Source: a virus. Taken from it: a stretch of 64,000 bases of DNA. The position numbers were made by a program, and so were the translations under genes. Each line of letters begins with the position of its first letter. Position 1 is the stretch's first letter. This document shows, piece after piece, positions 1-64,000 of this stretch. Location: positions 32,001 through 96,000 of the IMG/VR virus record IMGVR_UViG_3300043470_000217. The stretch is one strand, 5' to 3'. The notes beneath the pieces were generated by a model that worked only from the letters and a program-made list of their open reading frames with translations, had not been told where the DNA came from and did not search any database.

Positions 1-1
1 T

Positions 2-3000
2 GAATCTGTAGATCCTAAGAAAGTATCTGAGTTCTTTCCAGTACTTAAGGCCAGTTATTATGGTCCATTAAAGACTGAGAAACTTAATGTATCTGGATTA
101 CATAAGTTTTCATTGATGCCTTTGATTCCTAGTGTTATTAAAGGAACTAACTTAGAGCAATTCCATAAACAGTTAATAGAACAAAATATTGCATATGCAC
201 TTTATAAGTCAGGCAGTAAGATTTCTACAATTACATTAGAGGATGGTACAATTCCAAAGATGTATACTGATTTGAATAACCGTGACTTGTATACAGGTCC
301 ATATGCGGTTAATCCAATTAACTTAAACTTCTTTAAGAATCAGTTAGATATTGCACCATACTTTAAAAGCAAAGTAACGTTAGCTTCTCAGTTACGTACA
401 ATTATTGAGACTAACCTTTATGAAAAAGGTGAACCAATAACTAAAGAAGCTGGTGTTGTTGTTAAGAGATATGAAAAGTCTATTGATAGTTATGTAAAAT
501 ATTACAAACAAAAGTTATTTAAAGAAGTAGGTTTAGAGTTTAATGCTTCTGGTAAGTTGGTTAAAGGAGATCCTAAAGATCTTATTAAAGCTATTCAGAA
601 AGAGTTAATTCGTTTAGAAGTTCCTGAACATCAAATGGATATTCTAGATGTTAATGAGGATGGTACTTTGAAGTATGACTTTGATAGTATCATTAACTCT
701 AATGCTATTGAAAAACAGTTGGTTGCTATTATTGAAAGAAAGATTGTTAGACCAACAGTTAGAGGAGAACAATTAGTACAAGTATCTAGTTCCGGATTTG
801 AAAAACCTAGGTTTACAAAACCAACTGATGAAGAGTTATTAAAGTATGGTACAAATGGTCTTGCCTTTTATGATATTGTAAATGGTAAAATTACAGCCAT
901 GCAAGTTAAAATTGCATTACAAGGAGACTTCTTAAAACTTCTTGCATTAACTCATACAGATGGTAATAAAATACTTACTAGAGAAAGACTTAATGAAATG
1001 CTTAAGGACAATACATGGAAAGAACGCAACGGTGATGCTATCAAAATGATGGGTGTGCGTATTCCAGTACAAGGTCTTAACTCTATTGAATACATGGAGA
1101 TTGCAGAGTTCTTACCTGCAGAAGCTGGTAGTATTGTTATTGTTCCTACTGAATTAGTTGCTAAGTCAGGTGGTGACTTTGATATTGATAAGTTAAGTAT
1201 ACTAATGCCAAACATCAGTATTAGTACTAATGAATTACTTATATTAGAAGAAGAAACTGGTTTAGATCTTTCAGATACTATTAATTTTGAAGCTGGTGTA
1301 ACAGCTGATGATACCAATATAAGAAACATTGAGAATGAGATACTTAAGTCTATGATTGCAATTATGGAACTTAAGGAAAATTTCTTACAACTTATTACAC
1401 CTAACGAAACAGATATTGTTAAACCAATTGCAGATAAGTTAGCCCAGTTTAATAGAGAGTATGATGCTAGAAAAAAGACAGTTAACCAAGATGCATCATT
1501 TAAAACTATATCTCCTACAAGAATATTTGAAACAGAGTACAATCTTTATAAGCACGAGTCTAATAACATTGGTAAAATTACATTAGGTATTGGTGCTGTA
1601 TCAAACAAATACTCAGTTATCTTAAACCGTGTAGGAGCTTATTTAAATAAAACATATTCTTTCCTTGATAACAAAGGAAAGAAAAAGACTGCTAAGAACC
1701 GCATACTCCTTAAACATAATAAGTCTGATAAGCAGATTTCTTTATCTGATTTAAAATCAGAGGATGCTGCGCATTATATTTCAGATGTAATTTCTCAGCT
1801 TATGAATGGTTGGGTGGACATTGAAAAAGATGCATGGGTATTTGATATGAATGCCATCTATGAATTATCACCAGTATTGTTATATATGTTACAAGCCGGT
1901 GTTAATGTAGAGACTGCTGCTTATTTCTTATCTCAACCTATGATCCGGGATTATATTTCTACGTATAGAGTATTAAACGGAATGTATAGCAAGTCTTTAG
2001 ATACAACTGAAGATAGTGCTAAAGGTGCTGGATTCTTAAAGTATAAAGCAAAGAATTATATAATTAATAAGTATGGTATTTTTGATGCAGATCATAAAGC
2101 ACAACTTAAAAAATTAATAAAGGACCCTTTCTTACTTAAGCAATTGTATCAAGCAAACAGTGGAAAAAATCCATTAGGTGGTAGAAAATCTATAACTCCT
2201 GCTGTAGACATTATGGTTAAAGCATATAATGTATTTGCATTATCTGATAAGAACGTAAAAGACATAGTAGAAAATTATGATACTAAAAGTCCTCTAGCTA
2301 AATTATCATTCTTACATTTCTTAGAGATGGAAGATCAATCTAAAGTAATGAGAGAGATTTCTTCTTCTACTAACGTAGATACAAAGAAGTCAGGTAACTT
2401 ATTCCAAGCTAAGAGTAGAATTACTAAGTTAGAAGATTTAGAAGGTGGTGCTAGACTTCCAGAAGAAGTTGTAAAGAAAATACAAGAGCAATCATCTATT
2501 GCACCATTCTTTATTCAGGATTATATCTTAAATCTATTTAAAGATTATTTTCCGCTGAGAGCTAGTGATAAAATAAATGGTTACTTAACTGATCTTATTA
2601 ATACTAACTACAATGAAATCTATGAAACCTATGGTGATGTAGAAAAGTTTGTAGAGTTGTTTAGAAATGATCTGTTGCAGTTTATCATACAGAACAGTAT
2701 TGGTAGTGTAAATATTAACACTGTTAAAGATTACAAAGGATATAGTGTTAGCGATTCTATTGCAGTAGAAAAAGTAAGAGGTCTTAAAAGAAGTGCTGTT
2801 TACTTAGATGGTGTTATATACATTGATAGAGCCAAGCTACGTGATGAGTATAATAAGAAGACTTATTCTAAAGCATCATATGAAGAAACTGGTTTAGCTA
2901 AATTACCTGGAGATAGGCGCACTGATGTAATTCCTTTGTTTACTTCTGAAAAGCAATATGCTGCATTTGTACTTGAAAGAGAATATCTAAGAGGTACAAG

Positions 3001-4291
3001 AGAGCAAGGTGATTTAGCTGATGATCTATATGAAAGCTCTTTAGTTGATGATGCTTTAGCAAACATATACAATCTTAAGACTATGTTCTTTGGAAGTAAT
3101 AGTTTTCCAGATAAATATGAAGCTATAAAATCTATTGTAGGAGAAGATAAGTATTTGTTATTCAATTACTTAGTTTATGATTCACAAGCAATTAAGACTG
3201 CTGGTAAAAACACAGTTATTAAGAATTTACGTTTAACCGGTGATGTTAAAGATCCAGATTTCTTAGCATCTTTAAATGCAGAGTTTGAAGAGTTATCAGA
3301 TGTTACAGTAAATAAAGTTTCTGACCCAATGCTTAACAGAGAGATTTCAGAGTTCTTCCAAAAATTATCTGTATACGGATTTATGCAGTCTGGTATGAAT
3401 TCATCATACTTATCATTTGTACCTATTCTTTCTAGTAATAACTTTAAAGATATTATTAAAACTAATATTGAAGAGTTTACTAAAGTGATTGAAGGTGATA
3501 ATGGTAATACTGCATTGTATAGATATAACCAGGTATTTGAAAAGCAAAACTCTAGAAAGAATAATATCAAGTATAGATTTAAAAACTATGTTATAGATAG
3601 CGTTATTAGCAAGATGGGTGATCCTATTCCAAAACTTCCAGAAGGAACAGCTAGTACCATGACTCCTAGAATATATACATTTAAGTATAATAAGATGGGT
3701 ATTATTGGTTACATAAATAAATACCCCGGACTTATTGGTGTATACAATGGAGCTAAAGATGGTAGCGGTACTAATGTTATTGCTTCTGATACTTATATGG
3801 GTAATACAAATAAAGTAACTGGTACAACTATACCATTACCAATATTTGAATCTTATGTAGGTAAACCTCAGTATTTAAATTCTGCTAATGCTGCTGATAA
3901 CATTAAACTTGTACAAGATAGTATTGCACAACTTCTAGAAATGTATGAAGCTGGTAAGACATTATTGTTTAATCAAGATGGTTATGGTATTTTTAATGAT
4001 GATCCTAACATAGATCGTAATGCATACATGGAGTTATCTAAGGAATTATACTATAACTTTGGATATTTAAATCCTGTTTTTGCACAAGATCCTGACTTTA
4101 TGGAGTATATTTATTCTGTACAACCTATTAATCAAATCTTTGAAGAAGATTTAGAAATTGCTTCTGATCAAAATGATATCATTGTAGAAGAAACAGATGC
4201 TACTATAATTGATGAGAATGCAAAACCAGTTAATACGTATGCCCCTTTAGGATATCCAGAAGTTGAAGATAAAACAAATGATAGTTGCTAG
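2..4291 (+). CDS. Virion-packaged RNA polymerase, crAss-like (5'-truncated)
   Basis: Catalytic DxDxD motif GGDFDIDKL preceded by RIPVQG. Frame is open from position 2 (ESVDPKKV...KFSLMPLIP), so the gene starts before the window. Resembles the phi14:2 gp66-type RNAP. Confidence 0.9.
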   Translation, partial: ESVDPKKVSEFFPVLKASYYGPLKTEKLNVSGLHKFSLMPLIPSVIKGTNLEQFHKQLIEQNIAYALYKSGSKISTITLEDGTIPKMYTDLNNRDLYTGPYAVNPINLNFFKNQLDIAPYFKSKVTLASQLRTIIETNLYEKGEPITKEAGVVVKRYEKSIDSYVKYYKQKLFKEVGLEFNASGKLVKGDPKDLIKAIQKELIRLEVPEHQMDILDVNEDGTLKYDFDSIINSNAIEKQLVAIIERKIVRPTVRGEQLVQVSSSGFEKPRFTKPTDEELLKYGTNGLAFYDIVNGKITAMQVKIALQGDFLKLLALTHTDGNKILTRERLNEMLKDNTWKERNGDAIKMMGVRIPVQGLNSIEYMEIAEFLPAEAGSIVIVPTELVAKSGGDFDIDKLSILMPNISISTNELLILEEETGLDLSDTINFEAGVTADDTNIRNIENEILKSMIAIMELKENFLQLITPNETDIVKPIADKLAQFNREYDARKKTVNQDASFKTISPTRIFETEYNLYKHESNNIGKITLGIGAVSNKYSVILNRVGAYLNKTYSFLDNKGKKKTAKNRILLKHNKSDKQISLSDLKSEDAAHYISDVISQLMNGWVDIEKDAWVFDMNAIYELSPVLLYMLQAGVNVETAAYFLSQPMIRDYISTYRVLNGMYSKSLDTTEDSAKGAGFLKYKAKNYIINKYGIFDADHKAQLKKLIKDPFLLKQLYQANSGKNPLGGRKSITPAVDIMVKAYNVFALSDKNVKDIVENYDTKSPLAKLSFLHFLEMEDQSKVMREISSSTNVDTKKSGNLFQAKSRITKLEDLEGGARLPEEVVKKIQEQSSIAPFFIQDYILNLFKDYFPLRASDKINGYLTDLINTNYNEIYETYGDVEKFVELFRNDLLQFIIQNSIGSVNINTVKDYKGYSVSDSIAVEKVRGLKRSAVYLDGVIYIDRAKLRDEYNKKTYSKASYEETGLAKLPGDRRTDVIPLFTSEKQYAAFVLEREYLRGTREQGDLADDLYESSLVDDALANIYNLKTMFFGSNSFPDKYEAIKSIVGEDKYLLFNYLVYDSQAIKTAGKNTVIKNLRLTGDVKDPDFLASLNAEFEELSDVTVNKVSDPMLNREISEFFQKLSVYGFMQSGMNSSYLSFVPILSSNNFKDIIKTNIEEFTKVIEGDNGNTALYRYNQVFEKQNSRKNNIKYRFKNYVIDSVISKMGDPIPKLPEGTASTMTPRIYTFKYNKMGIIGYINKYPGLIGVYNGAKDGSGTNVIASDTYMGNTNKVTGTTIPLPIFESYVGKPQYLNSANAADNIKLVQDSIAQLLEMYEAGKTLLFNQDGYGIFNDDPNIDRNAYMELSKELYYNFGYLNPVFAQDPDFMEYIYSVQPINQIFEEDLEIASDQNDIIVEETDATIIDENAKPVNTYAPLGYPEVEDKTNDSC

Positions 4292-4293
4292 TT

Positions 4294-7200
4294 ATGAGTA
4301 AGTGTAGATTAGATATACAAAATGACGTATTAAAAACGTACAAGAAAGCATTAGCTAAAGAGGTTGGTCAATTTTTATCTCCAACTGATAGTTTAAGTAC
4401 ATTTTATGTAAATGCCGAAGGTAATACACAAGTAGGTTCTGCAGCTATTGCAAAAGCTGTATTAGAATTAAACCAATATTGGAGAACAAATATGGCTGAG
4501 TTTATTACTTGGGATGGTGACTCTAGAGTATTTGTTAATCCACCTAAGTATGTTGTAGATCATTATTGGGAAGTATATAAAAAGAATAATGATATAACTG
4601 AAGAAAGTCCGGAGTATTACCGTGTTGGTGATGAAGACTTTTTAAATAGCTTATTTCCTTCTGTAGAAATACAAGAAACAGCTAAAGCTCAAGAGATAGC
4701 AACTAAGTTTGCTAATAATCTAGCAGCTCAGACAGGTATCAATTATAAAATGATATCTCCTGAAAAAGCTTCTGAGCTTACAAAAGATACAACTGCTCCC
4801 TGGAATGGTGAACCAGCTTTCTATTATCAAGATACTGTATACTTTATTGAGAATGGATTTAAATTAAATCAAGTATTACATGAATATGCTCACCCAATTG
4901 TTAGAAGTTTATACTTAAACAATTATGATTTATTTAATAATCTATATAATCAGATTATCAGTACTGAAGAAGGTGCAGCAATTGTAAATACGGTTACTGA
5001 ATTATATCCTGAATATGCTATAACTGATCCAAACTTTGCCCAGGAAGTATTTGTAAGAGCTTTAGAACAAGCAGCTGTACAAAAAGCTAATAAGATATCT
5101 TCTAGCACCGGATTTAATTCTTTTATTTCTAATCTATTATTTGCAATTAAGCAGTTAATAAGAAAAGTATTTGGTAAAGGTGTTAAGGTTGAAAAGTTAT
5201 CTGTAGATACTACATTAGATCAATTAGCAGATATGTTAGTTGGTGAGAACTTTATTCTTACAACTGAAGTTATTACACCACAAGATCTAGTTTTATACTC
5301 AAAGAATAATAAAACTCTTTATGCTGATTTAGATAAAGTAAATACTGATGCCCTTGTACAAGTAGTCAATAGATTCTTTTCTAATTCTAAATCTCAATTA
5401 AGCAGAATTAGAACTAATAAAAACTATTCTGACTTTGTAGATACCATTACAACTGAGTCTGGACGTTCTATACTTAAAGATATTGTAGATAATTTACGTG
5501 TTGCTGAAACCACTACAGTAGATGACAAAGTAAAGAAATTTAAGGATGATATAGATAAGAGAGAAAAACAGATTGTTTCACTTGTAAGAAGCTCATTACA
5601 AACAGATGTATTATTAGATAGAATAGTTGATAAGCTTTCAGATATGCAAAGTATGTCTGATACAAAAGAGGTTATCAATCAGACTTTCTACTATGATATC
5701 TTATTACGTAACTGGAACAAGTTTATACAAGAGACTATTAATGGTTTAACAGATTCTGGATTACGTACAGATAGTTCTTTATTTGCATTGTTTTCTAGAA
5801 TGTCTAAGAAAGCAGAACAAGCCGATAGACTTATTAATAATATCTATAAGAAAGGTGTTGGTGGAATTTTAACAGAACAGATAGAACCACTAGCTAAAAA
5901 CGTAGATAAATACTTTACTGATAAACTTGATCTTCTTAAATCTAAGAATGCTCCTCAAAGAGAAATAGAGAAAGTAAAAGCAGAGTGGGAAAGATTAAAA
6001 CTAAACCGTGCTACAATTGATGATTACTTATCAGGTATGCGTGGTGATGTAAATGCTTTATCTGCATATGTAGAAAGTTTTGCCAGCTCACCAGATCCTA
6101 TCATATCAAGCTTCTCTGTATTTTTAGATAATGCATATACAGATGTAGAATTAAAAGCTAAGAAGAATAAGGATGATTTCTTGAATGATCTTTTACCTGC
6201 ATTAAAAGAAGCAGGATACTCTGATAAGAATATATCTGAGCTAATGCAAGAACTAACCTTTGAAGAAGAAGTAGTTATACGTGATAGAGATGGTAACGCT
6301 AAAACATTTAAGAAGTTAGTATTACTTAATCCATTTAAAGCTTTTGAAAAAGTTATTAGTCAGTTTCAATTTGATATTGAAGATGCTAAGAGACTTGGTG
6401 ATATAGAAAAAGCTAGATTACTTAATAAGCAGTTCAGACAATTCTCTCGTGACTATATGCATGATGAGTTTGTACCTGAGTTTTATACTAAAGAAAAGAT
6501 CTATGATTCTGAATTAGGTTCTGTTATCTATCAAAGAAAGCAAGACATCTTAGCTGATATTGCTGATATAGATCAGAGAGTATTTGAAGATCTTACAGAG
6601 GAAGATGCATTTGAAGAAAAGAAAATACTTTGGAAGAAGTATAGTCAGTTAGCTTCTCTGCGTGATGAAGCCGGTAAATTAAAAACTGGTGATGAGTTAG
6701 AGATGGCTAAGATTGAAAAGCAGTATAGAGATGAGTCTAGAAAGTTCTATGAATGGAAAGAGATAACCGGTTTATTTGAGTTTAAATTAAATCAGTTTAA
6801 ACAAGACTTATTAGATCAAGGTCTTACCGTAGACTCTGAAGAGTTTAAAGATAATGTCAATGACTGGATAGATGCTAATACAAGAGTTTCTATTAAGTCA
6901 GAGTTCTATGATAAGAAGCAAGCTATCTTAACAAAGATTAAAGCTATTACTGATACACTTCCTGCAAATGTTGCTAGTAAAGTTGAACAAGGAAAGTTAT
7001 GGGAAGAGTTAATTGATATTGTTATTGGTTTTAGAGATGATGATGGTCAACCTGTAGGATCAGAGATGTCTGAAGAAAGACTTAAACGGATTAAAGAACT
7101 TCAAGAAGAGATCTTAAAGATTAAGAATAACATGGCCACATTTAGTGGTTTAAGTAAATTGCAGTTTGAAAGATATCTAGAGCTTGCAAAACTAATCAAG

Positions 7201-9852
7201 AGCAAAAGAGCTAGTATAAAAGATAAAGAAGAGTTTAAAGAGTTAGATAACATCAAAGGTGAAAATGGTGTAGATGCACTTACACAAAAAGCTTTAAAGC
7301 GATTGTATAGTGAGTTAGCAGATATGCAATATAAATCTCCTACAGATGATTACTTTAGTGTTTTCAATACTAAGTTAGAGGCTATTGATCAAACTAAACT
7401 TGCAAACTTCTCTGTATCAGAAATCAACATAGATAACTATGATAACTTTTTAAAGCCTGGTTTCTTATCTAAGTATTTTAAAGCTAGTCCTGAGTTTAAA
7501 GAATGGTTTTTAGCAAACCACATTATGACTGAGAGGTATAACTATAAGACTAAGAAAGAAGAGAGAGTTTATGAAAGATTATATGTTTGGAGTGTAACTC
7601 AACCAGCTAATGAAGAAGATTACAATACTTATAAGTACAATGATGTAAATCCATCTACCGGTGAGATTACTGAAGTTACTTTAGATAAAATACCAAAGAT
7701 AGACTTCTACAGAAGAGCTGTTAAAAAACAATACAGAACCGGCTATAATAAAGCAACTGATAAAGTAGAGCGTCAAGTAGGTGTACATGTAGATAATAGA
7801 GGTAACTGGTTACCACGTACAATGGCACAAGGTGCTAAAGATGATTCCTATATTAACAAAGCTTACTTTGATCTTAAAAAGAATAGTCCGGCAAAGGCAA
7901 AAGTCCTTGATACAATTGTAAAGTATACATTGTTATTCCAGGAAGATAAAACTAAGTATGGAAAACTGTACTTAGATGTACCTAGATTCAGAAAGCTTAA
8001 GAGCGAATTAGTAGGTGGTAGTTTAAATAGAAGTGCTGCTAAAGTTAAAACCTTTATCAAACAAGTAAAAGATTCTGTTACTAAAACAGAGGATGATTTT
8101 GATCAAGGCTTTAACTATGAAGATTCATTTAACTTAGTAAGAGCAGACATGTTTGATGAAGAGATTTCTTCTATTCCAGTAAAAGGATTGTATAAGTTAG
8201 ATGTAGATCAGGTATCATTAAATGTACCATACTCTATGTTGCAGTACATGTTCTCATTAGAACACCAGAAAAAGCTTATTGAATTAAATCCAATAGCTCA
8301 AGCTTTACAGAAAGTTGTATCTAATCCTGAAAATACTATTAAAGATACTTCTAAGGTAAATGGATACAACTGGGCAACTAATAATATCAAATCTTATCTA
8401 CCTAAGAAAGGAAAGAATGTAAGAGCTGAAGCAATTAATACTTTAATTGAAAGAGAGTTTAAAGGTCAAACTAGAGTTGGTTGGTTATCAGAACCAACTA
8501 GCTTAAGTAAAGCTGTAGATATTTTACAATCACAGTCTACTTTTGCAATGTTTGCATTTAATGTTTTACCATCAGCATTTAAAAACTTTGGTGGTGCTGT
8601 TACACAGATGATCATTGAATCAGGTGGTGGTAAGTATCTTAACAAGCGTTCTTACTTACAAGGTCAGAGTAGAGCATTAAAAATAATGACTGATATCTCA
8701 GCTAATATTTATAATCCTGGTGAGAAAAGTATTGATTATCAATTAGTTGAGATCTTTGATCCTATTAAAGGTAGATTCCAAGAACGTTTTGGTGCTGAGT
8801 TTGGTAGATCAATTGGTACTGATTTAGCTGATAGTCTTATGCTAGGTGCTGGTAAGAGTAGATCTAATGGTGTATCTACTGCGCCTAGAAAGTGGTTAGA
8901 AAATGAAGGAACACTTTCTTTGTTTGCCGGTATGATGATCTTTAAAAAAGTACCACAGACTATTAATGGCCAAACTAATATGATCAATTACATAGATGCT
9001 TGGGAAAAAGATGGTCAGGGAATTATTAAATTAAAACCAGGTATTGATGAGACTTATGCTCCGGGTGGTGAAGAGTTTAAATTAATGCGTAATAGCATAC
9101 AGGAAACTAGTAACAACCTACAAGGTGCTTATTCATTAATGGATAAAGTAATGCTTGATAGATATGCAGTATGGCGGATGTTCTCAGGACTAAGACGTTT
9201 CTTTACAAGGATGTTTGTAAACAGATTTAGTCCTTTAAGATATTCTCAGCGTACTGGTAATATGACTGAAGGTTATTATAGATCATTTGCTATATTCTTA
9301 AAAGACTTTGTTTCTAGAGCTTCTTCTGGTAACATGTATATGACTGATAATGAAACCTATGCAACTAAGAAAGTATTAACTGAAGGTATAAGTATTACAT
9401 TACTAGCTCTTATGATTGCTTATCTATTTGGATATGATCCAGATGATGAAGATAGATTTGAAAAGATGCGTGAAAGAAGTGGTGATTTATTATCAGATGA
9501 CTTTAATGCCGGTGGTTGGTTAGTTAACCACGGTTTAGTTGTAGCACTTGGAACAAGACAGGAAACTATTACTTTCTTAAATCCTAGGGAATACGTTGGT
9601 TTAGTTTACTCAGGAGGCGCTCCAACATTGGGCCCTGTAGTAGATAAGTATAAAGACGTAGGTGTAAACTTAATGCACTTACTTACTAATGATAACCGTG
9701 CTTATTATACTAGAGATGTAGGACCTTATTCTTGGCAAAAAGAAAATGCACCTAAAATCTTCAATGATCTTGGATATTTATTTGGATTCACTGGTAATCA
9801 AGTTGATCCAGTTAAAGCTTTGAAAGGTGTAGAGTTCCAAACTAGAAGATAA
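4294..9852 (+). CDS. Giant virion ejection/cargo protein with zincin-like HExxH domain
   Basis: About 1850 aa, largely helical, VLHEYAH motif near the N-terminus, hydrophobic C-terminal segment, adjacent to vRNAP as in crAss-like phages. ATG at 4294 (MSKC). Confidence 0.7.
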   Translation: MSKCRLDIQNDVLKTYKKALAKEVGQFLSPTDSLSTFYVNAEGNTQVGSAAIAKAVLELNQYWRTNMAEFITWDGDSRVFVNPPKYVVDHYWEVYKKNNDITEESPEYYRVGDEDFLNSLFPSVEIQETAKAQEIATKFANNLAAQTGINYKMISPEKASELTKDTTAPWNGEPAFYYQDTVYFIENGFKLNQVLHEYAHPIVRSLYLNNYDLFNNLYNQIISTEEGAAIVNTVTELYPEYAITDPNFAQEVFVRALEQAAVQKANKISSSTGFNSFISNLLFAIKQLIRKVFGKGVKVEKLSVDTTLDQLADMLVGENFILTTEVITPQDLVLYSKNNKTLYADLDKVNTDALVQVVNRFFSNSKSQLSRIRTNKNYSDFVDTITTESGRSILKDIVDNLRVAETTTVDDKVKKFKDDIDKREKQIVSLVRSSLQTDVLLDRIVDKLSDMQSMSDTKEVINQTFYYDILLRNWNKFIQETINGLTDSGLRTDSSLFALFSRMSKKAEQADRLINNIYKKGVGGILTEQIEPLAKNVDKYFTDKLDLLKSKNAPQREIEKVKAEWERLKLNRATIDDYLSGMRGDVNALSAYVESFASSPDPIISSFSVFLDNAYTDVELKAKKNKDDFLNDLLPALKEAGYSDKNISELMQELTFEEEVVIRDRDGNAKTFKKLVLLNPFKAFEKVISQFQFDIEDAKRLGDIEKARLLNKQFRQFSRDYMHDEFVPEFYTKEKIYDSELGSVIYQRKQDILADIADIDQRVFEDLTEEDAFEEKKILWKKYSQLASLRDEAGKLKTGDELEMAKIEKQYRDESRKFYEWKEITGLFEFKLNQFKQDLLDQGLTVDSEEFKDNVNDWIDANTRVSIKSEFYDKKQAILTKIKAITDTLPANVASKVEQGKLWEELIDIVIGFRDDDGQPVGSEMSEERLKRIKELQEEILKIKNNMATFSGLSKLQFERYLELAKLIKSKRASIKDKEEFKELDNIKGENGVDALTQKALKRLYSELADMQYKSPTDDYFSVFNTKLEAIDQTKLANFSVSEINIDNYDNFLKPGFLSKYFKASPEFKEWFLANHIMTERYNYKTKKEERVYERLYVWSVTQPANEEDYNTYKYNDVNPSTGEITEVTLDKIPKIDFYRRAVKKQYRTGYNKATDKVERQVGVHVDNRGNWLPRTMAQGAKDDSYINKAYFDLKKNSPAKAKVLDTIVKYTLLFQEDKTKYGKLYLDVPRFRKLKSELVGGSLNRSAAKVKTFIKQVKDSVTKTEDDFDQGFNYEDSFNLVRADMFDEEISSIPVKGLYKLDVDQVSLNVPYSMLQYMFSLEHQKKLIELNPIAQALQKVVSNPENTIKDTSKVNGYNWATNNIKSYLPKKGKNVRAEAINTLIEREFKGQTRVGWLSEPTSLSKAVDILQSQSTFAMFAFNVLPSAFKNFGGAVTQMIIESGGGKYLNKRSYLQGQSRALKIMTDISANIYNPGEKSIDYQLVEIFDPIKGRFQERFGAEFGRSIGTDLADSLMLGAGKSRSNGVSTAPRKWLENEGTLSLFAGMMIFKKVPQTINGQTNMINYIDAWEKDGQGIIKLKPGIDETYAPGGEEFKLMRNSIQETSNNLQGAYSLMDKVMLDRYAVWRMFSGLRRFFTRMFVNRFSPLRYSQRTGNMTEGYYRSFAIFLKDFVSRASSGNMYMTDNETYATKKVLTEGISITLLALMIAYLFGYDPDDEDRFEKMRERSGDLLSDDFNAGGWLVNHGLVVALGTRQETITFLNPREYVGLVYSGGAPTLGPVVDKYKDVGVNLMHLLTNDNRAYYTRDVGPYSWQKENAPKIFNDLGYLFGFTGNQVDPVKALKGVEFQTRR

Positions 9853-9932
9853 TTTCGTATATTATATATGTAGTACCTAAAAACCATCTAGGGCTGCATC
9901 CCGAATTAACTGCGGTAAAAAACAAATACCGT

Positions 9933-10181
9933 ATGAAACTATTAAACTTTATTGGCGGCCTATTCAAGGATGAAAAAGGCTCTGTTTCCATGAAACGCCT
10001 GTGTGGCTTAGTCTGCACTTTAACTCTATGCGCTACATTGTACGCTAACTCTTTTACTGAAGCACACTTTGCTCCCTCTGTTCCTTTGGTGGATGCAGTT
10101 GCATTGTTGGCTTTTGGTTGTCTTTCTTTGACAAGTGCAGAAAAAATTATGAAAAAGAAGGAAGGAGAGTCTGCTGAATAA
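9933..10181 (+). CDS. Small two-TM membrane protein, putative holin
   Basis: Two hydrophobic segments and a basic C-terminal tail, upstream of the endolysin. Confidence 0.5.
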   Translation: MKLLNFIGGLFKDEKGSVSMKRLCGLVCTLTLCATLYANSFTEAHFAPSVPLVDAVALLAFGCLSLTSAEKIMKKKEGESAE

Positions 10182-10183
10182 AA

Positions 10184-10885
10184 ATGGCTTATGTCTACAG
10201 ACATATCAGGTTAGATAAAAATGTACCTTTCTATATTGGATTAGGTACAGATTCTAATTATTCTAGAGCACACCAAACTAAAAGTAGAAATCAACACTGG
10301 CATAATGTTGTAAAAAACTCTGGGTATAGAGTAGAAATTATGTTAGATGATTTGTCTTTTGAAGAAGCTTGTGCTAAAGAAATAGAACTGATAAGTATGT
10401 ATGGCAGAATAGATACTTGTGGAGGTACTCTTGTTAATTGGACTGATGGAGGTCAAGGTACTTTAGGTTGGAGACATGAAGTTGGATACTGGACAGGAAA
10501 ATCTTTACCAGAATCTATGCGTAAGAATCTATCTGAAGTAGCTAAATTAAGAGTGGGAAAAAAGAACCACTTTTATGGAAAGAATCATTCTGAGGAAACA
10601 AAAGAAAAACTTAGACAGAGTAGATTAGGTAGCACCCTTACAGAAGAAACTAAACTTAAGATAAAAGAGTCTTTAAAGAACTCTGAAGCTTTTAAGAATA
10701 GAAAACATTCAGTAAGACTTGGTGCAGATAATCCTAAGTCTAAACAAGTAATCAATACTGAAACAGGAGAGATTTATGAGAATCTCAGAATTGCTTCAGA
10801 GATTACTGAAATAAGTTACAACAAGTTAAGATCTTACTGCCAAGGAAAAGTTAAAAGCAAGACTAACTGGAATTATCTACTATAA
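10184..10885 (+). mobile_element. Free-standing homing endonuclease (GIY-YIG-like N-terminus, NUMOD3 repeats, NUMOD1-like C-terminus)
   Basis: YVYRH...FYIGLG, NWTDGGQG, FYGKNHSEETKEKL repeats. Confidence 0.8.
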
Positions 10886-10905
10886 ACTATAAACTATAAA
10901 CAATT

Positions 10906-11493
10906 ATGAGCTATACAAGAGAACAAATTGAAGCGGCTATGAAAGCCAAAGGTTACAAGTACTTTGAGAATGGAGAATTTAACGTAAACATTATTGGTGT
11001 ACGTAACTCTTCTACCGGTACTAAAGTAACTAATGTATTTGATGATCACTTAACTATTTCTTACAAAGAAGGTGGTGAGTGGAAATTTAAAATCTGGCCT
11101 GCTACTACAGATCCAGGAACTAAGGGTGTTAAAGAATTCCATAACGCTGCAGGTGTTGCACGTTTGGTACCTGGTCAATACTCAGGTTCACACCATGTAG
11201 GATTGCACCAAGGTAAGTATGAGGCCCTTAAGCAAAAGGCTAACGTTAAAGTTTACCGTGATGCTAACAAAGACATGAACTATGACGAGTCCAAGATACA
11301 AGAAGGCATCTTCGGTATTAATATTCATAAAGCTGGTGCAGACTCTACCTACGTTGAAAACTGGTCAGAAGGTTGCCAAGTGTTTAAGAAGTCTGCTGAC
11401 TTTGATGCATTCATGGTTATCTGTAAGAAGGCTGCGGCATTGGGTGGTAACTCTTTCACTTATACTCTTATTGAGTCTAAAGACATTAAATAA
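10906..11493 (+). CDS. Endolysin, L,D-transpeptidase-like cysteine peptidase
   Basis: GINIHKAG...WSEGCQV His/Cys motif; lysis-gene context. Confidence 0.65.
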   Translation: MSYTREQIEAAMKAKGYKYFENGEFNVNIIGVRNSSTGTKVTNVFDDHLTISYKEGGEWKFKIWPATTDPGTKGVKEFHNAAGVARLVPGQYSGSHHVGLHQGKYEALKQKANVKVYRDANKDMNYDESKIQEGIFGINIHKAGADSTYVENWSEGCQVFKKSADFDAFMVICKKAAALGGNSFTYTLIESKDIK

Positions 11494-11496
11494 ATT

Positions 11497-11946
11497 ATGA
11501 GGGGGTTATTAGTTAACCTCTTATTATTCTTAGCCGTCCCTTGTTTTGGTCAGATGAAAATTGACAAAGCAGGGGACGGTTGGGATTTAAAAGTTGATTC
11601 AGCAATTCAACTTATAAAGAGAGTAGACATAGCTAAGTATAAGCTGCTTGATACAAACTGTCATCAGGTATCTTTTATGATTAGTCCCTACTCTTCATGT
11701 TTATTAGAGAATGGTTTGGGACATATTTACATAGCTGTAGATGACATTAAACTAAACTCTATAAACAATATTGCTGTAGTGCTAATACATGAGAGTCTCC
11801 ACTTGTATATAGCCAAACTGGGTATAGCACTTATACCCGAAAAAGAAGAGACATTTTGCTATATGTATGAATTAAGCTTCATAAGTAAATTAGAAAATCC
11901 AGAGCCTTGGCTCACAGAACACGCTATAAATAACATAAAAAAATGA
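11497..11946 (+). CDS. Secreted zincin-like metallopeptidase
   Basis: Signal peptide; LIHESLH followed by EE. Confidence 0.6.
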   Translation: MRGLLVNLLLFLAVPCFGQMKIDKAGDGWDLKVDSAIQLIKRVDIAKYKLLDTNCHQVSFMISPYSSCLLENGLGHIYIAVDDIKLNSINNIAVVLIHESLHLYIAKLGIALIPEKEETFCYMYELSFISKLENPEPWLTEHAINNIKK

Positions 11947-13838
11947 AAAAATTATTCTCCTCATTAGTAACAACTTTGTTTGCAGTAGTAACCTATGCAC
12001 AAAGTGCTAGCACAAGTCCAGGCACAGGTCACTGGGTTGTGATTGATTCAGGTTATCAAGTTGCTACATCTTCTGCCGGACAGACTGTAGCTCCACTTTA
12101 CTTCTATAATACTTCTACATCCGAGAACATTACCGGTATGCAGTACAGAGTATTCTATGACAAAACTGCTTTCACTGCAGTAGTACCTAGTTTAAAAATC
12201 TCTTCTTCAGATCAGTATTTGCAATATGTAGATGACAACACTAATGGTCACTTAACAGTTACCGTAGCTTATACCGGATCTAGTTCTACATTTAACTACT
12301 CTAACGGAGCTACATTTGATCTTACGTTTACACATGCTGCAGAGTCTGTATGGAATACATTAGATTCTATCAAGACTCTTAAGATTTCAGGTGTACAATC
12401 TTTCTCAAACAAAGCTGCTACTAGCTGGGGTAATGATACTACCTTGGTAGTTTACTCTTATGGTGGTCGCTTCAATCAGAAGGTATTAAGATTTGCGGCT
12501 AAGTTTAAGAACGTTACAGGATCAGATGCTAAATTCCTTTGGGTATCTTTAGAGAAAAGAGCTAAAGGTTCTTCAAGCTGGTCTCAAATAGAAGCTAAAA
12601 CTACTAACTCTTTGGGACATGTAGTGTTTAAAAAATTCTTGGATACTACTTACTGGGATGTAAGAATGGTAGTTAAGGGTGATACAATGACTCCAGGTAA
12701 TGTATTCTCTACTGCAGATGCGCAGAAGATTAACCAAGCTATTTTAGCTCAGTATAGTCCTGCCGGTTTTGATTACTATACCATGGATGTAAACGGATCA
12801 GATGGTAATATTACTATTGCTGATGTATACTCTGTATACGGAAGACTTGCCGGAAGATTCACTGCTTGGCCTAACTCTAAGAAAGACATCTTATTCTTTA
12901 CTGTAGCTGAGTACAATGCTATTAACGGTTCAAGTACAAACTATACTGGTACTTATACTGGTGAGACTAACTTTATCTACTCTGTAGATGGTAAAGACTC
13001 TATCACTTACTATGTAGCTGTTAAAGGTGATGCTAACTCTACCGGATTTAAAATGGCCCGTTTAACACCCATCAAGATTGTTAACCCTGCTAATGCTAAG
13101 AAATATATCATAGATGAAACTGTTCAGTATGATTTCCCTGCAGAGACTATTGAGATCAACATGCCTAAAGTAACCGTAGATGAAGGTAACTTAGTTAATG
13201 TACCAGTTAAAGTTTTAACTGATGCTAAAAACTTAGGCGCATTGCAGTTAGACTTACGTTATGATACTGCTTACTTAGAGTTTAAGAAAGTAGAAAACAC
13301 CGAGAAGATCATGAAATGGACTTCTTACTTGAATCCTTCTAACGGTACTATCTCTTGGGGAGGTGCCGACTTAACTAATGAGAACATGCTTAATGACGGA
13401 GAGCAAGTATTCACTCTTCAGTTTATTGCTAAGAAGCCACAAGACTCTTGGGCTACTGCAGCTTTATGGACAGGTGCTAAGTATGTAGGAGATAAGAACT
13501 CTAAAGACATGAATATCACCCCGGCTATGGGAGTAATTGAAGTACGTAGAATTAACAAGGGAACTATTTCCCTGAATGATTTAAATTCTATTATAGTATT
13601 CCCTAACCCTACAGAAGGTGATGTACAGGTACAGTTTAGAATTAAAGAAGATGGATATGTAGATATGTCTATCTCTGATGAAGTAGGAAGACGCATTCAA
13701 ACATTGTTAAAAGAAAACATGCCAGCCGGCAAGTATAAATACATGGCCAAACTAGATAGTTTAGCTGATGGTATTTATGTACTATCTGTAACTACAGATA
13801 CAGAATCACTTCACTCTAAAATAATAGTACAAAAATGA
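11943..13838 (+). CDS. Secreted cohesin / Ig-like / dockerin / cohesin protein with T9SS type-A C-terminal sorting domain
   Basis: Signal peptide; cohesin-like ITGMQYRVFYD and VNVPVKV...LGALQLDLRYD...GEQVFTLQF; dockerin-like STADAQKI and DVNGSDGNITIADV; CTD VFPNPT...LADGIYVL...KIIVQK. Confidence 0.8.
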   Translation: MKKLFSSLVTTLFAVVTYAQSASTSPGTGHWVVIDSGYQVATSSAGQTVAPLYFYNTSTSENITGMQYRVFYDKTAFTAVVPSLKISSSDQYLQYVDDNTNGHLTVTVAYTGSSSTFNYSNGATFDLTFTHAAESVWNTLDSIKTLKISGVQSFSNKAATSWGNDTTLVVYSYGGRFNQKVLRFAAKFKNVTGSDAKFLWVSLEKRAKGSSSWSQIEAKTTNSLGHVVFKKFLDTTYWDVRMVVKGDTMTPGNVFSTADAQKINQAILAQYSPAGFDYYTMDVNGSDGNITIADVYSVYGRLAGRFTAWPNSKKDILFFTVAEYNAINGSSTNYTGTYTGETNFIYSVDGKDSITYYVAVKGDANSTGFKMARLTPIKIVNPANAKKYIIDETVQYDFPAETIEINMPKVTVDEGNLVNVPVKVLTDAKNLGALQLDLRYDTAYLEFKKVENTEKIMKWTSYLNPSNGTISWGGADLTNENMLNDGEQVFTLQFIAKKPQDSWATAALWTGAKYVGDKNSKDMNITPAMGVIEVRRINKGTISLNDLNSIIVFPNPTEGDVQVQFRIKEDGYVDMSISDEVGRRIQTLLKENMPAGKYKYMAKLDSLADGIYVLSVTTDTESLHSKIIVQK

Positions 13839-14203
13839 ACATTAAAAAAGCACTTGGTCTTAACCAAGCAGAACCCGTAGCAGTAGATTCTAATAATAGA
13901 TTCTATTACATGCTACAACAAATGCAAGCCAACCGTTGGAAAATTACAGCCATTGTATTAGGTTTGTTCTTCTTTATCATCCTTGGTATTAACTCTGCTG
14001 TATTCTTTGGAGTAGAGATTGCAGAGTCTTGGAAAGAAATGTTACTTATTCTTTTTGGAGCATTTGTAGGTAACTTGAACAAAGTAGTTGACTACTGGTT
14101 TAACTCAGAAGACAGAGATAAAATGTTAATAGCTAAGGTGGATGAGGAAGATGATACTCCAGAAGTTTTAGCAGCTAAGTATAGTAAAAAAGAAGAAAAT
14201 TAA
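13835..14203 (+). CDS. Two-TM membrane protein
   Basis: Two hydrophobic helices, then VVDYWFNS and a charged tail. Confidence 0.6.
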   Translation: MNIKKALGLNQAEPVAVDSNNRFYYMLQQMQANRWKITAIVLGLFFFIILGINSAVFFGVEIAESWKEMLLILFGAFVGNLNKVVDYWFNSEDRDKMLIAKVDEEDDTPEVLAAKYSKKEEN

Positions 14204-14214
14204 TAAATAATAAT

Positions 14215-14538
14215 ATGTCTGAAGAACAAGAAGAAAGCGTAATGTCAGCTACTAAGAAAGCTATCATTGGCGCAGTAACCACTGCTGTAACTGCAGGAGG
14301 TGCATGGTTTGCCACTCACTTTGGTGGCGGTGAAGAACCCAAAGAAGAAGCTAAAACAGAACAAGCACCCGCTGCTGCTCCTGTGATTAACTTGAATCTA
14401 GAGAACAACAACACTAATCAGCAGAAACAATCTGCAGGTGGTACTAACACAATTATTAAAGAGCGTGTTATTGAGAAGCCAGCTGCTACTCCTGCTCCTG
14501 CTGCTAAGCCTGAACCTAAAGAAGAAGATCCGTGGTAA
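14215..14538 (+). CDS. Single-TM protein with low-complexity Pro/Ala/Asn/Gln tail
   Basis: AIIGAVTTAVTAGGAWF TM segment; INLNLENNNTNQQKQ segment. Confidence 0.6.
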   Translation: MSEEQEESVMSATKKAIIGAVTTAVTAGGAWFATHFGGGEEPKEEAKTEQAPAAAPVINLNLENNNTNQQKQSAGGTNTIIKERVIEKPAATPAPAAKPEPKEEDPW

Positions 14539-15230
14539 AAAAATGGTTTAATGGGTTCATGACTTTAGTGGTTATGACATTAGCTGGTTGTGGTAGTATG
14601 AAAACTACTACAGATGATGAGCCAGTAGAGGTAAAAAATATCTCTACTGTTTCCGGTTATACTGATTCTATTAAGAAAACAGTACAGGTGGTTAATGTAG
14701 ACATGACAAAAGTCCTAAGTTTATATCCTGGTTTACAAGAGAAGAACGTAGGTCTTGGGTTTGCTGAATCAGTTCTAGATTATTTAGATGAAACAAATAG
14801 ATTTATATTCACAGAAGAGAAGTCAGAGATTAAAGAAAGAATGGTTGCTCAATTCAAAGCTTCAAAGAAAGGTGTATTTGATGAACCAATTGATGGGAAA
14901 GGTAAGATTAAGCCTGCTCACTACTTTGTTTACGTTACTGTGGCTGATTTTGCTGTTGATGAAGACGAGCAAGTTGATGGCCTTAAGTCAAAGGTTGTTG
15001 TTACTACCTTCATACGTTTACAAGTTAGGTTTGTTGATGCTAAGACAGGGCAAATCTATATTGGATCTGGTGAAGGTGAGTCAACAAAAACTGGTGAATC
15101 ATTCTTAAAATCTTTAGATAACATCAAATTCTCTCAAAGCACTGTAGGTAAAGCTACTAGAAAGTCTCTTGAAACTGCTTGTACTAATGTGATTCAAAAT
15201 CTCATTAAGTCAGGTGTGTTTAAAAACTAA
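14532..15230 (+). CDS. csgG: CsgG/HfaB-family outer-membrane lipoprotein
   Basis: Lipobox LAGC; LDETNRFIFTEE and LQVRFVDAKTGQI match the CsgG family pattern. Family-level call, not proven curli function. Confidence 0.7.
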   Translation: MVKKWFNGFMTLVVMTLAGCGSMKTTTDDEPVEVKNISTVSGYTDSIKKTVQVVNVDMTKVLSLYPGLQEKNVGLGFAESVLDYLDETNRFIFTEEKSEIKERMVAQFKASKKGVFDEPIDGKGKIKPAHYFVYVTVADFAVDEDEQVDGLKSKVVVTTFIRLQVRFVDAKTGQIYIGSGEGESTKTGESFLKSLDNIKFSQSTVGKATRKSLETACTNVIQNLIKSGVFKN

Positions 15231-16665
15231 AATATTAATTCTATTCATGATGGCTCTGTCTCTCAAAGGACAGAGCTTTTTGTATTCGTTTAAGGACCCA
15301 TGCACACAGGAGTTAAAATTCATTAATGCAAACATGTCTAGTCCTATAGTAATTGCTTACTACGGACAAGTAAAAACTTTCTCCTATACAGAGTTACAAG
15401 ACGGAACTTTTGATAATTGGATAAATAGTGTATATTTGAAGTATAAAAATACATCACCCTGTCAAGGAGTTGCAGTAACAACTACTACAACTACTACAAC
15501 AAATACCACTTTAAACATTGTAAACAATGTCATGAATCTAAGTGCTATTTCAAATGTAGGTAGTGTTAATGTAGATGTTGGATCTAGCACCTCTTCAGGT
15601 ACAAACATAGGAACAATCAAAACCAATAATAAAAATGACAATGGATCAAGTAGTAGTAATCGGCCTGGTAGCACTAGTAGCAATAGTGATAATCCAGATT
15701 CTAAAACTCCGGAAGGAGGAGAACCAACTCAAGGAACAGGAAGCTCAGGAGATAATCCGAGCAGCCCAGGAAGTGATGGTGGAAGCAACAGCTCCAGTTC
15801 AGGCTCCAGTAGTGGAGGAAACTCCAGTGGTAGCTCCAGTGGTAGTGGAAGCAGTAGTGGAAGTAGTGGAAGCTCCCAAGGTGGAGGAGGAAGTGGTGGT
15901 AAAACCGAAGAAAAAACGGAAGTACAAACCGAGAAACCCACAGAACAAAAAATAGAAGATACTAAAACTGAGCAACAAAAGACTCAGTCTTCTAGTACAG
16001 CAAAGGCAGCCAGCAAAGCAAAAGCTGAGGTTGCTAAACCTGCTATTCTTGTTACCGGGGATATAGTAGGTATACAAAAAGCAGATGATGGTGCTCAAGA
16101 TGCAAGAGGTACTATGTCCTTTACAAGAGTAAAAGGGGATGGTACTTCTTCATTAGGTGGCTCTGTAGATTATATGCTAAATGCTAAGATAGCAAACATA
16201 TCTTTATTACGCTCTTGGATAGGAGCTAATAGCAAAGGTCACAAACATATCAATGTTATATCCAATGGACTTAGTGTAATGCCTAAGTCTATGTCAAACA
16301 CTCTTCTATTTGTAAGAGTTAATTCAGTTAAGAATTTTACTGCGCTCTATGGAGGTGCCGGTACATATGGTAAATTGTATGGTGAAGAAATGATATCTAC
16401 AATTGCTATAGCCGGTTTTATGTATAAGGGTAAACTTACCAAACACATAGACGCTACGGTTATTATGGCTGGTATCTACTCTCCATACTCTAAGTATTAC
16501 ACAGAGTCTTTATTTGAAGCTAAGCCTATTATGATTCCTTTCTTTAACTTTACCTACAAGATGACTAAGACTTTTGGCTTAGGTATTACAGGAGGCGGAA
16601 CATATATAGCCGGGCAAAACATTTTAAACTATCAAATGCTTCTAGGTGCTAAACTATTACTATGA
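15214..16665 (+). CDS. Secreted protein with Gly/Ser-rich linker and C-terminal outer-membrane beta-barrel-like domain
   Basis: Signal-like N-terminus, poly-Thr and poly-Ser/Gly linker, alternating hydrophobic strands ending YQMLLGAKLLL. Confidence 0.6.
   Translation: MCLKTKILILFMMALSLKGQSFLYSFKDPCTQELKFINANMSSPIVIAYYGQVKTFSYTELQDGTFDNWINSVYLKYKNTSPCQGVAVTTTTTTTTNTTLNIVNNVMNLSAISNVGSVNVDVGSSTSSGTNIGTIKTNNKNDNGSSSSNRPGSTSSNSDNPDSKTPEGGEPTQGTGSSGDNPSSPGSDGGSNSSSSGSSSGGNSSGSSSGSGSSSGSSGSSQGGGGSGGKTEEKTEVQTEKPTEQKIEDTKTEQQKTQSSSTAKAASKAKAEVAKPAILVTGDIVGIQKADDGAQDARGTMSFTRVKGDGTSSLGGSVDYMLNAKIANISLLRSWIGANSKGHKHINVISNGLSVMPKSMSNTLLFVRVNSVKNFTALYGGAGTYGKLYGEEMISTIAIAGFMYKGKLTKHIDATVIMAGIYSPYSKYYTESLFEAKPIMIPFFNFTYKMTKTFGLGITGGGTYIAGQNILNYQMLLGAKLLL
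15635..15955 (+). CDS. Putative nested (+1 frame) membrane-anchored protein
   Basis: A-rich leader AATAATAAAA before ATG; TM VVVIGLVALVAIVIIQIL; Pro/Val/Glu stalk; basic tail KPKKKRKYKPR. Confidence 0.45.
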   Translation: MTMDQVVVIGLVALVAIVIIQILKLRKEENQLKEQEAQEIIRAAQEVMVEATAPVQAPVVEETPVVAPVVVEAVVEVVEAPKVEEEVVVKPKKKRKYKPRNPQNKK

Positions 16666-17648
16666 GATATTTGGTTCTTTTATTGTTTTTACTAGCGCAG
16701 AAACTCTCTGCTCAGTTTACATATTCCGGATATCTGTATAATGCTAATGGATCTGGAGCAAACAATGTTGCTATAAAACTATATAGAAGAACCAACTCAA
16801 CTATTACAGGCTTTACTAATCAGCAGAACTATAACGGACACTCTTATTACCGTTCTACAGGAACTGCTACATGGACTACTGCTAGATCTAACTGTGCAGC
16901 TATGGGCGGTTATCTAGTAACTATTACTACTGCAGCAGAACAAAGTTTTATATTTAATATATGGCCTTCAGGATGGATAGGATTAACAGATGAAGTAACT
17001 GAGGGTACTTGGAGATGGGTAACAGGAGAAACTTATTCTTATAAAAACTGGAACTCAGGAGAACCTAATAACGCAGGTAATGAAGACTATGTACAGTTTG
17101 TATCTAACGGTAAATGGAATGACTTACCTAACAATGTTTCATTACCTTACGTACTTGAGTTTAACTATGTAGTAACTACTTCTTCTTGGGCACTGTATAA
17201 GACTATATATACTAACTCTTCGGGTTACTATTCTATATCTGAAGCTTATGACCCGTCTAAAGAATACTACATAGAGATAAGTGCTCCTACTAGAGTACAA
17301 GCTTATACTACTTCTGATATACAAGCTGTATCTAATATAGTATTAGGAAAAACTACCAGGAATGGTTTATCTTTCCACATGTTTGATGTAAATGATGATG
17401 GGATAATCTCAGTAGCAGATAAGTACTACGTAGCTGCAAGGAAAGCTGGTAGGTTTTCTAGATGGAGAACAGCACCGGATGTAAGAATATTTACAACTGC
17501 ACAGTATAATGCTATCAAAGCAGCAACTAGTAATGTACGTGCTGCTTATCCCGGAGTATCTACACATACTACAACCACTTTAACTTCAGGAGGAACTTTA
17601 AATCTATATCTAATAGCTCCCGGTTATGCTGGAGCAGTAACTTATTAA
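16662..17648 (+). CDS. Secreted C-type lectin + dockerin-like protein
   Basis: Signal peptide; CLECT motifs WIGLTD...EGTWRW, WNSGEPNN, WND; dockerin-like DVNDDGIISVAD. Confidence 0.8.
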   Translation: MRYLVLLLFLLAQKLSAQFTYSGYLYNANGSGANNVAIKLYRRTNSTITGFTNQQNYNGHSYYRSTGTATWTTARSNCAAMGGYLVTITTAAEQSFIFNIWPSGWIGLTDEVTEGTWRWVTGETYSYKNWNSGEPNNAGNEDYVQFVSNGKWNDLPNNVSLPYVLEFNYVVTTSSWALYKTIYTNSSGYYSISEAYDPSKEYYIEISAPTRVQAYTTSDIQAVSNIVLGKTTRNGLSFHMFDVNDDGIISVADKYYVAARKAGRFSRWRTAPDVRIFTTAQYNAIKAATSNVRAAYPGVSTHTTTTLTSGGTLNLYLIAPGYAGAVTY

Positions 17649-17650
17649 TC

Positions 17651-18094
17651 ATGAAAAAACTATTTATACTCTCGTTTCTAGTCACTATGGTGGCTTCTCT
17701 TAGTGCTCAATGTTACAAAGTTGACACTGTATCTAACACTGCTACTATAAAATTTCTATTAGACAGACCCGTAGAATTTGGAGCTAAGGCTACACTAGAA
17801 GAATTGATTGCAGATAAGTATTCTTTATGTGATAGTGGAAGTATTGTTACTGGAGAAATTGTATCTATTGCTATGCCAGAACAAATGATTAATATAATTG
17901 GCTTACAATTTTTACAGCGCAAATATATTATCACAACTAAAGTAACAATAAACGGTAAATCATATATGGGTGAGTCTACTAAGACAATGTATGTAAATGC
18001 TATGCTAGTAGAGGTATCAGCTATACCCCATAATAAGAAGGTTTTTTACAAGACTATGCAGCAATCCCTGAAAAATGCTGTAAATTATATATAA
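17651..18094 (+). CDS. Secreted alpha/beta protein, possibly distant CsgG/LptE-like fold
   Basis: Signal peptide; last gene of the envelope operon. Fold is inference only. Confidence 0.45.
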   Translation: MKKLFILSFLVTMVASLSAQCYKVDTVSNTATIKFLLDRPVEFGAKATLEELIADKYSLCDSGSIVTGEIVSIAMPEQMINIIGLQFLQRKYIITTKVTINGKSYMGESTKTMYVNAMLVEVSAIPHNKKVFYKTMQQSLKNAVNYI

Positions 18095-18105
18095 GGGATT
18101 AAGTA

Positions 18106-20469
18106 ATGTTAAAACTAGATGTATTATCTGCAGAATTAAACCTGTGGGCCAATGAAACTGAACAACAGTATCGGGCCACAAGAGAGATGCAATATAGAAG
18201 AAATGCAACTCATCTCCGGTATCTTGCTGCTACATTAAATCAATCTAGTATACTTGCCGGTGTAACTTCTTTTAACACAAGAACAGGCGATGTAACTTTA
18301 TTATCAGCTGATGTTGTTTCAGCATTAGGCTATACTCCGGTTACACAAGCAAGAACATTAACAATCAATGGTGTTACTCAAGATCTATCAGCAAATAGAT
18401 CCTGGACTATATCAACTGCTACCCCAACCCTAGCACAAGTAACCACAGCAGGGAACACTACTACTAATTCTATTACTGTAGGTTCATTTAATTTGGGAAG
18501 TAGTGTTGCTGTTAGTACATTTAGTGGGTTTGGATTAAATTATTTTAATGTGGTTGCATTAACAGCAGGGCAGGGTATAAGTGCAGGTTTTGGTCCATCT
18601 GGAACTCCTACAGGTTATGCTTATAATTTTCAATTTGGTAAGTCTTCAACTGTAAATAATAACTCATTATTGTTTATTGGTGGGGGAGCTTCGGCTGGTC
18701 CAGCAGCAAATAAACACCTAATAACTACAAGTACAGACGGGACTGCTACAGCACAACCACTTTCATTTGCCGTTGCAACAGGAAGTTGGGCTTCCGCAAC
18801 TGCTTTGATGACATTAACACCAACTCAAAACGTCCTCATAGGCACTACTACCGATGCAGGATATAAGTTAGATGTGGCAGGTTCAGTACGTTTTACACAA
18901 GGACTTACAGTAGATTATCTTGGAGTAAAAATTGGAGGAGTAACTTTATTATTAGATGCTCAAGGAGGGGGGACTATATCTAGTGCAAATAGTGTAGGGA
19001 ATCCAACTACATATATCACAATGCGTGGTCCTGTTCACTATAATCCGACAAGTGGAGTAGCAGGTACATTTGCTGTTACAGGACAATCTCTTATGTCTAG
19101 TGGAACAGCCACATTCAATACATTAACTGTATCCCCTACTATAAACAACTCAGGAACTTACTCGGGTATTTTTAGAGGATTATACTACAACCCAACTCTT
19201 ACCTCTCTTACAGGAACTACTCACAGAGCAATAGAGACAACTAGTGGTGATGTAATAATTAATACCCAATCGGCATCAGTAAATTCGGGGTATACCACAA
19301 TGGCAATAGGTGGCAGCAGTGGTGTATACTTTCAAATGTATGTAGGACCGAGTCCAACATCACAAAGTTTAAGAGGACAAATCTGGGCGGTAGGAAATAA
19401 CTTACTATTTAATAACCCTGGGGCTGGATACTTGGGATTATACACAACGTTGTACAGTGGTATTACTGTTTGGCCAACTACAGGTAATGTCTATGTGGGA
19501 GCAAGTCCATCAACTGATGCTGGTTATAAGTTAGATGTAGCAGGTAGCGCAAGAATACAAGGTGTAATTACAGGATCTGTTCCTGCGGGTGGTTCTCTAG
19601 TATTAGGTGCAAGTGCTTCAAACCAAAGAGCCATTTATGTAAACGGTTATTTTGTATCAACTGGTGCAATAGTAACAAATAACTATAATTCACGTTCTTA
19701 TAATACTACAATAGGAGGACAAGAAAATGGTCTTATACTTGAGTATAATGGTAATAATCAAGCAGTTTCAAACACTAACCGTTATTTTGTTGTAGCAGGA
19801 AGTATAAATATTACAGGAGGTACAGTTGACTTACAAGGTTATACCTTCATACCAACAATCGTAAGTGAAACAAATGCAACCATTAAAGCATTTACTAGTA
19901 CATTATCTGCTGCTTCAAATCGTTATAATTTATATTTATCTGGAGATGCCCAGAACTATATTGCAGGTAACCTGGGTATAGGAACAACAACACCAACAGA
20001 AAAATTAGAGGTTAGTGGTAATGTAAAAATATCAGGAAATCTTACTACATCACCTACATACACAAACTGCGGATTACTATCACCAATAGGTGTAGCAGAA
20101 AATACTACAGAAACTATTGGTTTTGCAGCAAAAATTGATCCTAATGGTTGGTGGAATCCAGGTACTAAGAGATGGACTCCTACTGTCCCAGGTTTTTACT
20201 TTGTTACTTTACAAGTTAGATGGGATATAGGTACTTTAGGTAATCAGATTAATATTCAGATTCTTAAAAATTTAGCTACTGTGGGTATTGCACAAGACTT
20301 ATTACCTACTAATACAGGATTAACTCATACCACTAGTGCTATTATAGAAATGAATGGTTCTACAGATTATATAACCTTTACCGGATATACATCAAGTACT
20401 ACTGGAGAATTTATTCATGGTGAACCACAAGGTAATTGGACATTTTTTAACGCTTTTAAAATAAATTAA
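18106..20469 (+). CDS. Tail fibre / receptor-binding protein
   Basis: VTSFNTRTGDVTL, ALGYTP, repeated TDAGYKLDVAGS, GNLGIGTTTPTEKLEVSG, C1q-like C-terminal domain. Confidence 0.8.
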   Translation: MLKLDVLSAELNLWANETEQQYRATREMQYRRNATHLRYLAATLNQSSILAGVTSFNTRTGDVTLLSADVVSALGYTPVTQARTLTINGVTQDLSANRSWTISTATPTLAQVTTAGNTTTNSITVGSFNLGSSVAVSTFSGFGLNYFNVVALTAGQGISAGFGPSGTPTGYAYNFQFGKSSTVNNNSLLFIGGGASAGPAANKHLITTSTDGTATAQPLSFAVATGSWASATALMTLTPTQNVLIGTTTDAGYKLDVAGSVRFTQGLTVDYLGVKIGGVTLLLDAQGGGTISSANSVGNPTTYITMRGPVHYNPTSGVAGTFAVTGQSLMSSGTATFNTLTVSPTINNSGTYSGIFRGLYYNPTLTSLTGTTHRAIETTSGDVIINTQSASVNSGYTTMAIGGSSGVYFQMYVGPSPTSQSLRGQIWAVGNNLLFNNPGAGYLGLYTTLYSGITVWPTTGNVYVGASPSTDAGYKLDVAGSARIQGVITGSVPAGGSLVLGASASNQRAIYVNGYFVSTGAIVTNNYNSRSYNTTIGGQENGLILEYNGNNQAVSNTNRYFVVAGSINITGGTVDLQGYTFIPTIVSETNATIKAFTSTLSAASNRYNLYLSGDAQNYIAGNLGIGTTTPTEKLEVSGNVKISGNLTTSPTYTNCGLLSPIGVAENTTETIGFAAKIDPNGWWNPGTKRWTPTVPGFYFVTLQVRWDIGTLGNQINIQILKNLATVGIAQDLLPTNTGLTHTTSAIIEMNGSTDYITFTGYTSSTTGEFIHGEPQGNWTFFNAFKIN

Positions 20470-20482
20470 TTATATTATATAT

Positions 20483-20755
20483 ATGACACCAATACAACCA
20501 GAAGTAATTCCAACTAAAGGTACCGGTAAGTATTTTAATTTGTTAGCTTTAAACTTCCCAATGAATCCTACATCTGTAACTTTTTATTGGCAGTTGTTTA
20601 CAGAAGTACAAAATGAAGAGGAACAGAATATTCCGGGTACTTGTATTTTAGATGGTAACTTAACTATGGACCAAGAAACATATGCTCAATGGGGAACTGA
20701 TGATGAATATCCAGTTAATTGGGCTCTTGATCAATTAGGATTTACAAAAGCATAA
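20483..20755 (+). CDS. Small tail-fibre-associated protein
   Basis: Follows the fibre gene; YAQWGTDD motif. Confidence 0.5.
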   Translation: MTPIQPEVIPTKGTGKYFNLLALNFPMNPTSVTFYWQLFTEVQNEEEQNIPGTCILDGNLTMDQETYAQWGTDDEYPVNWALDQLGFTKA

Positions 20756-20757
20756 TC

Positions 20758-20907
20758 ATGGCAGCACCAGCAAAATCAAAAAAAGCAAGTGTAGGTTCAG
20801 CTAAAACTTTAGCTCCTAAAAATACAAATAAGAAAAAAGGAAAAGCTCATAAGTCTGTAGGACCAAAAGCTACTCCTGAGTCAAAATATCGTGGACAAGG
20901 TAGATAA
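20758..20907 (+). CDS. Small basic protein (49 aa, ends KYRGQGR); not in ORF track
   Basis: Translated by hand: MAAPAKSKKASVGSAKTLAPKNTNKKKGKAHKSVGPKATPESKYRGQGR. Fills the gap exactly. Confidence 0.65.
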   Translation: MAAPAKSKKASVGSAKTLAPKNTNKKKGKAHKSVGPKATPESKYRGQGR

Positions 20908-20914
20908 TAATTGT

Positions 20915-20922
20915 TATCTTTG
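20915..20922 (+). promoter_or_regulatory. Bacteroidota primary-sigma -7 element (TAnnTTTG)
   Basis: TATCTTTG 5 nt before the dcd ATG. Confidence 0.6.
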
Positions 20923-20927
20923 TCATT

Positions 20928-21461
20928 ATGGTATTAGCAGACTCTGAAATCTTATTGGAACACGAGAGAGGTATGATCATTATCTCTCCTTTTAAACGTG
21001 AGTATTTAAATCCAAACTCTGTAGATTTAACTTTAAATCCTAAGTGTAAAGTCTATGTTGCAGAAACATTAGACTGTAGAAAACCTAACCCGGTAGAAGA
21101 ATTTATTATTCCTGAAGAGGGTTATGTTCTACAACCAGGTGAATTATATCTTTACGCCTGTAATGAAACAGTTGGTGTAAAGGAAGATATCTGCGCTACA
21201 GTTATGGGTAAATCTAGTTTAGGTAGATTGGGTTTAGATATACATATCTGTGCGGGATTTATTGATTCCGGATTTGTGGGCTCATTAGTATTAGAGATGC
21301 GTGTGGTTAAACCATTACGTATTTATCCCAATATGAAAATATGCCAAATCAAATTTGAGCGTGTAGCAGGTAAAATACTTCAGACTTATGACAAAAAACC
21401 AGGAAGCAAATACCACGGACAATCAGGAGTGCAAGAATCTCTCATGCATAAAAACTTCTGA
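20928..21461 (+). CDS. dcd: dCTP deaminase
   Basis: NPNSVDLTL, GKSSLGRLG, AGFIDSGFVGSLVLE, KYHGQ. Confidence 0.92.
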   Translation: MVLADSEILLEHERGMIIISPFKREYLNPNSVDLTLNPKCKVYVAETLDCRKPNPVEEFIIPEEGYVLQPGELYLYACNETVGVKEDICATVMGKSSLGRLGLDIHICAGFIDSGFVGSLVLEMRVVKPLRIYPNMKICQIKFERVAGKILQTYDKKPGSKYHGQSGVQESLMHKNF

Positions 21462-21573
21462 TAATTGTGTATTTTGTAATAGTAGGGTAGAATATATTTT
21501 TGTACATGGTCATTATCAATGCCCAGTATGTAAACAAAATGCTATACCTTGCTGCAACGGAGAACAAGCATGA
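21388..21573 (+). CDS. Small zinc-ribbon protein
   Basis: CVFC...CPVC...CC; stop overlaps the phoH ATG (ATGA). Confidence 0.5.
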   Translation: MTKNQEANTTDNQECKNLSCIKTSDNCVFCNSRVEYIFVHGHYQCPVCKQNAIPCCNGEQA

Positions 21574-22256
21574 CATCAAACTCATATGACGATGAGGTTT
21601 TCAAAGCAAAAAGAAAACCCAAAAACCCCATTAAGTTTCAGATAACTTTAAATGAGGAACAGAAAAGAGCTAAATCTATAATACTAGATAATCCAATCAC
21701 AGTATTAAAAGGTATGGCCGGTAGTGGTAAGACTCTTGTAGCTTGTCAAGTTGCGCTTGATATGCTGTTTAACAAAGAGGTTGAGAAGATTGTTATTACT
21801 AGACCTACTGTATCTAAAGAAGATATAGGATTCTTACCCGGTGATATTAAAGAAAAAATGGATCCCTGGTTAGCACCTATCTATCATAATCTATATGCTC
21901 TTTATAGTAAAGAGAAAGTAGATAAAGAGATAGAGTTAGGAAACATAGAGATTGTACCATTTGCTTTTGTACGAGGAAGGACATTTGTAAATAACTTTAT
22001 CATTGTAGATGAGGCCCAGAATGTTACTCATTCACAGATGGAAGCCATACTGGGTAGACTTGGTAAAGAAAGTAAGATGGTAGTTTGTGGAGACATTGCA
22101 CAGATAGATCTTAAAGATAAAAAGACATCCGGCTTTAGTTTCTTAGCACGTATAGAAGAACATGTAGAAGGATTTAAAGTATTTGCTCTATTACAGAACC
22201 ATAGACATAAGATTGTTGCGCCTATACTAGAGGTATACAAAACATTTAGTGACTAA
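21570..22256 (+). CDS. phoH: PhoH-family ATPase
   Basis: GMAGSGKT, GFLPGD, RGRTF, DEAQN, GDIAQID. Confidence 0.93.
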   Translation: MTSNSYDDEVFKAKRKPKNPIKFQITLNEEQKRAKSIILDNPITVLKGMAGSGKTLVACQVALDMLFNKEVEKIVITRPTVSKEDIGFLPGDIKEKMDPWLAPIYHNLYALYSKEKVDKEIELGNIEIVPFAFVRGRTFVNNFIIVDEAQNVTHSQMEAILGRLGKESKMVVCGDIAQIDLKDKKTSGFSFLARIEEHVEGFKVFALLQNHRHKIVAPILEVYKTFSD

Positions 22257-22285
22257 AAAGAAACCCTCCTTTTTAGGGGAGGGTC
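22256..22285. terminator. Intrinsic terminator between convergent genes
   Basis: ACCCTCC(CT)...GGGAGGGT hairpin preceded by an A-run. Confidence 0.6.
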
Positions 22286-22324
22286 AGTCAAGGGATACTA
22301 TCCCAAGAGGGGTTCAAGTTCTTT

Positions 22325-22615
22325 TTACCAGATGATGGCAACATCTTGCTCACCAACCATAATCTTAATACCTGCATCAGGCATTTCAATAATCTCTGCG
22401 TTTTGCAAGACAATGGTAGGAATATAAACTTTATCTCCAACTACTACTTCGGTGACATCTTCACCAACAGCAAATACTTCAAGATTAGTCCATTTTTTCA
22501 TTAAGTCAGCGTCAATCTCTGCTTGTTGTGCAGCAGTAAGTTCAATACCGCTTTTTTCTTTGTGGGGTTTGCTAAGAAGTATTCTTCTACCTCTTAATTT
22601 TTTAAAGTTGCTCAT
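22325..22615 (-). CDS. groES: GroES-like co-chaperonin
   Basis: RILL...KSGIEL...VFAVGEDVTEVVVGDKV...EQDVAIIW. Confidence 0.75.
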   Translation of the reverse strand: MSNFKKLRGRRILLSKPHKEKSGIELTAAQQAEIDADLMKKWTNLEVFAVGEDVTEVVVGDKVYIPTIVLQNAEIIEMPDAGIKIMVGEQDVAIIW

Positions 22616-22735
22616 ATGCTTTGTTGTTTTTTTTGTTTAATAAAAAAGCCACTCAAGTGTATCAGAAAACAGGTCAATCCTGATACACTTTTATGAGCAG
22701 CTTACTATGAAAATTCAGAAGACATACAAATATAA

Positions 22736-23230
22736 TTATTTTTTGATATCATCAAACATATTTTTTGCTTTATTATAAACATCTAATTCTGTCTTATAAT
22801 AAATTGGATTCTCAATCCAGTCTTCTACAACTCTTATAGCATGTATAATTGTTGCGTGGTGTTTACCACTTATGTGTTTACCAATGTACTGATATGTTTT
22901 ACCCTCTAATCTAAGAAGGTGACACATTACATACCTTGGTACTACATGATCTCTTTTACGGGATTTGCTTAGTATATCATTACCAGTAACTCCGGTAATT
23001 GAATTAAGCACATCACATAAAATATTTATTGTGTTATCTCCTCTTATTTTTTTAGGAGCAAGACTAATACGTAAGTGTAATAACTTACTACCATACTCTT
23101 TCTTTATCTTCTGTACTTCTAATGCATGCGCTTCTTTAAGCTTGTTTACTAGTTCAGTTTTTCTTTTAAGATTGAGCTGTAAGTTATGTACCTGTGTTTT
23201 TAGTTTTTCAACTTCACTCAGGGTTGACAT
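22736..23230 (-). CDS. DnaA domain-IV-like HTH protein
   Basis: DILSKSRKRDHVVPRYVMCHLLR...IGKHISGKHHATIIHA. Confidence 0.75.
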   Translation of the reverse strand: MSTLSEVEKLKTQVHNLQLNLKRKTELVNKLKEAHALEVQKIKKEYGSKLLHLRISLAPKKIRGDNTINILCDVLNSITGVTGNDILSKSRKRDHVVPRYVMCHLLRLEGKTYQYIGKHISGKHHATIIHAIRVVEDWIENPIYYKTELDVYNKAKNMFDDIKK

Positions 23231-23468
23231 ACATCTTTTTCATTTTAGCATCTATCTCTGCCTCTAGTTTAGCACTATCAATAGGAATAAGATTCTGCCA
23301 AACAGTTGTAGTAGTTACAGACTGTTGGACATGATCTATTCTTAAAGTAGTAGTGAAAGGATAAGCTAGTAATTCTATCTCATCCTCCCACGATTCTTTA
23401 GTGATATAACTACCATTGTGAACAAACATTTCTGTCTTAAGTACGGGGCGCTTTTCAATATTAATCAT
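23214..23468 (-). CDS. Hypothetical protein
   Basis: ATG overlaps the polB stop; tightly packed. Confidence 0.5.
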   Translation of the reverse strand: MINIEKRPVLKTEMFVHNGSYITKESWEDEIELLAYPFTTTLRIDHVQQSVTTTTVWQNLIPIDSAKLEAEIDAKMKKMYVNPE

Positions 23469-25447
23469 AAGTTTAGTTCTAGTTGTTGATATGCTATTTT
23501 TTCCGGGCAAACATTCATAATCTCACGGATTGCATTATTAATATAGTAATCATAATTAATATCATAAGCATCCCATTGCTTATTATCTAGTTTGTTTAGT
23601 GTAGTTTGTAACCATCTACCGGATTCTACTTGTATAATTCTACCATCTTTATGGCGCTTAAGTATCTTACAACCTTTGTTAGAAATGTAATATCTTACTA
23701 TCTTTTGTAAAGGTTCTGTGATAAGTACACCACGTATCATACAGTTACTTGTAAACTTCCAATCACCTTTAGCTTTAATACCACCACAGAAATCTACAAT
23801 ACTCTTAGACTCCATAATAGTTTTATCTACAGGCTGGTTGAATACAAAGTAATTATACAATGCTTTCCGGATGATTAAGAAAGATTTATTCTTGTGTAAT
23901 GCTAGGTTGTGAAACTCAAATCTACCTTTACATTTTACAGGAGAGTAACCAGTATCAGTATAGACATAATAGGGCTCATCTTTCTTTAGGTAATCTAAAG
24001 TTTCTTGATCAGCTTCTCTATGTGTATTTATACCAATATAGTTGTTTACATCACCTATAATCATCTTCTGGTACTGATCATGTTCTAATGATAACTGTGT
24101 AATTTGTTCCCACTCAGAACATATCTTGAGATATAGTTCTTTATGTTGTTCAGGTATCATCATCTCTAAACCATCTGTATTCTGCATGATAGGAATAGCA
24201 CCGGGAATACTCTCTGCTATCATCTCATACAACATACATAGACTCAGTTGACCATTAACAGTAATGCGCATAGTAAACTCAGGATCATACAGAAAGCTAT
24301 TCTTATCGTTGCTAAGGCCATAAGTACTGTTCAAGATGATCTTGTATACATAGTTCTTTGGATCTTTCTTAGGGATCTTCTTACGCTCTGTAAAGAACCA
24401 CTCATACTGTTCACAGAATTCTTCTTTAGGAAGATGTGCCGGGGCCCATTTATTCTTGATAGCAAGGTTAGGATAATAACTAACTACATCTGATGACATA
24501 ATTATCATACCGTTCTTTGCTTCAAAAATACCAGATCTGGCACCATGTAAACCACCTAGACCAAAGTCAGTCTGCATACCCTTATAAGTTATACTATGAG
24601 CAAACCCACCTTTTGTTTCTTTGGGGTCCAACTCAATAGTTCTAAACTTATCTAGTAGCGCTTGTAACTCCGGTGTTTTAAACTTCACATAGTCTAGTAT
24701 GATATCATTAATCTTAATAGATGTTCTGTTAGTACGTAGACCATTTAGCTCATAACTACTGATCCCGGTTGCTTTAGATAAGAAATACTTAAACAACTCT
24801 TTAGATATCCTTGGCTCACTAGCACTGTATAGATTAATACCATACTCTTTAGTAAGTGCACCACGTAGAGAGATTTGGGATTTACTATACTCCATAATCT
24901 TCTTAGTGAACTTAACATCATTCTTACAATAGCTTAGTACCATCTCTTGTTTCTCAACGGTATCTATGCTATCAGTGTGATGTATAGGCATCTCCTCTAC
25001 ATTGTGCCAATCAAGTGTATACTCTAACCATTTAAGACTAGAACTCTTGGCTGGATTATCCCAGTGATTAAGTTTAAATAAATCTATCTGCTTGACTTTC
25101 AATTGTTTATGACTGTATAAAGCAAACTCACCATTATTCTTTCTAAAGATAATGTCTTGCGCTACTTTATAAAGCCTGTCTGTTATTTCTTTAGAACTTA
25201 GAGTAAGTAATAGATCAGAGTAATCTATTATATACTGAATCACTTGAGCATCAAAGTCTAGACCGTTAAAGCTAATGTGCCACTCGTCACCCTTGATGTT
25301 CTCATTGATAAATTCTACAAGTTCTTTAATCTGATTCTTTTCAAAGGATACAGTAAACTCAATAACTTCTTCTTCTTTATAGTGCTCAAATACAGCACAG
25401 AAGAAATCTGTCATGGTTTCTATATCCATTACCCAATGTCTTTTCAT
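23465..25447 (-). CDS. DNA polymerase family B
   Basis: Exo MDIET and FNGLDFD; polymerase motifs DVVSYYP, KIILNSTYG, NTDG. Confidence 0.92.
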   Translation of the reverse strand: MKRHWVMDIETMTDFFCAVFEHYKEEEVIEFTVSFEKNQIKELVEFINENIKGDEWHISFNGLDFDAQVIQYIIDYSDLLLTLSSKEITDRLYKVAQDIIFRKNNGEFALYSHKQLKVKQIDLFKLNHWDNPAKSSSLKWLEYTLDWHNVEEMPIHHTDSIDTVEKQEMVLSYCKNDVKFTKKIMEYSKSQISLRGALTKEYGINLYSASEPRISKELFKYFLSKATGISSYELNGLRTNRTSIKINDIILDYVKFKTPELQALLDKFRTIELDPKETKGGFAHSITYKGMQTDFGLGGLHGARSGIFEAKNGMIIMSSDVVSYYPNLAIKNKWAPAHLPKEEFCEQYEWFFTERKKIPKKDPKNYVYKIILNSTYGLSNDKNSFLYDPEFTMRITVNGQLSLCMLYEMIAESIPGAIPIMQNTDGLEMMIPEQHKELYLKICSEWEQITQLSLEHDQYQKMIIGDVNNYIGINTHREADQETLDYLKKDEPYYVYTDTGYSPVKCKGRFEFHNLALHKNKSFLIIRKALYNYFVFNQPVDKTIMESKSIVDFCGGIKAKGDWKFTSNCMIRGVLITEPLQKIVRYYISNKGCKILKRHKDGRIIQVESGRWLQTTLNKLDNKQWDAYDINYDYYINNAIREIMNVCPEKIAYQQLELNL

Positions 25448-25458
25448 AATTTTAGATA

Positions 25459-25486
25459 AAAAAGGGGGACTATTACATCCCCCTTG
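25459..25486 (-). terminator. Intrinsic terminator
   Basis: AAGGGGGA...TCCCCCTT hairpin with U-tract on the minus strand. Confidence 0.7.
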
Positions 25487-25517
25487 ATTGTTGGTTTATA
25501 TGGCAATCCTCAAGACC

Positions 25518-25916
25518 CTAAACTTGAGTTGGACCCGTGATTCCTACTGATTCTTTGTCTAGAATACTAAAATCAAAGCTATCAGCGTTCATTGCAAATT
25601 TAGCAATAATATCTCTGATTTCTTCTTTTTTGTGTACATAATATTCTTGGAACGACTCAACCAGCCTTCTCTCTTCCGCATAACTTTTTTCAGGATTCTT
25701 TCTATTCTTAACAAAAACTACATCACCTTTATCATCCATTCTAGGAATCATGTGGTAAGCATCTTTTATAATTTTAGATATGATCACAAGCATACTAGCT
25801 TCTGGATCATAAATCATTTCTACATAGGGGCAAGACTCCATTAAGGGGATAACCTTAAAGCTATCTTGACCGTTCCAAACGGAACTGATACATAACATAC
25901 TATCTTTCATAAACAC
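25518..25916 (-). CDS. Hypothetical protein
   Basis: ORF in operon context. Confidence 0.55.
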   Translation of the reverse strand: MFMKDSMLCISSVWNGQDSFKVIPLMESCPYVEMIYDPEASMLVIISKIIKDAYHMIPRMDDKGDVVFVKNRKNPEKSYAEERRLVESFQEYYVHKKEEIRDIIAKFAMNADSFDFSILDKESVGITGPTQV

Positions 25917-25919
25917 AAA

Positions 25920-26480
25920 TCAAATAATTAAATCTTTCATTTCCAAATCTTCTACGGGTATTTTAAGAGTTTCCTTCTCTTTATTGTAGGGAGCACATAA
26001 CTCTCCTACGCCTTTTAGTATATTTACATTTACTCCTAGCAGCTCTGCATAGATATCAAAATAGTCTTCCGGATATAAGTAACTCATAACATACTCATAA
26101 GTAGTAGAATCTTTACCATAGAACTTTTCAATCTCTCCTTTAGCTTTCTCTGATAACTCAGAGTACTTACCTTTTATAAAATTATCCCAATCAACAGATT
26201 GATCATCAAATGTAAATATGTAAATACCCTTGTTATCTAGAGTTTGCCTAAACTCACAAAACTTCTCATTACCGAATAACTTAACTCTCTCAAAGATCTG
26301 ATAGTCTTCATTATCCTGTATATCATAAACGCAAATTAGTTTTCTATCTGTTGGTGAAATTATTTCTTCCCATGCTATATAAGTTTGTATGGGTTTGATA
26401 TGACTTCCACGTCTAATATTTAATGCCGGGTATAAAAATATCCTGGACTTCTGTGTGTATTTATCATGTAATTTCTTCAT
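25920..26480 (-). CDS. Hypothetical protein
   Basis: ORF coupled to its neighbours. Confidence 0.6.
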   Translation of the reverse strand: MKKLHDKYTQKSRIFLYPALNIRRGSHIKPIQTYIAWEEIISPTDRKLICVYDIQDNEDYQIFERVKLFGNEKFCEFRQTLDNKGIYIFTFDDQSVDWDNFIKGKYSELSEKAKGEIEKFYGKDSTTYEYVMSYLYPEDYFDIYAELLGVNVNILKGVGELCAPYNKEKETLKIPVEDLEMKDLII

Positions 26481-27448
26481 AGTACAATTTTGCTCACAAT
26501 ATACTCATAAGGAAGTGAATAATCCCTATTGGTATAGTGATAGTGTGCTTCATTTAATGCTTTTCTAAATCTTTCATTCCAGTCATCCAGTGTTAATTGA
26601 GACACAGGGAAGCAATATATCTGCTCATACTTGTCTACCACAACAAAAGAATACTGATATGTATAATCTAGTTTACCAAAGCTGCACTTACAAAGTAATA
26701 CATACATGGCAGCCTGCATCCAATAGTTATAATACTCCACACTCTCTTTAAATTCAGGTATGGTTTTACTAGTGGTTTTAACATCTGCTATCTTGATTAC
26801 TTTATTTACATCATCTACTATTACACTGTCAAGAATACCCTTGATTCCAAATTGATAATCTACAAGATCACAAGAAGCCTCTATTTCTCTATGTACTTTA
26901 GCAGAATCAAACTCTGTAATTTCTAGACCCAAGTGTTCAATAACGTCAGGATGTGCTCTAAACTTAGTCACAATCCTATTACACTTATCAAATGTACTCT
27001 GATCAATTACAGATTTACCGGTACTATTAACTAAATCACTTAGATAGTCTATTGTAATTGGTGTAATTACTTTAGCTAATCTCTGTTCATCAGTTTTTAA
27101 TGTCTGGTAAAGATTCTTTTCTACTAAAATGTTTAAGATTTCTTCTTGAAAGTTAGACAAATCATCACAATTATGCTCTTTAAAGATTCTATCTACAATG
27201 TCCTTAAGATTATCTGAAGGAAGTTTACTCTTAGCTACATAAAATTGGTCCTCATATACCTCCGGTTGGAGTAGAAGGCAGTGAATTAACCTGCCCTCTA
27301 CTAAATGTGCACCAACGGACTCTTCTTTTTGTTGAAGAATGTAATGAGTATAGAACAACCTAGGGCTAAATCTAAGTTTACTTAACCCTGAGTAACTAAT
27401 GTAATACTTGCTTTTGTAAAACTGTTCTATTAACTCTTGATCTGTCAT
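26477..27448 (-). CDS. PD-(D/E)xK exonuclease (RecE/exonuclease VIII-like)
   Basis: ISYSGLS, GRLIHCLLL, KGILD...IADVKTT, YWMQAAMY. Confidence 0.8.
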   Translation of the reverse strand: MTDQELIEQFYKSKYYISYSGLSKLRFSPRLFYTHYILQQKEESVGAHLVEGRLIHCLLLQPEVYEDQFYVAKSKLPSDNLKDIVDRIFKEHNCDDLSNFQEEILNILVEKNLYQTLKTDEQRLAKVITPITIDYLSDLVNSTGKSVIDQSTFDKCNRIVTKFRAHPDVIEHLGLEITEFDSAKVHREIEASCDLVDYQFGIKGILDSVIVDDVNKVIKIADVKTTSKTIPEFKESVEYYNYWMQAAMYVLLCKCSFGKLDYTYQYSFVVVDKYEQIYCFPVSQLTLDDWNERFRKALNEAHYHYTNRDYSLPYEYIVSKIVL

Positions 27449-28509
27449 TAGTCTATTATTAATTTTTTATAATCTTCATTCATATTAATTGAACCTACTG
27501 TAAAGATGTGATTGTCACCAAAGCGTTTAACATGCACAAGAATCTCATCTTTAAATTCTGTTAGATACTCTCTCTTAAGTTTATTAGTCTTAGCCAATAT
27601 TCTAATAATATCCATGATATCTCCACTATAACGACTAGGATCAATTTCCCAATAAGTAATCATGTAACTTCTAAATGATTTATAGTTTACATGATTAGTA
27701 CCAGGCATATTACCAAAGTTATGTTTAGAGATAAGCTTTAAGATATAAACCATTGACTGATCATAATCACAGTTACAGAGTAACTCCATAGCAATTTCCT
27801 GATTTTGATGAGTAGAAAACATACCATCAAGTCTTTTAAATGACTCTGAAGTTAATGGTTTAGAACCATTGCACTGCTTTAGTACATCCTGATCACTAAT
27901 TACTACTTTAGTACCGGCCAATAAATCATCAATAAGTTGCTTATGTATAGGATCTTTATAAACATAAATATACAAATGATTTGAGTTAATAGCATCAGTA
28001 TTAAATATATTATTATAATCCTCTTTAATATGATTATAAATAATATAATCCAGAATTATATTTTCATTTACATCAGCAACTTTTAGATTAGTTGTATCTA
28101 TACCTCTATAATCAAGTACTTCAATAAGATGTTTAACTGGGATAGTCATAGCACTTGCTCTATCAGTAATCTCATCTATAACTTGTTTTTTAGAGAAGAC
28201 TACTTTGTTTGCTTTAGCAAAACTTCTAACTATATCAAATCCAATTTCCTTACCAGTTTCCCGTATTTTATACCGGGGGATGGTTACCCCCGGCATTATA
28301 AATACTTTATCACCTGCAATTAAACTAGAAACACTAGTAGATATATTATCAAATGACTTTATATCTACAGTCTCTTTAATACTCACATCAAGTGAACTCA
28401 AAATTGCATGTACATTTACAGGCTGTGAACCACGGCCCCATCTATTATAATCATAACCAGTAATCTTGGCATATGACTGCATGTTAAAATCTAATTCTAA
28501 ATATTTCAT
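27448..28509 (-). CDS. Hypothetical protein, possible BRCT-like domain
   Basis: KVFIMPGVTIPRYKIRE...GFDIVRS resembles a BRCT start; lies next to the MoxR/VWA pair. Confidence 0.45.
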   Translation of the reverse strand: MKYLELDFNMQSYAKITGYDYNRWGRGSQPVNVHAILSSLDVSIKETVDIKSFDNISTSVSSLIAGDKVFIMPGVTIPRYKIRETGKEIGFDIVRSFAKANKVVFSKKQVIDEITDRASAMTIPVKHLIEVLDYRGIDTTNLKVADVNENIILDYIIYNHIKEDYNNIFNTDAINSNHLYIYVYKDPIHKQLIDDLLAGTKVVISDQDVLKQCNGSKPLTSESFKRLDGMFSTHQNQEIAMELLCNCDYDQSMVYILKLISKHNFGNMPGTNHVNYKSFRSYMITYWEIDPSRYSGDIMDIIRILAKTNKLKREYLTEFKDEILVHVKRFGDNHIFTVGSINMNEDYKKLIID

Positions 28510-29687
28510 CGGATTGTGTACTCCATAACTTTATCGTTCAACATAAGTTTCTGAAACTTTTGCTTGTTACCATTTATAAGATTTCTTACAATCATATACT
28601 TCAGGTCAATAGCAAATATTTCATCTACCACTAATTTCTCAAGACGCTTGATTACTTCAGCTTTCATAGGATTAGTCTTGAAGTGAGCCAGTGCAAAGTT
28701 TACAAGTCTAGTACTCATAATACTAGCAATATCTGCACGATACTCATCTTCTCTACCTATTGTAGACTTAAGTGCACCTACGATATAATCCTCATTATCA
28801 TGAAGAAGGATATCTTTTGGAGACATCAATTGATCCAACTTGTTATTGATAAACAAAGTAAACAAGCTAGTCATATCAGCACCAACAGAACCTTCACCAA
28901 TCATTTGGATCATAGGTAAGTTTTCTTCAAACTTCTCAAAGCTAGAAATAGCATTAAAGAATGTAGTGATTGCACGCGGGTTAGTAGCTTCAGTTACAAT
29001 CTCTGGATGCTTCAAGATGAAGTTAATACATCTACCATCCATGTGTGTTTCTTCTGCCCACTGTGCCCAACAATCTACATCAAACTTCAACTCACAAGAA
29101 ATAAAGCGAGTTGTTTGTGCTATATCCATGCTATTTACATGATAGTCACCACCATCTGGGTTAGTAGTCAAGATGATAGTCCAGTCTTTAGGTAACTTCC
29201 AAGAGATATACTCCTGAGTATTAATCAAGTCCATACAAGCCTGAATCATTCTTGGGTCAGCACGAGTATAGTCATCTAACAATAAGATACCAGACTCACC
29301 TTTACCAGAAATCCACTCAGGTGCACAATATGCAGTACGTCTTGCACCGGTCAATTTAAAACCAGCCTTAACAGCTAACTCAGCTTCCATCTCAGTTACC
29401 CACTTAGTCTTAAGACCATCAGGTGTATCTTTACCAATCTGGAATTCTTTAACTGGAAAACCTACTAGATCTGATAACTCTTCTATCATTGCTAAGTTGA
29501 TCTTAACAAACTGCATACCTTCTTCTTTTGCAAGATTAGATACTACAGTAGTTTTACCAAGACCTGCATTACCTACTACATTCAAAGCTGTTGGTACTTT
29601 ACCTTGCTCTTGAATGAATCTGTTGTTGTTAATTACGTGTTTGATGAAATCTTTTAATTCAGCGCTGTTTAATTTTACTTGTGCCAT
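28506..29687 (-). CDS. MoxR-like AAA+ ATPase
   Basis: GNAGLGKT, ILLLDDYTRA, LTTNP. Confidence 0.85.
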   Translation of the reverse strand: MAQVKLNSAELKDFIKHVINNNRFIQEQGKVPTALNVVGNAGLGKTTVVSNLAKEEGMQFVKINLAMIEELSDLVGFPVKEFQIGKDTPDGLKTKWVTEMEAELAVKAGFKLTGARRTAYCAPEWISGKGESGILLLDDYTRADPRMIQACMDLINTQEYISWKLPKDWTIILTTNPDGGDYHVNSMDIAQTTRFISCELKFDVDCWAQWAEETHMDGRCINFILKHPEIVTEATNPRAITTFFNAISSFEKFEENLPMIQMIGEGSVGADMTSLFTLFINNKLDQLMSPKDILLHDNEDYIVGALKSTIGREDEYRADIASIMSTRLVNFALAHFKTNPMKAEVIKRLEKLVVDEIFAIDLKYMIVRNLINGNKQKFQKLMLNDKVMEYTIR

Positions 29688-29706
29688 AATGTTTAGGGTT
29701 TTTAAA

Positions 29707-30846
29707 TTAGTTTAATTGGATTTGGGGACCGGGTAATTGCTCATTGATGCGGGCTTTAGAAGAAATAACCCAAAGCATTCTACCTCTTGGTGTAATTGTT
29801 GTATAACATTCACCATCTGTTAAATAAACCAAGCATGTAAATCTTTTACTATTTTTATTATAGTAATCTATAACAGGATCAAACTCAGTACCACCCCTAC
29901 CTTGGACTCTTACATCTTTCTTAGGGTCATACTTCTCAATACTGTTAATTTGCGTATCACATTGTAATACTGTAATCTCTGTTCCGGTTTTGTGTATGTG
30001 TCTGATTTCATTAAAGAACTCTACAAGTTCATCATTACTTACACTACCAGAAGTATCTATTGCAACCAAGATATGTTTCTTGGGTTTAAATTTCATTCCG
30101 GGAGCATCCGGATATCTTTTGTTAAGTTTCTTTCTAGATAACTTAGTTTCTACTATATAAGAGTTACCAGCAAATCTTCTAAGATAGGCCCGCCAGTTAA
30201 ACTTACTAGGAGTAACTTCAGTGATGCGCTTATAAATATGTGCAATCTCTCCAGGTAATTGACCACGTGATTTCAAACACTCTTCGGCAGCTTCTTTCAG
30301 TTGATACTCAGCTTGAGACTTAAGTAGTTTCTTTTCAGATTCACTTAAGTTATCAAACTCTTTCCATGTATCATGCATATCATCAGCATCACCCATCATA
30401 TTTTGTACATCAGGATCATCTTGATTATCCAGTAACATATTATAGTAATAGTTAGTACCGGCTTTACGCTCAAGCTTTAAGTTAGGGAATGTACTTGGTA
30501 AGATAGCACCATTTGGAAGATAACTTGGAATAATGTACTGATTAAGTTCACAGTCAGCAGCAATATTAAACAACCGCTTGTCTGCAAACTCATCTCTTAA
30601 GTTAAGGTGATCAAATACAATGTGCAATAGCTCATGCCAAAGCAAGCCTTTCTTGTGATCAGAACTGAGACTACCCCAGAATTCTGTATTGATTACAAGC
30701 TTGTAATTGATATTGTGTTTACTAACACCAGCAGTTGGAATAGATTCATTCCATTCTTTGTTTAAACCTATTAAGAACATACCATAAAAGGGATGTTCAA
30801 GCATAAGTTCTTTCCCGGCCAAGGCCAGTTCTTCGTCTTTTCTCAT
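29707..30846 (-). CDS. Metallopeptidase + VWA domain protein (DUF2201-like)
   Basis: HELLHIVFDH, NIAAD, IDTSGS MIDAS motif, GRGGTEF, LTDGE. Confidence 0.88.
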   Translation of the reverse strand: MRKDEELALAGKELMLEHPFYGMFLIGLNKEWNESIPTAGVSKHNINYKLVINTEFWGSLSSDHKKGLLWHELLHIVFDHLNLRDEFADKRLFNIAADCELNQYIIPSYLPNGAILPSTFPNLKLERKAGTNYYYNMLLDNQDDPDVQNMMGDADDMHDTWKEFDNLSESEKKLLKSQAEYQLKEAAEECLKSRGQLPGEIAHIYKRITEVTPSKFNWRAYLRRFAGNSYIVETKLSRKKLNKRYPDAPGMKFKPKKHILVAIDTSGSVSNDELVEFFNEIRHIHKTGTEITVLQCDTQINSIEKYDPKKDVRVQGRGGTEFDPVIDYYNKNSKRFTCLVYLTDGECYTTITPRGRMLWVISSKARINEQLPGPQIQLN

Positions 30847-30857
30847 AGTTTTTAAGT

Positions 30858-31118
30858 TTAAAGTTTTGTAATTTTATCCAGTTCTTCTAAGAACTGAAAT
30901 GCTAACTCCTCTTCTTCATCTATAAATGATCCTGTGACTCTTCTCTTAGAAAAGTATTCATTTACAATTTTGATAAAGTGTGCGTTCTTAGCTTTTGCTT
31001 CATTTACAGATTTCTTAAGTTCTGGATTTACAAGCTCTCTAATAAACTGATACTGCACATTAAGTGCTTTGGCTAATATATAAGCCTTTCTAATTTCTTT
31101 TAGGTCTGATTCTTTCAC
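30858..31118 (-). CDS. Hypothetical protein
   Basis: Overlapping start/stop with neighbour. Confidence 0.5.
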   Translation of the reverse strand: MKESDLKEIRKAYILAKALNVQYQFIRELVNPELKKSVNEAKAKNAHFIKIVNEYFSKRRVTGSFIDEEEELAFQFLEELDKITKL

Positions 31119-31342
31119 ATTATTTGTGCTACTGGATCACTCCAACCATTTGCATCATTAACACCGCTAATGTATGCTTCTGCCTCTTTTTTTGTATCAA
31201 ACTCCTTGATACCATAATCATAATCTAATTGCATTGAGTTGTGTTCAGTCTTGAATAACTCTTCCCAACCATAGACATCTACAAATAAAGCAGCTGTCTG
31301 ACTAAATGCATACATTACTTTTACTTTCTTTTTTACTTCCAT
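31115..31342 (-). CDS. Hypothetical protein
   Basis: FDTKKEAEAYISGV; packed ORF. Confidence 0.5.
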   Translation of the reverse strand: MEVKKKVKVMYAFSQTAALFVDVYGWEELFKTEHNSMQLDYDYGIKEFDTKKEAEAYISGVNDANGWSDPVAQIM

Positions 31343-31710
31343 TACTTTAGGATTTTAATTTCTACTTTTGGGTTTTTGTTGTCATATTCATAAGGTACAA
31401 ATACCGGGATTAACTCATCAGCATTATCATCATCTATCCAGTCAAACTTTACCATTGCATCTTGTACAGCTTGTGCTATGTTAATCATATCAAACTTGTG
31501 TCTGCTCTTTCTATAGAACTTAAACTCTATATACAATGGCTTAGGAAGACCTTTAGATTCTTTTCTGAATGCTTTGGCTTGTTCTTTCCAATACTCATCA
31601 GTAGCAAGCTTCCACTTTCTTGTTGCAGCGCTAGCTATGCTGTATTTTCCTGTCCAAATTCTACTGTTTTTACTAGAAGGTGTGTTACCGGGTATTGTAA
31701 ATATTTTCAT
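31342..31710 (-). CDS. rusA: RusA-family Holliday junction resolvase
   Basis: PGNTPSSKN, FDMINIAQAVQDAM...WIDDDN. Confidence 0.72.
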   Translation of the reverse strand: MKIFTIPGNTPSSKNSRIWTGKYSIASAATRKWKLATDEYWKEQAKAFRKESKGLPKPLYIEFKFYRKSRHKFDMINIAQAVQDAMVKFDWIDDDNADELIPVFVPYEYDNKNPKVEIKILK

Positions 31711-32675
31711 AACTGGATATCTAATATTGATTTTACTTCAGGATAACTATGATCCATTACTGAATCAGATATATCTTTTGATAACTGCAAATATAAAGGT
31801 TCTAGATATGAAAATTGATTAATGTACTTCAATGTAGCTCTATTACCGGCCTCATCATTGTCAAAAAGAATATAGCACTTCTCATAGTTTTTACTTACAT
31901 CATCCAAGTACTCTTTCTTGATCATAGTATTCTCAGAGTCTGGTGCCAGAAAATCTATTTCCGGATACATCTTCTTTAAACACATACCATCTTTAAGAGA
32001 GGATACAATAACAAGCTTAGAACTATTAGATAACTGTTCACTACCCTGTACATAATCTTTTACTTTTAAGAATTTCTTCTTCTGAACTTTAGGCTGATAG
32101 ATTTTAACTAGTGTACCATCTTTCTTGAAGTAACCGTATATATTAGAGCCCTCAATATTTAAGACTTTATATATACCATCCTCTTCTTTAAACATAGTAT
32201 AAGTACTAAGAGGCTTTACGTTATAGTGTTCTAGCAATCTAGATCCTATACCATACTTACTCCAATAACTTTTATCTAGTGTATTCCATTGTCTAAGTTC
32301 ATATCTATCAATCTTGTATTTATTATACTGTTTAAATACTTGTATATCATATCCCCCGTTATTGTGCAATACAAACTCATTGTAATCTCTTACAATCTTA
32401 TGCATTGTATTTAACCGGGTATCTATACCAAGCATCTTCTGTACTAAATCAACACAATCACCGCCATTATCTGTGGAGAAATCTTTGTACTGATATCTAT
32501 CCTTCTCTGGTTTAAAGTAGATACACATACTGGGAGTTCTTTCACTAGGGTTAAAGACAGATTTAATCTTAATATCTTGACCAGTTAACTTCTGATCTAA
32601 TCTACAATAATGTTCAAATACCCATGCTATAGGCACTGACTTTATATCCGGAATTAGGATCTTCGTACTAATCAT
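31707..32675 (-). CDS. DNA primase (TOPRIM)
   Basis: ERTPSMCIY...YKDFS; SSLKDGM; LFDNDEAG. Confidence 0.85.
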   Translation of the reverse strand: MISTKILIPDIKSVPIAWVFEHYCRLDQKLTGQDIKIKSVFNPSERTPSMCIYFKPEKDRYQYKDFSTDNGGDCVDLVQKMLGIDTRLNTMHKIVRDYNEFVLHNNGGYDIQVFKQYNKYKIDRYELRQWNTLDKSYWSKYGIGSRLLEHYNVKPLSTYTMFKEEDGIYKVLNIEGSNIYGYFKKDGTLVKIYQPKVQKKKFLKVKDYVQGSEQLSNSSKLVIVSSLKDGMCLKKMYPEIDFLAPDSENTMIKKEYLDDVSKNYEKCYILFDNDEAGNRATLKYINQFSYLEPLYLQLSKDISDSVMDHSYPEVKSILDIQL

Positions 32676-32686
32676 AACTGCAATAA

Positions 32687-32717
32687 TAAAAAAGGGGGAC
32701 CATATAATCCCCCTTTT
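32687..32717 (-). terminator. Intrinsic terminator
   Basis: AAAAGGGGGA...TCCCCCTTTT hairpin. Confidence 0.7.
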
Positions 32718-32736
32718 ATATAATAAACTTTAAAAC

Positions 32737-33417
32737 TTAAAAGTCAAATCCTGTAGATGTATCAGTATCACTCTTAAATGGATTAGTATCACCAAATGAT
32801 TCTACTACTTCCACTTTAGCTTTCTTGATATGCAATTCAGGATTGTAAGCAATTAACTTACTTGGGCTTGCAGCTGCTGATTCCATAGCATATGCGTCTT
32901 TGCTAGACTTTGGCAAGAACAAATCATAGTTGATATAACCATTCTTCTCATACTCTTTACCATTAACACACATCTTAAAGAGACTGCCATCAGAGATAAC
33001 ATTGTTAGCTCCTTTTACAAAATCTTCAATTGTTGCAAATTTACCATCAGCTTCTTCAAACCATTCAAGTTTATTGCTTGCAATACACAATTGCTGAATA
33101 GCACGGAGAATACTCAAGTCACGGCTAATCTTGATACCGGTCTTAGTTTCACCATCAGAGAAAGGATAAAAGCCAAACTTAACTTTACCAATCTGACCTT
33201 TGTAACGGGGACCAGATGGCTTGTCTTTATCTACTAAGAATCCTTCAAATTCAGAACCCATATCAGGTCCTTCTACATTCAAAATCAGGTGGTAAGCACC
33301 TGCTTTGTAACTTACACTCTCTAATGCAATAGAGTTAATTTTCACGGTGTGTTCACCGGGGCTCAGGGTTTTCTTTGGCGAGCTACTTGTAGCTTGCACG
33401 TCTTTAGTGCTAATCAT
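32737..33417 (-). CDS. Putative single-stranded DNA-binding protein
   Basis: LSPGEHTVKI N-terminus, acidic tail ending GFDF, next to the Sak4-like gene. Confidence 0.55.
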   Translation of the reverse strand: MISTKDVQATSSSPKKTLSPGEHTVKINSIALESVSYKAGAYHLILNVEGPDMGSEFEGFLVDKDKPSGPRYKGQIGKVKFGFYPFSDGETKTGIKISRDLSILRAIQQLCIASNKLEWFEEADGKFATIEDFVKGANNVISDGSLFKMCVNGKEYEKNGYINYDLFLPKSSKDAYAMESAAASPSKLIAYNPELHIKKAKVEVVESFGDTNPFKSDTDTSTGFDF

Positions 33418-33422
33418 GGTTA

Positions 33423-34106
33423 TTAATTTTCGTAGTTAATTATTGCTTGTTTTACAAATTCTAAATCATTGGGAACTTCAAAAGACTCAAACATTCCGGC
33501 TGGAGACTTACATGTATTCTCACCATTGTTCTGGGTCTCAAATACATAGCGCATACCATTATCTTTATCTTTCTTTACTTTACCAAATAAAACTATAGAG
33601 AATAGTCCCTCCAAAGTTAAACTGTTATCTACTAATTTACCAATAGTCTTGGCCTTAAATTTTCTTCTGCCTTCTAAGTCTTGAGACTCTTCTGCATGGG
33701 TTAAGAAAAATACATATAAGTCATCACGTAGTGTAGTTGGAAGCTTTGCAATTGTTGCAATGCTCTTAGCAATACTAGTGAACTTATCAAAACCTTTCTC
33801 TTCTGCTCTATCAAAATACTCAAATGCTGACATGTACTGAAAATCATCTATGATGATATTCTTAATCTCAGGTCTCTTCTCACTTACATACTTAAGACAG
33901 GCTTCAATTTCTTTAGCACCGGCTCTAGTGTACATGTTACCAGACTGATCTTCTCTACTCCAAATCTTGTACTTAGTCTTCCATCCTTTAAATGGAAGTG
34001 GTTTGTTTGCTACATTAATAATAAATGTTTCTTTTGGGTCCAGGTTAGCAATACTTGTGCTTTTACCTGCACCGCTCTCTGCGATAATAAGGATACTTTG
34101 GCTCAT
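33423..34106 (-). CDS. Sak4-like / AAA_24 ATPase
   Basis: AESGAGKSTS, IIIDDFQY, KTIGKLVD, CKSPAGMF. Confidence 0.8.
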   Translation of the reverse strand: MSQSILIIAESGAGKSTSIANLDPKETFIINVANKPLPFKGWKTKYKIWSREDQSGNMYTRAGAKEIEACLKYVSEKRPEIKNIIIDDFQYMSAFEYFDRAEEKGFDKFTSIAKSIATIAKLPTTLRDDLYVFFLTHAEESQDLEGRRKFKAKTIGKLVDNSLTLEGLFSIVLFGKVKKDKDNGMRYVFETQNNGENTCKSPAGMFESFEVPNDLEFVKQAIINYEN

Positions 34107-34107
34107 A

Positions 34108-34662
34108 TTATTTTGATTTTATAATTTCATTTAACCACTGCTTGTTACTAACAGGCTTCTTAAGCATGATAGCAGCAAGATCTCTAATTGTAAGCATATT
34201 AAAGGGCTCATCTGTTGGACCTAAGTCTAGAGTTGGCAATTTAATTTCTTTCTGAGTTTGTGCAACAGGCTGCTGCACAACTCTAAGTTCTGATACAGGA
34301 ATCATGTATCTCTCTTGAATACTTTCTGTAGCTTCAATTACATCATACTCTGTTCTCCAGTGTGGATTAAATACCCACTTGTACAATGTTCTCTTCTGAT
34401 CTTCAGGAATGTACTCACTGCTAACAAATTCAGTGTAAATGTTCTTAGGTACATCATAATACTCTGCTCTCTCTATCTCAGAGGCAAAGAATGTAATGTG
34501 CTTCTCATCTTTCATAGCCGGTTTATAGGCCATTTTTGGAATAAACAAAGGTTCAGATACACTTTCATGCATGAATTTTTCCATTTGGAACTCATACAAG
34601 TCTTGTATCCTTTTCTTTCTTTCTTCCGTTGTAAGTTTCTGTGTTGATTTTGTGCTTATCAT
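34108..34662 (-). CDS. Hypothetical protein
   Basis: Packed ORF ending LTIRDLAAIMLKKPVSNKQWLN. Confidence 0.6.
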   Translation of the reverse strand: MISTKSTQKLTTEERKKRIQDLYEFQMEKFMHESVSEPLFIPKMAYKPAMKDEKHITFFASEIERAEYYDVPKNIYTEFVSSEYIPEDQKRTLYKWVFNPHWRTEYDVIEATESIQERYMIPVSELRVVQQPVAQTQKEIKLPTLDLGPTDEPFNMLTIRDLAAIMLKKPVSNKQWLNEIIKSK

Positions 34663-35621
34663 ACGGTTTTTATTCTTCTTTCTTGTGTTGCGGGTGTCTC
34701 CATTTCTGTGACACTCATTTTCTCAAACTGGGCCTTAAAGAAAGACATCCGGTTATCACCATTTCTTGCTTTAAGAAAGTGCATAACAAGAGTCTTATCA
34801 TCTTCAATGATATATCTATCAGGTCCGTAATACTTAATCTTTTGTTTAGCGGGTCTATTAAGACCTACCACTAAGTCTGCGTGCTGTAGTAGAGCATCAC
34901 CACCAAAGATATCAGAGTCAAGTATGTAGTTACCATACTTACCATCTTCATTTCTCTCAGGAGATTCTACACTTCTGTTTAACTGACTTAGTACTATCAT
35001 TGTAATTGGGTATACACGTTTTATCTCAGTAAGCATCTCACCAAATTCATATAACATCTCGTATTTGTCTTTATGATATGGGGCTTTCTTTAATAGAATA
35101 CTGTGGTCCAGTGTAACAATAGTCTTAGTCTGATACTCATTAATGTACTTGTCTACTATATTGCGCATCTCATTTACAGTGCAAGGCTGCTCAACAGTGT
35201 CAATTGGGTAATGTACTTTCTGTTTAGCTAACTCATAGCATTGTAATAGTTCTTCATTGCTTAATTTATTTCCTTCAGCACTACATAGATACTTATATGT
35301 TTTACCTAAGCTTGCGCTAAAATCCCTTAAGCAAGAAGTTTGCATAATCATCTCAAAGCTGAACTCTAATACTCTAAATTGAGTATCAGGATTAAGAGCA
35401 AAGGCTTCCCTGATAATCTGATCTTTAATCAAAGTTTTACCTGCACCTGGTCTTCCACCAATAACATTAAGTGTGTTCCACTCAATACCATTAGTAGTAG
35501 CGTCATTAAACTTTGCCCACGGGGTCTGAATGGATTTAATAACTCCATCAGATCTACCCTTCATGTACTCTAAAGCTTTCTTAAAGCCATCTTTTCTAGG
35601 AATCCATAACTCTTTTGTCAT
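34659..35621 (-). CDS. dnaB: DnaB-like replicative helicase
   Basis: GGRPGAGKT, FSFEM, LSQLNR, LKARNG. Confidence 0.88.
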   Translation of the reverse strand: MTKELWIPRKDGFKKALEYMKGRSDGVIKSIQTPWAKFNDATTNGIEWNTLNVIGGRPGAGKTLIKDQIIREAFALNPDTQFRVLEFSFEMIMQTSCLRDFSASLGKTYKYLCSAEGNKLSNEELLQCYELAKQKVHYPIDTVEQPCTVNEMRNIVDKYINEYQTKTIVTLDHSILLKKAPYHKDKYEMLYEFGEMLTEIKRVYPITMIVLSQLNRSVESPERNEDGKYGNYILDSDIFGGDALLQHADLVVGLNRPAKQKIKYYGPDRYIIEDDKTLVMHFLKARNGDNRMSFFKAQFEKMSVTEMETPATQERRIKTV

Positions 35622-36211
35622 ACTACTCTTTCTTTAAAATGATTATCATCATCCATATCTACACCATCTACAATCATTGAGCAGTAGTTTGCTAACTCAG
35701 ACATTTTAGATTTGTCCGGCTGTGTTTTGCTAATAAAGTATTGTGATGTCTGCATATATAGATAATTCTTTTTCTCATACTCATCTACATAGTGAGCAGT
35801 TGCTTTAAGAATGATATCCCAGGGATAATCAAATGTCTTGAAGAACCATCTAAAGTTACTCTCTATGTTTTTCTTGTCTGACCTAGCAAGTTTCCCGCTA
35901 GGTAATTTGCGTTTTGGGAATAGATTCAGATACTTAACAATATTCTCCTTAAAGTCATCACCAACCACTTGTTTAGTTACCTCTTCCTTCTTGACTACAA
36001 AGAACTCATCTATTTTTTCTAGTAGTTCAATACCTTTAGGAAGTATTACATTCTGGTCAGTTACAAAGCCCTTAAATTTAAGCTCTCTAAACTCTGCATA
36101 AGGATTAATATTAGCTGTTTGTATCTTATCTCTAAGTGAATGCAGCATGTAGTGCTGGTTCGGAGTTATCCCATTCTGTAATAATATGTTGAATATTTCT
36201 TCCATGTTCAA
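35618..36211 (-). CDS. Putative replication initiator / helicase loader
   Basis: wHTH-like N-terminus, YLNLFP; directly upstream of dnaB. Confidence 0.45.
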   Translation of the reverse strand: MNMEEIFNILLQNGITPNQHYMLHSLRDKIQTANINPYAEFRELKFKGFVTDQNVILPKGIELLEKIDEFFVVKKEEVTKQVVGDDFKENIVKYLNLFPKRKLPSGKLARSDKKNIESNFRWFFKTFDYPWDIILKATAHYVDEYEKKNYLYMQTSQYFISKTQPDKSKMSELANYCSMIVDGVDMDDDNHFKERVV

Positions 36212-36632
36212 TTGCTTTTAATACGTCACGTTTAACAGATTCATACACTGTTAAAAATCTATTGTCTTTGATATATATAAGATCAGTAGCTCTCTTAACT
36301 GAGTATATAATAGTGCTATGATCTTTATTTAAGAATCTACCAAGCTCACTGACACCATAGTTTAGTTCCTTGCATATTTTACAAAATACTTGATGGTGTA
36401 ATACCCTGTCATCTTTTCTTGATTTATCTAGTAAACGTATAGTAGTTTGTTTACCATTTGAGTATTTATCTAGGTTTCTATCAACAATATCAGCCAGTTG
36501 AGGGATGGTTAGTCTGTATACAGCATCTAATTCTGTTAGTATAATTACTTTCACATCATATTTGCTGCGTATGTATTTTTTAAATTCATTAATTTCTTCG
36601 TCTACTTCTTTAACTTTTGTTGTTTGTTTCAT
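36132..36632 (-). CDS. Second DnaA domain-IV-like HTH protein
   Basis: KSRKDDRVLHHQVFCKI...ELGRFLNKDHSTIIYS. Confidence 0.7.
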   Translation of the reverse strand: MKQTTKVKEVDEEINEFKKYIRSKYDVKVIILTELDAVYRLTIPQLADIVDRNLDKYSNGKQTTIRLLDKSRKDDRVLHHQVFCKICKELNYGVSELGRFLNKDHSTIIYSVKRATDLIYIKDNRFLTVYESVKRDVLKAIEHGRNIQHIITEWDNSEPALHAAFT

Positions 36633-36661
36633 AGTTGGTTTGTATATTAATAGTAGGAGTA

Positions 36662-36669
36662 CAAATATA
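36662..36669 (-). promoter_or_regulatory. Bacteroidota -7 element driving the replication operon
   Basis: TATATTTG on the minus strand upstream of 36632. Confidence 0.6.
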
Positions 36670-36827
36670 ACTCACTAACGTTATATCCACAATAACCTAT
36701 CTAGAAATCTGTATATCTTTTGAAAACTTCTATCATTCATAGTGTTAATTTAGGTGGGGATGCCTTCCTCTGTTTGCAGGTTTCTGCGGATAGGTTTTTT
36801 AAGAGGAAGGCTAACCCTTTTTAAAAA

Positions 36828-37139
36828 ATGGCTACAAGCATTATTGATAGAATCAAAATCTGGGCTAGTCCTGTAATTGTCTCAATACTTGGGATGATGA
36901 TCTGGGCTGATGTAACAGAGATGAAAAGAGATATCAAACGTCTGTTAGAGGTATCAAGTGCTCAACAAGCAAGAATTGAATCATTAGAGAAGGACCTCTC
37001 TTTGATTAAAGGTAACTACTTTAGATCTGCCAGTAATGAAACTGAAGATACTAAAGACAGGTTACCTTTTTTTATTCCCTTTGCTAAACATGAAGAATCA
37101 TGTGATTTAGAAAAGTTGGTCCAAAAAGCAAAAATTTAA
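36828..37139 (+). CDS. Single-TM coiled-coil protein (holin-like/lysis-associated)
   Basis: WASPVIVSILGMMIW followed by a heptad coiled coil. Confidence 0.5.
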   Translation: MATSIIDRIKIWASPVIVSILGMMIWADVTEMKRDIKRLLEVSSAQQARIESLEKDLSLIKGNYFRSASNETEDTKDRLPFFIPFAKHEESCDLEKLVQKAKI

Positions 37140-37146
37140 ACCATTT

Positions 37147-37674
37147 ATGAAATACCGATTATCACTCTTATTAGCTATTACATTACTTGCATGTAACCCT
37201 GTTAGACTTGCTTTCAAAGAAAAACATATCAGTAAAACCAAAGAAGAATTCTTCAGAAGAAAGCTTTGCGTTGTTGATACCATTATTGATACCGTTACTC
37301 ATATTGATACTTTTACAGATATTGATACCATGATTGAAACAAAGATCATTCATGATGGTCTAAAGGGTGTTTACTTGGATACTACAGTTAATGATGTAAG
37401 AATCAGTATTAAGAATGGTGTAATTACTAGTTACTGCCCTGAAAAAACCAGGACTATTGTACAAAGTAATACCATCACACAAAAACTGCGTGATAAATCT
37501 TATGAGTCTGTATTGGAAAAAGACATTGCTGATAGAGATAGCATCATAAAAGAACAAGAACTTATCATAAAAGATAAGAGCTCAGACATTAAAAAATTAA
37601 AGATTGAGCTCTATGGTCTTTTAGTTGCTATTGCCCTTTATGTTGGCTTCAGAATCAAGACTGCATTTTTCTAA
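37147..37674 (+). CDS. Lipoprotein with C-terminal TM helix, putative unimolecular spanin
   Basis: Lipobox LLAC; repeated DT beta segments; C-terminal LYGLLVAIALYVGF. Confidence 0.6.
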   Translation: MKYRLSLLLAITLLACNPVRLAFKEKHISKTKEEFFRRKLCVVDTIIDTVTHIDTFTDIDTMIETKIIHDGLKGVYLDTTVNDVRISIKNGVITSYCPEKTRTIVQSNTITQKLRDKSYESVLEKDIADRDSIIKEQELIIKDKSSDIKKLKIELYGLLVAIALYVGFRIKTAFF

Positions 37675-37818
37675 TTGATATCTTTTATTGATAACATCTA
37701 AGCTGCAGCTTACACCATATTTAAATTTAAGAAACCTGGCTATAACAGCTGGGTTTTTTTCTTTGTACTTCTTATGTATATAAGTACAGATTACCATGTC
37801 AATAAAGTCTCTTACCAT
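37621..37818 (-). CDS. Small hypothetical protein
   Basis: Follows ung; VIARFLKFKYG. Confidence 0.4.
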   Translation of the reverse strand: MVRDFIDMVICTYIHKKYKEKNPAVIARFLKFKYGVSCSLDVINKRYQLEKCSLDSEANIKGNSN

Positions 37819-38534
37819 TTGATTACAGTTTTATCTTTTTGTTTTAAGTGCTCATTAGTTTTGTTAAATACATCATTGCAATCCCACACACCTTTGTTAT
37901 ATGCAGCACTTGCCGGGTGAGAAGCTTTTAGTATTAGATTTTTATCAGAGATAACATCTTCAAACTGGTGAGCTACTTTACCAAGCAATATATAAACAAT
38001 ATCTGATTTATTAAAATTAATTGTATCAATAACAATATTTATAAATGGCTTCCATATAGCCTGATGTGTTCCCGGCTTATTTAGTTCAACTGTAAGTGCA
38101 GTGTTTAATAATAATACACCTTGATGCGCTAAATATTTAAGATCCGGGTTTCTATCTTCTTCAGGTTTACCTAAAGCATCAAAGATATACTGCAGTGATG
38201 GTTGTATTTTCATACTATTACCGCAACTAAATGCTAAACCATCTGCTACTGTACCATCTGGATGACTATGATGTAACCAAGGATAAGGATCTTGACCAAT
38301 AATAACAACTTTTAAATCTTTTAATTCACACTCAATAAAAGCATTTAAAGTATTTTTAACTTTTGGTACAAATCTTTTACCTTGCTCCACTTCATACACC
38401 AGTTTCTCTAGTATATCTGCAAACTCACTCTTTGTAATGAAGTGATTAAGAGCACTATGCCAGTCTTTATTTAATAATCTATCAGTTAATTTTTTTTGTG
38501 TTTCACTAATATTTATTGTTTGTGTTGTATTCAT
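37812..38534 (-). CDS. ung: Uracil-DNA glycosylase family 1
   Basis: VVIIGQDPYP, GLAFS, QGVLLLNTALTV, SHPAS. Confidence 0.9.
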   Translation of the reverse strand: MNTTQTINISETQKKLTDRLLNKDWHSALNHFITKSEFADILEKLVYEVEQGKRFVPKVKNTLNAFIECELKDLKVVIIGQDPYPWLHHSHPDGTVADGLAFSCGNSMKIQPSLQYIFDALGKPEEDRNPDLKYLAHQGVLLLNTALTVELNKPGTHQAIWKPFINIVIDTINFNKSDIVYILLGKVAHQFEDVISDKNLILKASHPASAAYNKGVWDCNDVFNKTNEHLKQKDKTVIKW

Positions 38535-38551
38535 TTGTATATTTGTGTATT

Positions 38552-38902
38552 ATGTCAGAAAAAATTGAAGTATTACCATTATCTACAGTAGTAGATATTA
38601 AAGTAAACGGGGCCTTCTTAACCCGTGTACAAGCATTGTTGATGTACGTCTTAAAAGATTTATCTAAAGAAGAAGTACAAGCTGCTAATGAAAGAATCAA
38701 GAATCAACAACATTCAGAGCCCTGGGAGTTTCATTATGAAACTTTAGCTATCCTTATCAATGATATTGAGAAGTATGCTAAAGATAATAATCTTACAGAG
38801 ATGAAAACTGTAGAAGAGATTGAGCAGGAAGCTAAGAACATGATTGATCTTGAAAGTGCAGAACCTACTCAGGAAGATGCACCACAGGAATCAGGTGACT
38901 AA
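38552..38902 (+). CDS. Hypothetical acidic protein
   Basis: ATG at 38552 preceded by TATATTTG (38538-38545). Confidence 0.6.
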   Translation: MSEKIEVLPLSTVVDIKVNGAFLTRVQALLMYVLKDLSKEEVQAANERIKNQQHSEPWEFHYETLAILINDIEKYAKDNNLTEMKTVEEIEQEAKNMIDLESAEPTQEDAPQESGD

Positions 38903-39288
38903 CACCCAATTCCCATACTGGCGCACATTTCTTCAGTAACTTGTATTACTTGACTCATTTCCTCTTTTGAGCAATCGCCAAAAGATTTGATAATAGTGGT
39001 GGTTTCCCCATCACTATTATTTTTTATAATCAATCCTGCTTTCTCTTTAACCAATAGTTTAATATCTTCAAAGTTGTGCCCGGTAAACACTGCAATCTCT
39101 CTACATGCAGCATGTGCTTTAGAGATTTGTGCAAGTGTAGCTTTGGGCCCATTTAATTCAAAGATTACATTTACTGTAAAACCATCCGGTACTACTCCAA
39201 CAAACTGGTTATAAACTTTCTTAATAGCATCATTATTAAAATCTAATTTGCCTGCTTTCTTAACTAAGGTTGTTGTGAATACTTTCAT
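38899..39288 (-). CDS. NinB/Orf-like recombination protein
   Basis: TLAQISKAHAACREIA...KSFGDCSKEEMSQVI. Confidence 0.5.
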   Translation of the reverse strand: MKVFTTTLVKKAGKLDFNNDAIKKVYNQFVGVVPDGFTVNVIFELNGPKATLAQISKAHAACREIAVFTGHNFEDIKLLVKEKAGLIIKNNSDGETTTIIKSFGDCSKEEMSQVIQVTEEMCASMGIGC

Positions 39289-40388
39289 AAATCTAATTCT
39301 AGTTGATTAATGTTCTTCCAGGTAATCTTGTTTTGATCTAAATCAGATAGCGCTTCTTTTACCCATGTCTCATCTATAGTATTACTATAGCATAAGATAT
39401 GAATAATAGATTTATCATCTGGATTTAGTCTCAGCAATCTACCTATACGCTGATTAGACTTGCGCTCATTACTATAACTATGTAAGATAATACCTTCCTT
39501 AAGATTAGGAATGTTAATACCCTCATTAAGTTGTAGTACACAGCTTAGTCTGTTTATAACACCATCTTTAAAGTTCTGAAGGTTTTCTTCAGATTTCTTA
39601 TTTCCAGAATGGTAACTATATCTACAAAGTTTATCAGCCTGTTCTTTTGTATTAGCAAATACTATACATTTATGATTACTATTATTCATAAGCTGTGTAG
39701 CATACTTCTCTTTGCTTGGTAAACTCATCAGTGTTTTCATGCGCATGATTCTTAAAAACCTTACTTCTTTCTCACTACTGGCATTCTGTAATTTATTATT
39801 CCAGAAAGTGTACTGCTTAAACTCTGATGTATACCATACACCCGTTTTCTTAGATTCTTTCTTCATGTTATTTCTAGTATCCAATGGCATTGTGTGCACA
39901 TGAATCTCATAATCATTAAGAATTTTATCATCAATTGCGGTGTCTACAGTATATGTAAACTTAACAGGACAGTACTTGTATACTATATCTGCTTTACTAC
40001 CTCTTTTAGGGGCTGTACCAGTTAGTCCAAGGATTCTACCCCGGTAACTGCTCAACCACTCTAAATGAGTATCTAATAGACTATGCATCTCATCTAGGTA
40101 CACACAGTCATAATCTGTTTTATTCTTGCTTAAAGATAAATAAGTGGTAAAAGTAATATGTTCTAGTAACTCATCACACTCAAACTTCTTACAATCATCT
40201 ATCCAAGATTGGAAGATAGATCTTTTTGGTGCTACTACTAGATATCTACTTTGGTCATGAAGATAATACTGCATATGCATTAGGCCCAGTTTAGTTTTAC
40301 CGGCACCCATACTCATTACAGCACTACTTCTTTTATGTTTAACTACTTCTATTAATGCATTTTGTTGTACTTGGTCTCTTTTTGTCAT
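39285..40388 (-). CDS. SF2 helicase
   Basis: MGAGKT, LDEMH, GLTGT, LNEGINIP, QRIGRLLR. Confidence 0.9.
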   Translation of the reverse strand: MTKRDQVQQNALIEVVKHKRSSAVMSMGAGKTKLGLMHMQYYLHDQSRYLVVAPKRSIFQSWIDDCKKFECDELLEHITFTTYLSLSKNKTDYDCVYLDEMHSLLDTHLEWLSSYRGRILGLTGTAPKRGSKADIVYKYCPVKFTYTVDTAIDDKILNDYEIHVHTMPLDTRNNMKKESKKTGVWYTSEFKQYTFWNNKLQNASSEKEVRFLRIMRMKTLMSLPSKEKYATQLMNNSNHKCIVFANTKEQADKLCRYSYHSGNKKSEENLQNFKDGVINRLSCVLQLNEGINIPNLKEGIILHSYSNERKSNQRIGRLLRLNPDDKSIIHILCYSNTIDETWVKEALSDLDQNKITWKNINQLELDL

Positions 40389-40561
40389 TTAAATTTTAGA
40401 TAAAGTGTCCAGAACAACCATCCTAATGTTATACTAAACTTATAGGTTACCCCGGTTCTAGAAATAGCAATAAATGGTAATGGATAAAAGAAGATGTAGG
40501 GATAGTCCCTTTGTCCTAATTTCTTTCTGAAAAAGTTGTAGTAAGTTGATTGTATTTTCAT
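40385..40561 (-). CDS. Small hydrophobic protein (58 aa); not in ORF track
   Basis: Translated by hand: MKIQSTYYNF...GWLFWTLYLKFK. ATGA overlaps at both ends. Confidence 0.55.
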   Translation of the reverse strand: MKIQSTYYNFFRKKLGQRDYPYIFFYPLPFIAISRTGVTYKFSITLGWLFWTLYLKFK

Positions 40562-41217
40562 GGCAGTTCTATTGAATATGGTACATTGATTAGCTCATAA
40601 TGTTCATTGAGCTGTGATGCATTAACATGAATACATCTTTCTACTAATTGGATACCACTACCTTCATGTATATGTCCACATACGTGCAATCTGGGTTGTA
40701 TCTCATCTATCTTCTCTCTTAATAAGGGGCAACCTACATGCTTTCCATTATTAGCTGCTAAATCACCGGTATATAATGGTGGCCCATGTGTAATTAATAC
40801 ATCACATGGTTCTATCATATCAATGACTTCCTGCATATCCTGTTCTTTCTTATTAAAAGCCCAGGTATCTCCAAAGAACCAAGGAGTCCAAGGCATTCCA
40901 TAAAATGTAACACCTTCTAACTCTATAGAACTATCTTTTAAATAGATAATATCATTCTGCTCTAACTCTGCTATACCTTCAGCTAACCAGTCTGGCATTT
41001 CACCATACTTATTATCAAAAGATTTATCATGATTACCGGCAATAAATACTATATATCTATACTTAGGTTTAATTCTCATTAACCAACCAAAGAAATCTTC
41101 TACATCATGTCTACCACCTCTATTACTAAAGTCACCGGCATGAATTAAGATATCACCATCAGGAAGATTAACATTTTCATGCATTGTATGTGTATCAGAT
41201 ATACAAACTATTCTCAT
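40558..41217 (-). CDS. Calcineurin-like metallophosphoesterase
   Basis: SDTH, HAGDF, AGNHD, ITHGPP, GHIHE. Confidence 0.92.
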   Translation of the reverse strand: MRIVCISDTHTMHENVNLPDGDILIHAGDFSNRGGRHDVEDFFGWLMRIKPKYRYIVFIAGNHDKSFDNKYGEMPDWLAEGIAELEQNDIIYLKDSSIELEGVTFYGMPWTPWFFGDTWAFNKKEQDMQEVIDMIEPCDVLITHGPPLYTGDLAANNGKHVGCPLLREKIDEIQPRLHVCGHIHEGSGIQLVERCIHVNASQLNEHYELINVPYSIELP

Positions 41218-41480
41218 AAGTCATTAATTTTTTTAGCAACTTTATATAATACTAAATAGCCAATTAAATCTGTAATCACATCCTCATCTTCATCAGACTG
41301 CATGTTCTTAATTCTATTTAGCTTATCATCAATTCTAACAAGAATCTGTTCAGTATTACTACTCTTAGAGAGTATCCGGATAGGATTCACTGCTGAATCA
41401 CCATACTTTCTATTCTTCTCTATTAGTAACTCTTTAATCTGGTCACATGTCTCTTGAATTAGTAATTGTGTGTTAGTCAT
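41214..41480 (-). CDS. DUF1599 / nucleotide-modification-associated domain protein
   Basis: KNRKYGDS...VRIDDKLNRI...DLIGY; TATATTTG at 41487-41494. Confidence 0.7.
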   Translation of the reverse strand: MTNTQLLIQETCDQIKELLIEKNRKYGDSAVNPIRILSKSSNTEQILVRIDDKLNRIKNMQSDEDEDVITDLIGYLVLYKVAKKINDL

Positions 41481-41513
41481 AACTTTCAAATATAAAAAAT
41501 AAAGGGGATATTT

Positions 41514-41897
41514 CTATCCCCTATTGTTTTGTGATTGTCTTTGTGTTTTCCAGTATTCCATGATACCATTTAGTTCTGGCATAAATGGGATATCCCCGGA
41601 TTCTTTTATGTAATAAGCAGACATATTCTTATATACATATGTATCTTCAAAGAAATGCTTAATAGTGTAGTGTTTTCTAAACACAAACTCTTTAAACATC
41701 CAAAATCTAAATTCACCAAAGGCTTGTATATAGTACTCACAGTATGAGTCTTTAACTAAACCCTTTCTTTTGTAATACTGGAACTTCTTAATGTATAAGT
41801 CCCGCATTCTGTTAAACTTGTAAATAACTGTAGCGATGTGGTGTAGTCCTAACAACATAATAGGTGCTAGGATGATTAATGTAAGTCTTGTTTTCAT
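41514..41897 (-). CDS. Hypothetical membrane-anchored protein
   Basis: N-terminal hydrophobic helix. Confidence 0.5.
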   Translation of the reverse strand: MKTRLTLIILAPIMLLGLHHIATVIYKFNRMRDLYIKKFQYYKRKGLVKDSYCEYYIQAFGEFRFWMFKEFVFRKHYTIKHFFEDTYVYKNMSAYYIKESGDIPFMPELNGIMEYWKTQRQSQNNRG

Positions 41898-41917
41898 AGT
41901 TAGTTTTTTAAAGTGTT

Positions 41918-42100
41918 CTAGGAGTCATCGTCCATGTCATAGTATTCACTACTATCTTCTATTATACCATATATTCTTTCCTGTTTGGTATAATACTTCT
42001 CACGGTAATAAGGTGAAGCCTTACACCTATCACAGAAAACTTCCTGATCCGGTATAAGGGCCTCACACACATTACATTTATTATCTGTCATTGATATCAT
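41918..42100 (-). CDS. Small zinc-ribbon protein
   Basis: CNVC...CDRC. Confidence 0.45.
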   Translation of the reverse strand: MISMTDNKCNVCEALIPDQEVFCDRCKASPYYREKYYTKQERIYGIIEDSSEYYDMDDDS

Positions 42101-42281
42101 TACGTTTTACTTTAGCTCTGTTATATAATCTAGCAAAGGCTCTATAGTTGATCCCCATTTTAAGACCTGCTCTACCATAAGAGTATCCTAACTCTTCTTT
42201 AAGTATTAGAGCAGCATATTGTTTAGCTGTGAATCCTTTTAAATCTAGTTTGAGAGGGGTGCTTTGATCGTTGGGTGACAT
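42081..42281 (-). CDS. Small HTH protein
   Basis: LGYSYGRAGLKMGINYRAFARLY, sigma-region-4-like HTH. Confidence 0.5.
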   Translation of the reverse strand: MSPNDQSTPLKLDLKGFTAKQYAALILKEELGYSYGRAGLKMGINYRAFARLYNRAKVKRNDINDR

Positions 42282-43285
42282 GTGTAGTTTTCTAAAATAA
42301 AGTCAGTGTTTTCTAAGTGTGCATAAAGTGATTGATCTTCTGATAGTGACTTATAAAAGCTATCATCTTTAAGATGCTTTAATGTAGGCAACTCATAAGA
42401 CTCTCTTTCTATTTGTTCTTTAGCTTGTTCAATATGGTTTAAATACAAATGAGTATCACCTAAGTTACCGATTAGTTCATCAGGAATCATATTAACTTCT
42501 TTAGCAATGATAGTCAAAAGAAGAGCATAGGAAGCAATATTAAAGGGCAAACCCAAGAATGTATCTACAGATCTCTGATTCCACATTAAAGAGATTGCTC
42601 TACTTGGAATATTAAACTTCTCAAAAGCATCTAGATCAAACTGTGGTTGATTACTAAAATACTTATAGGTGTATAGTTTTTTCTCTTCATAGCTGAGCTC
42701 TCTGGTATATACTTGAAATCCATAATGACAAGGAGGAAGTACCATTCTATCTATTTCACCTACATTCCAGGCATTAACCATTAATCTTCTAGAGTCTGGA
42801 TTAGTTTTAAGATCTTGAATTAATGTTTCAATCTGATCTATATTACCAAAACCATACTTGTCTTCTAATGAACCTGCACCCCAACCTCTCCATTGCTTAC
42901 CGTAAATAGGACCTAACTCACCCCACTTATCTTCCCATTCTTTATCTGTTTTAATTTTATTGATAAAATCTTCTTTACTATATGGAATCTTCACTTCAGG
43001 ACTATTAACATACCTCTTATAAGCATCTCCATCCCAAATATGACAGTTATTTTCAACTAAATACTTAATATTTGTATCACCCTTTAAAAACCATAATAAC
43101 TCAGTTACTATTGTCTTCCAAGGCATCTTCTTTGTAGTGAGTAAAGGAAATCCATCACTCATTTTATGTCTAATGGTATAGCCAAAGATTGACTTAGTGC
43201 CTGTTCCTGTTCTATCAGACTTCTCTACTCCGTAATCTAAGATAGATTGAAGTAGGATCTGATATTGTGTATCTATACTATTCAT
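42245..43285 (-). CDS. thyA: Thymidylate synthase
   Basis: DRTGTGT, ELLWFL, GPIYGKQWR, LPPCH, QRSVDTFLGLPFNIASY. Confidence 0.96.
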   Translation of the reverse strand: MNSIDTQYQILLQSILDYGVEKSDRTGTGTKSIFGYTIRHKMSDGFPLLTTKKMPWKTIVTELLWFLKGDTNIKYLVENNCHIWDGDAYKRYVNSPEVKIPYSKEDFINKIKTDKEWEDKWGELGPIYGKQWRGWGAGSLEDKYGFGNIDQIETLIQDLKTNPDSRRLMVNAWNVGEIDRMVLPPCHYGFQVYTRELSYEEKKLYTYKYFSNQPQFDLDAFEKFNIPSRAISLMWNQRSVDTFLGLPFNIASYALLLTIIAKEVNMIPDELIGNLGDTHLYLNHIEQAKEQIERESYELPTLKHLKDDSFYKSLSEDQSLYAHLENTDFILENYTCHPTIKAPLSN

Positions 43286-46200
43286 AAGTTATTTAAAAGA
43301 TAGATAAAGTCTCTTAACTGATCCCGTTCTTTAAATTTAATAGACTGATGGTTAAATATTGTTACATACCACCAGTTATCATCTGATACTTCATCATTTG
43401 CAGGAGATATCAAAGTTAATGGAGAATCACTACCAATATCTAATGTATAGTAATAAAAGCTTTCATTTTCTCCATACTCCTTTTTAAATCCTAAGTTAAT
43501 TATATCTTGTTCTTTCATATGTTAAAATCTGAGTATTTAAGTCCCCATTGTACATTAACCCACATCATCTCTTTCTCTGCTAATCCTTTATTCATCTTTA
43601 GTTCTTTTCTAAGATAATCTACACCCCACTTTTTCCATTCTTCTGCTTGTGCAGTAGTCATAGTCCAGTCAGTAAACCAATCATCTTTACGGTCTTTGAT
43701 GTCATCAAATGTAACATCATGACCTGCAATAACAAACATCTGATTGATGATGTCAATCAGTGCTTTCTCTCGTTTTTCTTCTCTACTTAATCTTTTTGCC
43801 ATAATTCATAAATGCTATTTTTAGTTGCAAACTTAATGTAGTTTTCTTTTTGTTCCAAGATCTCTGTAATAGAGGTTGTCAACCAAGTATACTGAAATGG
43901 ATGAGGATCTAAAATAAGTGATCTACCTACTGCAGGTTCTGTGTGTGCCTCTTTAAAAGAACCATCTTCACTCCAATCAATCCAACGTACTTGTTGACCT
44001 GCATTAGTTAAACCATCTCTTTCTCTTACTAATTTATATTTAGAGATATCTGTTAATTCTAAATTGTATTTAGGTTGTTCTATTTTACTCATAATTTTTC
44101 TATTTGTTGTTTAATTTCTTTATCAGCAATTAACCATTCATGTAATTTAGCATAAAGTAAAAGGGCTTCTGTATGTGATAGAATTTTCTTTGTTTCATTA
44201 AATTTACCACATCCGTAAATAGTGAATGTATCCTTTGTAAAAGACGTAGATAAATAAATTAATTCTTTAGGTTCTTCTTGTAAGGTCATAGTTTTTCTAT
44301 TTCTTGTTTTACTTCTACCCAAAACATTATCACGTGAACTCTCGCCAATGTGGAAATCATTGGCTCTTTTGGCATAGATGCTATTATTTCATCAACTGCT
44401 ATTAATGCACATTGTTTAGATATTTCAAATGTTAAATAAAATATTAAACTGCCTTCTTGAGATAATTCTTTAAACTTTAAAACTAATTCTTTTGCTTTTT
44501 CTTGTGGTGTCATACTCTAATCTTTAATTGATTTATATTTAAATAAGAACTTAAGACATCCTTTATAGATTAGCAATCTGCATATCCACTTGGGTAGCCA
44601 ACCAGCCATATACTCTTTTGTCTTAGTTAGTATGTATACTTTGTAGACTTCGTCTCTATTGTGGTGATCTTCACTCTCACTGAATTCAATAGTAGCCCAC
44701 TGACCTCTGGCCCTAAAGTAAAAATAATACCCTAAGAACCAGCCTTCTGCTTGTACTGGACAGTTACCTGCCGGTTTATATTTCCATTTGATCATTTTGT
44801 ATTTGTATTAATTCGTCTTTTACTTTATCCCAGTAGTTTATATTATCCATTACTCTAGTATTTTTTAAATCATGAATTGAATCAAACTCATAATTTTCAA
44901 TTATTTGTTTAACACATATTAAAGCACAAGTAATTGCTTCATTGTACCTTCTCTCACAACTTAGTAATCCTTCTTTATGGGACCCATTGTTAGGCAACTG
45001 ATAATAAAAGTCATTAATCAGCTGCCTAGCTGGTGTTGGGTTAATAATATCTTCTAGCATAGCTTACCTCCAGTTAATTTCGGTATAATTAGCTGCACCT
45101 GTATCCATAATACGATCCCATCTATACCAATTATACTGACTATTCTCATCCCATATTTTGTCTTTCACAAACTCCTCATGATATTCTTGTAGATTCTTTC
45201 TAATTCTATTAAACTTCTCTACATAGGTTATTGCAAGTTGTTCATCGTGTGTAACAAACACAAGGTTCTCATAGTAAGTATCGTAACTTCCTGTGGGATA
45301 ACTAACTAAGTACATTATTTGATTTTGCATGATTTACATTGGTCCATCACTTCACTCTTGACTAGTCTACACCATCCTTCTATACCTTCTTGATGCTGAT
45401 AGAAAGGGCAAGACTTAATCCAGTAAGGGAATAACTCCTTCTGTTTTGCGTTTTTCTTGTGATCTGGAATATAGCAGTAAGGGGTATTCTTAGGGATTTT
45501 CTTCTTTAGTTTTCTAGGAATTCTCATTTGTTATCTACTCCGTAGTTTTCATTGTAATAGTCTTCTCCATCATTATAACCTCTTCCAATGTCTCCATAAT
45601 CAAAAGCATCAATTAGGTTTTCTTTTTCTTCTTCTAAAGCTTGTTCAATTTCTCCATTATATTTTGCTCTATCTGTAATGGATAACTTATTTGCTAGTTT
45701 CTGTACTGCTGTTTGTTTATAGTTTGTCATCTTCTTGTATCCCTTTCTTTAGTTCTTGTTGAATTTTAAATATGTAGTCTCTATATAGCATGTATGCATG
45801 GCGTACTTGTTGTCCACCTTTAACGTTATGCATATCTGAGACCATATCATTTAATAACCTACTTAACATGTCTAAATCTTCAAATACAATATCTAATGTA
45901 TTTTGAGAAATATTTACCGTTTTTATTTTTTTATCACTCATCTTTTTGTCTTTCTTTTTTAATTTGTCTATCAGCATAATGGTAAACTTCAAAGAAATAC
46001 ATTCTTTCTTCTCCGCTTAGTTCTAATAACCTATTCCCAATAGATCTAATTTCAGTACAGTGTTCATTATCATCATAAGTAATTATAGCAATAACATAGC
46101 AACCTTCCGGGTTTTTAAAGCATGAACTATCTATATAGTGATGATCTTTAGCTAAACTAAATTTTCCATCTTCAGATGATATACGTTTATATCCCTCTTC

Positions 46201-46305
46201 CTCTAGTTTAGCTTCTGCACCATAGTAACTATTAGGATACCATTTAACAAACTCATAGGTATCATGAATAAATCTACACTCTATGTTTTCTATTCTTATT
46301 TTCAT
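43282..46305 (-). CDS. Cluster of about 12 small hypothetical ORFs (43282-43518, 43515-43802, 43787-44092, 44089-44289, 44286-44513, 44517-44795, 44776-45060, 45064-45330, 45315-45527, 45524-45730, 45717-45941, 45934-46305)
   Basis: Head-to-tail minus-strand ORFs, mostly with overlapping start/stop codons. Confidence 0.6.
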
Positions 46306-46919
46306 GGTTTTTTGTTTTCTAGTTTCTCTAATTGTTTTTCTAATCTATCAATACTACCCCAGATAATACTTGCTTTAGCATCTAGTTTTAAGATTTCAGC
46401 TACTATTTCTTCTTGTCTACCCCTACTGTAAAACCCGTTTTCTATATCATCAGCTAAGTCTTGTAAGTGTTTAGGTGCTGAAATACTAATCCTTAAGTCA
46501 TAACTACTCCATTTAGTCTTGTAGTCCCAGAATATAATACCTTTGGTTAAGTTTCTAAATAGATTATGTAGTCTTCTGTTTCTTACTCTTACAATAGAGT
46601 TATCACAACCAAACAAATGTAAAAAGCGTAGAAACCATCTAGGGCACCATTTAGGCTTAGCTTCATAGTCCATAGCTAAAACTAACGGGTAAATAGCCTT
46701 AAAACAATCTCCGTCTTCATTGTAAGGAATAGTACCTAAGTAAGAATACTTATCATAGAAACCTTTAGGGAAGAATATAGGTCTAATTTCTCTCCAGCCT
46801 ATATGCATAGTATTAACCATACCTTTCTTACGTCCTCTCCAAAACAGTAAGCCTGCTAAGAAGAAGGTTACTTTCTCCTTAACAGGTCTTTTGTCTTTTA
46901 TTTCAAATTTGGTTCTCAT
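46302..46919 (-). CDS. Hypothetical protein
   Basis: AKPKWCPRWFLRFLHLFG; KTKWSSYDLRI. Confidence 0.55.
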   Translation of the reverse strand: MRTKFEIKDKRPVKEKVTFFLAGLLFWRGRKKGMVNTMHIGWREIRPIFFPKGFYDKYSYLGTIPYNEDGDCFKAIYPLVLAMDYEAKPKWCPRWFLRFLHLFGCDNSIVRVRNRRLHNLFRNLTKGIIFWDYKTKWSSYDLRISISAPKHLQDLADDIENGFYSRGRQEEIVAEILKLDAKASIIWGSIDRLEKQLEKLENKKP

Positions 46920-47304
46920 TTTCTTTTACGATTTTAATCATTTCTCTAAGACAAGCAAGTTCGGCTTCTTCGTAGGTTCCAACTTTAGGGTCTTTATTAA
47001 ATTCTTCCATTGTTCTTTGTTTAGTATATTCTAAACCTGATAATGACATATCATATATGTGATAATCAAACATTTTAACATTTGGTCTGAATCCAATAAA
47101 TCCTCTTAAATTATACTTTTCTCTAAACCATCTAAATGCTTGTTGATAAAGTGGTGCTAAACATATTGTTCTACCATTTACCATATCATTTTCCCAAACT
47201 TTAAATAAGTTTTTGTTTTCATCAAATGATGATAAACAAGGTTCATCAAATCCTAATTCTTTTAAAGCTAATGCTTCTTCATAAGGTACAAATTCTTTGT
47301 TCAT
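46903..47304 (-). CDS. Hypothetical protein, paralog of 47318-47665
   Basis: EALALKELGFDEPC...APLYQQAFRWFR...TYEEAELACL. Confidence 0.65.
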   Translation of the reverse strand: MNKEFVPYEEALALKELGFDEPCLSSFDENKNLFKVWENDMVNGRTICLAPLYQQAFRWFREKYNLRGFIGFRPNVKMFDYHIYDMSLSGLEYTKQRTMEEFNKDPKVGTYEEAELACLREMIKIVKENENQI

Positions 47305-47317
47305 CTCCGTTTTTTGT

Positions 47318-47665
47318 TTATTGTTTTTCTTTTACTATTTCAATTAATTTTTTAAGGCAAGCAAGTTCCGCTTCTTCGTAGGTGAAGAATCCATCAGTAA
47401 CACCTTCAACCCCTTGTATTTTAAACCCCCACTTATACTTGTTGGAAGGTAAAAGTTGTGAAAATATTTCCGCTACCTTACCATTATCTCTAAAGAATCT
47501 GAATGACTGGGAGTAGGTTGGTGCTAAAACAGTATATTCTCCGTGATTAATGTATTCACATATATCTAATCTTCTACCTGCGTGATAATAAGAAGCCAAA
47601 CAAGGTTCAGCAAATCCAAGTTGTTTTAGCTCTAATGCTTCTGGATATAGTGTAAAGTCTTTCAT
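47318..47665 (-). CDS. Hypothetical protein, paralog of 46903-47304
   Basis: EALELKQLGFAEPC...APTYSQSFRFFR...TYEEAELACL. Confidence 0.65.
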   Translation of the reverse strand: MKDFTLYPEALELKQLGFAEPCLASYYHAGRRLDICEYINHGEYTVLAPTYSQSFRFFRDNGKVAEIFSQLLPSNKYKWGFKIQGVEGVTDGFFTYEEAELACLKKLIEIVKEKQ

Positions 47666-47919
47666 TTCTTAATATTTTTATAAATGTAGGTAGTATCACA
47701 CTTACCGTCTGTACACACAATTTCAATAGAAGGTTTGATGGGCTTATCTGATTTTATACCAGCTTGTTTTATTCCTAACATACCTGCTACTACACTTACA
47801 GCCATGAGTGCAAATAATAACAAATGGAACAAGTCACTACGCTCATCACGTTCATCATTGTCAATCTTGTTTAATCCAAGTATAATAACAGCAGCTAAGA
47901 TTCCAAGTATCCACATCAT
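47662..47919 (-). CDS. Small membrane protein
   Basis: Two hydrophobic helices; CTDGKCDTTYIY. Confidence 0.5.
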   Translation of the reverse strand: MMWILGILAAVIILGLNKIDNDERDERSDLFHLLLFALMAVSVVAGMLGIKQAGIKSDKPIKPSIEIVCTDGKCDTTYIYKNIKK

Positions 47920-48185
47920 TGCTCACTTCCTCCGTAGGTTTCGTTGTAGTATTGTTCACCAGTTAGTGGTAGTGTACTTTCAGGATAATCAATTCCATGA
48001 ACTGTTCCTTTATTGTATGCAGTTTCAATTCTTTCCTTTTCCATTTCTTTGGCTTGTTCATATAAAGTAGCATAAGTGTTTGCATATTCACCTATTGATA
48101 TTTCACCCTTTTCTAATTGAATTTTTAAATCCCAAGTTTTTTGGTGAAACCACTCCACTGCCGTTTGTTGTTTATTGTTTGTCAT
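47916..48185 (-). CDS. Hypothetical protein, paralog of 45524-45730
   Basis: QQTAVEW...AKEMEKE...GEQYYNETYG. Confidence 0.55.
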   Translation of the reverse strand: MTNNKQQTAVEWFHQKTWDLKIQLEKGEISIGEYANTYATLYEQAKEMEKERIETAYNKGTVHGIDYPESTLPLTGEQYYNETYGGSEQ

Positions 48186-48250
48186 AAATTAAAGTTTACC
48201 TTGAGTCATATAGACGTGAGTGTCTATAGTCCATAAGAATTTAAATCTTT

Positions 48251-48505
48251 TCATAAAGCTTCTATCTTTTGTAGTAGCTCTGTTACCTCACCTTCTGTAA
48301 GGTGACCTAGTACATCATCTGTTATAGGTGTATCATAGGATATTAAACCGTCAAATAATACAGCCAGTTCATACAATCCATCTTTACCCCCGTAACTTCT
48401 ATCAGTCTTAATTACACTAGCCCCGTAACCATTATTAAAGGTTACCATAGCATGTATACCATCAGCATATGTAGATGGTACAAAAGTTAAATCATCAAAT
48501 GTCAT
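48251..48505 (-). CDS. Hypothetical protein
   Basis: FNNGYGASVI...GLYELAVL...YDTPITDDVLG. Confidence 0.6.
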   Translation of the reverse strand: MTFDDLTFVPSTYADGIHAMVTFNNGYGASVIKTDRSYGGKDGLYELAVLFDGLISYDTPITDDVLGHLTEGEVTELLQKIEAL

Positions 48506-48899
48506 TGTTTTTATATTCTTGTTTTAGTTTAAGTCCTAATTCTATAGCTTCTTCAGATGATAGCTTATCATGTATAAAATTGTGGCACATCCTGCATACT
48601 GCTTTCCATGTATTAGATTCTAGATAATATTTACTTCTATCTTTACCAGAATAAAGGTGATGTACATCTGTACTCATTACAGTACATCCAGGAAGTTTAG
48701 CTTGACATGTAGGATGTTTAGTTAAAAATTCTACACGCAGTATACTATACTCTTGATTCTCTACCATTTTCTTTTTGGAGATTTTAGGTAAAGACTTTGG
48801 TTTACTATGCTTGTTAGCACAGTTCTTACAATAGCCTTTACCTAATATCCTTTTCCAAAAGTTAGGTACAGTAATTCCACAGTCTTGACACTGCTTCAT
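48495..48899 (-). CDS. HNH-type nuclease with Zn fingers
   Basis: CQDC/CKNC; DVHH...N...CRMCHNFIH. Confidence 0.7.
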   Translation of the reverse strand: MKQCQDCGITVPNFWKRILGKGYCKNCANKHSKPKSLPKISKKKMVENQEYSILRVEFLTKHPTCQAKLPGCTVMSTDVHHLYSGKDRSKYYLESNTWKAVCRMCHNFIHDKLSSEEAIELGLKLKQEYKNNDI

Positions 48900-49216
48900 A
48901 TTAAATCATCTAGTCCTATATCAAATGCAGCTGATACATCATCATAAAGATCCGGATCAGCTTCTCTGATAAGCTCTACAACGGGGTAAAGAATATCATT
49001 TACCTGATTCAACATGATGTACATATCATGCTCTTTGAGCTTTTGTATGTTCTCATCTGTTAAGATCATTGATAGAGTTACAGAGCTACCCATAAAAGGT
49101 ACAGTAGAATTTATTTGTGCTTCCGCAATAAGTTCTTCAAGTTGTTCTAATTGGATTAGATTGTTTAAATAACAGAACACAATCTGTCTGTTGTCAAGGC
49201 CGTGGAATTTTGTCAT
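48896..49216 (-). CDS. Hypothetical protein
   Basis: Packed ORF. Confidence 0.5.
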   Translation of the reverse strand: MTKFHGLDNRQIVFCYLNNLIQLEQLEELIAEAQINSTVPFMGSSVTLSMILTDENIQKLKEHDMYIMLNQVNDILYPVVELIREADPDLYDDVSAAFDIGLDDLI

Positions 49217-49677
49217 GAGATTTGGTAGAAATTAACTGGTAAGATACCACTATCTATTAATTTGTCAATGATATCTTTTTTATTGATACCTAAGTCTTTA
49301 AATGATAGCGTACATACAAATTTAGGATCTGGTTCTGTATTTTCCCAAAAAGGATTTAAGAAAGGATGATCCTTAAAGAAATGTCCCAATAAACTATTAC
49401 TAAATTTAATCATCATCTCTTGTTTCCAGGAGTTTAGAATAAACTGAGTTTTTCTATGGGCTTTGATAACCCGTAGTTTTTTAGCTTCAGACATTTCAGT
49501 TAGCTCAGCTTCAGTGTACATGCTTAGACCAAAGATGGCTCTCTTGTACAAGAAGTTCTGATTAGGATTAAAGGGGTCTTTATCATAAACTTGATAAGAC
49601 TTACCATTAAAGTTCTTTGTGTTTGCTTGGTAGGTAGATAGCTTTCCGCTATACATAACCCTGTTTTCTTTTGTCAT
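49213..49677 (-). CDS. Hypothetical protein
   Basis: Start refined to MTKENR after an A-rich leader. Confidence 0.55.
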   Translation of the reverse strand: MTKENRVMYSGKLSTYQANTKNFNGKSYQVYDKDPFNPNQNFLYKRAIFGLSMYTEAELTEMSEAKKLRVIKAHRKTQFILNSWKQEMMIKFSNSLLGHFFKDHPFLNPFWENTEPDPKFVCTLSFKDLGINKKDIIDKLIDSGILPVNFYQIS

Positions 49678-49759
49678 ATGTGGTTTTTTGATTAGAGTAA
49701 TGTGGTAAAAATAAAAGGGGGCTGTTACACCCCCAATCATCTATGAAAAAAACAAATTA

Positions 49760-50326
49760 TTAGAAATCAAATGCTACATCACTTGTTTCTTCTGAAACAG
49801 TTTCTATATCAAAGACATCATCACTTGTCTGTTCTACTTCCTCTTCTTTGATAGCTTGCTTAGCTTCTTTAACTATTTTAGTTACTTCAGCGTCTGCGGT
49901 GTTAGAATTAGCAGCACGGATCTCATCAATGTTAGTATGAGCAATTAACTCATCCTCTTCATTTTTTGATTCAGTGTAATAAGTCTTACGGTAGATTACT
50001 TGATCTTCAAACTTACAAGATACACCAGTATCACCAGCAAATTTGATATCACGATCAGGATCTTCAGCATTAAATGGTTCTAATGATTCTTTGATGATAA
50101 TTTGACCAGATAATTCATAACCATCTTTCAAGTTCATTTGCTTTGCCATCTCGCTTAACTCTTCAGTTACACCGGGAATAAAAGCAGTGCGTGCTTTCTT
50201 ACGCATCCAGCCTTTACTAAAAGAGAATGTAGATTGTTCTACACGGATACTTGCATACTCAGGATTGTTAGTAGACACACGGACTACGTTGCCGAACTCA
50301 TCAGCAACAACTTTAACTTTGTTCAT
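49760..50326 (-). CDS. Beta-rich protein with acidic tail (possible SSB-like)
   Basis: Acidic C-terminus ending AFDF; flanked by terminators. Confidence 0.5.
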   Translation of the reverse strand: MNKVKVVADEFGNVVRVSTNNPEYASIRVEQSTFSFSKGWMRKKARTAFIPGVTEELSEMAKQMNLKDGYELSGQIIIKESLEPFNAEDPDRDIKFAGDTGVSCKFEDQVIYRKTYYTESKNEEDELIAHTNIDEIRAANSNTADAEVTKIVKEAKQAIKEEEVEQTSDDVFDIETVSEETSDVAFDF

Positions 50327-50384
50327 AATATTTTTTAGGGTTTTTTAAATTTTAAATTGCATAAAAAAACCGGCTGTTAACCGG

Positions 50385-50636
50385 TTACATATCTGGAAGT
50401 AAATCTTCCGGGAGTATATCAGCTTCAAACTCTGAAGGATCTATCTCCTCTATCTCTAATTCTTCTATTTCTAGAATGGTAATTGTTGTATTATTAATTG
50501 ATGCTCCAAAAAACGGATCTTCAACTACATCCCCGGCATTAAGGCACATCAGGTATTGTAAATCATCATCTGTACAGTCTAAATACTGCTCTACAGATAA
50601 CTCTATTACTTTACCATTCCTTAATTGGTACAACAT
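50385..50636 (-). CDS. Small acidic protein
   Basis: ATG at 50636 just after TATATTTG (50643-50650). Confidence 0.55.
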   Translation of the reverse strand: MLYQLRNGKVIELSVEQYLDCTDDDLQYLMCLNAGDVVEDPFFGASINNTTITILEIEELEIEEIDPSEFEADILPEDLLPDM

Positions 50637-50707
50637 CTCATTCAAATATATGCTCTAGTTAAGTAAATTAACTATGGCATATAGAACTTATTTCTATTAT
50701 AAAGCTA

Positions 50708-51145
50708 TTACCAGGTAATTTTAATACCTCTTGGCAACATTTCAATATCAATAAGTAAAGCATTACCCTCTTCACCAATAACTAAACTAATAGGTTTATC
50801 AGCTTTGATGTTCTTGATTTTGTGAGTAACAGGCTTAATTAACTCAGGTTTAGCAGTAACAGCAACTACTTTATCTAATACTTCTACATTAGTACTAGTA
50901 ATAGTCTTTGCTTTGTGCCAAAATCCAGGTGATTTAGCTTCTACAATGTCCTTACACTTACGCATATAGCCTTTTTGACCATGTGTTAAGTGTTTTTTAG
51001 CATACTTCTTTACTGATTTTGTTGCAAATTTTACAACAACATCTTTGTCATACCCAGTAATGATCTGGATAGCATCTAATTCAAAACCATACTTCTGTAG
51101 GTTGTGAATTCTTTTTGAGATTAATTTGGTTTCTGTATTATTCAT
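50708..51145 (-). CDS. Hypothetical basic protein, N-terminal HTH-like
   Basis: GFELDAIQIITG. Confidence 0.45.
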   Translation of the reverse strand: MNNTETKLISKRIHNLQKYGFELDAIQIITGYDKDVVVKFATKSVKKYAKKHLTHGQKGYMRKCKDIVEAKSPGFWHKAKTITSTNVEVLDKVVAVTAKPELIKPVTHKIKNIKADKPISLVIGEEGNALLIDIEMLPRGIKITW

Positions 51146-51253
51146 GATAGTGATTTTTTATATATAATGGTAAGGTAGCTGTGTTAGAAAAAGGGCCAGG
51201 ATTTCTCCCAGCCCTTATAAACTAACTCTCTAATCAACTACCACATTGCGAGC

Positions 51254-51748
51254 TTATTTTGCGGCTCTAAGAGCACTTAGGTAGGAAGGATCAGATGCAT
51301 AAACGCCATCAATTTTACGTAGATACTTGTTCTGTATATCAATATAACATCTTACATTGTCTCTGTAAGTCTTATACTTTGCATATACACCATGTTTGCC
51401 ATCTACATACTTACACTTATGGTAAGTTAATCCAAACATGTTTTTTGCTTGCATACCAACATTACTTTTACCAATGCTAGATTCAATCTTAGCTTGGGCA
51501 ACAGCAACAGCCGGTAATACACAACCATACTTCACTAATTCTGCAGTTAATCCAGAATCAGTAAGCTTCATATCTTCCACAGTCTTTTCAATTGTAACTG
51601 TATCTTTAACAACAGATACAATCTCAGTACTTAAATCTAACATAGATGTAAATAACAAGATCACATTCAGTGATAAAGAAGCAATTAATAGTTTCTTGTA
51701 AGATCTGCTCTTACTTAAACTTAAATCATCATTTACTTTTAATATCAT
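51254..51748 (-). CDS. Membrane-anchored glucosaminidase (GH73-like)
   Basis: TM helix, then AVAQAKIES...NMFGL...YAKY...YASDPSY. Confidence 0.75.
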   Translation of the reverse strand: MILKVNDDLSLSKSRSYKKLLIASLSLNVILLFTSMLDLSTEIVSVVKDTVTIEKTVEDMKLTDSGLTAELVKYGCVLPAVAVAQAKIESSIGKSNVGMQAKNMFGLTYHKCKYVDGKHGVYAKYKTYRDNVRCYIDIQNKYLRKIDGVYASDPSYLSALRAAK

Positions 51749-51930
51749 AACTTTCTTTTTAAAAAAGGGAGTATCCGTATATACTCCCTATGTGTCAAAC
51801 TATGCTAAACTAATAGAACACCAATACTTATACGGAGTATTGGTATTTTACCATTGTAATTCTTTGTCCCTGCTTCACCATTAAACCAATAATAGTGCCA
51901 TTCTGGGATACTGTACCAATAATTTTACCT

Positions 51931-52272
51931 TCAATTACTGGTCTTGGGGTTACATAATCTGTTGTTTTTATCATAAAATAGGGTTTTATTAGGGTAATAT
52001 TTAACAATTTTCTCAATGTATCTATCATTTAAAATGTACTGTACATCATAGTCATCTGACTTCATAGTAATCATGAGCTTAAGATCTGATAGCTTCATAA
52101 CATATGCACTATCTACACCTTCTTCTTCTGCAATACTAATAACAGCAGCGCTATCATCAGTGGTTAGTCTATAACATAAAAATCCATTAAACCGGATTTT
52201 TACAGTCTGACTATACAAGTCATTACCAAGGAAGATCAATAGGAGCGTCAATAACTTCAACAGTTTGGTCAT
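51931..52272 (-). CDS. Hypothetical secreted protein
   Basis: Signal-peptide-like N-terminus. Confidence 0.45.
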   Translation of the reverse strand: MTKLLKLLTLLLIFLGNDLYSQTVKIRFNGFLCYRLTTDDSAAVISIAEEEGVDSAYVMKLSDLKLMITMKSDDYDVQYILNDRYIEKIVKYYPNKTLFYDKNNRLCNPKTSN

Positions 52273-52846
52273 ATTTAAAAGATTTTTTAGAGGAATTAAT
52301 TGTTTGATGGGTCATACTATTTGTATTATAGGTAATAAGCCTACAATTCATAGAAGTAAGTAAAGTATTTAGCTCTACGGGATCACAAGTTTTAGATTGT
52401 TTAAGTACTGTTCTAAACTCTTGCCAAAATCCTCTCATAGATTGATAAAGTCCCATTATACTATCACCATGTAGATTACTTACCTTTTGTTTAAATGCTA
52501 AGTAACCATAGTAATTATCTTTTGAGAACTTAATGTCTATAATGTTTAAGTCTAAATCTTTATTCCAATCTACCATTGCTTTTTCATAAGCTGGTTTTCC
52601 TTTAACAGTTCTTTTATGATCATTCCAATATGTAGGAGATTGTAGATTAATAACAAAATGTTTTTCTGGTAATGCTTCTAACCATTTAGTAGGACCAACA
52701 TTAAAGTAGATACCTAGTTGTTTATTCTCTGGCTCATACATCCAGTGCCATCCAATATAACTTACTGTTATTGCTGTACCTCCATGTTTTTCATCATGGA
52801 AGCAACTTACTGCTTTAGGTTTTTTAAATGTAAATGAATTTGTCAT
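52223..52846 (-). CDS. Hypothetical protein
   Basis: 207-aa ORF after a terminator and A-rich leader. Confidence 0.55.
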   Translation of the reverse strand: MTNSFTFKKPKAVSCFHDEKHGGTAITVSYIGWHWMYEPENKQLGIYFNVGPTKWLEALPEKHFVINLQSPTYWNDHKRTVKGKPAYEKAMVDWNKDLDLNIIDIKFSKDNYYGYLAFKQKVSNLHGDSIMGLYQSMRGFWQEFRTVLKQSKTCDPVELNTLLTSMNCRLITYNTNSMTHQTINSSKKSFKYDQTVEVIDAPIDLPW

Positions 52847-52929
52847 AGTTTTTTAAATTAAAAAAGGGGTGCTCGTATACACCCCAGGTAGAAATATAAC
52901 TGAAAACATGATGGACTGCAGTATACGAC

Positions 52930-53175
52930 CTACAGTCCACCAATTCCGGATACCATGTCATCCCACATCTCTTTAGTATATCCAGAGATAATTAATTCTC
53001 TTTCATCTACAGATAGATAAGGGAAAGCTGATTGTACGTGTCCACCTTGTACATAGAAGTTTAAATCTACATGGTTAACAGGTCCCAGCTCATGTTCTCC
53101 GCCTTTGACATCTTTAACAAGAAGAATGATTTTACCATCCTCTTCAGTTTTCCGGTATGCAAGTATCTGACTCAT
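52930..53175 (-). CDS. Hypothetical protein
   Basis: VQSAFPYLSVDERELIISG...WD. Confidence 0.6.
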   Translation of the reverse strand: MSQILAYRKTEEDGKIILLVKDVKGGEHELGPVNHVDLNFYVQGGHVQSAFPYLSVDERELIISGYTKEMWDDMVSGIGGL

Positions 53176-53176
53176 A

Positions 53177-53359
53177 TTAATCTTCCATAAAATTACCAAA
53201 GAAAATAAGAGAACAGGCTAAACATACCATCAAGGCAACAGCACCATACAGGTAATTAATATTACCGGTAGCAATTAATAATACCATTGTACAAATCTGT
53301 GTAATGGCAACAGCAGTCATAAGCCATGCAAATAGCTTTTTAAAGTTAAAATTTTTCAT
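53177..53359 (-). CDS. Small two-TM membrane protein
   Basis: Start refined to MKNFNF; two hydrophobic helices. Confidence 0.5.
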   Translation of the reverse strand: MKNFNFKKLFAWLMTAVAITQICTMVLLIATGNINYLYGAVALMVCLACSLIFFGNFMED

Positions 53360-53435
53360 ATGTGGTTTTTTAGTTGATTGTTTAATAAAAAAAGTCCTGG
53401 AAGCAGATCTTACGGTATGCAACCAGGAACATTTG

Positions 53436-53529
53436 TAACAGAGACAGGATTTGAACCTGTGTAAAGTTTACAAGCTTTAACTACCACATTCATTAGTGGT
53501 ATGCGTTATACCTATTCCGCCACTCTGTT
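53436..53529 (-). ncRNA. tRNA-like element 1 (Leu-type scaffold, aberrant anticodon arm)
   Basis: Acceptor AACAGAG/CTCTGTT+A; D arm TGGCGGAATAGGTATAACGC; T arm ACAGG-TTCAAAT-CCTGT; anticodon stem 6 bp with 8-nt loop TAATGAAT. Confidence 0.75.
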
Positions 53530-53533
53530 ATTT

Positions 53534-53580
53534 TGCTGTCTTTCCAGCAGTCAACCAGTGTTCATTTAAAATGCTCTTGG
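53534..53580 (-). ncRNA. C4-antisense-like small RNA candidate
   Basis: 3' hairpin GACTGCTGGAAAGACAGCA resembles the C4 RNA terminal hairpin. Confidence 0.4.
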
Positions 53581-53586
53581 CTTTCG

Positions 53587-53679
53587 TAGTCAGGACAGGA
53601 CTCGAACCTGTAAGCTTTTTGCCTTAACAAAGGTATCGGACAGAGAATCCAAAAGCGTCTACCATTCCGCCACCTGACT
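53587..53679 (-). ncRNA. tRNA-like element 2
   Basis: Acceptor AGTCAGG/CCTGACT+A; D arm TGGCGGAATGGTAGACGC; T arm ACAGG-TTCGAGT-CCTGT; displaced TTGGA-TTCTCTG-TCCGA arm plus an extra hairpin. Confidence 0.75.
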
Positions 53680-53786
53680 ATTTAATGTTATTATTGAGTT
53701 TACCCACTTATAAATCATAAGCGTTTGCAACCACTTATGGTATTCCTCATTTATTCCGTTCTTAGCTGTGAGTCTAATAACATTTG

Positions 53787-53859
53787 TACCAGAGACAGGA
53801 CTTGAACCTGTATCAATGCAGAGAGCTACTCCACAGCGTCACCATTGCGCCACTCTGGT
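53787..53859 (-). ncRNA. tRNA-like element 3
   Basis: Acceptor ACCAGAG/CTCTGGT+A; D arm TGGCGCAATGGTGACGC; T arm ACAGG-TTCAAGT-CCTGT; non-canonical loop GTAGCTC (G32, U37). Confidence 0.7.
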
Positions 53860-53891
53860 AAATAAGGGGGCCCGAAGACCCCCATAATAAA

Positions 53892-54230
53892 TTAGAAGTT
53901 GTTGGTCAACAATGCTTCAAAGTAAGCAATGCTTTCTTTGGTTGACTCTAAATCTTCTGTTCTAGCATCCAATGTTCCTTGAGCACGTTGGATACCTTGT
54001 ACATACTCACGGTTGTCTGTAAATACAGCAGTAGGGAATACAGCTACGTTAAATGCTTCTTGAGCATCTTCTACAGCTGTTTCATCATCAACTAGTTTTG
54101 CTTTTAAGGCAGCCAATTGACCGTTAATAGCACTAAGTGCTTTACGTTCTACTTTTGCAGCTACAACACCTGCTTCGTCACCCTTCAAACGGGCTGTTAC
54201 TTCTTTCATGAAATTTGATACTTTTGACAT
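53892..54230 (-). CDS. Coiled-coil protein
   Basis: Start MSKVSNF; Ala-rich heptads; followed by a GGGG-TCTTCGGG-CCCC hairpin. Confidence 0.6.
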   Translation of the reverse strand: MSKVSNFMKEVTARLKGDEAGVVAAKVERKALSAINGQLAALKAKLVDDETAVEDAQEAFNVAVFPTAVFTDNREYVQGIQRAQGTLDARTEDLESTKESIAYFEALLTNNF

Positions 54231-54252
54231 ATGTTTAGGTTTTTTTGTTTGT

Positions 54253-55668
54253 TTAATAAGTGTTTGCAATAATAAGTTTTCTTTTTGGTTTTTTGCGCAA
54301 AGTTACAGGAGCTTGGTCATACTTTGCTAATGGATCTTCTTCTTTTACAGAAGGACTTCCGTGTTCTTGTATTTTCCAAGTATCTAAAAGAAGATTAGTA
54401 GAAAAAATAGTTCCTGATGATGTTATAGGGAAATCAGTTCCTGAAGTACTTTTATGTATTTTTATGCCTAATCCAAGATCATCATACTCATAGAACTCAC
54501 ACTCAAGCATAGAGTATTCACCTTCTTTACAAGTTACCGTTATTTTGTAACAGTTATTGTCAGGTTTATACTTGATATACTCTTTAATAGTTCCTACATA
54601 ACCATACTGATTATTTCCACCATAATGGTAACCACCACCATAACATTCTGATCTTGACTTGTAAGTAACTCTATCTCCTACTTTAAATCTTTGAGGTTTC
54701 ATTTCTGGTTCTTTAGGTTCTACTTTTGCTTCTACACCTTCATGAATTACTTCATAGTCAGTGTTTTTAAAATTCCAGCCTGAATAGGTAAAACTTTTAT
54801 CAGGTCTAAAATCAGATTCACGAATCTGAAGATAAGTACCTAAGTACTTATTCATATTACCTTCAGAGTTCCATCCTCTAGGATATCCTTTACTTCCAAA
54901 TGTATACCAGAGATCTTTAGCCTTAAACTCCTCTTCTGTAAAAATTCTAACAGTTACATAACCTTCTTTAGGAAGAGGAATAGTAGGAGTACTAGGAGTA
55001 CTAGGCTTAGATACAGTCTCAGATTCTTCTTTAGAAACCAGTTTAAGATGTGATGGAAGATACCATCGTCCTGTATGATCTGGACAGTGTCCATCTAAGG
55101 TATGTCCACCAAGGCTTGCACCTAAAGGGCAATGTACACCTACACTAGAACTACTAAGAGCTCTTACAATACATTCCCTACCCTTAAAATTATCACAGTC
55201 AGGAATAACAATATCACCGATAGTGAATCCATGCCTAGACTCAGAAGAAATAGACTTAGAAGTTTCAACAGGCTTAACAAATTCTTCATAAGGAGCTAAG
55301 ATCATCTGAGTATCTGTACGAAAAACAGATTCAGTACCATCTTCTCTTCCTACACTCCAATAATCTGAGTTGCCTTCATGTATGCCTACAATAACTCCTC
55401 TTTTATTACACCAATCCTGATGATCTTGAGTAATAATAACTCTGTCACCAGGTTCAGGAGTCCATTTAGGATAAAGTACTTTCCAATGCTCTGCTATTTC
55501 TTCTGCAGTAGCTGGTCTATAACCATTATCCATAGAAGAGGATTGATTAGCCCAATAAGATCCTGAGTAAATGTTAAACTCACCAGAAGATATTTGATAA
55601 CCAATTTTGTCTATAGAGGCTGGACTGAAAGGACGACCAGTGGTCCAAATAATTTTTAAGTTTGCCAT
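54253..55668 (-). CDS. Multidomain protein with tandem KOW/SH3-like modules
   Basis: PGDRVII, FTIGDIVI, FKVGDRVTY repeats separated by Pro/Ser linkers. Confidence 0.55.
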   Translation of the reverse strand: MANLKIIWTTGRPFSPASIDKIGYQISSGEFNIYSGSYWANQSSSMDNGYRPATAEEIAEHWKVLYPKWTPEPGDRVIITQDHQDWCNKRGVIVGIHEGNSDYWSVGREDGTESVFRTDTQMILAPYEEFVKPVETSKSISSESRHGFTIGDIVIPDCDNFKGRECIVRALSSSSVGVHCPLGASLGGHTLDGHCPDHTGRWYLPSHLKLVSKEESETVSKPSTPSTPTIPLPKEGYVTVRIFTEEEFKAKDLWYTFGSKGYPRGWNSEGNMNKYLGTYLQIRESDFRPDKSFTYSGWNFKNTDYEVIHEGVEAKVEPKEPEMKPQRFKVGDRVTYKSRSECYGGGYHYGGNNQYGYVGTIKEYIKYKPDNNCYKITVTCKEGEYSMLECEFYEYDDLGLGIKIHKSTSGTDFPITSSGTIFSTNLLLDTWKIQEHGSPSVKEEDPLAKYDQAPVTLRKKPKRKLIIANTY

Positions 55669-55670
55669 AG

Positions 55671-56147
55671 TTAACTCATTAAAGGGTTTGCTTGTTTTAT
55701 TAGTTTATGAAAGTTCTCTAAGAATTCTTCTGCAATTTTCTTAGATTGAAATGAAAGAAACTTATGAGTAGTGTACCAAACATCTACTATAACTTTATCT
55801 TTATGAAAATTTACACACCATTTAGTACTTTTTTCATCATTCCAATCAGGAACCCATCCTTGACGGTAAACTTCACGTAGTTGTGATAACTGAGCAAATG
55901 CAAGACATGCATTAGCTTGTCTCTCTGTTACAAACATGTTTCTATTATCAATGTATGTTTTTGTATCCCTTTCATATTCAATATGACAACAGTCACCAAC
56001 AAAATAGCCAGATATATTTTCTAATTCTCCCCAATTCTTAGGAAGATTAGATTCAATCTTTTTAAATGCAACAAGCCCTTTTGTCAAGTCACTGTTCTTT
56101 TGGTCAATTTCATAACCATCTGGGATTTCAATATTAAATGTTTTCAT
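55671..56147 (-). CDS. Hypothetical protein
   Basis: AFAQLSQLR...GWVPDW...FLSFQSKKIAEEF. Confidence 0.6.
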   Translation of the reverse strand: MKTFNIEIPDGYEIDQKNSDLTKGLVAFKKIESNLPKNWGELENISGYFVGDCCHIEYERDTKTYIDNRNMFVTERQANACLAFAQLSQLREVYRQGWVPDWNDEKSTKWCVNFHKDKVIVDVWYTTHKFLSFQSKKIAEEFLENFHKLIKQANPLMS

Positions 56148-56173
56148 AGTTTTAGGGTTTTAAGATTAATAAA

Positions 56174-56380
56174 AAAACAAACTCTCCTGCATGATCACCA
56201 TGCTTTTGGATTTTACTGAACATAGTTTACTGTTCACCTGATTACTTAAAGTGCGCACTGGCAGAGCAGGGTCCATCACATTATACCTTGGGTCATGATT
56301 ACTTAATCGGGTAATTACTCCCATAAAGCCAAGGTCTCTTTCAACGGTGCTAATCCGTCTTATGTAAGAGAGTTTGTTTT
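56174..56380 (-). ncRNA. Structured ~207-nt RNA candidate directly 3' of tRNA-Leu
   Basis: Closed by the 13-bp inverted repeat AAAACAAACTCTC/GAGAGTTTGTTTT, with several internal stems. Confidence 0.55.
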
Positions 56381-56381
56381 G

Positions 56382-56467
56382 TACTACTAGTGGGAATCGA
56401 ACCCACACTGACATTGCTGTCAACAGGATTTTAAGTCCTGCGCGTCTACCTATTCCGCCATAGTAGT
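56382..56467 (-). tRNA. trnL: tRNA-Leu (anticodon UAA)
   Basis: Acceptor ACTACTA/TAGTAGT+A; CAGGA-CTTAAAA-TCCTG; long variable arm; GTGGG-TTCGATT-CCCAC; promoter TATATTTG at 56475-56482. Confidence 0.93.
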
Positions 56468-56485
56468 GTACATGCAAATATAATA

Positions 56486-56626
56486 TTAATATTCTATTAT
56501 ACGGTCATAGTACTTATGTCTTGCTTTACTACAAGACTTGGGTAATTTACCATCACCGGTATAGCGCTTAGAAGCACACCCGGTAATAGTAACAATCAAA
56601 GCAAGCAATACAATTACCTTCTTCAT
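56486..56626 (-). CDS. Small lipoprotein (46 aa); not in ORF track
   Basis: Translated by hand: MKKVIVLLALIVTITG-CASKRY... with lipobox ITGC. Confidence 0.6.
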   Translation of the reverse strand: MKKVIVLLALIVTITGCASKRYTGDGKLPKSCSKARHKYYDRIIEY

Positions 56627-56629
56627 ATC

Positions 56630-56857
56630 TTAATTCTCAGTGATAACATATACTAACCACATAAACAAAGTAATGATAGTCATTACAAAGGCTACATTGC
56701 CTAGAATATCCTGGAAACAACTAACAAAAGTGTTATGCCCCATAAGAGCACCCAGAGAAGCTAATAAACCGGCTATGATGATAGAACTCACCACAGTAAA
56801 AACAACAGGAACCACTATCATCAATAGTGACTTTCCAAGATAGATTATATATTTCAT
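56630..56857 (-). CDS. Small two-TM membrane protein
   Basis: Hydrophobic ORF. Confidence 0.5.
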   Translation of the reverse strand: MKYIIYLGKSLLMIVVPVVFTVVSSIIIAGLLASLGALMGHNTFVSCFQDILGNVAFVMTIITLFMWLVYVITEN

Positions 56858-57069
56858 ATTAGTTTAGTTAATAAATCCAGTAATACTAGTAGGTATAATA
56901 CCCTTAAGTATAAGAAGCAGTTTAGACACATGCTTAGGTGTTTGTAAGGGATGACTTCAACTACCTTACTTCAATGGCTCTGTTTTGGTATACTGTATTA
57001 CTACAGCGGAACAAACCTATCCATCATTTCCGCACTTAAGGCTTTGGAACTTGCCTATATGATTTAGTT

Positions 57070-57234
57070 ACTCCACTCTGCATTCAATTGTAATAGAAAG
57101 CCAATAACACAAAAATGTTATCCGTTTGGGGCAACTAATTGTTCACCTATAAATAGGTTTAGTGTCTGTCCATGCTTTATATCTCGCTACTACAATTGCT
57201 ATCCCTTGTGAAGATAGTTATGATGCATTAAAGT
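57070..57234 (-). ncRNA. Twister-ribozyme-like element (type P1) with large P5 insertion
   Basis: P1 ACUU/GAGU, UAA, P2 UGCA/UGCA, P4 CUAUC/GAUAG with loop UUCACAAGG, GCAGAGUG (T1 CAC/GUG), 12-bp P5. Confidence 0.65.
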
Positions 57235-57600
57235 TGGTTAGGTTCTCGTACTAACCCCTATAACTTGCTTTTACTTGTTATAGACGCAGTGGCTTCACTA
57301 TGGTTTACACCATTTCCCCCCACTGTTGTTATCTTTTAGCCATATAATGGCCCATTCGTCCCCACCTAATCCCACTTCTTACCAGTTTGTGATAAGTGTA
57401 GTTTTGATGAGAAGGTTGTTTGTCACTCTCTCTCACACCCTTACAACTGTCCACTGTATTATACAGTTTGTCATGAAAAAGTTAAACATTATGACAATTG
57501 TCTCAAGAATTACGGGGTTTATAGTTTCAAAAGTTAAACAAAACTATTTTTCCTCTCTTACTAGAAGTTTGATTATATAGTGGTTTCTATATAAAAGAAA

Positions 57601-57630
57601 AAAAAAGAGATAGGTGTAACCCTATCTCTT
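57601..57630 (-). terminator. Intrinsic terminator
   Basis: AAGAGATAGG/CCTATCTCTT stem plus U-tract. Confidence 0.75.
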
Positions 57631-57643
57631 AATGGTGAATTAA

Positions 57644-58135
57644 CTATTCATCTGATTCATCAGTGAATGGTGTTTCACCTTCAGCAACAGGTTCTTCCTG
57701 CGGTGTAACCGTGGAAGTATCTGCTTGCTGTGGCACGCTGGCAGGTTCTGCAACAGGTGCAGCAACTGTAGTTGACAGTCCAAGGGACGCCATCAACTGC
57801 TGTGCAGCCAACTGTGCAGTAGCCTGAGCCAAGAGACCTGTGCCTAAACTGTCAATCGCAGATTGCATTTTGGCCACAGTGTCAAACTTGGCGTACACAC
57901 GGCTGCTGTCATAGTTCCACTCCAGTGTAACTACTGACGGCATGAAAGCGTCTGTGGTTTTCCACAAGGGCTTTCCCGTGTCTTCATCGTGCTGAAGGTA
58001 ATCACCCTGTGATTCTTCATAAGCCTCAAGTTCTTGAGGTGTTGAAGCGGAAACAAGGTAAACTCTTACGAGTTTGCCTTTTTGGAGGCCTTTGGATGCA
58101 CGATAAGTGCGTGCAAATTTTGCTTTAATGCTCAT
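57644..58135 (-). CDS. Hypothetical protein, likely first early gene
   Basis: Visibly higher GC than neighbours; Pro/Ala/acidic tail; follows the repeated motifs at 58171-58410. Confidence 0.65.
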   Translation of the reverse strand: MSIKAKFARTYRASKGLQKGKLVRVYLVSASTPQELEAYEESQGDYLQHDEDTGKPLWKTTDAFMPSVVTLEWNYDSSRVYAKFDTVAKMQSAIDSLGTGLLAQATAQLAAQQLMASLGLSTTVAAPVAEPASVPQQADTSTVTPQEEPVAEGETPFTDESDE

Positions 58136-58170
58136 AATTTTTAATTATTAGTGTTAAGTGAAATTTTCAC

Positions 58171-58410
58171 TAAACAAAGAGTAAGGACAGAGTAGCCCTT
58201 TTGTAAAACATAAGGAACCACCCGCAAGGGGGGTTACGGGTGTGTGTGTGCAGCACAATCATTCTTTCCCCCAAGAATGATGTGATGAACAACACTGTTC
58301 CCTATGTTTGTTTAGAATAAGTAATAGAGTAGTAATACTCTATTGGTTAGATAAATAATACATAATTAATATGCAATTGCATATTAAACAAAGAGTAATA
58401 AAGAGTAGCC
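58171..58410 (-). repeat. Direct repeat TAAACAAAGAGTAA-N3-4-AGAGTAGCC (58171-58197 and 58385-58410), each abutting an inverted repeat; candidate phage promoters
   Basis: Two near-identical copies next to AGTGAAATTTTCACT and the perfect 22-bp palindrome TTAATATGCAATTGCATATTAA. Confidence 0.6.
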
Positions 58411-58573
58411 TTTTTCTTTTGTAGCCTATAGGGGGTAGCCCCCAAGCCTTGGGAAGCCGGGGGCATGCGTGGGGGGAATCAACCCCACTGCCACCCATAA
58501 AACAATCCTCATATACGTGGGGGGTATTAGAGTGAACCCCATGTGCCGGGGGTATCTTATCTCACCTTAAAAT

Positions 58574-59182
58574 TTAATTTATACCGTAGTAGTAGTTGTC
58601 CGTATCTTCTGCCACCCATCTATCACTTTGGTTTTCTACACTAGGTAGTTCTGTATCTACTTTGTATGATGTAGGGTGTAATGGGAAATCTTTAGTTACC
58701 CAGTTAGAGTCTTTCCAGTATATCCGGTTATTAGGCATGCATAGTAAGTAGCCATCTTCACTCACTAGTATATGTCCGGCTTTATAGTCACTTGGTTCAT
58801 CACTGTATGGGTTATTGTACCAGTCTACTGTAAATAGGTAATTGGCCCAGATCATTGTTTTGTCTTTTAGAATTACCTGGCATCTGTGCTCACTTAAGAA
58901 GTCATAGTGTACTACGCTTACGTTTTCACTAAAGCAATCCCATAGTTGTTTGAAGTGAAAGGGGATATCGTTATCACACTCCTTAGTATATATCTCACTT
59001 ATGGGTACTCTGGATCTTACCATACCGTAGTCAGTAATAACGTGAAAGGTTAGTATTTTACCCGCTACACTTTGTACCCCGAATACATAGATGTTATCAT
59101 ATTCTGTGTCCTCTGTATTCTTAGTGAGATAAGCCCTTTTTATTAATGCTTTGAAGTGAGGTATATTTGAGTTTAGAACCAT
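58574..59182 (-). CDS. Conserved-looking phage hypothetical protein
   Basis: QLWDCFS, YLFTVDW, MPNNRI; start refined to MVLNSN after TATATTTG (59186-59193). Confidence 0.65.
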   Translation of the reverse strand: MVLNSNIPHFKALIKRAYLTKNTEDTEYDNIYVFGVQSVAGKILTFHVITDYGMVRSRVPISEIYTKECDNDIPFHFKQLWDCFSENVSVVHYDFLSEHRCQVILKDKTMIWANYLFTVDWYNNPYSDEPSDYKAGHILVSEDGYLLCMPNNRIYWKDSNWVTKDFPLHPTSYKVDTELPSVENQSDRWVAEDTDNYYYGIN

Positions 59183-59271
59183 GATCAAATATATACCCAA
59201 TTATTTTAGTATGTATATTTGTTAATAATTTGTTAGTGGTGGTAAATATATAAAGTGTAAACTTGTATATT

Positions 59272-59388
59272 ATGCCAGAGAATGAAGAAGTTAGCAGGCC
59301 GGTCACTTGTATTAGGTGTGGTAAACCAATGGAACCTGATGAGCCTTGTGATTGCAATGAGCTGGTGTATGTGTACTGGGAAATGTAA
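59272..59388 (+). CDS. Tiny zinc-ribbon protein (38 aa); not in ORF track
   Basis: CIRCG...CDC; sits between a promoter motif and the 59400 ORF. Confidence 0.4.
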   Translation: MPENEEVSRPVTCIRCGKPMEPDEPCDCNELVYVYWEM

Positions 59389-59399
59389 ATTATAAACCA

Positions 59400-59636
59400 A
59401 TGGATGAAAATAAAGAGCTTACACCTGAAGAGGTAAAAGAGCGTAAAGAAAAGTTAGTTCAGTATTATACTGAACAGGTAGAATTCTTAACTGTACAGTT
59501 AGAGTATGAGACGTTAGTTACACAGATTGAGGAACAGAGAGCTAAGCGCTTGCAGTTTCAAGTTATGGTGGCTAATATGTTGGCCCCGGATGAAGAGGAG
59601 GAAGAGGAAAAGCCAAGAACACTTAAGAGGTCATGA
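59400..59636 (+). CDS. Small coiled-coil protein
   Basis: Heptads; ATGA overlap with the next gene. Confidence 0.6.
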   Translation: MDENKELTPEEVKERKEKLVQYYTEQVEFLTVQLEYETLVTQIEEQRAKRLQFQVMVANMLAPDEEEEEEKPRTLKRS

Positions 59637-60001
59637 TCGTAAATCAAGTTAGTAAGAAGGTTAAGATGGATAAGAGTGATATTGTAAAGTATCAACTCCT
59701 CACCCATTGTTATCTTGAAAGGATTAACGTTAGTAACGCTGATCTTGATTGTCTTACTATGCTTGCATTTAATGGGGAGATTGAGCTTACCGAGTTTTGT
59801 AATTATGTATCAGATGAGGGGATCTTCAAGACCCCTCAATCTGTTAGAAATGCAGTCATCAAGTTTGAACGCAAAGGCATGATTGAAAAGAATGGTAAGG
59901 GAAGGAAGATGATTAAGTTGGCACCCGTCCTTAATGTGCAAGCCACTGGTAATGTTTTATTAGATTATAAATTTGTAAGTATTGAACCCCAAGAAGTATA
60001 A
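59633..60001 (+). CDS. Winged-helix DNA-binding protein
   Basis: TPQSVRNAVIKFERKGMIEK. Confidence 0.6.
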   Translation: MIVNQVSKKVKMDKSDIVKYQLLTHCYLERINVSNADLDCLTMLAFNGEIELTEFCNYVSDEGIFKTPQSVRNAVIKFERKGMIEKNGKGRKMIKLAPVLNVQATGNVLLDYKFVSIEPQEV

Positions 60002-60365
60002 AGATATCTTAAAGCAAACGTCTATAGAATTAGAGATGGAACAGAAAGTAGTTAAAGCTGTTACTGACTTTTACTGGGACAAAGCTAGGAAGTCTTTATC
60101 TTCTCTAGAGGATCCGCACGTACTTATAGATGGCCTTGGTACTTTTAATATTAAATGGGATATTCTACAAACTAGTATCCGGAGATATTCTGAGTACTTA
60201 GCAAATAGAGAGAACTTAGTTTTTTCAAGATATCATGTGTACAAGGGTACAGTAGATAAGCTAGAGAAAATGCAAGCACTAGAAATCAAAATGAAAGAAG
60301 AATATGAGAAAAAGAAAGATCATAGAAAAAATAAAAAACAACAAACTGACAACACTCTGGAATAA
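59982..60365 (+). CDS. HU/IHF-like DNA-binding protein
   Basis: ILKQTS...VKAVTDFYW...VLIDGLGTF; usual position upstream of the crAss-like terminase. Confidence 0.6.
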   Translation: MNPKKYKDILKQTSIELEMEQKVVKAVTDFYWDKARKSLSSLEDPHVLIDGLGTFNIKWDILQTSIRRYSEYLANRENLVFSRYHVYKGTVDKLEKMQALEIKMKEEYEKKKDHRKNKKQQTDNTLE

Positions 60366-60639
60366 TAAGTCTTTAATCCTAGAAGGAATTAAGAACTATT
60401 TATTTACTACAGATACTATTGAGCAGATTGCATTAGAGCGCAACACTATATGTATGGCTTGCCCTAATTATGATGTTACCGGGGCTAGTTGTTTGGCACC
60501 AGGTTCACAACCATGTTGCTCTAACTGTGGGTGTTCGTTAAAATTCAAGACTAGAAGTTTATCTTCTGAGTGTCCTGTAAAGAAATGGCCGGCATTACTT
60601 ACTCAAGAAGAGGAGGATGATTTATTATCTAAGTTATGA
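60304..60639 (+). CDS. Cys-rich zinc-binding protein
   Basis: CMACP...CCSNCGCSL...CPVKKW. Confidence 0.6.
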   Translation: MRKRKIIEKIKNNKLTTLWNNKSLILEGIKNYLFTTDTIEQIALERNTICMACPNYDVTGASCLAPGSQPCCSNCGCSLKFKTRSLSSECPVKKWPALLTQEEEDDLLSKL

Positions 60640-61451
60640 GCGTAATATTTAAATCACAAAACCACAAGTATGAATCTGTTGATTCATCTGAAGTAATAGA
60701 GTGGACTTCTGTCACCTCTTTTATATCTAAGTATAAGAAACCTTTTGATGCTCAGACTGTAGCAGAGAAATCATCTAAGTCTAAGAAGTCTAAGTGGTAT
60801 GGTATGTCTGTACAAGATATCTTGCAAGCTTGGGAGAATGAATCTACTAGAGCTATTGATCAAGGTAACTGGTATCACAACCAGCGTGAAGCTGACCTAC
60901 TTCAATTGAATACTATTGAAAGACATGGTTGTATTTTACCTATTATTAGACCTCTTATTACGGATGATATTAAATATGCTCCACCACAGAAGTTGCAAGA
61001 GGGTATGTATCCTGAGCATTTTGTATACTTAAAGTCTGCGGGTATATGTGGTCAATCAGATCTTGTAGAAGTGGCAAAAGGAGAGGTGAATATTACAGAC
61101 TACAAAACCAATAAAGAAATCAAGAAGGAATCATATGTAAATTGGGAGGGTGTATCACAGAAAATGCTAATGCCTGTTAGTCACTTAGATGACTGTAACT
61201 TTTGGCATTATGCACTACAGTTGTCCACTTATATGTATATTATATTGAAGCATAACCCTAAACTTAAGCCAGGGAAGATCACTATTCACCACGTATTGTT
61301 CTATACAGACGGTACAGATAAGTTTGGAAATCCTATTACTAAGCTAGATGACCAAGGAGAACCTTTAGTTAAAAAGATTGTGCCTTATGATCTACCTTAT
61401 CTTAAAGCTGAGGTTATTAACTTAATTAAACATAAGCAAGATGCTAATTAA
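60636..61451 (+). CDS. PD-(D/E)xK nuclease
   Basis: HKY...SVTSFI, GQSDLV...ITDYKTNK, HYALQLSTY. Confidence 0.82.
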   Translation: MSVIFKSQNHKYESVDSSEVIEWTSVTSFISKYKKPFDAQTVAEKSSKSKKSKWYGMSVQDILQAWENESTRAIDQGNWYHNQREADLLQLNTIERHGCILPIIRPLITDDIKYAPPQKLQEGMYPEHFVYLKSAGICGQSDLVEVAKGEVNITDYKTNKEIKKESYVNWEGVSQKMLMPVSHLDDCNFWHYALQLSTYMYIILKHNPKLKPGKITIHHVLFYTDGTDKFGNPITKLDDQGEPLVKKIVPYDLPYLKAEVINLIKHKQDAN

Positions 61452-61956
61452 ACTATTTGACATAGTAAACAACAAAGTAGTACCTACGGAACACTGTTAT
61501 ACAATATCGTCTTTGAATGATATAATGACTGAGTACCCGGATGATTACTTAAAAGTATATACCTACCTGTTCTATATGACTTGTCCTAATCCTGATCTTA
61601 ACCCTTTCTTTAATGTTCCTGAACATGAGAAAGAAGAGATCATTATGTCAGAGATTGATATGGATATTTCTACTGAAGACAATTTGATTATTCGGGGTAT
61701 GAGCACGTGTAAGAAATTATATGAGACTCCTACGTATAGAACGTATGTAGGTATTAAGTCTATGCTAGATAGATTGGCCCATTATATGGAGACTACAGAA
61801 ATCCAGCATGGTAGAGATGGTAACATCACTGCATTAGTAAACGCTGCTGCTAAGTTTGAGCAGATTAGGCAATCTTTTAAAGGGGCTTATAAAGATTTAG
61901 CTGAAGAACAACAAAGCCAAGTAAGAGGAAATATAGGATTAGCTTATGACCAATAA
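61441..61956 (+). CDS. Conserved packaging-module protein (possible small terminase)
   Basis: Directly upstream of terL; ends QVRG. Function is inferred. Confidence 0.45.
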   Translation: MLIKLFDIVNNKVVPTEHCYTISSLNDIMTEYPDDYLKVYTYLFYMTCPNPDLNPFFNVPEHEKEEIIMSEIDMDISTEDNLIIRGMSTCKKLYETPTYRTYVGIKSMLDRLAHYMETTEIQHGRDGNITALVNAAAKFEQIRQSFKGAYKDLAEEQQSQVRGNIGLAYDQ

Positions 61957-62167
61957 TACGGAACAAAATTTATATGGATGGTTGTTTACATATAACCCCC
62001 ATACCAAACTATGGAGTGCTTTTAAATCTGAGGATAAAGAAGCATATTTTAATAATACTAAAGAATGTAAGTCTAGGATTTCATCTAAGACAATTGATAC
62101 ATTACTTTATATGATTATTAAATATAACGGACATGTTGAAGAACCTGAAGATCTAGTAAATGAGTGA
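61946..62167 (+). CDS. Hypothetical protein
   Basis: WLFTYNPHTKLWSAF; overlaps the terL start. Confidence 0.5.
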   Translation: MTNNTEQNLYGWLFTYNPHTKLWSAFKSEDKEAYFNNTKECKSRISSKTIDTLLYMIIKYNGHVEEPEDLVNE

Positions 62168-64000
62168 AATTATAGAGATACCAACCTGGGATAATGGTGC
62201 ATGGACTATTAGTACATTTTCTTCTAAAGAGGAATGGAGAGAGTATGTACTTACATTATTTAAAGAACCGGGTCAGTATAACTTTAATGAAACAGCTTTA
62301 TTGTTTAATAAAGAAGCCACTGTATTTAATAAGTTAGGCTTTTATACTGTTGCACCATTTAAATCTAAAGATTACATCTATTACTGGGATGATCAGAAAA
62401 AGAAATGTAGGACCGGAGTATTGTACAAGGATGGCAAGAATGTATGGTATCTAACTAGAGACTATTACATGTGGCTTAACTTCCTACCTATTTATGATAA
62501 GGAAGAGAAGAAGTTTGGATTTGCTAAAGTCCGGGATGCACAGTATCACATGGCATTGTATGAAGTACTAGCTGAATTGTACTACAAACATGTAGCAATC
62601 TTGAAGAAACGTCAGATTGCATCATCATACTTTCATGCTGGTAAGTTAATTAATTCATTATGGTTTGAAGAGGGTGTAACTCTTAAAATAGGTGCTTCTC
62701 TGAAAGACTATATAAATGATAAAGGTACTTGGAAGTTTTTAGATGAGTACGCATCTTTCTTAAATGAACATACAGCCTGGTATAGACCTATGAACCCGGA
62801 TAAAGTTATGCTATGGCAGCAAAAGATTGAGGTAAGAAAAGGCAATAAGAAAACTGAGGTAGGATTAAAAGGTACTATACAAGGTATGTCCTTTGAGAAA
62901 TCTGCAACAGCCGGTGTGGGTGGTCCTTGTCAGTATTTCTTCCATGAGGAAGCAGGTATTGCTCCTAAGATGGGGGAAACATATGAGTACCTACGGCCAG
63001 CATTACAGTCTGGTATGGTGACTACAGGTGTATTTATTGCAGCAGGATCTGTGGGTGATTTGGATCAGTGTGAACCATTGAAGAATCTTATCATGAATCC
63101 TGAAGCTAATGACATCTTTGCAGTAGAAACTAATCTATTAGACGGTAAAGGAACCATTGGTACAGCTGGATTATTTATTCCAGAACAATGGTCTATGATG
63201 CCATTTGTAGATAAGTATGGTAACTCATTAGTAGAGGAAGCTTTAGAAGCTATTAAAGAAGAGAGAATTAAGTGGAAGAAAGAGATTGAGCCTGATAAGT
63301 ATCAGTTGCGTATTTCTCAGAAACCTACAAATATTGAAGAGGCATTTGCATTTAGACGGGAATCTGTGTTTGCAGTGCACTTACTTGCTGCTCAGTTGAG
63401 GAGAATTGAAGACAAAGAATATCCTTATGAATTATTAGAATTATACAGGGATGAACATAACAACTTAACCGTAAAAGACTCTAACAAATTACCTATCAAT
63501 GAGTTCCCTATTTCTAAAAAGACGGAGGATAAAAGTGGCTGTCTGGTCGTGTGGGAGAGACCTAAAAAAGATCCCACATTTGGAATGTACTATGCAAGTA
63601 TTGACCCGGTTTCTGAAGGTAAGACTACTACCTCTGATTCTCTTTGTTCTATTTTTGTTTATAAAGCCCCTGTTGAAGTATCTAGAGAAGAGAATGGAGA
63701 GCAGAAAACGCATATAGAACAGGATAAAATTGTAGCAGCTTGGTGTGGGCGTTTTGATGATATCAAAAAAACACATGAAAGATTAGAGCTAATTATAGAA
63801 TGGTATAATGCTTGGACACTAGTGGAGAATAACGTATCTTTATTTATTCAATATATGATCTCCCAGAGAAAGCAAAGATATCTTGTAACTAAAGATCAGA
63901 TCTTATTCCTGAAAGATATTGGTAGTAATGCCAGTGTATATCAGCAATATGGTTGGAGAAACACGGGTACATTATTTAAAGCACACCTTATCTCTTATGC
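62160..64000 (+). CDS. terL: Terminase large subunit (3'-truncated; missing from ORF track)
   Basis: Read by hand from ATG 62160: LKKRQIASSY (Walker A-like), FFHEEAG (Walker B), YYASIDPV and VENN (RNase H-like nuclease). Confidence 0.88.
   Translation, partial: MSEIIEIPTWDNGAWTISTFSSKEEWREYVLTLFKEPGQYNFNETALLFNKEATVFNKLGFYTVAPFKSKDYIYYWDDQKKKCRTGVLYKDGKNVWYLTRDYYMWLNFLPIYDKEEKKFGFAKVRDAQYHMALYEVLAELYYKHVAILKKRQIASSYFHAGKLINSLWFEEGVTLKIGASLKDYINDKGTWKFLDEYASFLNEHTAWYRPMNPDKVMLWQQKIEVRKGNKKTEVGLKGTIQGMSFEKSATAGVGGPCQYFFHEEAGIAPKMGETYEYLRPALQSGMVTTGVFIAAGSVGDLDQCEPLKNLIMNPEANDIFAVETNLLDGKGTIGTAGLFIPEQWSMMPFVDKYGNSLVEEALEAIKEERIKWKKEIEPDKYQLRISQKPTNIEEAFAFRRESVFAVHLLAAQLRRIEDKEYPYELLELYRDEHNNLTVKDSNKLPINEFPISKKTEDKSGCLVVWERPKKDPTFGMYYASIDPVSEGKTTTSDSLCSIFVYKAPVEVSREENGEQKTHIEQDKIVAAWCGRFDDIKKTHERLELIIEWYNAWTLVENNVSLFIQYMISQRKQRYLVTKDQILFLKDIGSNASVYQQYGWRNTGTLFKAHLISY

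Follow-up and report, generated by a model that had tools for sequence, protein, structure and literature searches.

The minus strand of the analysed window carries, at positions 57234 to 57070, a 165-nt intergenic element of a lake phage that, judged by comparison of sequences, is very probably a self-cleaving ribozyme of the twister fold from an uncatalogued phage subfamily. The form found in this subfamily is twister type P1, without P3 and with a P5 arm. The window, the whole 64,000-nt stretch that was analysed, corresponds to bases 32001 to 96000 of a 125,557-bp viral record. The large terminase is 26–28% identical to terminases of crAss-like phages, and by its sequence the source genome (125.6 kb) is assigned to a distantly crAss-like freshwater phage; the ribozyme stretch is present in lake and freshwater metagenomes. 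The region is AT-rich (GC 0.35), and no ORF of 50 aa or more overlaps 57070–57234 on either strand. The segments of the element, in 5′ to 3′ order, are as follows.

57234–57231, minus strand: 5′ strand of P1, ACUU, paired with GAGU at 57073–57070 (4 bp, one U·G); from the sequence and the MFE fold
57230–57228, minus strand: 5′ side of L1, UAA, aligned in relatives to the UAA of the Rfam twister-P1 consensus
57227–57224, minus strand: 5′ strand of P2, UGCA; from the sequence and the MFE fold
57223–57222, minus strand: UC after the 5′ strand of P2, with U57223 as the fifth P2 pair (with A57083) and C57222 as the putative T2 base
57221–57218, minus strand: AUAA; from the sequence
57217–57213, minus strand: 5′ strand of P4, CUAUC; from the sequence, the MFE fold and covariation
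57212–57204, minus strand: L4 loop, UUCACAAGG, 9 nt, with the 5′ strand of T1, CAC, at 57208–57210
57203–57199, minus strand: 3′ strand of P4, GAUAG, the P4 hairpin as a whole covering 57199–57217
57198–57187 with 57096–57085, minus strand: P5 stem, 12 bp with one G-U, enclosing 90 nt; from the MFE fold and covariation
57084–57083, minus strand: AA, of which A57084 is unpaired and A57083 pairs with U57223
57082–57079, minus strand: 3′ strand of P2, UGCA; from the sequence and covariation
57078–57074, minus strand: 3′ side of L1, GAGUG, aligned to GAGGG of the consensus, with G57078 at the place of the catalytic guanine
57076–57074, minus strand: 3′ strand of T1, GUG, complementary to CAC of L4
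57073–57070, minus strand: 3′ strand of P1, GAGU; from the sequence, the fold and alignment A1 (see below)

An initial annotation, made from the letters of the window, had listed these segments, and every one of them was found on the minus strand at the same coordinates. The MFE fold of 57245 to 57060 (−40.4 kcal/mol) reproduced P1, P2, P4 and the 12-bp P5 exactly; its z score relative to shuffled sequences was −2.02, with 3 of 200 shuffles equally good, and the plus strand of the ribozyme stretch showed no excess structure (z 0.04). The minus-strand orientation assigned earlier is supported. When P5 was folded alone, z was −3.19 and two inner hairpins formed in the 90-nt insert. The P5 stem of 12 bp with one G-U pair, also described in the initial annotation, is a genuine helix that covaries in relatives.

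Loci of relatives were collected through the two flanking proteins. In blastn against these loci, the intergenic region matched in two blocks only, which start exactly at 57234 and end at 57070 or 57068, and the insert between them is not conserved. A search pattern that fixed part of the 5′ half, with no constraint on P4, the T1 triplet, P1 or any of the 3′ half, matched at least 119 viral contigs. P4 was fully paired (5 bp) in 107 of the 110 distinct matches listed, through 18 different fully paired strand combinations, and in 100 of the same 110 the L4 triplet could pair fully with the three bases that follow the first TGCAGA downstream. The T1 combinations in the matches listed were CCC/GGG (61), CAC/GUG (20) and CCA/UGG (16), with CCU/AGG, CUC/GAG and UCC/GGG found once each; UCC/GGA also occurs in relatives, and the third T1 pair changed from C-G to U-A in a divergent copy (L013:7451). 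The CAC/GUG pseudoknot that had been read from the window is supported, being replaced by other complementary triplets in relatives.

Covariation statistics were calculated on an alignment of 44 copies (A1). In A1, 90.9% of the cells were paired, compared with 77.4% in shuffles (none of 500 reached the observed value), and pairing dropped to 32–49% when the partners were slid. All five pairs of P4 and two of the three T1 pairs covary, and 100% of cells are paired in P4, in T1 and in P2; compensation of A-U by G-C in P2 was seen in L070 and L056. For P5 (helices 6 and 7 of the alignment), 10 of 12 pairs changed on both sides. P1 showed both-sided changes in four of six columns, but only 75.8% of its cells were paired, and it had two or fewer consecutive pairs in 33 of the 110 matches listed, the window having four. 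P1 is described as dispensable for twister cleavage in PMC6154101.

A covariance model built from A1 (R1) found a single copy, both when run on the window and when run on the whole genome (84.6 bits), and gave 114 and 36 matches in the relatives' loci, divergent copies with compensatory changes being among them. The only other R1 hit in the window (51734–51848, plus strand; 14.4 bits, E 0.086) has neither P2 nor T1 and was rejected as noise. The window has the bases of the catalytic places, A57229 and G57078, and both are invariant in A1. Both had been fixed by the search pattern and the regular expression, and the invariance of several core bases is partly circular because the search pattern itself fixed them. 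The divergent copies that R1 found independently keep both bases, and copies that vary at every helix still keep the A after the scissile U, the G after P2 and the AAG of L4.

These comparisons bear on the alternatives that AT-rich intergenic DNA resembles a twister by chance, or that the element acts at the DNA level, for example as a protein-binding or recombination site. The base composition (GC 0.35) and the presence or absence of whole ribozyme units at homologous sites fit these alternatives, but folding is strand-specific, and G-U pairs and compensatory changes in P4, T1, P2 and P5 extend across more than 100 copies. Moreover, three true chance-like matches were recognised among the 110 listed (L027, L029 and L082), and in these P4 is unpaired and the 3′ half is missing. 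The covariation contradicts this explanation, which we regard as extremely improbable.

Four loci in the relatives hold derivatives in which the 5′ half is replaced (L096:2421-2543, L070:9876-10019, L015:2430-2583 and L024:8417-8573). In all four, the 5′ strands of P2 and P4 are swapped for a common short motif, while L4, P5 and the 3′ half remain and T1 still matches; R1 scored them at 26–39 bits. These derivatives may have decayed from full copies or may represent a split form.

The junction next to P2 departs from the reading given in the initial annotation, in which T2 was a variant formed by UC and GG. One half of that reading, C57222-G57205, is plausible and is the counterpart of the consensus C-G pair: neither position has a variant, no base other than C was seen at the C57222 position among the viral contigs, and this C aligns with the C of the consensus 'GC'. 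C57222 presumably pairs with G57205 in T2. The other half, U57223-G57204, is doubtful, since U57223 covaries with A57083. The position of U57223 and the base before the 3′ strand of P2 form a Watson-Crick pair in 96 of 103 copies (C-G in 65, U-A in 31) and a U-G pair in one; in the other six, the base before the 3′ strand of P2 is T. Among these six, at least L112 has a 1-nt insertion, and L081 and L104 rest on a 3′ half that mismatches their own T1. In A1, 30 copies have C-G and 13 have U-A as this fifth P2 pair, and no copy leaves it unpaired. The two states occur on 10 and 15 different T1/P4 backgrounds, and hence the covariation does not stem from one inherited change. At the G57204 position, A replaces G in L070, which has U at the position of U57223, and in L130, which has C there; G33 of L4 is nearly invariant. 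L4 ends with AAGG in the window versus AAGC in the consensus. The simplest reading of the junction is a fifth P2 pair with a shortened or rearranged T2; a base triple could alternatively be formed.

Relationship to the twister class was examined with the Rfam models. Neither the window nor the whole genome gave a twister hit for the ribozyme stretch at the gathering score, and a scan of 56800–57500 at E ≤ 10 gave no hit to twister or twister-sister (RF02681), the sole match being a chance-level Corona_pk3. The copy in L009 gave no twister hit, and none of the copies in 24 relatives' loci reached the gathering score of twister-P1 (RF03160, clan CL00120), which is 67.2 bits. The initial annotation had proposed a twister-P1 search with the insert taken out. 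Natural relatives with a short P5 were used as a stand-in, and their scores stayed far below the cut-off: L097 scored 20.2 bits (E 0.031) with twister-P1 as its top hit, and L023 scored 18.8 bits (E 0.11) with twister-P1 ranking second. Both hits were full-length, and these copies, with T1 CCC/GGG, align to the model at P1, UAA, P2, GAGGG and the 3′ strand of P1. The low scores are explained by the layout, because the model expects a P3 hairpin and a P4 with the loop GUCCCAAGCC followed by gUAAA, whereas the phage subfamily lacks P3, continues from P4 into P5 and leaves only two bases between P5 and P2.

A further link to recognised twisters came from a bacterial genome in the phylum of G001, in which a 53-nt twister-P1 match (L138:1501-1553) scored 48.1 bits, below the cut-off; it was the one sub-threshold twister-P1 match in 150 scored genomes of one phylum, and none scored above the cut-off. 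Like the phage element it has no P3, and it has the same letters as the window in the 5′ strand of P1, UAA, the 3′ strand of P2 and the CAC/GUG T1. It differs in one base of the 3′ strand of P1 (AAGU, versus GAGU in the window), in the absence of P5 (53 nt in total), in its T2, which consists of A-U plus C-G with an L4 ending in GU, and in its location in a cellular genome. The hits of the short-P5 relatives and the letters in common with this bacterial copy indicate that the phage subfamily is homologous to recognised twisters.

The type-P1 layout claimed in the initial annotation was recovered, with P1, P2 and P4 in class order around an internal loop that carries UAA on its 5′ side. Of the class features, the helix order with UAA, T1, and the A and G at the catalytic places were found, and the Rfam gathering score was not reached. 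The phage element resembles twister P1 (RF03160) in the order P1-UAA-P2-[T2 base]-P4(L4)-P5-P2′-GA+T1′-P1′, in a T1 that joins L4 to the 3′ side of L1, in the AAG of L4, in its UAA and GAGNG loops, and in carrying P5 at the site of the optional P5 of the class. In contrast, the phage subfamily scores far under the gathering score or not at all; it has no P3, whereas P3 is present in 78% of annotated twisters, and its P5 is obligatory with inserts of up to 312 nt, whereas P5 is present in 1% (both figures as given in excerpts of PMC6154101). It also has the fifth P2 pair, an L4 ending in GG instead of GC and an L4 of 9 nt.

These departures could be taken to mean that the conserved twister-like fold no longer cleaves, the altered T2 and the large P5 having disabled catalysis, and that it serves as a protein-binding or stabilising 5′ element. 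The T2 region differs from the consensus, the Rfam scores are far under the cut-off, and relatives hold derivatives, possibly decayed, without the 5′ half. However, the A and G of the catalytic places and the AAG of L4 are kept though every helix varies, and a non-catalytic scaffold would not need the catalytic-place bases; in addition, relatives have certified self-cleaving ribozymes from two other classes at the same loci (see below). We consider loss of cleavage improbable.

For the preferred reading, a cleaving twister, homology with the Rfam twister-P1 consensus predicts a cut between U57230 and A57229. In the rice twister, the U6/A7 bond is cleaved and G45 is the general base, according to parts of PMC6154101; by alignment, U6/A7 would correspond to U57230/A57229 and G45 to G57078. 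The element would be transcribed together with the minus-strand genes, and the RNA would fold into P1, P2 and P4, with the P5 insert on an arm pointing away from the ribozyme core. L4 would dock on the 3′ side of the P1-P2 internal loop, forming T1, and on the C following P2, forming T2. The 2′-OH of U57230 would then attack its own 3′ phosphate, G57078 and A57229 acting, by homology, as the catalytic bases. The upstream RNA would end with ...ACUUU and a 2′,3′-cyclic phosphate, and the downstream RNA would start with a 5′-OH and keep the folded ribozyme body as its 5′ end. As for the role, we give an even chance to the view that the cut separates transcript segments of an RNA-rich early region, independently of host RNases. 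Judged by position only, processing of the transcript ahead of the small ORF and the tRNAs is plausible. Circularisation, in which the ribozyme-made ends would be joined by RtcB, was also considered and was dropped for this locus, as no RtcB gene was found in the phage and the window has a single copy.

The initial annotation had further suggested that the insert could be a regulatory domain. P5 was present in all 103 copies with both halves among the matches listed, with a length of 12–312 nt (median 83 nt; 12–16 nt in four copies). Outside the P5 stem, close relatives whose cores are almost identical have inserts that resemble each other in neither sequence nor length. Such inserts speak against a conserved sensor or ligand-sensing domain, and we regard the insert as a fast-changing add-on instead of a conserved switch. 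Clustering of the inserts of the 103 copies yielded 13 pairs only. The window insert was similar to that of L014 alone (96.5% identity), and the P4 helices of these two copies differ at four of five pairs; L022 and L096 carry the same insert on cores of different types. The same insert on different cores suggests module exchange between copies.

Another explanation would make the ribozyme a carrier only, the product being the variable P5 RNA that is released from, or displayed on, the twister scaffold. The constant presence of P5, compared with 1% of known twisters in the excerpts of PMC6154101, the structure in the inserts (z −3.19) and the identical inserts on different cores (window and L014; L022 and L096) fit this explanation. 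Yet no insert sequence is common to most of the 103 copies, with 13 pairs clustering, and the four copies with a P5 of 12–16 nt show that cargo is not required; we judge it decidedly unlikely that the ribozyme is only a carrier. A related view also seems unlikely to us, in which phages would gain, lose and shuffle twister units as self-contained cassettes whose obligatory P5 arm displays fast-evolving small RNAs. The small RNAs, for example host- or defence-directed ones, would in that case stand on a nuclease-resistant ribozyme scaffold with a 5′-OH end. It is compatible with the data because a type-B unit is precisely absent at one site (see below), the same insert occurs on different cores, and the inserts are structured.

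The neighbouring features of the window are as follows.

57644–58135, minus strand: upstream co-oriented ORF of 163 aa; from the ORF list
57605–57630, minus strand: terminator-like hairpin closely following the 163-aa ORF, with a 10-bp stem and then a T run; from a consensus scan only
56630–56857, minus strand: downstream co-oriented ORF of 75 aa, 212 nt past the ribozyme
56381–56467: tRNA-Leu(UAA), after the 75-aa ORF

Searches of the flanking ORFs against Pfam and PHROGs returned nothing informative. In L007 and L008, twister copies have homologs of the 75-aa ORF downstream. Among the matches listed, 100 of 103 copies are outside same-strand ORFs and co-oriented with their neighbours, at a median of 208 nt past the upstream co-oriented ORF and 138 nt ahead of the next. 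A same-strand tRNA is downstream in 38 of the 103 copies, mostly at 600–3000 nt, and upstream in none. The promoter motif TAnnTTTG was examined and discarded for lack of a consistent link, being within 600 nt upstream in only 23 of the 103 copies. Relatives often have two or three twister copies per locus, 200–900 nt apart. Rfam-certified ribozymes of two other classes lie upstream of twister-type copies on the same strand: Pistol at about 160–370 nt in 4 of 14 loci, and Hatchet at about 1.6 kb in 2 of 10 loci.

L016:3922-3985, same strand as the twister copy: Pistol ribozyme; from Rfam
L002:4808-4869, same strand as the twister copy: Pistol ribozyme; from Rfam
L075:5714-5776, same strand as the twister copy: Pistol ribozyme; from Rfam
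L007:2904-2965, same strand as the twister copy: Pistol ribozyme; from Rfam
L115:2079-2215, same strand as the twister copy: Hatchet ribozyme; from Rfam
L097:8518-8654, same strand as the twister copy: Hatchet ribozyme; from Rfam

Clustering of ribozyme classes near phage genes has been described (PMC6765202). Rfam scans of the window detected neither Pistol nor Hatchet. The sequence that precedes the Pistol of L002 is shared with the window at about 57360–57320, where Pistol itself was undetected.

On the minus strand, the window at 56915–56945 corresponds to sites in L002 (5185-5420) and L006 (5790-6030) where these relatives hold a second copy, designated type B (CCA/UGG). The window has the flanks of this site but lacks the unit in its entirety: about 118 nt, from the 5′ strand to the 3′ strand of P1, are precisely missing. 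This precise absence of a whole unit points to ribozyme units being cassettes that are gained or lost.

Twister has been reviewed as a class (PMC6154101 and PMC6765202), and its biological role is described as open (PMC6765202). Pistol (RF02679) and Hatchet (RF02678) resemble the phage twisters in being self-cleaving and associated with phage genes (PMC6154101, in part; PMC6765202), whereas their folds are unrelated to twister. The HDV-like theta ribozymes of gut phages are likewise a phage-specific subfamily of a small ribozyme class in tRNA-rich regions, as described in the accessible text of PMC10879173; they differ in fold and, according to the same text, adjoin viral tRNAs, whereas the nearest same-strand tRNA of the phage twisters is usually hundreds to thousands of nucleotides downstream. 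A similar P4 loop sequence in twister and twister-sister (RF02681) is reported in PMC6154101. The same review describes twister-sister as incapable of the long-range pseudoknot, whereas covariation proves T1 in the phage twisters.

The search pattern gave seven matches in 185,579 species, each represented by a single genome, and R1 confirmed three of them. These three are on contigs of 45–86 kb in metagenome-assembled genomes, two of them Chitinophagaceae, and may be phage contigs. The subfamily is large, found almost only on phage contigs and very rare in cellular genomes. The intergenic region had no blastn match among GenBank phages, and we found no description of this subfamily in the literature, although the supplements of Roth et al. 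2014 and Weinberg et al. 2015 may list members. As the Rfam twister models miss a whole phage lineage, phage annotations undercount ribozymes. The usefulness of the subfamily lies in its size (at least 119 viral contigs), its near absence from cells and its fixed placement, with copies sitting between co-oriented genes of the early region, upstream of tRNAs and next to Pistol or Hatchet; these three properties make the role of twister testable in a defined setting. The subfamily also provides natural data on the changes that the twister fold tolerates at the T2/P2 junction and in the P5 arm.

Contigs from four metatranscriptome runs, which derive from relatives 90–99% alike, cover 56950–57095 (X15), 57071–57213 (X17) and 57069–57190 (X18). 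No piece spans 57229/57230, and contigs cannot show RNA ends; 57254–57619 is without cover in all four runs, and the contig ends do not coincide. As DNA can be present in RNA libraries, these contigs carry no conclusion on transcription or cleavage.

Other RNA-like features were observed near the element and in relatives. The minus strand at 57336–57650, a stretch of about 300 nt that separates the terminator-like hairpin from the ribozyme, is non-coding and 82.6% identical to L002:4483-4794; it contains a TAGTTTTG motif at 57546–57539 and may be another RNA gene or a leader. The RNA islands of relatives include a tmRNA gene (L007:6164-6518) and 'freshwater-1' RNAs (L096:71-132 and L016:8602-8663), neither of which was detected in the window at the Rfam gathering score. 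In L009, a tRNA-like sequence (7910-7995) lies about 6 nt past a twister copy; it was not called by ARAGORN, and its Rfam match is weak and tRNA-Sec-like. Three tRNA-like genes with oversized or odd anticodon arms are present on the minus strand of the window (53435–53529, 53586–53679 and 53786–53859), one with a 4-base anticodon according to ARAGORN, and with anticodon-region insertions of 8, 28 and 13 nt according to Rfam.
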